The position numbers and the translations under genes are program-made. DNA of 63,952 nucleotides, the filler included, from Platydemus manokwari (Eukaryota), in NCBI GenBank assembly GCA_037951405.1. It is 6 parts of 6 records of this genome, joined end to end, with 100 filler letters (N's around TTAATTAATTAA, not from the genome) between each part and the next. Parts side by side here need not be neighbours in the genome. Positions count along the whole stretch, not along the records: positions 54,388 to 63,952 come from JBBMOY011231432.1; 5 more parts are not named here. One strand, 5' to 3'. Below, in pieces: positions 1-63,952 of this stretch. How positions within the stretch are numbered: the first letter of the stretch is position 1; each line of letters begins with the position of its first letter. The notes below the pieces were generated by a model. It saw nothing but the letters and a program-made list of their open reading frames with translations, had not been told where the DNA came from and searched no databases.

Positions 1-1000
1 ATACATGTAAAATTCTTTAGTCAACAATCTTTTAATATTTACATTATTAATAGATATTACAACATCAGTGCTTTCGTTGGATAAACTTATGAAGGCACAT
101 TTGTCAGGACGGTATTGTAAACCTCCCCATTCAGTTATCTCAACAGCTTTACCGATTAGTTTTTGGAGATCAGGAGTATTATTGGCAATCAAAGCGATAT
201 CATCAGTGTAAGTTAGAACCTTAACAGAGCTAATTCCTATTGAGAAATTGGGAATTGATAAAATTTTAATGGCTTCAAGTACTTGGTTAATTGCCAAAGC
301 AAACAGAGTCATCGTCATAGGACAGCCATGTTCGACTCCTCTTTGAATAGGCAAGTCCGGTTTAGTAATAGGTCCGCATACATAGAATGAATTTATATCA
401 GTGTAGGACAATTCAATAATATCGACAAAACGCAGCAGACCCATAGATATTTATGTGGGACACTGGGAAAGGCGTTTGCAATGTCAAGCCAAGCAACAGA
501 AATGGACAAATGCCTAGTATATTTTGAATGTTTAAAAGCAGCATTTAGAATGGCGTTATGTTCAATACAACCCCTCATATTTAGAACCGCCTTTTTGACA
601 TCTGTTGAGCAAGTTATTATCTCTAATCCAATGCTCTAATCTTCTAGTCAAGATTGATGAAAAAATCTTGCATGAAGTTGATAAGAGAGCTATTGGTCGC
701 CAGTAATTTATGTTTTTATACTGGTCATCTTTACTTGGTTTTGGAATGAGGTTTGTATTAAACTTTCGCCAATCGTCTGGAAATTTATGAGTCAAAATGA
801 CTTTATTAAAAAGGTGAATTAAAAGAATACCTTCAGAGTCTAAAAGTGAAAGGTCACGGTATGTAATTTTGTCACCACCAGGTGAGGTATTATCTGCGGA
901 TTTAAAGATAGAGAATTTCACTAGGGTGAATGGGTTCTTACTCTAATTTATCAATTGCGGTTTTACAATACCCATTATTATAATCCCATTAGGTTGAGCT
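1..1000 (-). mobile_element. Degenerate non-LTR retrotransposon reverse transcriptase (R2/NeSL-like, restriction-like-endonuclease group), continues off the window
   Basis: Minus-strand frames give WRPIALLSTSCKIFSSILTRRL..RCQKG, EGCIEHNAIL..VAWLDIANAFPSVPH, IQRGVEHGCPM and LTYTDDIAL (YADD equivalent, ~199-210); several frameshifts. Confidence 0.88.
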
Positions 1001-1329
1001 GGGTTTTCATGAGAGCAGTATATGAGATTTTGGAGGTCTAAACATTACTAAGATCGTGGAGGTCTGAATCAATTTATCTAAATTAAGAAAGTTTTTCAGA
1101 TAATCCGTACATCCATCAAATATGGCAGTGGTTAAGGTATAATCTATAAACACTACGTTGTTCGACGTAATGTAATGTTTAGAGAATTTATTAAAAATAC
1201 TTTCTTTAATTATAAAGTTTAGTCTACTATAATTGGCATTATTATTCCACTACCACCTAATTATGATATATGATTCACTTTACCACATTGGGTAATGAAT
1301 TTTGGGTCAATTTTGATGATTCGTTTGAT

Positions 1330-1860
1330 TATATAACTTACAAATAAACTATAAGCACATACAAATGGACCACAACCATAACAATTTTTCTGTCTGGAGA
1401 TATTTGCATGCGGATTGTCGATAATACTAACTTTTGTCTAAAGATATCGTTTAATTTTCTATTCAAATTTCCTACCAGTTCAAAAGCTATTTCCGGTTTA
1501 TAAGGAGTTTTAAGTGGATACATTATAAAAGACTCCAGAGATTCTCTATTATACACAAAAAGAACCCAATGTCTATTTAAAATATTCAGAGGGCACACTA
1601 GTGTGATTGATTCGAAAAACAGGCTTGAGAGAACTGGAGTAATCTCAGACTTACTTTCAGCTAGTGCACTGACTAAGACAGGGTTAACACCAAAATGATG
1701 TTCATTCACGATTTTTCTATCATGATACAATTTGATATCGACATCGGTAAACCATGCACTACGTTCAAACCTCACCGGTTTCTCAGCAATTTCATCAAGT
1801 GTGCTATCTACACCAGTAAGATCTACTTGATCATAAATGATCTCAACTGGTGTAGGCACA
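1330..1860 (-). pseudogene. Ulp1/C48-like cysteine protease domain of the same non-LTR element, upstream of RT
   Basis: WFTDVDI, PLNILNRHWVLFVY (catalytic His) and, after a frameshift, SRQKNCYGCGPFVCAY (Q-x-N-x-x-D-C-G type motif). Confidence 0.75.
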
Positions 1861-1899
1861 ATTTGTCAATCCTGGGGTGAGCCAATTTTGTTTCAGCAG

Positions 1900-2720
1900 A
1901 CTTCCTGGATAAGGGTTTACTAAGGCACCAGCAACGCTTTCAAAATTTAATCATCGTTTACTGGATGTTTTGTTATTCAATGTTTGTTATTCGATGACAT
2001 ATTGATATATACCGAAACAAGGAAAGAACATGTAGCTATGTTAGAAGAAGTGTTCTGGTGCACCCATGCTTATAGATTTAAGAAAAGTGTAGATAAATGT
2101 ATTTTAATCAGAGAGGGAATTAAACTTTGGTTCATGTCGTAAGCAAAGATAAAGTGAAAACAAATACTGATAAAATTGCTCAAATTACCAATGCTCAAGA
2201 ATCATAAGACTCAAGTCAAAGTTAATATCATTTTTAGGTCATACAAATTACTACAGAAAATTCATCACGAATTATACAAATATAGCATCATCTTTGTATG
2301 TCGTGATATTTGGAAATCATAGAACTTTACAATGGACCAAAGCATATCTTGAAAATTTGACTAAACTGAATACAGCTTTATGTGAAGCACTCATTGTGGA
2401 TTGTGCTTGAGAAATCAGAACAATTATTATTTATTTAGACACAGGTTATGAAGTAATTGGTGCAATGTTTATTCAGATTGCAGAAGATGGATCAGAAATA
2501 GGGATTGTTTGGGGTTGTTAAAGAACCAAGAAAAAGGTTACTAGATGTCAAGGAAAGATTATTTGACCATTCACAAATTTTTAATGTATATCTGGCAATA
2601 TCTTTACCAGAAGAGATTTGTTATACGGTCAGATCATAAAGCCTCAGTATTTTTAAATTCAACAAAAAAATTAAATATTCTTTAGTTTCAAACGTGTACG
2701 GATTATCTCGGATTAGTGAA
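1900..2720 (+). mobile_element. Ty3/gypsy pol relic (RT C-terminus, connection, RNase H)
   Basis: LFDDILIYTETRKEHVAMLEEVF (~1985-2055), SFLGHTNYYRKFITNYTNIASSLY (~2230-2300), LDTGYEVIGAMFIQ, RSDHKA; many stops and frameshifts. Confidence 0.8.
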
Positions 2721-4394
2721 ACTTGGTGTTCTAAATACCAAAGCAAACATGATTTAGCAAAAATTAAGAAAAAATAAGCTAATTTGCTCAAATTTAGAGT
2801 AAACCAAATATCATCTCGAGAATTTGTATATGACAGACAGCGTTATATATAAAATTATTCAAATTCTTTTCGAGCAATTAGAGGATGACACGTATTTTAC
2901 ATAAAAAAAACTCTTACAAGAAAGTTGAAGATTAACTGAAAATAAGGAATGGTATTCGTGTAAAAGAAAAGAGAATAATACCATTATGATGATCTTAGTG
3001 GATTTTTCCGCTAAGTTCTTCAAATTTATAGATAAAGAGCTATATTACAGAAGGTTTCACTAAACAATTTATCTATTCCTAATTGATTTAACAGCCGCTC
3101 TTTGGATGTATGAACACTTTATTCAATATCATAAAAGAATCAAGAATTTTCAGATTATTATAAGTCTAAGCTGATTAATTTTAAAATTATATTGGGTGTA
3201 ATTCTTTCATTGTTTTCCGCGAAATTGCTGCTTTAGAAGGAACTTATATAATCGGTAAGAATCATTTCCTATTGCTATTGGATTGTCAATTTTGGGAATA
3301 ACCTTTTTAGAAAATCAATGAATATTTTCAACTGGCCATTTAAGGATCTGTTACATTCATCTTTGTAGTCGACGAAATTGCAATCAATTTATCAGTAATG
3401 GAGTTAATAATTTCAATTCAAGTGTTCACTCATAGCAATTAAACTGAGAGGTCTTCATGCAGCTTAATGGTTCTTTCGTCTATATGTTGAATAGAGAATA
3501 ATCTCATGAAAAATAACGGTTCTAGTCATCTTGGAACCATGTCTTGATAATTTCAGTTAGAACCTTGAAAATTAAAACATTGCATGGAAATTGAATACAA
3601 GAAAAATAAGCTATATATGTTGAATCAAAATATTGCATTTTAATTAAAATATTAAAAAATATTTAAATTAGGAAAAGGTTAATTTTTATGTTATCTTATA
3701 CATTTTAATTGGAAGAGAAAATTGTGACAGTGAAAAGACACTCATGAAAATAAAAATAATAAAAGACATGTGCGCAATTAAAATTAAATATGACTATGCA
3801 AATGGAAATATGAAGGAATATAAAAGGAGTTGTCTAAGAAAATGCGAATTAAGTTTTCTCGCACAAATTTTGCAACAACTAAGAAAAAGTAGATACTTGG
3901 AAAAACTAAGGGGTTAAACATAATTTAATCACAAATCAATAATTGGAATTAAATATTATATCAAGTTTGCAGTGATTAGTTTACAGTGATTATCAAAGTG
4001 TTCCATATCAACTCACCAGGGTCGATGAAGACCTGCAGGAGTTTACGTGAGATAAAAAAATTGGGGCGAGTCAATGGTGAAATTTGCAAAAAACAGTATA
4101 ATTGATACAATTTTGATATTTAAAAAATTATGAAAATTTAACCTTGGACCATTATCAAGTATGGATATTCGTTGTCTTTTATATATATACAGTGAATCGG
4201 ACTGGTGTTAAGCTTCTTTCTCGGCAATAAAACTAACCTTATTTATGAGATCATTAGTTTTAAAAAAGAAAATATTTAATAATATAAGTGGGTAATTAGG
4301 CACATATAAATTATATTAAAATGTTTTTTTTTACTTTTTCACATTATAGGAACTTCGCTACTGTTAAAATTTAAATCTTTTACAGTGTATAGCA

Positions 4395-4460
4395 AAGGGT
4401 CTACTCAAAACCGAAAAATATGACAAGGGGTCTACGAGAGAAAAAGTTTGAGAACCTCTG
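4395..4460. mobile_element. Probable hAT (Charlie-like) transposon end
   Basis: Reverse complement starts CAGAGGTTCTCAAACTTTT, typical of hAT TIRs, with two subterminal GGGTCTAC motifs; partner end not found. Confidence 0.4.
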
Positions 4461-7400
4461 GTTTACAAGATTAGTTGTTTCAATTCTGTTTTTCGTAAAG
4501 TATATCACTTTAATTTAATTATTTTAAGAAATATTTTAGGCTCCCAATTTTCCTTCTAGGTTATATGATTTGTACCACTAAGGCAAAACCACAATAGTCT
4601 CTCATAAAACAGGTAGAATACTCAGTCTTAATGATAGGCTCATTATGCTTGTTAAATAAACTTCTAACCACTACTTTTAATGACATAAAACATCTCAACG
4701 ATATGAGCTCGCATAACTATAGCAAAAATTACGTGTGATATATTACTTTTATTGAAATACTGAACATAAACCGCAAACACTTATAACATGAGATAATCGA
4801 CTATTAAATTGAACTGGATTATGCTATGTTACTCGATAGATTACTCGTTTTCTTCTCTGAATCTTTTTTATTTTGATAATTTGATATGTCAGCTTTTTGC
4901 TAAATGCGTATGCAATGCTTTTCCTTTTTTAATTTAATAACAATTAGATATGTCCAAACACTCTTTTTTTATCAATTCTTAACTCACAAATTCACGTAAC
5001 TGGCTTAAACATTAAGTGATTCCATGCATCCAAGCAATTGAGAAAGCAAACTTTCCATAAGGTTTCCACAAGGATCGGGCTCAAAGAGTATAAAGTTTGG
5101 AATATTCATTGTATATTATAAATATATGGTTCTCGGTGCACTCGGAAAATCTTACTCCTTTTTGAACAATGAAAACACATAGATGATAGGTAAATTTGTA
5201 GACAAATAAATTCTTTTCTATTCTTTTCTATTGTTCGCCTGAGTTGAACTGGGCTATCTATATAAGTGACTTTATATATTATTTATAATTTAATAAAAAT
5301 GTGACTATCATATTTTAAACGTAACTTTATAAAGCTTTAGTTTCACCTTATTTAAGTCTCCTGTTTTAATTATTACCCTTTCTTTAAACTTTTATTAATT
5401 ACGACAAATATACATTAAAAATAATATTTACAATTATACAATTTAAATGCTTAAAATGATAATCAAACATCACAGTTTCATATAGATACCCAAACGGCTC
5501 AAACCGTAGAAACTTGAAGCAGTATGGCTGACCACTCAACCCATCAAAAAGAGTCCACCACAAGACTTTATCAAGGTGGTTCATATTCAATTTCCTTATA
5601 TTAAAAGAATTATACCAGAAATATCATTTTTATTTGTCGAATTGATATAATTGATGGCTGGTTTGTAATTATTTCGTTATTTTTTTACATTAATATTATA
5701 AATACATATATGGATAAATTGTATTTGCACTCCAGCATTCCATGTTCATTAACCGAAATCTAATTAGAGATCCTGTAGCAATCAATGTTTCTGATTCACA
5801 CTATCGATAGTCGAATACAAATAATTTAAGCAATGTTATTAAGCAATGTTATAGAATTTAAAGAAGGCATCTCTCACTCATTAAATAATCATAAGTAATT
5901 CACAGAATCGAGCTCAAATAGATTGAAGTATAATTCTGGAGGTGAGTTCAATTGATAATTCAGCTTCAAAAAGTTCAAAGTTGTTGATTTGTCAATGCTT
6001 CGATTAAAATTAAATTTCCCAGTCATTGATAGTTATATGTTATATAACTATTTATATAACTATTCACAAGAAGTACTGAGCGATACGAGTTTTATAAAAT
6101 GAATTATAGATCTTCTCAATTTCAAATCATTAATCCGTTAACTATTAAAGCGATCTAAAGTGGCTTATTTGATTATATACAATTCGGTCCTGAGTAAAAT
6201 CCTAGTAATAATATTCCTAATGCACTAGAAGCCAGTTTGGAAAATATAGGCCAGTGAAATACACATTTATCCAAGAGTGCATAAAAACTATTTCCTGGTC
6301 TCACAAAACTAAGGATTTAGAATAGATGATTACTGTTATAATTTATTTTAAATTTTGTATATGCGTATCTTTCATCGTACGGATTTATTATTTATTTGTT
6401 TTTAGGATTTATAGTATTTATTCATTACTTGGGCGAAAGAAATTTGTTTTAGTAATAAATAAAAAACATTTTAGATTTTCAAATAAATTTAACGTAAATT
6501 AAATGTTCTACTTTGAGGAGTCTATAAAAAGTTGCAATAAACAGCCATATCACGTTTGCTGTTACTTGTCACTTAGACATAAGCACACTTCACCCAAAGG
6601 AGAATTCAACAAAATTTCACGTTCAATTGGACGTCAAATTAACTGGAGTGTGCTGAAAATGGACTCCTGCAACAGCTCACTTGTGGCAATCAATTGGTTA
6701 AAAATAGTATGCCTTTTACTATTTAGAAATCAGTGTCGATAACTTATTGAAGAGAAATACACTTGAGTATTGACACATTAGACTAAAATCAAACTAGCTT
6801 ATGTCTTCGAATATGGATTTTAAGTGATAGTAGATTTAAATGGCAAGAAAACTATCAAGAGATATACGATTGTGTAGCAACACAATGAGTAAGTGTATCC
6901 GTATAGGACTTTTATTTTAAGCGATATTTCTTTTTAACAGGTATTTATATTATGCAATGTTTACAAGCAATTTTAAAAACATAAATAATCAAAGTTTTAT
7001 TAAGATTAATAATTGCTTAAAAATCTGAAAATCGTTATATAAAATTTTATTATACTACCTTTGAATATTTCACTTGAACTTGAAAAGCTATCGATAATAA
7101 TAAGCAAATAAAATTGATTTATTTCAAGCTTAGGTAAAGATTGATTCTATGTAAGTTCCATATCTTAAGGCTTATTTTAAAGATTAATTCAATTTTACAA
7201 CAATCTATCATTTAATTCAACTGCAATCTGTACAAATACGAAGAAATTTATTCATTGGAGAACTAATTAAATTAAATTATCTGAGCACGTTGACAGTTTA
7301 GTTTTAACGAGTTCTTCATCAAGTCATTATATTTATAATAAGAACAATACCGCGAAGATTTATTTATTTATTACAACATCAGATTACTTGAATATTCTAA

Positions 7401-8087
7401 TTTCCACAAGATAATTCACGTATGACTATTTTATAAAAAGATAAAATCTATTAAATACTGAAAATATGGAGTTCGCTCAATCTTTGATTAATTAATTCAA
7501 ACACAAAATATTTGAAATTATCTAAGTCAATTAGTAATATAAAAATAGCATATTATATGAGAAAGCAAAGAATATATAATAAAAAGACAAACTCAAGATG
7601 ACAAATATCGTAAAGTTTACTAAATTTGATTTGCTAATATATTTTATATCCTTTTGTATATCCCATTCTTACATTTGGTTTATCAATTTGAGATTTAAAA
7701 TAGCAATAGTCCACTATTTTTCAATTTCAGAAAAGTACTTAGACTACCTAACAAATGTTATTAATGTTGTCAAATTCTCTTGTATGCTACCTTCATGTAC
7801 TATTCTAATTATTGTTAAATGAAAATTATATTACATTACTAATAATAATTAAAAGTAAAAATATAAACCAACAAATATTGATAGATGTAATTAAAACCCA
7901 CCGACAAGCATCAACAATGTAAAAAATACTTCACTAAACCATGCTGCAAAGACACCAACCGAACAGTCGTAACATCGATACAAGGAATGTCACGAATCAC
8001 TTAAAAAGCAGAAAATTTAAATAAAACGGTGGATTGAATTATGTAAATATTATTATTTGTTTTAAAATTCCAAGTTGTTTCGAATAC

Positions 8088-9306
8088 CTAATTATGGCAT
8101 TCTCTTGCAAAGTGTCCAACTTCGTCACATTTGTGACAAATGACTAAATCGACTGGACAATCGCGTGCAATATGGCCCGATTCATTGCATCTAAAATTTT
8201 ATAATTAATTTTGAAAACAAGGATGTTTTAATGTAGGGATAGGTAGACTTGGAGTAAATTAAAAATTGAAATTTAGTTTTATTCTAAAATCAACTTAAAA
8301 TAATAACGATCTCGATTAATAATTTTCTAATTTATTTATTTATATTTTTATTACAATATTTAAAATGTTAAAATATTTCACAAAAAATAATTATTAAAAA
8401 AAATTAATTTTTTTATTAATTAATATTAACTTTATGAATTTAATTATAAATTAATAAAAAATAGTTTACACGAAGATATTATAAAACGTTTATTTTGTGT
8501 TTATATTATTTTTTAATATTCAATGACTATAATTACATAAAATGATGTTTGAAATAATAAACTTGCAGTTTATCCAGTCACCGTTATTTCTGATTAACGC
8601 TAATTAAATAAAAGAAATCTTAAAAACCAAATCTAAAATAGCCATTCGGTAAACCTCGCTGCAAATTTATTAATATCATGATTATACAAATATCAACAAA
8701 TTTGATAAAATGTACCTAGCTTACAAGTAAGACTCATGAATTAAATCAGAATTCATTGTTCCATTATTAATGAACCCATCTCAATTTTTGTTTACCACAG
8801 ATTTCCCTTACCCGTACACTCAATTTATAATCCTACTTGTAACACACAACACGACGGTTCGGTCCACTGTTATTACCATAACTATTAGAGCAGTCTCTTG
8901 CCAAATGACCTTTTTTGTTGCATTTATAGCAAAGTCTATCATCTTCAATCGCAGACGTACAATCTCTAGCCAAATGATCTTTACCGTTACATCGATAACA
9001 GCTTTTAACAACAGCTTCAGAACAATTTTTCTGAATATGATCACTACTACCACAATTAAAACAACCGTTTTGATTATTTCCCAAAGTACAATCCTTAGCA
9101 ACATGACCTTCTCTACCACATCGGTAACAGTTGCCTCTATTGTTCGATCTTGAGCCACCTCTGTCACGACCTCGAGGATTGCCACGAGATCTACCACCTC
9201 TACTTCCACCTCGACCAACGTTCCGATAACCAGACCCACTTCCATCTTCATTAGGACAATCTCGAGCCATATGTCCTATTTCCTGGCAATTGTAACACTC
9301 AGTCAT
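8088..9306 (-). CDS. CNBP: CNBP/ZNF9-like CCHC zinc-knuckle nucleic-acid-binding protein; join(9306..8837, 8190..8088), 190 aa
   Basis: Seven CX2CX4HX4C knuckles with an RGG box after the first; a GT-AG phase-2 intron (8191-8836) restores knuckle 6 (CYK|CNESGHIARDC); exon 2 ends CHKCDEVGHFARECHN*. Confidence 0.92.
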
Positions 9307-10214
9307 AACTCTAAATATTATATTAACGATAAACTAGAATATCCGCCATGTTGAAATTATAAAAAACTAATTAAGTCAATATAACGAGTAAAAATAAGCT
9401 ATTATATGCTTTAAAAGTAAAATTCAATCAGTGTTCCGTCTTTAATAACATACCTTTCTCAAAACTTCCAAAATATTCGCAAACCCCTAAAATTTCAAAT
9501 TTGTATTATTTATATTTTATATAAACAAACATATGATAGATATTATCAAAACATTACTAATGATTCATATAAAACAAGCTGTAACTAAAATATAATTTTA
9601 TGAAAAATCAAAATTATAAAAGAGTTATATAGCCTACTTATTTTGTTTTCATTTTTAACAAAATTATAGTGAATTGTATTGCTTAAACTTACAAATCGCT
9701 TTTCCAAGTACAGTAAAAACATACCTTATAATTATAAATTAGAGACAAGTAGCTAAACTTTTGTGAGTTTCTATCGAAAAACTTATATTTATAAAATATA
9801 TCTTAAATGAATTTATTTGATTTTTCTTAGCATTTGGTTTTGACAAGACGATTTTTTAATAAATTTCATTATAAGTACTACTAATATTTTTCCTTTAAAA
9901 TTACCGGTGACTGCGTGAACGTGTTGTTGAAAAATGGAATTTATAATCATATTTATTTTATAAAGAATTTTGATAATGATAACAATAATTATGCTAAGAA
10001 TAAATTATTATAATAATTGTTGAAAGTAAGACAGAAAATGAGGTTCGAATACTCAAACAAAGGTATTTTACGACTCAATTACTGGTGCCACTAATAGCGA
10101 ATTTAATAAATTAATTTTTAAAATATCTTATAAAATGCGATAAAGTATTTATGATATATAGTGTTTAGATTGCGCGTTTCGGTTTAAAGCTAGACAATAT
10201 CTCTCTCTCAGTGA

Positions 10215-10257
<43 letters not shown>
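10215..10257. repeat. (TA)n microsatellite at a contig end
   Basis: Direct reading. Confidence 0.95.
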
Positions 10258-10260
<3 letters not shown>

Positions 10261-10269
10261 GTGATACAA

Positions 10270-10369
10270 NNNNNNNNNNNNNNNNNNNNNNNNNNNNNNN
10301 NNNNNNNNNNNNNTTAATTAATTAANNNNNNNNNNNNNNNNNNNNNNNNNNNNNNNNNNNNNNNNNNNN
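10270..10369. other. Assembly spacer: 100-nt N gap with central TTAATTAATTAA (same at 22085-22184, 34022-34121, 43434-43533, 54288-54387; plain N gap at 53533-53704)
   Basis: Identical-length N runs around a palindrome with stops in all six frames; artificial linker. Confidence 0.97.
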
Positions 10370-10810
10370 TTTATCTATTTTCGTCTGATTAGCATAAACG
10401 CACCACTAACTTAATATAATTAAATTTATTTAATTTTCCCATTTTTTCTCTAGTTTTTGATTCCTTTATAAAACACAATTTATGGAATTTTACGGCAAAA
10501 TGCGCCACCTAAGTACTGATAACCTGTTTTTCACTTTAAGGTTGTAATTAAATCAGTAATGAATGTTTCACTTTTACTTCACATTTTCATCAAAGATTTT
10601 TTAAAATCAATTCAAAGCAAAAAATTGTTCAAATTCCAACTTCTCAGTCCTTATGTTCTCCAACTTAGATAATAAAAATTGTGAATTTATAAATGTTTGT
10701 TTCATTAACAATTTTAACTATAAATACCATTCAGTATGCGTTAACAATATAATTTATTAAACATTAATCTTCTGTCTAATTTGGAAAAATCATTTTTCTC
10801 TGTTCTTATA

Positions 10811-11087
10811 GAAAGGCAGAGTGATATCAAAAAACGAAGCTTCAGAATTCGCCAAACAACATAAAATATTCTATAGAGAAGTCAGTGTTCAAAAGAATAA
10901 AGGTATCGATGATGTATTCAATGAAATGGCCTTTAGAATTATTCGAGATAAAAACCTTTGGTCACCTAAATCTAATTCATATAAATTCAAGAATAAACAA
11001 GAATTTAATAGCAAAATTGTGATAAATTCCTCTCAATCTACTCATAAAGCGACTTATTTCAATTTTATTCATTGCACTATTCTTTGA
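10811..11087 (+). CDS. Terminal exon of a Ras-superfamily (Rab-like) small GTPase with CaaX end
   Basis: Acceptor TTATAG at 10805-10810; RVISKNEASEFAKQHKIFYREVSVQKNKGIDDVFNEMAFRI matches the helix 4-G5-helix 5 region; ends CTIL*. Upstream exons not seen. Confidence 0.8.
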
Positions 11088-11984
11088 AATCTTGTCACTT
11101 TGAATATTTGATGATTATTATGAATACTTCATTTTCATGGCTTTTTATAATTAATTTGTTACACATTTATTATATTTTGTATTACATCACATTTTTATAA
11201 AAATGTATATATGATGATACTTGTTACGAAATATAAGCTTTCTATGTATTCGTATTTGGTAAATTGGTTATAATAATTCTGTAATTATAAAAAACCCATT
11301 CTTTTTATAATAAATCAATTTTACCAGATTTATCAATTATGATATATCGCTAATTAGTTGAAAAACGTCCTTTTTAATTATAATTCTTTTATTAGTAAAT
11401 CTTAGAGTAAAAAATTGTACAAGTTAAAATTAAAGACAAGTAAATATAGATAAAATTTTATTTTTAATTATCCATTGGTTGTTTTGCATTAGTTTTATAA
11501 TAACGTTTATCTATTTACTATTTATTTGGTAATCGCTAAACGAGGAAAGTATGAAAACACCTCAAATATTTCGTAAAAACAGTAATAACTTCTTTTCAAA
11601 ATTTGTTATAACATTTTATTTCATTATATATAATGTCACTTTTTAAAAAATATATAAATCTATCGCAAGCCAAATAAGAATTAAAATATATGAAGTTTAA
11701 ATATAATATATCGAAAATCTGGAATATCACTGATTAAGCACACTTTTATTTGACTTGAATAAATTATGTCAAAGTACTTGAATATTTCACATTATTGACT
11801 TGACTCCATTCATATATTTGCAATAGTAATTATTTGATAATAATGATTCAACTCTGAATCATTTTAAATTTTGATTAATTAGATTTTGGTGTTTATTTTT
11901 GAATAATTAAAAAAAGATGTTCATAAAAATCAAGAACAATTTAAAATTCTTTTTATGAAGATAATCAAATTATTCCTCAATATT

Positions 11985-14900
11985 TTAGTCATTACTATCA
12001 TCGTCATTGATATCATTATTATCCATTTGGTAGTTACTGAGTTTAGATAATCGTTTCGATTCTTTCATGCTTGCTTTTACTGATTTCCTAGTTTCCCTTT
12101 TAATTTCATCTTCTGATTTTTTCCAAAAATAATAATATCCCATAGTTTTTCTCGATTTCATGGAAGTCTCAAAGAACTTTCTCTTAAATTTATCCTTAAT
12201 ATTTGCAAAAATAAAAATTAGCTTATCTCTGATATTTAACAAGAAACCTCCAGACTCAATAATTTGTATTCGAATTAAGTAAAGTTTTGTTTTAATCTAA
12301 ACAATAAACATAATTTATTTAAATATTATAATTTATTATTGGAAAATAGATAAATATAAAAACAATTACATAATATCGTGGGCGTTGATTGTATGTAGTT
12401 ATTCTCACTGGAGTAATTCTAAAAACGAGCTTCATAACAATAACAAACTTTATCTCCAATATTTTCCAGGAATAAAAATGCAATTAATCACCATTAGAAA
12501 CTGTATATAATTAAGAAATGCAACAATAAATTATAATCGGTTTATACTCGAAGTAAAAGAAATTTATGATATAATATGTTCTGTGTTTGGTGGCACGTAT
12601 TTAAATATTATCTGTACCTAACAGATCTTCCATGTGTAATTATTCAATTTGACCATGCATTGTCTTAATACCGCATTTCTTCAGAAGAAAAAAGAATTTA
12701 AAATTTAAACAATATAATAATCGATATTCTAAAGTCGATCAACACTAGTAGTTAACTATGTCTAGTCAACGAAGAGACGGGCTAATCAATTTTTTTTAAT
12801 ATCAATTTCCTCAGTGTCGCTTTTTTATTTCTTTTAGCGTCGCAGTGTCTATTCGAATAAACATAACGTCGAAATATAATTTTCCTTCGGTAACGTGGTG
12901 AGATAAATAAACAAAAGATATTTGTTTAAATAAGTGATTATTGGGAAAGTACAGTTTTTGGAAATAAATCTCACGTGCTTTAATATCAATAATGTAACTC
13001 CTAATTATGTTATGCATAAAATTATACAAAATTAACTAAGCCACGAACTTATTATTACTGAAATCTAATTTCTCGAAAAAACCTCTGAAGAAAAGGACAC
13101 TGACCCAGTTGGTCCAATATCTGCTTCCATAGAATTTGTACATCAAAATCCAGCATTTAAGTGTATAAAAATAGTAGTATAAAATTATTGTATATTGTAT
13201 TCATTGCTAATAATTGTATACTATACCGTACCAGTAGTAATTTGTAGCCCCCTAATCGTATAAAAGTAGTAATTGTAATAATAATAAACATTCATAAACC
13301 GAATATCGAGTTGATTTTTGAATTGCCGGTTGGTATAAGGTATCACGAATTCAGAGTATATCACTATCATTCTTCACCGATTTTGGAAATAATTTTGTCA
13401 AACGAATTAACAAGAGAGACTGATAATAAGAGTGGGGAGACAATAATAGAGGCAAGGGATAAGAATAAAATAATATTGTCGATCTCTACGCGATCCACTC
13501 ATCTCCATATAAGTTGCAATCGTGGAGGCGAATAAACATCAAAACTCATAAGGTCAAAATACTACCTGAGGGTCAAGACTTACTCAGAGTACTGATAAGA
13601 CGTAGAATTCGATCAACCAAAAGAGAATAATAAAAACCAGAAAGCGAGTGACCCTCAAACGTATCAAATGTAGACAGTGAATAAAATATTCCGTCGATTG
13701 AATTTTATCAGATAAAATTTCTCTGTATAATAAATTTAATCGCAGAGAATTTCTCTCCGCGATAAATCAATTCTAACATGAAAACGAAAAGTGCATGGCA
13801 TTAAATTATAATCGTAGAGAATTTCTAAGTCATTATTATTAGGCAGATTTAAGACATAATTGTTAGAGACGGAAAATAATATCAATATAGAGAGTGCGAT
13901 CCAGCAGAAAACAAGACGATAATTCTGCGTCGTTGATTAGAATTCCATGTATCCTAAGTATTTTACTAGAAGACCCTGTATTAAGATACATCTTTATAAA
14001 ATTCTGAAAGTTATTATAAATTTAGTTCATCTGCTCCAAGAATGTCGAGTAGCTCATTCCAAGAGGTTTTTAAGGTCCGTTATGAGGATTGATGTACTTG
14101 TAATTTATTTAGCTGAGAATTTTTATCATTATTATATACTGATCAAAATTTGTAGCAACAATCATTAGTTATTGATTATATTGGGATCATAAATCGTCTC
14201 TCCTGTCATTGGTGTCATACAAGTTTAGGGATTAAGATAAGATGCATAAACTGAGACTGATAGTTAAAATATATCACTATCACTTATTTTCTTTATATAA
14301 TAAAGTTGTACCAGGTAAAGATAATAATAATCATAAGGTTTATTACACCTGCAGCCTTAATCAGGAACTTAGTGACATTGATTAAGACAATCGTGGTATC
14401 AAATAAAACTAAAAATAGTATAAAACCAATAAGAACAAGGCTTAACATTCATATATTCTATGAAACTCCTCTATATCTTCTTTACATGTCATCCTCTTTC
14501 TATCTTATAATTTCATGTCATAGACCTTCAGAGAATCGAATCAAAATGCATTGTCACAATGTAAGCTGTCATTATTTAATAAATCACTCATTGAAATTAA
14601 CTGCAAATTCACGACACCAAATTATATTTAAACTGCAATTATACAAATAAATTTATATTTTGTTAAAATCTGATTTTAAATATTTCAAATTTCAATACAT
14701 TTTAAAAACATCATGCTGACTAAACTTTCATATCTAAGCTTCAATGTTGGATGAGGAACTAAGTGAGTATTACAATTAGTAAAATATTATTAAATATTAT
14801 TAAATTATTAAATTTTATTAATACATTAATTGAACATTTCTTACTTTGATTGATAAATAGTTCAGATATATCCGAAATAGTTTCATTAATCTTTTCAATC

Positions 14901-17502
14901 CTCTAATCAGAGATGCCCAAATTATATTAAAAATGCAAATCGCTAGGAAAGCAAACAAAAGCATGATTACAGCGGCCAAAAATAAACCAAGAAACAACCA
15001 CAGTTTTATATCATGAGCCGATAAATATAATCCTCTCTTTGACTAAAAGTATTTAAAAAGGATGTTAGTGTTCTTTGTTTAATAGTTTTAGATAATAATT
15101 ATATTTAATATTACTCTGAGATTAAGATATAACAGATATCACTTTAGAAGAAATAACTCGAAAACACTTAGTTAATAATTTTGAGAAACATACGACCTTC
15201 TTATTGTGAAATAGAATATTATAATGTTAATAAGAATAAGTATGTACAAATTATTATTATTTAAAGGATTGTGATGATTTGCTAAATGAATCATTGATAA
15301 ATTCAACATTTACTTTACCGATAAAGCTCTTTATACTCATCAGTAAATGAGCGGACCTCATTTTTAATTCACTTATGTTAGAACTCATTGTCATTCATAT
15401 TCACTTTTACTTACAACTTAACCTTACTTAATGTTATTACATTTGGTATCATATCAGTACCTTCTCTCAGAAATAATGACTTGTGAAACAAAATAAAATC
15501 AATTTTTAACGTGATTAAATAAATAAACACATGGTGTTTGTTTAAATAATTGATTGACGATTGATTGCAGTTTTCCAAATAAATATTATGACGGAATGTG
15601 CTTTTAACTTAACTATGACAAACAATATTGTTAACATATTTTGCAAACTTTCATTTTCATTTCAAATTGGTAATAAATTAATAAATAATATAATTAAAAT
15701 ACAAAATATACTTTTAAAATTTCTATTTCTTCTTTTGTAAATGGCGTTTCTCCAAGTAAATTCTTTTCCAATTCTTCCGAATCAATTGGTAGAAATCCTG
15801 CAGATTTCAATATTGAATCTGGTTGTTCATTAATTGAAAAAGAACTAAAACGATTAGCTTTTAGGTAAGCAATGAATATTTGAGAATCATCAATTGCCAT
15901 CTAAAAGTATATTAAATATATAAAATGAACATTAAACATATAAACCTGAAATATTTGATCTCCTAATTTATTTACACAATCTAGAGGTGTTCGATCATCA
16001 TAAAAAGAAAGAGTTCTCATCAAAGGACATCTTTTACATTCATCATTGCCATTTATGCTATAATATCCTGAATCGCACTTTGAACACTAGAAATTATAAA
16101 ATGTATAAAAATATTAGACGACAAAACAATGCAAGATTGAAATAAATAAAATAAGAAAAATAAAATTTATTTATTTAGAAATCGCGATATAGTACTAGGT
16201 GAGTATGAAAGATTCTAAAATAAATAAAACGAAAATTATCAATTGATTTATTATTTAAATTTAATTATTTCAGTAACCTTCATTAAAAAAGAAAATGATC
16301 TCGTACGTACTTCAATTCTCTGTAAGGTTTCCTCACAACGAAAAATAAGATGTTTAATACTTACTACTATTATAAAATATGTTGAGAAATTCTGAATTTA
16401 AAATTCGTAGATTTGTCGATTCTGACAAATAATTTTGTTCAGGTTGGCAGCACTGTCTATTACATCAGTGTCAAATTTCATGCCAATATTTTATTACTCA
16501 AAAAGTCACAACGCTGGTCATTATTAAAAATTGGTTTCCATAATTTTAAAATTTGAAAAAACGTTGACATTTGTGTGATTGTCTCGATGGGGCTACTTCA
16601 AAGATAATGAATTTGATTCAAAAGAATAAAAAAAGATTTTTCATTTCATTACAAAACACTCAATCATATTTGATTACAGTAGTATAACGATAGAAATATA
16701 ATATTAGAGTATTTTATTTAAAATTAAATTTAGGAATTAAAATTTATTTATTATCATTTTTTTATTTGGTTAAATAAAATAATTTCCAGCATTCTATTCA
16801 AGTAATATCAACAAACTGGAAGTCGATCACTTCTCTCGATGCTCACAATTGTGAAATTTATAACACGGAACCTTACTCCCGTATAATATTTTAAACATTA
16901 ATCCTTAAATCAGAACAGTGACAGGAAATATTTTGTAAGCAAACACTTTTTTGAATATCAAATGATATATTTTCATAAAAACCAACATTGGATTCTGAAG
17001 ACATGTATGTCCCTGGAAGACAGTGGAATTTTTCTTCTCTTGATTTGAATTTTATTTCATTTGCACATGTTGACAGTTTGGGTTTCAAATTGAACTTAAT
17101 TGGTTCAAGATGTATTTCATTTATTATTTCTGTATTTAGTTATTAAATAAGATTATTCATATCTATATCATAACCAGATATATCGTCATAAAAAGATTGA
17201 GTTACACTGTTATTCTGACAAACAATTATTTTACCTATTTAATCATGTATATAATTTTGATTTTTAATTATAACTTACCATCTTGTTTTAAATAAACATG
17301 ACCAATTTCAATGACTTTGTTATCACACATTTGTCCAATTTGACAAGAATCATTTTTATATGAAAATGATTTGCATATTTCCTTCGAATTTATAGCACCT
17401 ATATTTAACAAAACAGAATTATTACAATCAACAAAGAATTGATGATAATAATAATAATGCAAAATGACTTGTACAATCGTTTTCCATGGTACTTTGGTAA
17501 TT
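11985..17502 (-). CDS. Multi-exon cysteine-rich single-pass membrane protein (GCC2/GCC3, ephrin-receptor-like Cys repeats); 5' end uncertain, possibly the 18487-18711 exon
   Basis: Phase-compatible GT-AG exons: 17502-17279, 17129-~16900 (HCLPGTYMS), 16086-15946 (CSKCDSGYYSINGNDECKRCP), 15900-15712, 15042-14845 (TM LWLFLGLFLAAVIMLLFAFLAICIFNIIW), 12296-11985 (basic tail, stop). Confidence 0.7.
13075..13666 (-). repeat. Dispersed repeat copy 1 (LTR-like; minus strand begins TGATACG), inside an intron of the membrane-protein gene
   Basis: Collinear similarity to 27235-27870, e.g. shared ACTACCTGAGGGTCAAGAC..ACTCAGAGTAC.GATAAGACGTAGAAT and terminal AAACGTATCA. Confidence 0.8.
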
Positions 17503-18486
17503 CTAAATGATAATATAATCCAAAATTGTGAAGAGTTGTAAACTTAATAAGATTTTAACGCTGAACCTTATATCAACGAGGAATAAAGGAATGTTCATTA
17601 TTGTGAATATTATAAAGTTAAAAAGGTTGAAAAAATAATATTTAATAAAATTAATCCTTCTAAAAATAATATTTCACGAAATGAACATAATTGAGATTAG
17701 GTTCGACAAAATACCCGTTACCTTCTTATCTTTAATAAGCCTTGTTTTAATAAACCTTAGTTTTAAATCTTTCCTATGAATATAACGAATAGGTGGAGTA
17801 TGAAACGAAAAGGACCGAAAATCCTAATCATAACTATTGGAGAAACTTTTAAAATAGTAGACAAACAGATACAGGTACCAGAAGCCAAAATGAGGTATTC
17901 AAACCAATGTTCCCTGATTGGATTGATTTTCAACATATGCATGCATACAGAAAGCCACGAACACATAAATATACCAATGAATTAAGAAATGAAAAGAAAT
18001 CTATCAATTAAATACATTGATAAGTTTCCAAATGGTTCTTGCAAATTAATTTACTTAATTAATTAATTAATTTAATAAAAAGGAAAGATTTAAGAAAAAA
18101 GGAAACACACAAAACAATGTCTAAAAAGAATAAACATTTCAGGATCACTACCAGTCTTGTGTAGACCTGCAATTCTTGTAATTATCTTTTATATTTTGAG
18201 TGATTACCTTTTATTGTGTCCAGGTAATGGGTCTTGTATTTGGTGTATGGTTAATTATAATTTATTGACCAATTTTTAATTATTTATAAATGTAGCAGAT
18301 ACAAAGAAATAAAATTTTAAAATCTAACATACATAATTTATTTAAATAACTTAAGTTACCCAACAAAATCTTAAAAGAGATTATCTGTTACTACTATGTT
18401 TAAAAAATTGTTTTGCAGACTTCTCGTAAAAATGAACATTTTTTACTGTTATAAGTACAAAATCCAATTGAAATAAAAAATTTAAA

Positions 18487-18711
18487 TTACCACTTGTACT
18501 CACATAAAATGCAGGGATTGCCTTCTGCACACTCTCTAGGACATTTAACAAGATTTTGTACTTGTTTACTTTCAAAATAGTACCTATTTGGAGTAAAGTA
18601 AGATATAAGTGAACAGATATTATAATTAACATAACTTTTGAAAATCGATAAATCGAAAATTAAGAATTCGACATATAAAACTGCTATTAAAAGTTTTACC
18701 AAAACCCACAA
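18487..18711 (-). CDS. Possible 5' exon (hydrophobic N-terminus + Cys cluster CPRECAEGNPCILC) of the membrane-protein gene
   Basis: ORF composition and a donor-like GTAATT; phase not directly compatible with exon 17502, so an intervening exon would be needed. Confidence 0.3.
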   Translation of the reverse strand: MWVLVKLLIAVLYVEFLIFDLSIFKSYVNYNICSLISYFTPNRYYFESKQVQNLVKCPRECAEGNPCILCEYKW

Positions 18712-19499
18712 AAAACTTCAAATTTGAATATTATAACATTTAACGAGTGCAATTATGTTCGTGGATTAATGACATTGAATAATGGTTTGCTTTAAAGTAT
18801 CTTAAACTCAAATGCATGTTTAATTTATTGATGCAAATTAAATCAGTATTAATGTAGGAAAATTTCAATAGGGAAGGAGTAATGGAAAAGAATGCAAAAC
18901 TTGATTAAAATGGAAGCTGTTGGAAGCTTAGTTACCAATATGATAATGACAAAAACATTGTAACTTCTAGTTTTACCTGTCGAGGCCTTTATATCAATTT
19001 TGTACATCTGACCTGATAGAGAATGGAAACGAATGGGCATTGTCTCAAAATTTAAGATTAAAGGTCTCTGTTTAGATGAAACAAATCATGAAATCAAGTC
19101 TATCAAAAATCTATAAAGGTGAAAAAATAACAGATTTGAGTTATATAGGAAGATAATTATGTTGAAACAATAATCAATGCAGAAATCGTAAAAAATTGTA
19201 AATAGAATGGAGAGGGATAAAATCACTAATAGACCAAATGAAAAAATGAGATTGAAATTTATTAATGGAATTATTAAAAGAACATTGGAAAAATGACTTA
19301 CCTACTGTCCGATCCACCACCAGTTGCAGAAAAGATATACAACCTTTAGACAAGAATAACCAATTTAAATATGAAGCAAATTGATTTAAAGCAATACAAT
19401 GAGAAATGTCGATTAGCATAACCTAAAGATGAAAGACTATAAGCAGGTAGTAGATATTATTGAGAGAAGTCATTTTTGGAAACGCTGCCTGTTCAGAAA

Positions 19500-20660
19500 C
19501 AAATTCTTGAATTCTGTTTAAGATGGTCATAATTTCCGAAAATATCAGTATTCAATATATAAATGAGAGTCAATATCATATCGATAGCAAACACAAAACC
19601 CATAAAATAAAAGATACAAAAAACCTGATGCTTTAATTTTGTCATTGGAAATAATAATCATTAATTAATAAAAATAATCGAAATGTATCTAGAAGAGGTA
19701 TAATGTATTAGCCGAGGAACGAAGAAAAAAGGAGTCTGGCAATTATTAGCTGCTTTAATCACAGAAATAAGTAAATAATATTGGTGCAAAGTTGGAAGTT
19801 CATAGTTAAAAGAAAATGCAGTCAATGTTACATCTCTTTTTGAAACAAACGGTGAAAGACCTTTGTGCACACACATTTTTTGATGAAAGAACTAAAAGGG
19901 AAAAGTCGATATAAGTATTCAGAATAAATCTGGTAGCATGGACACTACTTATTTCTTCAATGTTATGCTACAAACACACAGATGAAGATCGGGTAAATAA
20001 TTGTTCTAATCAATCAAAGAAAACTAACACTGTACTGGAGAATTTAATCAAAAAATAAAACTTTATATCTATGGCTTCAAAATTTGAGTCGTTTTAGATA
20101 ACTGGAAACACATGTAATTATATTAATAGTAAACCTAATAACCTATAAACTTGAAGAGGCAAAGCGAAAATAATTGTACTAATCTACCTAAAATTTTGAT
20201 TACATCTAATCTGTAAAACCCAATGCAATAACTCTTTAGATATTGGAAGAAAGAAGAAAGAAGAATAGGTCGATCTTTATGTGCGTTAATTATCATTTAG
20301 TTTACATTATATTCATATGCTCTATGAATGCCTGGTAAATATTAAAATGTTCAAAGGAACAGTTACTACGAAGATTAATCAGTTTGTCTTCAAAAATCTG
20401 CTTTTATTTACCCACGGTTTAATTACCCATGTCACACAAATTAATAATATGATTGTTTTTAAATGATGATGCCTTGATCTATATGGAGTCAGAAACAGGT
20501 CATATTGAATTATGTGATAAGGCATTTTATCTTGTTCATAAATTGGGAATAAAGATAAATATGAGTAAAAGCGAGTTTTTAAGAATAAAGTAAAGTGCTT
20601 GGATCAAAACAATTTGACCTAAACATTGTTATTATCAACAATGTACTTGGGTGGGTTTTA
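19500..20660 (+). mobile_element. Highly decayed Ty3/gypsy pol relic
   Basis: KKNRSIFMCVNYHLV (~20260-20305; KKDG..R.CVDYR.LN) and DDALIY....GHIELCDKAFYLVHKLGIKINMSKSEFL (~20465-20580). Confidence 0.65.
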
Positions 20661-20666
20661 ATTTTA

Positions 20667-21069
20667 TCATTTACTTAAAAAATTAAAAATAAAGACTAAC
20701 TTCTTCAAAACATATTCTGGTAAAATCCATTTGTTAAATTGATTTTTCAAAAACAAGTGACACTTCGTAGAAAAATTAAATGTATTAATTTGTTCAATAT
20801 CAAGAGCAAAATTAAATAATTGAAAATTAGTGATTCGAAAATTATGACTTGAAACAAATTGAGCTGAATTTATTTGAATTATGCCTGGAATCCAATGAAT
20901 TTCACATGCAAGCAATAAGTTATTTGAATTCTTAGTATAAAAATATACATTTCCTGTTGAATTACTGATTGATTTGATAATTATTCCTAGTGTTTGATTT
21001 AAATATTCAGAATCATCGTCATTTGTTAAAAATATATTGCAAGTTTTATTACCAATAGAGATGGTTAAC
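20667..21069 (-). CDS. Possible exon of an unidentified Asn-rich (N-glycosylated) protein
   Basis: ~130-codon open frame starting after a TTTCAG acceptor; no family recognised. Confidence 0.25.
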
Positions 21070-22030
21070 TGAAAATAATCACAAAAATATAGGATTATTA
21101 ATATGAATATCTTTCTTTCTAAACAGTTATGTGATTATAAATAATTCTAATAATACTAATCTTGTTTTAAAGATTATGAAGATGATCCAATGGTATACTT
21201 GTTTAATCTATTATTATTCATTACAAATTTTCATGGATTCCAATAAATCTCCATTTAACCAAATTGTTATTACTCAATCGCAGATTTTTGTTATTGGATT
21301 TTCCTTGCATTGAATAACAACAAACTCTTAACAGTTTTACAATATTTAATTTTTAGATTTTTATAACAATATAATTCTAATCATGTCAAGTATTAACACA
21401 AATTATAGATTATGTTTACAAATAGTAACCTCTCTTTTCAAAATTGATGGTATCATTGAAATAACAACATGACTGTCTTGGTAAAAGAGAAATTCAAAAT
21501 TCAACAACCCGAAAAAATGGTAGAAAAATATAGAAAATTCTCCAAAAACACTTATTTCCATTATATTCCCTAAATTAATTATAAATATAAATAAAAAGAA
21601 AATGGATAAAAAATCAAAAATTATTTTATTTAAAAACAATACATGCAATATTAAAAATGAGCTTTTTGGTGATTTTCGAGTTTGAAAAATAAAACTGTAA
21701 AATTACATATTTTCTCATAATGCAAAAATTTCATTTTATCATGCTATGATTTCTATAACAGTCTCTTGTCCTTTATAATAACAAATGCTATATCAGACCA
21801 TTTCATATGGAAACATCTTGGTAGATTGTAGAAAATGGCTTCAACGTGACATTACCAGAAGTTTACCGATACTATTTATACTATTTGAGATTCCTTGTGG
21901 AAATTTTCAATTATTTCAAATTTATTAATTTATTCTACTGCAATTTAATTTATTATTTTATCTTTTTTCGGGGATAGTAAGTTCATTAAGGTTTTTAATA
22001 TGATTATTATTTTATTTTATTTACAATTTA

Positions 22031-22084
22031 GGGCCCCGTGGCGTAGTGGTTTGTGCACTCGTCTGCCAATCGTAAGGTCCTAGG
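22031..22084 (+). repeat. tRNA-derived SINE head or tRNA pseudogene, truncated by the gap
   Basis: GC-rich island with Pol III A-box TGGCGTAGTGG and GGTCCTAGG leading into the expected B-box position; anticodon stem pairs poorly. Confidence 0.6.
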
Positions 22085-23393
22085 NNNNNNNNNNNNNNNN
22101 NNNNNNNNNNNNNNNNNNNNNNNNNNNNTTAATTAATTAANNNNNNNNNNNNNNNNNNNNNNNNNNNNNNNNNNNNNNNNNNNNAAAAAATTAAATTATT
22201 AAAAAAATTAAATTATTAAAAAATCAATTAATGATTGTAAAATAATTCAATTTTAATTTTTTAATTTTAATTTCAAAATTATTTAATTTAAGTTTAAAGC
22301 CTCACAACAACTAAAATTGCTCTAACTTTCATCCAGTTTCTGTCTGATTACTAATTAATCAAAACAGAGAGGTTTTTCACTTTTTATTATTCTTACATTT
22401 ACGTCGATGCGCTTTAATAAACTTGTCTGTTATGTAATGTATCATCTTTTGTTTAACCTTTTTTCATATACAATTGGTAGATTTTAATATTAGCTTAATT
22501 TTATATTTATCCAGAACAAATATAGTACTTTCTTCGTTGATTTCATCTTTGATTTATATAAACAAAACTTTTCACGTAGTTTATGTAAATAATAAATTCA
22601 AATTTATTTCGAAAAACTTCTCACTAATTTTTTAGTTTAAATTTCATTCCATCCCAATTTATTTGTTAATAGATAAGTTTTATTAAGATAATCATCTAAT
22701 ATTTAATAATTCTTCCCAGATTAATTTTTATTCCTAACGAAATTAATAATTTTCTTACAATTCTGAAAATTACATAACTAAATAAGCAATAATTTTGAAT
22801 TGTTCTGAAAATTTTATTAAACCTCTGATATTGAAAATTAAATCTAAATATATATAATTTTTAATTCATTAAAAGCCAATGCAAATAGATCACCAATATT
22901 CATGAAAATGCTTTGAATTCAAATTTTACAAATTGACCAAACATCAATATTTAAAGTGTTTATCAAAATCTAGTGATGTAAATTACTCAATTTTTAACCA
23001 ATATTATTTATAAAGATGCTCTTAAACAATACTTGAATTAGAATAAAAGTTCAGCGTCTAAATAAAGCTCCTTATGGATTACGATTTACTCATGCATTCA
23101 ATGTTTTACTAAAGCTGTTCTAAATGTCACAAATATCATTTGAAAACACATTTATTATGAATGAATGTTTATAAAATATTAAATTTTTATTGATGTCAAA
23201 CATAGACAGTTTTCTGTGATGAATACATTGTTTGATAAATAAACATTGAACTGTTTTATTTTATGCATCAAGTCAATACTTTTGTCACATTGATTTTACT
23301 AAATTTAAATTCTCTAAAACAAGTACACAGAATTCTCGAGGGATAAATTCTCGACTTTATACAATTAGCATCAATACTTATGTAATAATAGCA

Positions 23394-23396
<3 letters not shown>

Positions 23397-23454
<58 letters not shown>
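23397..23454. repeat. (AAT)n microsatellite
   Basis: Direct reading. Confidence 0.95.
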
Positions 23455-26400
23455 CTAACTTATTCTATAAAATATTAGTATTTTATTATTGAAATCCAAA
23501 TAATGCTTAACGATGTATTTAATAATTAATAGCTATAATATTGTGTGATAAATCTCATATTTAAAAGGTGTAATCCGATATTCGAATAAATATTGAGATT
23601 CTTCAGAAAGTCAACACAATCTTGAGATTGAAAGAAATTGTTTCAATTTCTAAAATTCGAATTAGACAAACATTCTTCTGAAAGTCTATTATTTATATTT
23701 CGTACATATTTGATAAAATAAATATATTTTTTTGTTTAAAACCATATTTTCAAATCAATATGTATCGATTGAATATATGCATCCATAATCAATGTTCAAC
23801 AGATACACCTACTCCACATGACCCAAACTAACCAAGCATTCTGATCGTACAACCAATCATATCGAATATCTTCAAAAAATAAAGCACATTTTAAAAATGA
23901 TCAAAGGATATTTTACCCCATAATATGAATGAATGCCTTGCTGTCATCAAGTGATAAATGTGCACAATAATTGATGAATATTTGATTGAAAAAATTAAAT
24001 AAATTTACTATTAAACAAATCAAAGCATTCAAAATCAAACCTACCTGGAAATTGAAAATTTCCATCATCAGGGCAATCGTCAAATCCAGATTTCGGAACT
24101 TCCACAGGAATAATTTTGGGACATGATCTTTCATCTGTATTATCAGCCGTGAAACATTTGTTAATCGTATTTATTCTATTAGCAGGCATTATATCGATCC
24201 CAATATTGATTTATCAAATATTTATAAAAATCGATTTATATCATAGTTGGCATTGGCAGCAATTTTAATAATTTTGCAATTAATATTTAGATTGGAATGC
24301 TTGTATATATTTTATCCCTTATTTCAAAATAAGCATTTATAAATTGATTGTTTTGAAATTACTAAATCTGAGTTTAATAAAATATTTGACTGTGATTTAT
24401 TACTGAAGAGAGAAGAATCCTGTTGGATGATCCAGCGTGTATATTTTGATCGATTATTAATTATTACAGAATTGAAAATTAGATCTAAACCCTACTGTGC
24501 AGTCTTTTCTGGTAAATATTGATCTCACTATTGTGATTTTATATATCATAGTGAGTTCGTTCAACTTAATAAATTTTTTGCAGAATCGGAATGAAATAAG
24601 CCTAAAACTTTCAGCCAAAAATCTATAATAGCTCCAAGAAATAGCGCTCACTGGGAAGCCGGAACACAATAGCATCTGTCAATTAAAGCTCTACTTATTA
24701 ACCGTAGTTGATTGAATCAATATTATCTGTCAATACCACTATCGATACAGGCATTCCAATTCAACAATAAGAAATAGGAAAAAGGAGGTTAGTAATCCAC
24801 GTCCATGAGTTAAGATCCAGTATATCAGTAATAAATGAAAATCAAAATAGTAACTTACTAACTGATACCTCTGTTTATTAGTTTTCTGCTAAACACATCT
24901 TATGTGATTTATTCTTGTCTTGGAAGTTTTTTTATCGAGGTTTATGTGTGACTTACATTGATTTTATTTATTATATAATTGTCATTTTGGTATTTATAAA
25001 AAATATTATAAAAATACTACTTGTGTTGGGTTATACTTCAAAACAACTGAATAATCTCTGAATCCAAAACTCGAAGGTTATAGACTTTATTTCCAACCTG
25101 CGTACTGATCAGTACGACTTACAAAGATACACTAATAATTGTTCTGTATTCAAAAGATACTCTCTGTACTTAAAAACATAACCAAAACTGGCTTCCAACT
25201 GATAGTTGGCTATATTTACACTCGAGTTTATACTCGAAATTTGTGTGTAATTCTTGTGTCATGTCTGTATCACATTTTGATTCCGTCCTTTTTTCCATGC
25301 TTCTATTGGGTTTATCAGTTTTTGAAGAAATGGAATTGGTCAATCCCTATCTGTGTGTTGTTGTATATAGCTGTCTCTTTTTCTAATACTTGTTTACCAT
25401 CTAACTCCACTGTGGTTGGTTGGTCGCTATGTCCATGAGGTTGTGAAGGCATGCAAAATTCAAAATCTCTAAAAAAAGGTTCTCACCCAACACTTCTGTT
25501 TCGTTATTTTCGCCATATTGGAAATGAAAATTAGTTGGAACGAATAAAAATTGATTTACTTTTTAAATAAATGGCACTGGAAGCTTTAAGTTTGTCTTTA
25601 CAGAGGATCAAAAGTTTTACTAAAGGAAGAACTAAATTAAAATTAACAAAAGTAAAAAGAACTTAGTTATACAAATCACGTATCGATTATGTAACACTAT
25701 CATTCCATAATTCAACGGAAAAGAGAAGACTGTCCGCGTTGGATTTAGAGAATTTATTCATGTCTAATTTTAATAGCTGTATTAGTTTTCGGTTGTTTTA
25801 ATTGATGATGTGAAAATCGACCGTGTGAGTTCTTTAATCAATGAACATTTTAATGATTATTAACACAAAGTAAATCAGCACAATGCAACAATTATTTTCT
25901 TAAATATTTATTGATAAATCATCAAATTTTACCAATTAGAGAAACCGATTGATTTTATAAAACAATAGGTTCGGTGGTGTCACCGGGATGGCAATAACTG
26001 TAACAATTCCTTATCAAATTTATGTTTAAAGTTTATAATATTAATTAGCGTGTTTTGCAAACTATTTTATCAAGTCAATTGTGTTCGTTGCTTTATCAAT
26101 TTAACAAATTTTCTATTATTTCTGATTCCAATGTAATTTTATTGTTGTCCCAATTATCAGTGTTGTAATGTTTCACTGACCCAATTATCATTGTCGTAAT
26201 GAATGAATGGATTATCGTTTCTATCGTCAACTTATATAGTCGTTGCAGTTGAATACCATGAACCCCCGATCAGTGACTAATTTTTAATATTTTCGGTGCT
26301 CTTTGTACCGTCATTATTATGGGAATTGTTTATCATTTTTGAAAATTTAGGCCATAAAATTTTAACCTGACAGCCTCTTTGTGATAAAATTTTTGATTTT

Positions 26401-27234
26401 TAAAATTTTAAATCATTTTTATGCGATATTTTTATTTCTTATCAATTTTTTTACATTATTTTTGATAATTTATTTATTTATTTTTAATGTTTATCAAATA
26501 ATCTGTAAATAATAATATATATTTTACACGTGTTTTTTACAATTTAAACAAGAAAATCACAAATGTTCGGGCATTAATGAATGTTCATTTTTAAATCAAA
26601 TGTTTGATGGCAGCTCGTTGGACTGCAATAGAAATCATTATTTGAATATCAGTTGACTTCAGGGTGATGTTGATGTTCCAGTCAACACTTCAGTTCTTCT
26701 TCCCGGGTCTTTTTCTGTTTCTCCCAGCTTTTCTTTAGACTGGACCAATGTTGTCATGTATTTTTGACGCTTACTCTTTGTAAAATTCTTATTTGATAAC
26801 CAATACTGTAAGAATAATTAAGAATAATCAAAACACAAAAAACATTCTCGTAACAAAACAAACACATTTTATCGAAAAATAGCACAGAAATTATTGAATA
26901 ACCATATCGAAAATTTTATTCTGGTTAATATATATGCATGGCATTAAATTAAATTCACAGAGAATATCTGTGAATGATTCACCACCTCCAATATAAGGGA
27001 GTAACCGTTATCATTAAAGTGCACAATAGAATAGCACTATAAGGACTCCATATACGATACGATAGGAAAACTTTTACAAGAACCTGAACGTAATATCGAC
27101 GACTCATTGCTGGGACAGGAATTAGGATATGCCCAGTATTTTCTACTGGAAGAACAAACAGTAAGATAGTACATTTAAAATCACATATTCAATTATTTAT
27201 AACGCATATTCTCCCTATTTATCGAGCCGAGGTC

Positions 27235-27870
27235 TGAAAAAACTCTGAAGAAACGGACACTGACCCAATAGTACGAAGGGTAACTGTTTTGTCCAACATC
27301 TGCTTCCCTGAATTGTATAAAAATCCCGTCGTTTATGTGTATAAAAGTAGCTGCATAAAAATAATTGTATATCGTATTCATCGTTAACAATTGTATACAG
27401 TACCGTACAAGTAGTAATTTATAACCCCATAATTGTATAGAAGTTGTAATTGGTGTATAATTGTAATTAATAGTAAATCATTGTAATACACACTTTGAGT
27501 TGGTTTTAAATCTGCCAGTAGGCCTAAGATGTCATAATTTCACAATATATAATTCATTATCATTCATCACCTTTTAAAGTTATTCTGGTGCATTGTTAAG
27601 TGAGACTGATTGTAAGAATCAATAACATCAAAAATCAACACCATAAATAGGACAATAGTAGAGGCAATTACTAAAATAAAATCGATTTCTACGCCGATTC
27701 GCTTATCTTCATATAAGTTGCGATCGTCGAGTCAAATAAACAACAAAACCCATAAGGTCATTATACTACCTGAGGGTCAAGACGGACTCAGAGTACAGAT
27801 AAGACGTAGAATCGATCAATAAAAAAAAAGAATAATAAACCATAAAAGAGAGTGACCCCAAAACGTATCA
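27235..27870 (-). repeat. Dispersed repeat copy 2 (LTR-like), homologous to 13075-13666
   Basis: Collinear similarity with copy 1 and the same terminal boundary (..AAACGTATCA). Confidence 0.8.
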
Positions 27871-28530
27871 ATGATACGAGTATCGAAAGTATCGGTTTTT
27901 CTATCGGGTTGATATTTGCTGTTGATTTATTAGTTATTAATGGGCTCGTTTATGGTGCCAACCGGACTCCACACGATTGGCTGCGTTCGTTGGAAGTAGG
28001 TTATAGTGTAATAATAATATAATGATAGAATAAATAACAATAACGCAACTGTAATAAAATATAATTATCAATCAAATTCAAAGCTACAAAATTAGATAAA
28101 CAAATTGATTATTATAATTGTATAAAAATATAACTGGCGAAGTGTGGCTCACTTAACCAGAGGGCAAGGCTCACGATACGGGTGAATCCCACAATGAGTA
28201 CAAACTATTAAAAAGATGGGAGAAAAACGAAGAGATATTTTGTAAATACCGAATCTATCGATATTCTATGAAAATCAATCAATAATTCTATTTGTCCGTC
28301 ACTGCTTAAATCGGTTGGCTTGTGGAGGAGATTTCTATGCTTGTCTTGTTGCTAATTAATTTGTTCTCGTCGCTCGTAGTTCCTGCTTGATGACTGCTTA
28401 GTCTGATAAATGTTAGTTAACTTTTTGGCGATTTGTTCCGTTTTCTCCGGCTGCTTTTATACTAATTTCTTTATAACTGTAACCAATCACGATTTTTTTA
28501 TATCTGAAATTTTAAAATCCTATTTTTGTT

Positions 28531-28840
28531 TTCTGATCTATTTTTGTAATTAATAAATTCTATTATTAGTTTCTAATCTATTTTTGTAATTAATAAATTC
28601 TATTTTTAGTTTCTATTCTATTTTTGTAATTATTAAATTCTATTTTTAGTTTCTATTCTATTTTTGTAATTAATAAATTCTATTTTTAGTTTCTAATCTA
28701 TCTTTGTAATTAATAAATTCTATTTTTAGTTTCTAATCTATTTTTGTAATTATTAAATTCTATTTTTAGTTTCTATTCTATTTTTGTAATTAATAAATTC
28801 TATTTTTAGTTTTTATTCTATTTTTGTAATTATTAAATTC
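28531..28840. repeat. 40-bp minisatellite, ~7.7 copies
   Basis: Unit TTCTAATCTATTTTTGTAATTAATAAATTCTATTTTTAGT with few variants. Confidence 0.95.
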
Positions 28841-29339
28841 GATTTATAGGATTTTCATGCATTTTTGGATTTTAATTATATGATTATGTTTGTGGGCGTA
28901 ATATATCGTTGTGTGACTCATTATGGATTCGGATCTTAACAAAAATGTGAACAAGCGACAAAGCATCATCAACAGAAATGATTGCTCAAAAAAGGAGATA
29001 TTATTAAGTACTGGCGAGAAAATGAAGAGGTCTAACAGAAATAAAAAGCCAGCAATATACATGAATTACCTAGACGCAGGCTTTTACGAAGACGGACGGA
29101 TGTAATATATGTGTATATATGTATGTACTTAAGAATCTTTATCACACATTGCGAGAATATGTTTATTTTTAATTTTTATTAACTCTTTGATTTTCGTTGA
29201 ACTCATCATGAAGTTTGGCAGATTTTTGTTATTGGTGGAGTTAAATCCAATGATAAGCAGTTATCACTGTGAAGTAAATAAGGACGGGGTGATAATTCAT
29301 GATAATTTATTTGGGAAATTCATTCAAGTAATAATATAT

Positions 29340-29445
29340 TTCAGAAAAATTTCTGCAAAATTTCTAAAATATTTCTGAAAATTTTCTGCAAAACTTCTGA
29401 AAAATTTCTGAATTATTTCTGAAAAATTTCTGAAATATTTCTGAA
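29340..29445. repeat. Degenerate ~11-12-bp tandem repeat (TTTCTGAAAA-like)
   Basis: Direct reading. Confidence 0.8.
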
Positions 29446-29949
29446 AAATAAATTTCGAGTTGATATGCTTGATTGTTTTAATAATCTAAAAATGACCTTG
29501 AGGTTTATGTTGTGAAAGTGAAATATTCTAAACGATAAATAAGGATCATAACATTCAGAAAGAAAACATTGATGCAATGAATAATTTATTAGTTTATATT
29601 ATCGCGTGTTTTATTCGAGATAGCCTGGGGCGATGTTCAAAATTGAGTCCATTTTTTGCAAGTGATCAAGAATGTGCTAGTTTCAACGAGATTTGCATTA
29701 AGAAAGGTGGGAGAAATTTGAATTGGAATACAATGAATGAGTTTGTAATGGATGATGATAATTGATGTGCTTGTTTATATTTATAATTTCTGAACAAATC
29801 GATTGGATGAGTCTGATTGATTGTGATAATTAATGGCTATCTGGACAATATCATCAACTGTATTGATCATAATATCAATATCAATAATAGATAATTACTA
29901 TGTGATGATTAAGTAAAGTAAAAGCCCAATTATATAATAAATCAATGAT

Positions 29950-32160
29950 ATTTATTGAATATTTTAGAAAATAGAGAGTGCCAATTAGTTCTCGACGCTT
30001 GTGAGCGTAAGATCTTTGATAATCGACTTATAATTGATTTATTATGAATATATTTCAGAATGTCCACCAAATAATTTCACAGTTACTGGTTAATAATTGA
30101 TTAAGGAATTGATTTTATAATGATTATCGATAAATATTTATTTAGTTCTTATGGATGTCGTAACTGTTAGCAAAGGTGATTCATTAATATTGTTATTGAT
30201 TTTTTGAAATATTTCCCTGCTTTATATCAATAATATTTCATTTATTTTATCAATAACCAATCAATAATCATATCTATAAATGGTTGTCATAGCTACGAAT
30301 ATCATAATTTAAAATGTATTCCTTATAAATGACAAACAACACAGGAGTTGATAAAATCTTCATCAATTACAAGTGAAGATGTTTTATGGAAGATGGGATG
30401 CCAGCAAATAAAAATCTCTTTCATCATTGATTATAATAGTTGTGTTGAATTAAATAGCTGTTTATTTTGGATATTGCAGAGATATTAGATGGAATATTTC
30501 CAAGGTAACTGGTGCTTATATTTGCCAATCATTTTTGAATCATCATCTCAGTGGATTGCTTAAGAGTTATTATCAAGTGATTTATTGAAATAAAACTGTA
30601 ATGGATATATGTGCAAATTTACATGAGATCTGAACGAAATAAATGCTTTGATAAATGATTAAAGATAACAAAGCAAGAAGAAAGGGAAGTCTAATTCCTC
30701 AGATTGCCAGATATCAATTGGAATAATTTTGAATGAAAAATTGAAGAAATAGTGCTGAGAATTTGTTGAAAAACCAGGTTATTCGGTTTTGGAAGATGTA
30801 TTGTAATTCACTGTTGGTTACTGTGGCAACAGTTGATTGGTCTATAATACTTGTTTTAGATTTTCTCAAATTAAAAGAATTCAATTCAAAGTTTACAACC
30901 CAGTTACCGCATATTCAACCGATATTAGATTCACTCATTAAAAATAATCAAGCCAGTCATGTTATCAAATGGCCCTCTCCGTTAAATATGATTGGATAGT
31001 TTTGTGACAGCAGATTATCACTGGAATACTGCTCCAGGATTACTTTATAATCTGATAAATATCATTTTAAGGATATGTTTAATCGAGTATTTGTGATATT
31101 TGTTGATGATATGCAAATGGATGATAAATCAGCAGAAAAACACAATAGAAACATCAATAAGGTTTTGAACAGATCATCCATATGAAAATATAATGCAGAA
31201 AAATGGTCAAATCTAGGAAGCGAGTCAGAAACGACAATTTTAAGATTGGTTTTCAGAATTTATCTGAATGGATTAAACGATTAATTTCCTGTGTTTCTAC
31301 AAGACGAATCAAATATTTCGGAAGCTATTTTCAATGGTTGGATTTATCGATATGAAATTCAAAAGTCGGATAGAATTAATGTTGCCAGTAGGTTTGAATT
31401 CATTTCGTCTTGTCAATACCAAGCAAGCAGTTTACCAGAAAGGATGGTGTGAACAGTTCTGGACATGATTATGACCACTCTTCAATCTCAGAACGTGCCT
31501 TCGGTTTGGATTAAAGTGATATTTCTCATACCGTGCATCGTATAATATCATGGTTTAATCCGACACTAGTTATTAGAAATGCTGTTTGGAAAAAGCGTTC
31601 TTCTGAGAAACTAGTCAACATTATCTAATTATCTGCGAAAATTTGATCTATTTAAGAGTAGAAGATCGAATTTTTGCGGATTTAGAATAGATGTTGGTCG
31701 GAAAGAAACCTCAAAAGCTGACAAGGAATGGAATAAGATAAAATATCAACCAAATTTCATTGGCACAAAAATAAATGCGGAAAATAACAACATATTGAGG
31801 GATGGAGAGATTTTCTGAAGTAGCATTATCATTAGATGCATTAAAATAAGATTGTGACAATGTTGGAATTAAACTAGATGAATTCGAGATTGGAAGATGA
31901 TCAAGAATAATTCGGCAATAATTTATCGATTAACTATTCGGTAATTTACTATGAGTAGTTAGACGAGATATTTGATGATTATTCCACCAAAGAGCTGGCT
32001 CCTAACAGATTAGTAGGTTGCGTGTAATAAAATATGGATATTATAGTAGTAATAATCAATTCTGATAACGGTACGATTTAGTGCGATGACAATGAACAAA
32101 TGCGTGATGTATGAGTTTAAGACATGATAAAAATCGCCGGAGAAAACTAATGGAAGCTGT
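29950..32160 (+). mobile_element. Highly decayed Ty3/gypsy pol relic
   Basis: QLVLDAC (protease-like, ~29985), QLPHIQPILDSL (~30900), VIFVDDMQMDDKSAEKHNRNINKVLNR..NAEK (~31090-31205). Confidence 0.55.
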
Positions 32161-32202
32161 ATTTGTGAGATATTTTAAACGAATTAAAATTTTAATTAGA
32201 AT

Positions 32203-32399
32203 TTAATTATAATTATATATAAAATAATATTTATATAAAATTAAATAATAATTATATATAAAATAATATTTATATAAAATTAAATAATAATTATATATAA
32301 AATAATATTTATATAAAATTTAATTATAATTATATATAAAATAATATTTATATAAAATTAAATTATAATTATATATAAAATAATATTTATATAAAATTA
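32203..32399. repeat. 39-bp pure-AT minisatellite, ~5 copies
   Basis: Unit AAAATAATATTTATATAAAATTAAATAATAATTATATAT. Confidence 0.93.
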
Positions 32400-34555
32400 T
32401 ATTTATTTGTTTACATATTTGTATTAAAATAGATACCTGGTGCCTTGATTTTTCAGTTTGTTTTTTAACGTGTGATTTTTAAATTAGTAACGGATAACAA
32501 CAGTATTCATATCGATTTTCATGAGATCATTTGGATTATTGTTTTACAGCGAATCTCCTGCCCGAGATTGATGGAAAATTATTGATAAAATTAATAATAA
32601 TATTTACCATAATTATTTATATATTATTTATTTTATTATTTTATACATTATATATTATTATTTATATGAATATTTAATATTCGCGTGCTTATATCTAGCA
32701 ATACATTGCTGTGATAGATTTGAGATTAATGGGGGGAGGGGGCGGTTCAAGATTTAGGAATTTATAAAAGATATTAATAATAAAATAATAAATACAACGA
32801 TTTTAGATCACTCGAGGAGAATCGATGCATTGAAGAATGAATCAGGTATGACAATTTTACTTGCTTGTCTGTGTTTGAGCTGCACATCTGGATTGTCTGG
32901 GTTGAAATGAAACTAGTTGTTGATGTTTCTTTCAAATAACGATCTTCTCTATGACAACTGATATTTGGTCATGTACTTGATTGTTATTGTTGATATTAGG
33001 GTAGCCATTTAGTTGATTCATTCAAAAGGTCGATCTTATGCTGATTGAGATATACTTGTGTGCACGTGTTAATCACATATAACAATAATATAATTAATAA
33101 TCCAGATCACAATATATTCAAATGTGATGAAATCTGTTCCGATAATAGATATTTTTCATAATAATTATTGACATCAACACTCAATATTATATCAAAGACA
33201 CATTTTGAATTTTTGGATATCGATTTATTGTAATTGTTATAAATCGAGATAAAATTTGTTACCATGGAATCATCACGTCTCGACACGTAATAGAGTCTTG
33301 TATCTGTTTATCATCATCATATAGTAACATGTCTCATTCTATGACATGAGATAATGATGATGGCAATATCCAATATTTTGCAATTAGAACTGACGAGTTG
33401 CTTATTGTGATCCAGTGTCTGTTTATTTGAAATTCAATCGATAATTGATCAATATTTGATTGCTATTATATTATTTCAGGTCGAGATTTCATTATGATGA
33501 TGGTTTTGTGTGAGACTTTTATTTACAATCGACTAATATGATAAACTAATTTTAGTGTTTATTTTAGTGCTGTTATTGTGCTTCCAGTTTTTTGAAATCA
33601 AATATCGATTTTGTAGTAAGCACATACATGTTTATCATATTATTTTGATTTGCTCATAAGTCATGTCATTGATTATTGATGATCATATCAATCGATAAAT
33701 AAATTATAATTTCTTCCCCTGATCAAAGATATATTTGGCATTTCTTGTGAATACTATTATCAAGATGCTTCATCGACTTTTTCTAAAAATAATGACGTCA
33801 TCATAATAATTCTAATTCATGCATCACATGACACCGATAATAAATAGAGAATAAATGGATAATTCAATATCAAGAAATTGTGGAGAACATCAAATACTTT
33901 AAACAGGGATAAACGTGAAGATTATAAATATAAATTATTATTAATAATTATTTGCTTTCAGCGAAATTGATTCACCAAACAACTAGAAGAGGTAATTTTC
34001 TATATTTATGTATCGATAATGNNNNNNNNNNNNNNNNNNNNNNNNNNNNNNNNNNNNNNNNNNNNTTAATTAATTAANNNNNNNNNNNNNNNNNNNNNNN
34101 NNNNNNNNNNNNNNNNNNNNNAAAATAAAATATTATCAATTTTTTCATACAAATAAATATTAATATTAATATCAACTTGAAACACATAACACATAATATT
34201 GTTAAAGCGTAAATATCAACATGTAAAATATTGTCAGAAAACATATCAATTGTTAAAACATATCAACTGTCTTCATTCATTGTTCAGAATTTATAACGAT
34301 AAAGTTTATGCCGATTATTATTGATCTCGACGTCTACGGCGATGTTGTGAGGCTGTTGAGAGGCGAAATTTCTATAGTTGAGCTGCTGTCAATTCAATCC
34401 ATACTCAAAGATATCCTATGCGCATATTTTATACATATGGGAATCCTAACTGGGTTACATAATAGAGAAGATATAACTTTATTATATTTATATTTTACAA
34501 CTTTAGATCCTGTTTTATTTTTGGGATTTTGATTTTAATTATTTTATGAAACTAA

Positions 34556-34645
34556 ATGGGGATCATGTGCTAGGTGGGACGGGGATCATGTGCAGCTAAA
34601 TGGGGATCATGTACTAGTTGGGGATAGGTGTAGGTGGGGATCCCA
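34556..34645. repeat. Cluster of GGGGATCATGT motifs (possible DNA-transposon subterminal repeats)
   Basis: Three GGGGATCATGT plus related GGGGAT motifs in a G-rich island. Confidence 0.45.
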
Positions 34646-36002
34646 ACATATATATATAGTTGACATTTTGCCGTTCTTTTGATTCTAATATAATAATTAT
34701 TTATATTTAAAATATTATTTTAATTATTACTGTGTATTAAACTGCAGCAGTTAAGTTAAAGATTTATATAAAACATTTCCGATCCATAACCATTAATCAA
34801 TAATTTTTTGCAAATTATACATTCCTATTCTAAACTTAAACCATACAATAGAAATTCATTAATAAATTATCAGAATTTTAAACAATAAAAAAACATTTGT
34901 TACTAAAACTGACGACAGCATTGATAATTTTCAATCATTATGTTGGAAGAGCATTGGTCTGCTAGTGCTCTACTCAGATAGTGAGGATAGCTAGGAGGAG
35001 AAAACTCTATTCACCACCAGTTCATATGGTGAATGGAAGAACAAAAAGCCGAAGAAAAATCCCAACAAACAATTCAACATCATTCCAACTGGAGCTACAA
35101 CCACATCAAGAAACTTTATTTAAAAACCCGACTGCGCCGCTCATAAATAAGCAAAAACCCACTGCGCCAATAAAATCAAATTTAAATGAGTAAGTTGGGG
35201 TATGCCAAACTAGAGCGTGGATTTAGGTGTCTGATAGTCTACGAGAATTCATAAGCACTACTTCAAATTCAAATTCTTTGAAAAATTATTCGACAAATCA
35301 AAATCAGCTTCCGGAACAGCTTGTGACATTGAATTAATTTGTGAATTTGTGATAACATTTATTGACGATTTTTGATTAAAATTTTGATAATCCTTATAAC
35401 AATATTGATGAAAAATGTCAAGCATTTTTATATTATGGTGTAACATATTTTTGATTTTCTTATAAAATTATGCCAATAAAATATATATTATTTTTATATA
35501 AATCAAATAAGAAATAAGTTAAAGAATATAAAGAAATTTAATATTTAATTTAAAAGGTTAATAATTTTATAACAAAATTTTTCAAAGTTGGCTAATTTAA
35601 TGGAATTTTTAAATTTAAGAACTTTAAAAAGTGGTAAACAATTAAGGTCTAAAGTAAAAAAAATGATTTAAAATTTACAATAGTGATGGAAAATCCTAGA
35701 TACAAAGTACCAAATCTCAGCATCTTTATAAGATGATGGATTTCCATCACAATTCACTCTTAAAAATTTGATTTCTCGAACAATTGCTATCTTGAAAGTT
35801 AGATATATCAAGAATTTGGTTAAAAAACTTTTTACAATTCGACATTTCTGCAACGATAATACTCAATAGGAAAAGAACAATAAATAATTATATAATCTAT
35901 AGTTAGTAACTCGAAATCAATCAAATCTTATAATGAGAAAAGAAACATAATATTTAAAAATTTATTTCATTTAAACACTGTTTCCTTGATACATGCATTT
36001 AT

Positions 36003-38183
36003 TTATACAGTTATCTTGCCTAGTGTTTTCCTAAATTTTGATCGTTGCTGTGCTTTCTCTGGAGCTACTTGCATTGCATTTATTCCAAAATGTATGGCTC
36101 TCAATGTCTCTTCTGCATTTTCCGGTTCACATCGTATATTTACAAACAATAAACATTTGGAATCACCGCCTAAAGTTGGTTTAAGCAAATACGTCAGCTT
36201 TGTTTCTCTGTATGATGGCTTTTGATGATTCCTTAATGAATCAAAAACTCTTCCCAAAGTTGTTAAAGATTTATTTATGCAAGTTGCTTCATTAAATCTC
36301 TCACCAGTTGCTCCTGATTTGGTGACATTTTCCGATCCAGCCAGATCACACAGTGTTAACGTTCCAATGCTTGTTGTTAGATGTATTCTATTTTCCCCAT
36401 AAACCTTTAACAAAACAATTAAATGTGATCTTGAAGAGGTTATGTTCAACAAAGTCGCTGCAACTGTTCTATTCTTTTCTCCCTTGTCAAAGTATCGAAA
36501 TATGTCATTCTCACATCTAACTTCATGCTCAGTCAGACCTTGTAGCATAATCTCATCGTCTTGATTTGACATTATCTTTACATTTACTGATGTTTTATCT
36601 GTTAGAATGTCTCTCACCTCTTCTTGGTATATCTCAACCATGCTCAAAAATAATCGATATTTCCATTGCAAACGAGAATCGCAAATATTTAATAATCGGT
36701 AAATTGCTCGCCTATTTACTCCTGGTTCTTTCACTGTACCCATCATTGTGTGGGTTTTCCCACTACCAGTTTGACCATAAGCCATGATGCACACATTATA
36801 TCCATCGACACAGCTGGTAATTAATTCATCAACTGCTTCAAAAACTTCCACCTGATCAGATTTAGGTCCAAAAACCCGATCAAAAATGAAACACTTACTT
36901 GATTTGCCATACCAATGTTTCGTTATCCTTTCTGGTAAGCAATCACCCATGATAATCAATTTATCTTCAGAGGTTATTTTCAAAAATGTTCTCGGTTGAG
37001 GTCTGATTCGACAATATACTCTTATATTACCTATTAGTTCTTGTAATTTGTTATGTAGTTTTTTTCGTCTTAATTCCTCCTCTTTCAGGATACGTTCCAA
37101 GTCTTCAATCTTTTTTTGGAATTCTTGTTTTTCTATCAGACTTAATGAGCTACACGTATTAGCGTAAATACGATGTAAATTTGGTGTACTCGACGATATT
37201 TCACTCGACTCATTTGTTTGAATGAGTTTCATTTTAGCTAATAAACATCTCAAATCATTTCTCAAATTTGAAACATAACTTTTTAATTTCGATCTTTGGT
37301 CTTTAGCAGTTTTTAAAATATAAAACAATCGATCTTTTGTAGCTGCCAGTCTTTCTAGTTCGCCTCGGAAAATGCGACATTGTGCTATCAAATCAATTAT
37401 AAATGCTGTACTGACATCAAAACCAGATTTAGAAATTTGAATGACATTTCTTGTTTGGCATCGATTGAGAAATTTATCAAAGACAATTTGAAATTCATTG
37501 AGTAATGCTTTTCCAGTGTAAGTAGATATGATCTCCAATTCGGTCTTGTTATTTCTTAATTTATTTAATAACTGACAATCCTTATAGACAACATCGAAAG
37601 CATCTAGCAATGTACAATAATGTTTCTTCCATAATTTAAATTGGAGCAGCTCAAATTTTCTATTTACTATAGATTCTTCATTAATATCGATTGGATTAAT
37701 GTACTTATAAAACGAATTGACACAATTACCAGGAAGAAATCCTTCTATCTTAACCTTATCAATACGATTGAAATCATTTATCGTTGATAAAGATAAAAAA
37801 TCAATATATCTCATTTGAAGACTTTGTAATGCTTTTTGAAGTTGATTGTATTCATCTTGATAACATAGCCAGCTATTTGAAGAATGTATTACACTCGTTG
37901 CACATTCATCATGGTTGTAATTTCTGATGTTTTTATCCGATTCTTTTCTCTTGTTATTATCTGTATCGTTATCAATACACAAATCATGATTGAGTTCGTC
38001 ATGAGAATCAACTAACATATGACTATCCGTTGCATGAGTCATTGTCATTGTGAGACTGCCTATACTAGATCCGCATTCAGACAAAGGTTCTTCCAATTCC
38101 AGTTCATCACGAGTGATAAATTGTTTGGTTTGAAGATTATTTTCATTCTGATTAGTTTGTAACAATATTTTTGATGCCATCAA
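36003..38183 (-). CDS. Kinesin-14 family (KIFC3/NCD-like) C-terminal motor kinesin, 726 aa, intronless
   Basis: Coiled coil and neck RKKLHNKLQELIGNIRVYCRIRP, P-loop AYGQTGSGKT, switch I SSRSH, switch II DLAGSE, PSYRETKLTYLL. Confidence 0.95.
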   Translation of the reverse strand: MMASKILLQTNQNENNLQTKQFITRDELELEEPLSECGSSIGSLTMTMTHATDSHMLVDSHDELNHDLCIDNDTDNNKRKESDKNIRNYNHDECATSVIHSSNSWLCYQDEYNQLQKALQSLQMRYIDFLSLSTINDFNRIDKVKIEGFLPGNCVNSFYKYINPIDINEESIVNRKFELLQFKLWKKHYCTLLDAFDVVYKDCQLLNKLRNNKTELEIISTYTGKALLNEFQIVFDKFLNRCQTRNVIQISKSGFDVSTAFIIDLIAQCRIFRGELERLAATKDRLFYILKTAKDQRSKLKSYVSNLRNDLRCLLAKMKLIQTNESSEISSSTPNLHRIYANTCSSLSLIEKQEFQKKIEDLERILKEEELRRKKLHNKLQELIGNIRVYCRIRPQPRTFLKITSEDKLIIMGDCLPERITKHWYGKSSKCFIFDRVFGPKSDQVEVFEAVDELITSCVDGYNVCIMAYGQTGSGKTHTMMGTVKEPGVNRRAIYRLLNICDSRLQWKYRLFLSMVEIYQEEVRDILTDKTSVNVKIMSNQDDEIMLQGLTEHEVRCENDIFRYFDKGEKNRTVAATLLNITSSRSHLIVLLKVYGENRIHLTTSIGTLTLCDLAGSENVTKSGATGERFNEATCINKSLTTLGRVFDSLRNHQKPSYRETKLTYLLKPTLGGDSKCLLFVNIRCEPENAEETLRAIHFGINAMQVAPEKAQQRSKFRKTLGKITV

Positions 38184-40399
38184 TTATGTAAAAAAAGAAA
38201 ATCTAAATTTTCTCGATAGTCTACTAATTACAATTTATTAGTTTCATACGGATTTAATAAATAATAAATCATTGATTTGATATTATTGATTTAAATAATC
38301 ATACTGATTATAAGAAATAACTACATCATTTGTTCTATTTAACTGAATAACTCTTAATTTTTACACATTTCTCTTTAATATAATAAAATAATGAAATCTT
38401 TGTATTCATTAATATCGATTTACAGGCGTCAGGAACCAACATGGAAGACCAACATGGTATCCACAACTCGGAACGAATTATAAACCGCAAAAAACTCAGA
38501 TATTAGAACAAACTAAACAGTGGTCACAAGAAATCGAGAGCCAACTACAGCTCAACCCAAAAGCACCCGTTTTCCTATCTCTAACGATACAAAAGGCATC
38601 AACAATCTCACGTCAAGATGCTTTTGTCCTGGACGACAAAGAAGAAATAAATGAATTTTGCAAGGTTGACCGGAACACCTGTCCTTACGAATTAATACTA
38701 ACATTTACGGAAGAAAGTAAAGGCAGTTCCTGGATCAGAAAAGATAAAAAACTAATTCCGAGATTAAAGAGAAGGTAAAAATAGGGCGAAAAAAAATGAA
38801 CAAAGAAACGTTTTGTTATTATCAGTAGTATTAATAGGTGAAATCTCAATGATAGTATGTGGAGCCCATCTGGTTACTGAATGTTGATTGGAATGATAAT
38901 GAAGCAAATTATTTTAGTGACTGGTTTTTTGAATTTAGTTTGTGATGAGGTGTCTGGTTTTAAGTTAACAAATAAGCAATATAATTTATAATTTAATAGC
39001 GAATAGTGGTGTTGTAGGGATGCTAAGTCCCCTAAATCCTGGACATAACTCTTGCTTGGAACAGTTAAATTACTATTATCACAATTATTTAAAGAAATGA
39101 AATCAGAGTTCTGATAAAGTCTCCGAGCTGGGCACCGAGTCGACTCCGGATATTGAACAGGGTTCCTAGGAATATAATTAAAATAAGTATAAGCTTTACT
39201 CTCAGAAAATTCATTCCTATAATACTTTTATTCACTCTCGTTTACATTTTCACTTACGTAACCGAATGTTAATGTTTTAAATCTTTCTTCGCCGAATAAG
39301 TGTCAACCTGCTGGTTTCTCTTCCGATTATGGCTTTGATGAAAAAGTCCGAGCTCTGATCAAGAAAACTGCTCTCTACAGTCGAGTGTCCTGGATGAAAT
39401 ATGTTAATGATAACTATAATTTTGATAATAATTTCAATTGTTACTGGTCAGAAACAAATCCCAATCAATATGATCTATCATATGGTTTTAAATCCGCAGC
39501 CCAGCAAAATTTCCGACAAAATTCGTTACACAATAACTATACTAATGATAAATCTTCTAGAAATCCGCCATATTGGAAACAAAACAAAAATGGTCATCCG
39601 TCAGGTGGAATTTTGAAACATGGAAACGATAATGTTTTTGGTGGTGCCGCTTTCCTTGATATTCAATCATGTCTTCATGATTATGATACATTTAATACGA
39701 CTTATGATATCTTGGAGAACCACAAACTTAACTATGATAATCAATTAAATTAAAATAATTCTTCTAATTAAAACTCAAGGAATATCAATATTCATAATAA
39801 ACCGAGTAGTGTTTCTGGCTTAATTCCAGAAATAATCAACTGAATGTATTGTCATTTTTTGCGGAATTTTCTTTTAATTGATTTTTATTCTTGTTATGTG
39901 GAACTACTCTTTTTTCACTTAAACTATTATTATCTTCTTCAATATACTCATCTCTTGAGCTGTTATAGTTTTCTACGGTTCTTTCCTTATATTATCATAT
40001 TCATACACATCTTGCTGCCTTTGTAAATTATATACTATTTTCTTTCACATGGGCTTCTACTTCTATCTCTTATTCCATCGTAGCTACTGATTTTATAATT
40101 ATTATTCCTGTCCTGATAAAACCTATTCTGATATCATTGATAACCTTTGTTATTGATTTGATTTTCATTTTCCTGATTACAGTTATTATTGCTTCTATGC
40201 CCATAATTATTGTAATTTTCTTCATTCTTATCTCTGTCATTATATTATAATTCATATTGTAATTTTATCTATTACTATCGTAATTCATATTTTTATATAT
40301 TTGATTTTTTGATTATTATTATTATTATTATCCTCATATTTCTTTTGTAATTTTTCTAATATTTTGTTTAAATCAGGCCAGTTCATATCTTTTTTCTCA

Positions 40400-40960
40400 T
40401 TCCCATTTACTGATGTCATATTTATTGGCGGTGAAAAATTTCGTTTTTATAATTTTTAAATACGACCCAATCAATTAATTGATTTTTCATTGGTAAGCTA
40501 TATTCTATATAATGGTTTTTTGAACAATTTAGTCTCATATTGTTTCTATTCTTCTTGCATTTGTACTAATTCTTTTAAGTTTTTATGTTCTGCCAACACT
40601 TTTGGACTTTTTAACGCTGGTGCAACTCCTCTTTCGAAATGATTCATCAGTATTTGATCTCTTCCCTCAAGTGTCACATATTTAAGATCATTTAAGCTTT
40701 TCTAGCCAATTGCCTTAATACCATAGCATATTCTCCTACGGTTTCCCCTGATAATTTATATCTATCCAAGAGCCGCTTTACATAACACTGATGGACTTCT
40801 ACTGTTATAACCGATTTTTTCCTCAACTCCACTATTTACTGTGCATAACTTTTTATATCATTAAATTTTAGGTAAACATTTATAGGCCGTAAAATATAAT
40901 GATAGATATTGACTCTTCTCTGCTTCATTCCAGCCATGTACATCCGTTATTCTGAAGAGG
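40400..40960 (-). mobile_element. Ty3/gypsy gag relic
   Basis: DVHGWNEAEKSQYLSLY, SGETVGEYAMVLRQLARK, LEGRDQILMNHFERGVAPALK (capsid-domain pattern). Confidence 0.65.
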
Positions 40961-40985
40961 GTTATTAATTTATCATATTAGTATT

Positions 40986-55939: not shown

Positions 55940-57055
55940 AAAAGTTCGTCACCATATAAAACATATATGGTTTCAGTAAAAAAAGAAAGATGGAGAAGTG
56001 CGGTTATGCGTAGACTACAGTGAGTTGAATAAGAAACGAAGCAGGATGTATTCCCACTGCCAAATATTAAGGAAATATTATAACAAGTTAGATTTAAATA
56101 AAGGATATAATCAGGTAAAAGTAACCTAGGGAGACATAGAGAAAACAGCTTTTTGTCTAGGAGAAGGGTTATACGAATATTTAAAGATGCCTTTTGGATT
56201 AACAGGAGCACCAGCAACGTTTTAACGACTTATAAATACGGTGTTAACAGATGTACCACATGCCATGATTTACATAGACGATATATTAGTCTATTCCGAA
56301 AACTTTGACGATCATATTATAGATGTAGGAAGAGTGTTTTTTAGGGTAAAGAAGTCGGAACTGAAAATAAAACCTACTAAATGTGAATTGGGCAAAACCA
56401 GGAAATATTCTTAGGAATGGCAGGATATTATAGAAGATTCCAGGAAAATTATGCACGTGTTGCTATGCAAATTTATGACTCTATGAAGAAAGCAGCAGAA
56501 GAATATAGACAAATGAGAAACAAAAAGGGAGTTGAAAAGGAGAAAGTTAAGGGAAAAGGAAAACGAAGTAAAACGGAAAGTATGTTAAAGATAAAGTGGG
56601 GAAAAGAGCAGCAACAGGAACGAAACTTAACGCAAGCACCAATATTAAGATATCAAAATATGGAGAAGCCGTTTATAATAATCACTGATGCAAGTGGAGG
56701 CGCACTTGGAGCCGTGTTAGGACAGTAAGACGAGGGAGAATCGGATCACGCAATAGCCTACGCCACCTACGCTGAAGGGAGAGGAAAAAAATTATTCAAC
56801 AATGGAAAGGAAATGTTTAGCAATAATATTTGCGTTAAAAGAATTCAGACAATATATATATATATATATTATGGAACGGAAATAATATTAAAAGCTGATC
56901 GCAAACCATTAGAGAGCCTCATGAAGCATAGATATACATGGACCAGACTAATAAAATGGGCACTTAAATTACAAGATCATAATATAAAAATAATGTACCG
57001 ATTAGGAAAATCAAACGCCAATGCAGATTCATTATCACGATTACCAGAATATTAG
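55940..57055 (+). pseudogene. Ty3/gypsy reverse transcriptase and RNase H (frameshifted)
   Basis: [47 protein letters not shown] (56271-56282), FLGMAGYYRRF, TDASGGALGAVLGQ, DRKPL..RLIKWALKLQ..NANADSLSR. Confidence 0.95.
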
Positions 57056-57249
57056 AAATAAGTGCGGTGGAAACTTTTGTAAAAAATATGTTGAAGTCAA
57101 CAGGGGAAAAAGACATCGAAGAGGCACAGATAAGAGATAGTAATTTGAAAAATATAAGGAGAAATATAATAAGAAGGCAAGAGAAAAGTAAAAAGACAGG
57201 AGTGGTTACGGATAATGAAATGATACCGGCAGGATACCAGATAACAGCA

Positions 57250-58536
57250 GATGGAATCATGAAATATCAAGATGAAGTAAATCTACTAACGGTGATACCA
57301 ACAGAAATGCAACAACATCTGTTGCTTGTGTATCATGATGGAGCATTAGGAGGGCATTTATCAAAGAAGAAGACCTTGGGGAAGATAAGGCAGAAATATT
57401 ATTGGGAAAATATGAATAAATATATAGAAGAATGGTGCAAACAATGCATTTTGTGTTCAACAAGAAGAAATCCATGAAGAAAAAGAAAAGTACCTCTAAA
57501 ATCAATACCGCCTGCAACAAGGCCAATGGAGTTATGTGCCATGGATGTCATGGGACCGCTACTAACAACAATTAAGGGGAATTAGTACATAATAGTCTTC
57601 TGTGATTATTTCACCAGAACAGCAGAAGCATTTGCAACAGAAAACCATAAGGCAGAGACCATAGCAAAAATTCTGATAGAAGAGATAACATTTAAGTACG
57701 GAGCACCAAGTAAGTTATTGACAGATAGGGGAAAAGATTTTTTGAGTAATGTTATACAAGAAACAACTAAATTATTTAAAATCAAGAAACTAAATACATC
57801 TCCATATCATCCACAAACGGATAGATTGGTGGAAATATTTAATCAGACTTTACAAAATATGTTATCTAATTTCGTAAGGCCATGTTTATTTGCGTATAAT
57901 ATGGCAGTAAATGAAACAACGGGATATTCACCATTTTATTTAATGCATTTAAAAGAAACATTTCTACCCATAGATTTAACCTATCTACCAGCGACATCAC
58001 AGTTAATGGAAGAACAGGAATACGTCAGAATAATGAAGGAAAGATGGAATAAAGTATACCAGAGGGTTCAGTTGAATAGCATGTATAGACAGGAGCAATA
58101 TAAGGACTACTATGACCAAAAAGCAAAGGTTCATAACTTCAAAATAGTGGATAAATTGAGAGTCTATGCACCAGAAGCGAAAAAGGGATTAACAGCGAAA
58201 TTACAACGACTATTTAAAAGACCATATAAGGTAGTAAAAGTCACCGATACAAACCTATATGTTATTAAAAATAGGAATGCGGATCCAACAGTAGTAAATA
58301 TAAATCGATGTAAGAAAGCAGAAGACATACCAGCATCGGAGTACAGAAATAAACTTCGACTAAACCCGAAAACAACTCAGAAAATTATGATGGCAATAGA
58401 AAATCAGGGAGAAGAAGATGAAGAAGAGCAATCATGGGATAAGGAGAATGTATGCAATGATCTAATAGAAGAGGAAGACAGGATAAGACGATTAGAAAAA
58501 CAATTAAGGGAATCACGATTAAAAAAAAAGAAGTAA
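57250..58536 (+). pseudogene. Integrase (HHCC zinc finger, DDE core, GPY/F-like motif) running into an acidic/coiled-coil tail
   Basis: YHDGALGGHL..QKYYW..CKQCILC, AMDVMGPL, TDRGKDF, TSPYHPQTDRLVE, FKRPYKVV. Confidence 0.95.
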
Positions 58537-59719
58537 ATAGATGAGATAGAGAGATATGCAGAGATGAAATAGAGATAGAGATGAAATAGAGAGATATGCA
58601 GAGGAAAGAGAGACAATAACAGGAAATGGAAAGAAAATATTAAAGGCCAGCCAAGTTGTAATAGAAGCAATGAGACACAAAATTGAGTGGAAAACAATAG
58701 ACAACGTCACACGAAACCTGATGGGTAATATGACAATAATAAGTGAAGAAAACACAACAACGACAGTAGGAAAAATAATGGAATCATCAGACAACCGCTG
58801 GAAAGAGAAAGTGAAAAGATATGAGGAAGAAGAAAGGGGAAAAGTAAAAGAGATACTGGAATGGGTTGATCCAACACCCATAGTGCCAAGAATGATAATA
58901 AAAGAACGGGAGCCGCCACAACGACTGTGGAGATTGATTCCGTAGGATGAGGAAGTAAGGGACAAGGAATCAATGGCGGTGAAGAGGTCGTATGAGCACA
59001 TGATACGACAACATTTAGAGGAAGAGCAGTTCCCTGTGAAGAAATGTCCGACAAAGTGACAGTGGATAGAAGAAGAATCAGGCCCTAACATGTTGGTGGA
59101 GCAGACGGAAGATATGGATTTGGGAATAGAAGGCATGGATGTAGATATCAGTAGCTCTAATGAAGAAGAGGATCTGGGATCTGTTAAAATGGAGCTGCGA
59201 ATACGAGGTAGCTATGAGGAAGGAGGAAGAAGAATCCAAATGGGAAAGGAAAACGAAGAAAGAAATGGAGAAGATACAGAGGAAGGTAGAAGAAATAAAA
59301 GAGAAAATGAGGGAGTTTGAGGAGAAAGCAAATGAAATAACAAATAAGTGGGATAGTGCGGAGGCACTACAAGGACGAATATGAGAGTTACAACAGGATC
59401 AGAAAGAAATGAAAGAGATGCATGAAGAGGCGAAGAAAATGGATGTAACAATAAGGAAATAAAATGAATGGGTAAGAGAAAGGAGGAAATGGAGGAAGAA
59501 ACAGAAGAAGAAGTCTTAGAAATAGACGAAAAAGAGGATTTCGAAATAAAGTTTGAAATGTGAACACCGCCACCCTCACCGAAAATAGGAAGAAAGGAAG
59601 GTGAAGAAATATTAACAATGGAGCTGCTGGAGGCCACTGCAGACGTGGACATAGATAACAGCATCCCATGTGCACACATTCTGCCAATCATCTTGAGGAT
59701 GAATAATAGAAAATCTGAA

Positions 59720-60192
59720 TTCCGTGGCAAGCCCTAAAGTAGTGCTGGGCATGCACCCCAAGTACACAACATATATACACGTAACAACACATGCATGACA
59801 ATCCCATATAAATACCCCTACATTTATAACAAAACACAAAGCACCAAAAGCCAAACATAATCCCTAAATATAATCCCAGTTAAAGCGCATTGACCCTGAG
59901 TGTGGACTGCTGCGATGAACAAATAAAAGAAAGAATTATCAAAAACAAACCTCAAAAACAAACAACTCAAGCTTGCAACCAAGTAACAATGTTCGACAAT
60001 AATCCGTGATGAATAAACAATAAACTTTCCATTTTGAATATACGTGATTGATAAACAATAGCAATAGACTTTCTGTTTGATAACATTTTCTGCTTAACAT
60101 TTTCTGCGCAAAAATAAACATTTTAGTCTTGAATATTGCAGTATTATTGAGTGTTTTATTTATTATTTTTATGTTAAAATCTGGCAGCGTAG
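59720..60192 (+). promoter_or_regulatory. Non-coding LTR-like interval with candidate TATA (59807-59814), AATAAA signals and PBS-like TGGCAGCGTAG (60182-60192)
   Basis: Only break in the A/G-biased coding composition of the element; TGG-starting motif ~70 nt before the ORF1 ATG; boundaries not defined. Confidence 0.45.
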
Positions 60193-60251
60193 AAGATGAA
60201 AGGTGCGGAGAGAGATGATGAATAAATGAGCAATAAATAATATAATTAATA

Positions 60252-62680
60252 ATGAGTAAATATATGGAGAAAGAAAAGAATAAGATAGTGGAAAAAATGG
60301 CAATATTTTTTAAGTTTGATGAATTACAGGATAATGCATATATAATAGATCAAGGTTTTTCACAGTATGAGCCAGATAATATGTGTGCAATAATTCACAC
60401 CAAGACAATGCCAAAACCACTAGTAAACAATCTGAAGCCAGGACAAAAAACATTGTATGGGGAGGAAGATGAAGCCCTCAACATATGCATGGTGAATAGT
60501 GAGCAAGAAATAAAGACAATGAGACAGAAAAGTGCTCGAGAAGAAATGGAGTTAGTCAAAGAAATACAAAGTAGCAGTAGCACTTATATTGGAAAATATT
60601 CCAGTAAAACCAGCTCTAACAATGCCGATAACTGAGAGAATATTGCCAAAAGTATTAAATGTGCCAGCAACGTCACCAGTATACGTCCCATCAAAAGTGG
60701 TAACGATGCAAGGACATGCTACAAGTAACAAGGATGTTGGATATTTAGGACAATATTTAGTCAATAGGGAAATTGACTATCAGGCCATGGACGAGTTTAA
60801 TAAAAGGAAAAAGACGAAACGTTGTGGAGGTCATGATCCACCAAGGAGAAGGATCAACAAGGGAGCCACGAAAAGCCAGGGCATTTTTTAAATGGAAGTC
60901 TTTGAGATTTCATAGGACAACCATTCCAGAGTTACCATTTACACATGATGTGAAATGGGGAGAATTACCTGTAACAAATAATAGACTTGCATCTAGTGGC
61001 AAGTCAGCCTAGATATCCACATGTGGAAAAATTAAGAATGTTGGAAACGGCGGAAATACGATTTATACTAAATTGAGCCAGATAGGAATGAGAATGGATA
61101 TCTCATGTACAATTATAAAACAAGAGTAAATAAGGAAGAATTATTTGTGGAAGGGAATTAATTAAAGGACTATGAATTATGAGGAAGACGAGTAAATTAT
61201 ATTTATAATGAGTTTGCCAGGAGACGTGGTAGTAGAAACAATGAAGGAATATATTAGACAAAATTTCTTAATGAGAGAACATGTCAATAAACTAAGCATT
61301 ACGCTTTATAATAAAGGAGTAAGACTGAGAAGTAGAGACCTATTAGAACAATACCATTTAAACCGTACAATTTTAGACAATTTAGGAGTTTTAATTAAGT
61401 ATAAAGAACCGGTTGAAAAAGAAATAAGGGAATTATATATAAATGCCAATCAAATAATAGAAGTGGATTTGGATGAAGAAGAAGTTACTCCAGTAACAAA
61501 GAGTAGTGAGGAGAAATCTCCGAAATCAGCAAACTCTAAATCAAGTGAGTTAAACTCCGACGAGGATTTTTTTAAAGGCATTGGGATTGAGAACGAAGAA
61601 AAGAGATAGTATAATGGATATGGTGGAAAGAATGCCAAAGAATCAGCTACAAAAGGAAATAGAAAAGAAATACTTATGTTTGGGGTGTATAGGAAAGCAA
61701 AAACATAAATGTCCAAATAAAGAAAGTATAGAAGAGAAAGCGGAACCACGAGAAGAAATAATCAAACAAATACAAGAAGAGCGAAAAGAGGCATTGGCAC
61801 TAGAAAACAGTAATAGCAAGGAGCAAGAAAGCATGTCAAGGAAAAAAATAGTATATCCATATAGGGAAGGAGAGTGTAATAAAACAATAGAAGAAGAGGA
61901 GGGCGCCATATTAGAGGAGATAAGTGATGAAGAAAAAGATGTAACAGAGCCACCAAGAGAAGAATTAGGAGAGGAAGAGTTGCTGGAAGTTCTGGGAGAA
62001 GAAAATCATGAAAGATATGATAATTATAAAGAACTATTCCAATATTTTGATCAAGAATTATTAAATGAAAGCCAACAAACACATACAGCACAGCAAACCA
62101 ATGCAGAAACCAAAGACAAAGGCGCAGCCACACGAAAACCTAGAGGTAGACCAGTAGGATCAACGAATAAAGCAAAAAATCCAGAACCGACAGGTTACCC
62201 GCAAATGGGGTAGAAGAAGTACCTGTGGAACAACTTTTCAGCATACATCAGGGAATACACTCAAAAAAGGAGACAAGGAAATAGAAAAGATGAGACAATA
62301 TTTGAGAGCAGTAAATAAATTACAATGTACGCTCAGCCGGAATGAACGGGAACAAGTAAATAGATTGAGTAAGCTAACAAAACCAATTAAAAATTCATTA
62401 AAAGAAATGCAACAATGCAATAACAAATAGGAGTTAAAAATAGTGAGGAAGTCATTAAATGAAGAAGAAAAGACAGTGTGGAAAATAGCGGTCACGCTAA
62501 AAACATTTAGTAATCACGTAGATATGGGTATAATAGACATAGACGAAGGAGCAGAAATATTATACGATGAATACGAAGATAGAGTAAACGAGTTAGGAGG
62601 ATGGACCCCAGTAGTTACCACGCAATTAAAAGGAATGAAAAAGCCAGAGCGTGAAAAACCAGTACAAGGAACAGGATTTA
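60252..62680 (+). pseudogene. ORF1 of the retroelement: long frameshifted protein of unknown function (Gag position) with Cys/His cluster, acidic tract and AT-hook
   Basis: Abutting + strand ORFs 60252-60635, 60589-60891, 60773-61012, 61208-61609, 61581-62213, 62443 onward; CLGCIGKQKHKC; RKPRGRPVGSTNK. Confidence 0.6.
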
Positions 62681-63875
62681 CTTTGGCAACAATAGTTCAG
62701 ACGCTATTCGCGATATACGTAATAAGCAATATATGGGGTGTGAATGCTGGAATTAGTGGATATGATTGTAGTAAACCACGGTGGGGGAAGAAATACTCTC
62801 TATTAGATATTGAACAATGCCCAGAGACATATCCAGTAAATATTACACAATCAAGACCAAAGAAAATGTTTGTGTATCAGGAATCTGAGTTTCTATTTGA
62901 AAAAGCAAGGGAATGTAAAATTACATATCAAGAAATGCTTTTCCATTGTTCATACAAGAGAGGAGGATACACGGCATGGTTGCCAGTGCCAGAAAAAGCC
63001 GCATTTGAGAATGAAATTTATAAATATCAAAAGGGATACAAGTAATAGTGTCACCAGGACGAATAAACAGATACACGGTAAATCAAGCAGGATGGTCTAG
63101 TAATGGGGGATATTGTGAAGGTGGAGATTACATGATAGATGGAAAGGTAGTAAAACACGTGGTGGCATATAGACATTATATTATAGAATTGCGAGAATAT
63201 CAAGCTACATTTGATGCAAAAACAAAGAAAATGACCACATGGACGCATTGCGAATATGATAATTCAACATGTGATATAAGTCATCCATACAAATGTCCAT
63301 TAAAGCTGCTCAAAAAGACGGAATTTAGAGAGATTAAGGGGAAAATATTTAAGGAAACTAAGTTCTCTAAGGAATAAAACTTGGATGCACCAACAGAGAC
63401 AGTAGAAATTAGGATGAAAGAAACACCAATAGTGTATATGGCCGATCGGACGAGTGGTGCTAAGAGGTTCGTTCACAAGGGAAAAGATAAGAAATGCGCA
63501 CAGCAGGTCATAGCGACAAATTATAAAGGCATACATCTGAGTAAGAACGAAATAAAAGATGCTAAGACAAATAGATAAACTGGATATCAAGTTATCCTAG
63601 TATTTTAACAACAAGCTTGACTACTTTTACCATCTCAATCAGGGGTATCTAGAGAAAATGTACATGGAAATGATGTTAAAATATTGTAAACTAAGGCTTA
63701 AGATGTTGCAAACACAGTTGGCATTGGCGGTGACAAATCCCGAACTTATAGCCCCGTTAATATTTGATGATAAGGGAACATTCGCTAGAGTAGTGGGAGA
63801 ATTCATTTATACCTTCCAGTGTAAAATATTAAACAACTTATTGGTCAGAAAACATGAATACTGTACCAACGATAT
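62680..63875 (+). pseudogene. Internal signal peptide plus N-terminal half of the chuvirus-G/gB-like glycoprotein
   Basis: TLATIVQTLFAIYVISNIWGVNAG then ISGYDC (GYDC 62758-62769)..YSLLDIEQC, ARECKITY..FHC, GGYCEGGDY, YFNNKLDYFYH, YCKLRLKMLQTQLALAVTNPELIA..GTFARVVGEFIYTFQC..EYCTND; two frameshifts and in-frame stops. Confidence 0.85.
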
Positions 63876-63952
63876 GGTGTACCGGTATGAAATGAGCGTT
63901 AAGATACAAATATGTTGGTAGGGAAGATTTGTTGTGAACAAGCCTTAATTTT
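63876..63952. mobile_element. Opposite end of the same mariner-like family (TIR lacking its first ~3 nt)
   Basis: GGTGTACCGGTATGAAATGAGCGTT (63876-63900) is the exact reverse complement of 54433-54457; internal sequence differs beyond the TIR. Confidence 0.8.

Follow-up and report, generated by a model that had tools for sequence, protein, structure and literature searches.

A decayed, permuted Ty3/gypsy copy in Platydemus manokwari points to a likely ancestral polyprotein with a centrally placed gB-like glycoprotein, predicted to cross the ER membrane twice

The main finding of this work was the identification, in a 63,952-nt stretch of Platydemus manokwari DNA (GCA_037951405.1; hereafter the window), of a permuted copy of a Ty3/gypsy element whose ancestor likely encoded one polyprotein with a herpesvirus gB-like glycoprotein (G) in its middle, predicted to cross the ER membrane twice. 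The copy is found on the + strand, between the gap ending at 54387 and the end of the window, and comprises the following features.

54458-63875, + strand: decayed Ty3/gypsy element copy, a unit of 9,418 nt (~9.4 kb)
54433..54457, no strand: left arm of a perfect 25-nt inverted repeat, adjoining the break in G; 2 matches, 0 in 100 shuffles
54458..54988, + strand: C-terminal part of G, frameshifted once or more (PF24664 477-593, E 2e-23; tblastn to relatives)
~54851-54907, + strand: G membrane helix (hydropathy 2.42), then a Cys-rich tail and a stop at 54986-54988
54921..55712, + strand: linker and retropepsin (DTGA, Asp at 55413) in one open frame (PF13975, E 1e-11)
55907..56414, + strand: reverse transcriptase (RT), with stops and frame changes (Pfam, tblastn)
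56387..57055, + strand: RNase H, broken (PF17919/PF17917)
56983..58536, + strand: integrase, H2C2 finger and core, with 2 stops in 427 codons (PF17921, E 1e-19; PF00665; tree)
58537..59700, + strand: coding-like extension after the integrase, acidic and purine-rich, without a family match
59701..60245, + strand: junction of the 3' and 5' parts of the element (composition change; no Rfam match)
60246..62430, + strand: fragments of the N-terminal (ORF1) region (weak DUF7659 match; AT-hook-like GRP motif at 62139)
62341..62622, + strand: likely Bcl-2-like domain, in a single frame that is interrupted by the stop at 62428-62430
62677..62748, + strand: putative internal signal sequence, with a predicted signal-peptidase site after VNA (hydropathy, -3/-1 rule)
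62749..63875, + strand: N-terminal two thirds of G (PF24664 in three pieces, 9-401), with stops and at least two frame changes
63876..63900, no strand: right arm of the perfect 25-nt inverted repeat, adjoining the break in G (bin depth ~41,000)

Along the element, the Pfam matches run from the G tail through retropepsin, RT, RNase H and integrase to the G head at the far end. The Ty3/gypsy pol order PR-RT-RH-IN is present along 55371-58536, and the tblastn alignments are collinear with the relatives. Stops were found in RT, RNase H, integrase and G, together with several frame changes revealed by tblastn against relatives, and this copy of the element is dead. The family itself is multi-copy, since 2290 contig records of varied identities, all from one sequencing run, align to the stretch. 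No long direct repeat that could represent LTRs was found within the unit, as is expected for a permuted single unit, and Rfam gave no match in the element. Neither Pfam nor profiles built from 4 and 9 relatives detected Gag in the element, whose N-terminal region is decayed, and Gag may have been lost from the unit. The 59701-60245 segment, which contains a hydrophobic stretch at ~60087-60170 (hydropathy 3.1; host rate 0.15 per kb per strand), can be read either as LTR/leader or as a decayed membrane module, both being candidate readings. Further on, a weak ubiquitin/SUMO-like lead was noted at 61196-61480 (atlas score 0.80, rank 16), a region that gave no match to such a domain with profiles from relatives. 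Word-index protein searches with the signal/G piece and with the protease frame gave no match, which is weak evidence, and no tRNA gene was found in the whole stretch.

The two halves of G sit at opposite ends of the unit and are complementary: in tblastn against intact relatives, the residue at which the head leaves off is almost the one at which the tail takes up again. In one sibling contig, 63876 is joined to 54461, which links the G head to the G tail, and the contig continues into the protease linker; the tail stands directly before the protease frame, so that env lies upstream of pol. Because the halves of G are complementary, the repeat adjoins both break points and a sibling contig joins the ends, we conclude that the unit is a circularly permuted form of an element arranged as N-terminal region, G, pol, with the break inside the G gene. 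Summed contig depth, a hint only, was ~37,000 in the bin of the left arm against 56-1,544 within the element, the end bins being some thirty times deeper than its interior in one run; the arms are probably the end of an abundant host repeat, as far as such a hint goes. An abundant inverted-repeat element would likely have broken G first, and tandem duplication, circle reinsertion or assembly collapse would have yielded the permuted unit afterwards.

PF24664 was found on four pieces of the element in all, and one of these matches begins inside the hydrophobic segment of the frame at 62431-63045 (E 6e-8). The predicted fold of P0104, a relative (pLDDT 78.5), matches herpesvirus gB with an E value of 6e-13. 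From this fold and the Pfam matches, G is identified as a PF24664 glycoprotein, that is, a herpes-gB-like class III fusogen of the chuvirus/mononegavirus-like type.

The organization of the ancestor was approached through the relatives, which are distant (about 45% in integrase and 26-48% in G, by tblastn). An integrase search restricted to proteins of 990-3150 aa, which selects long proteins, gave 96 matches, 7 of them with PF24664 and pol in one protein and 6 of these among the best 15. A search with G and no length limit returned 115 matches, and, counting the matches of this search alone, 16 fall in the clade of the window, 11 continuing into a protease and 5 ending inside G. The G tree has 74 rows, namely the window, which fills 33% of the alignment, and 73 proteins that cover 380 profile columns or more; the near-duplicates P0100, P0015 and P0098 were dropped, and the trees were built with FastTree only. 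The window falls within a 24-row clade (SH 95), where G and protease are part of one protein in 18 of the 23 relatives and the other 5 stop within G, whereas outside this clade none of 50 rows is fused, most being stand-alone glycoproteins with N-terminal signals. The integrase tree (78 of 92 rows kept) groups the window with the same proteins in a 14-row clade (SH 99). For six of the 13 relatives in that clade, the protein record contains no G; four of these begin within pol and seem to be broken, and P0003 and P0007, which begin upstream of a protease, could be separate pol frames. No relative was recovered by locus scans with P0098 in metagenome contigs or with P0104 and alignment A3 in viral contigs, and G was present in none of the 80 metagenome loci found with alignment A3.

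In the intact relatives, a single protein comprises the N-terminal region, internal signal, G, helix, protease, RT, RNase H and integrase, and Gag is present in clade members such as P0013, P0028, P0101 and P0112. In P0101, a protein of 3735 aa on an 11,515-nt contig, introns do not explain the fusion, since at most 310 nt would remain for them. The initial annotation had proposed an ancestral polyprotein running from ORF1 through the signal, G and its membrane segment to PR, RT, RH and IN; because intact relatives encode all of these parts in one protein, this proposal is supported, and such a polyprotein is the likely ancestral state.

Upstream of G, the frame at 62431-63045 is open for 204 codons, with stops making up 8-10% of the other two frames. 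The mean Kyte-Doolittle value of its first 80 residues is -0.61, and the best 19-residue hydrophobic stretch begins at 62677 (1.68), followed by VNA-G and by GYDC at 62758; frame, hydropathy and coordinates therefore agree with the earlier description of some 80 hydrophilic residues leading without interruption into a hydrophobic segment and then GYDC. In all three frames of the + strand of the unit, hydrophobicity of at least 1.6 is reached by only three stretches, namely this signal, the G helix and the stretch at 60087. The internal signals of 27 relatives have a mean hydrophobicity of 2.86, against 2.53 for the N-terminal signals of 49 stand-alone G proteins, and both kinds stand at an equal distance from the YDC motif. 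The -3/-1 rule, which VNA of the window satisfies, holds for 21 of 25 internal signals at a fixed place two or three residues before the motif (background 15%); these 25-row statistics omit P0100, a duplicate, and P0177, which has no hydrophobic core and lies outside the clade. Of the signal-peptidase cut suggested previously, what stands is this conserved sequence pattern, and cleavage at VNA is predicted accordingly from the rule.

It is very unlikely that translation of G instead began at a start codon of its own, on a spliced or subgenomic RNA, with an ordinary N-terminal signal and with the upstream open frame belonging to ORF1. In Drosophila errantiviruses, env RNAs are as a rule spliced, the window offers an ATG in frame at 62635, 14 codons before the hydrophobic core and with a purine at -3, and the annotated P0099 protein starts with a Met at its signal. 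Of 25 relatives, 9 have a Met in the 20 residues before the core, but 16 have none there; in relatives, the frame upstream of G stays open over as many as 1,340 residues, and a G started in this way would still continue into pol in those that are fused. A separate start of G could, however, have served as a second route alongside the polyprotein.

A Bcl-2-like domain probably accounts for the hydrophilic stretch before the signal, which would be its second half. Such a domain precedes G in nine relatives, with weak Pfam matches (E down to 8e-5). In the predicted fold of one of the relatives, P0132, the Foldseek rows listed all belong to the Bcl-2 family (E 0.025-0.3), as do the nine best VIA rows, whose Z scores of 6.4-7.8 are middling. 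In the window, 62341-62622 scored 7.8 bits against a profile of the nine relatives and none of 1000 shuffles scored as high; the score is non-significant for the whole window, and the region was chosen after the motif had been seen. No Bcl-2 match came from searching 62158-62730 directly against Pfam and PDB sequences. That the profile match runs across the stop at 62428 in one frame suggests that this stop arose by decay.

At the other end of G, the tail frame ends with CCICPS and a stop at 54988, and it overlaps the protease frame (54921-55712) by 68 nt, confirming the overlap that had been pointed out in the initial annotation. From 54989 to the catalytic Asp (55413), the protease frame has 0 stops and the other frames 8 and 21, and the distance from helix to protease is 154 codons in the window, within the 92-345 seen in relatives. 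Sibling contigs diverge from the window at 54980-54982, with letters absent from it, and one of them, inspected by eye, has no G-frame stop over a short junction stretch and is itself deleted further on. No copy of the element's own family open from G into the protease was seen among the sibling contigs of one run. The frameshift and stop at the junction of the window copy are likely the product of decay. A real G stop in this family, with pol reached by programmed frameshift in the overlap or from its own start and the enzyme-to-fusogen ratio lowered in this way, is highly improbable. Retroelements commonly down-regulate pol, the frames do overlap and contain one slippery heptamer at 54923, P0110 comes to an end, through a stop or truncation, shortly after the membrane region, and P0003 and P0007 begin without G. 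However, the heptamer would serve a -1 shift, which does not connect the G-tail and protease frames, the siblings carry junction sequence that is missing from the window, the inspected contig does not have this stop, 18 of 23 clade relatives are fused, and the copy is broken throughout; the programmed frameshift offered earlier as an alternative is accordingly disfavoured.

The polyprotein could also have had another topology, with an uncleaved internal anchor or with the Cys-rich stretch behind the helix as a second span, which would not be the alphavirus/flavivirus pattern; we regard this as very unlikely. In the 18 fused relatives, a single strong helix (mean 2.08) lies between the ectodomain and the protease, and the second, Cys-containing stretch averages 1.35 and reaches at least 1.6 in 2 of the 18. 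Some gB-type ectodomains are flanked by two transmembrane domains, according to the parts of PMC13524379 that treat them, and 4 of 25 signals miss the -3/-1 rule. Nevertheless, stand-alone G proteins share an equally weak second stretch (1.24; 5 of 31), a second span would place RT and integrase in the lumen, and the conserved -3/-1 site keeps a constant position, like that of N-terminal signals.

We therefore return to a polyprotein with a cleaved signal and a single G helix, whose cleavage and topology are predicted from hydropathy and a motif rule. The N-terminal region would be made in the cytosol, with Gag in most of the complete relatives, then accessory domains, the Bcl-2-like domain being the last in many. 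The internal signal would then insert, G would be threaded into the lumen, signal peptidase would cut after VNA, and the membrane helix of G would halt transfer. Protease, RT, RNase H and integrase would fold in the cytosol, tethered by the fusogen tail until released by the retropepsin.

Elements with env between gag and pol are already published for flatworms, so that the novelty of a mid-polyprotein env is weaker than the initial annotation had claimed: this layout appeared in 2019 for planarian Burro (PMC6431247) and also for GAG-ENV-POL elements (PMC13524379). In the planarian-element section of Arkhipova and Yushenova (2019; PMC6431247), the giant gypsy-like Burro/GYPSM1 elements are described with Gag, SUMO-like and BCL2 domains, followed by env in frame before the protease. 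The same section gives them a length of >25-30 kb, an internal region of up to 25 kb and an ORF of 4,900-5,100 aa, relates their env to mononegaviral fusion glycoproteins and reports decayed fragments (PMC6431247). The likeness to Burro, as far as that section goes, lies in the in-frame env between N-terminal region and protease, which is found in 18 of 23 clade relatives and broken in our copy, and in the Bcl-2-like domain just before env with a ubiquitin/SUMO-like domain further up, both found here in relatives. The unit differs by its size, as its 9.4 kb are far from giant, and by the domains detected: Pfam and profiles found no Gag, zinc knuckle, MATH, BIR, ankyrin or dUTPase in the window. 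Signal sequence and topology are not discussed in the planarian-element section of PMC6431247.

GAG-ENV-POL errantiviruses with an HSV/gB-type ENV were reported by Chary and Hayashi (eLife; PMC13524379) from flatworms, nematodes and bryozoans, with a Platyhelminthes C1a group, and they are not monophyletic; the main text treats GAG, ENV and POL as ORFs in order, and the word polyprotein is absent from it. On what that paper gives, the unit resembles them in its Ty3/gypsy pol and in a gB-type env placed before pol. Residues 63090-63275 of the window, in translation, share 31 of 62 positions with the env of Smed_errantivirus_3 (ungapped, counted by eye; PMC13524379), a likeness that points to a flatworm as the probable host, and the best database protein gives 30 of 62. 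The elements described there are intact and multi-copy, whereas ours is a broken and permuted copy. Since the size of Burro is missed and Gag and LTRs were not found, we assign the unit, in its decayed state, to the GAG-ENV-POL gB-type group and call it Burro-like in layout.

Likeness is also seen, from partial accounts, with the nematode endogenous retroviruses (NERV), metaviruses with env before pol and a glycoprotein captured from an RNA virus. Sacco and colleagues are said to have reported, in 2022, NERV with a continuous gag-env-pro-pol ORF. NERV differ in having nematode hosts, and the first 10 nematode env rows of the supplement of PMC13524379 are, by eye, far less like G of the window than the flatworm rows; no named NERV protein was among the matches. 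Atlas virus of Ancylostoma ceylanicum has its envelope in one polyprotein of 2828 residues with predicted helices and cleavage sites, but on the same partial account it is a BEL/Pao element with a C-terminal env and a class II fusogen, so that the enzymes are not downstream of the membrane passage (PMC9094657). The mosquito Anakin elements, as outlined in PMC7642597, share a chuvirus-like glycoprotein in an LTR element and differ in being BEL/Pao. Troyka, for which the consulted portion of PMC12440569 gives no envelope, was rejected as a match.

Because signal peptidase would cut between the capsid and enzyme sides, leaving no Gag-Pol packaging, we infer that Gag and Pol would be separated at the membrane and that the enzymes would travel on the tail of the fusogen. 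We suggest only tentatively, and with more doubt than confidence, that PR, RT and IN enter the particle on this cytosolic tail, one set per chain, and that the leftover signal anchors a viral Bcl-2-like protein. Such a packaging route for retroelements is not described in the literature searched, including the portions of PMC6431247 and PMC13524379 that concern these elements. A signal-peptidase processing model was likewise not found there, and Sacco 2022, Grohme 2018 or the supplements may treat signal cleavage or topology.

As this is a dead copy with a published layout, the locus itself adds little. What it brings forward is a question of mechanism for the whole clade, that of a retroelement polyprotein which would cross the ER membrane and return. 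If this is true, capsid, fusogen and enzymes would be fixed one to one, with Gag parted from Pol. The intact natural relatives, with their conserved signal-peptidase pattern, make this question of membrane crossing testable.

The permuted unit of the decayed Ty3/gypsy copy is flanked, at the break in the gB-like fusion glycoprotein G, by the two arms of a perfect 25-nt inverted repeat:
54433-54457, first arm
63876-63900, second arm
Contig coverage around these arms is very deep, and a single contig links both of them, running from 54462 to 63878. A further copy of the 25-nt repeat was sought across the window and none was found. The element starts 45 nt past one of the assembly gaps, five of which carry an identical short AT spacer between runs of N. 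The gaps and other features of the window are as follows:
10270, 22085, 34022, 43434, 54288 and 53533-53704, assembly gaps
28456-28895, tandem repeat with a period of 40 nt
29329-29459, tandem repeat with a period of 11 nt
32152-32441, tandem repeat with a period of 39 nt
45639-45839 (+), short Cys-rich frame, a putative host-gene exon of the LDL-receptor class A type
The regions 1990-2667 (+) and 40695-40835 (-) hold RT/RNase H remnants of another gypsy element as well as a weak match resembling Gag.

Upstream of the internal signal that precedes G, the element carries a short motif:
62139, GRP motif
The same motif occurs upstream of the signal in 7 of the 25 related database proteins (P0001, P0008, P0010, P0101, P0102, P0105 and P0118), and in both settings we take it to be AT-hook-like. 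The polyproteins of the relatives P0001, P0008, P0010, P0102 and P0103 contain from two to four retropepsin-like domains, with C2H2-like fingers between them, and in some of these proteins one such domain lies C-terminal to the integrase. In the integrase tree, P0007 is the sister of P0101, in which G and protease are fused, and its record shows a small signal-domain-helix module ahead of the protease, in place of G.

Many relatives also possess, C-terminal to the integrase, a second signal-like stretch, then a small domain, and at the end a membrane helix (P0004, P0008, P0010, P0013, P0028, P0101, P0107 and P0109). The hydrophobic stretch at about 60087-60170 of the window, located where the 3' part of the element meets its 5' part, might be a remnant of this module. 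With the second signal-like stretch and the final helix, the polyprotein of such relatives may cross the membrane four times.
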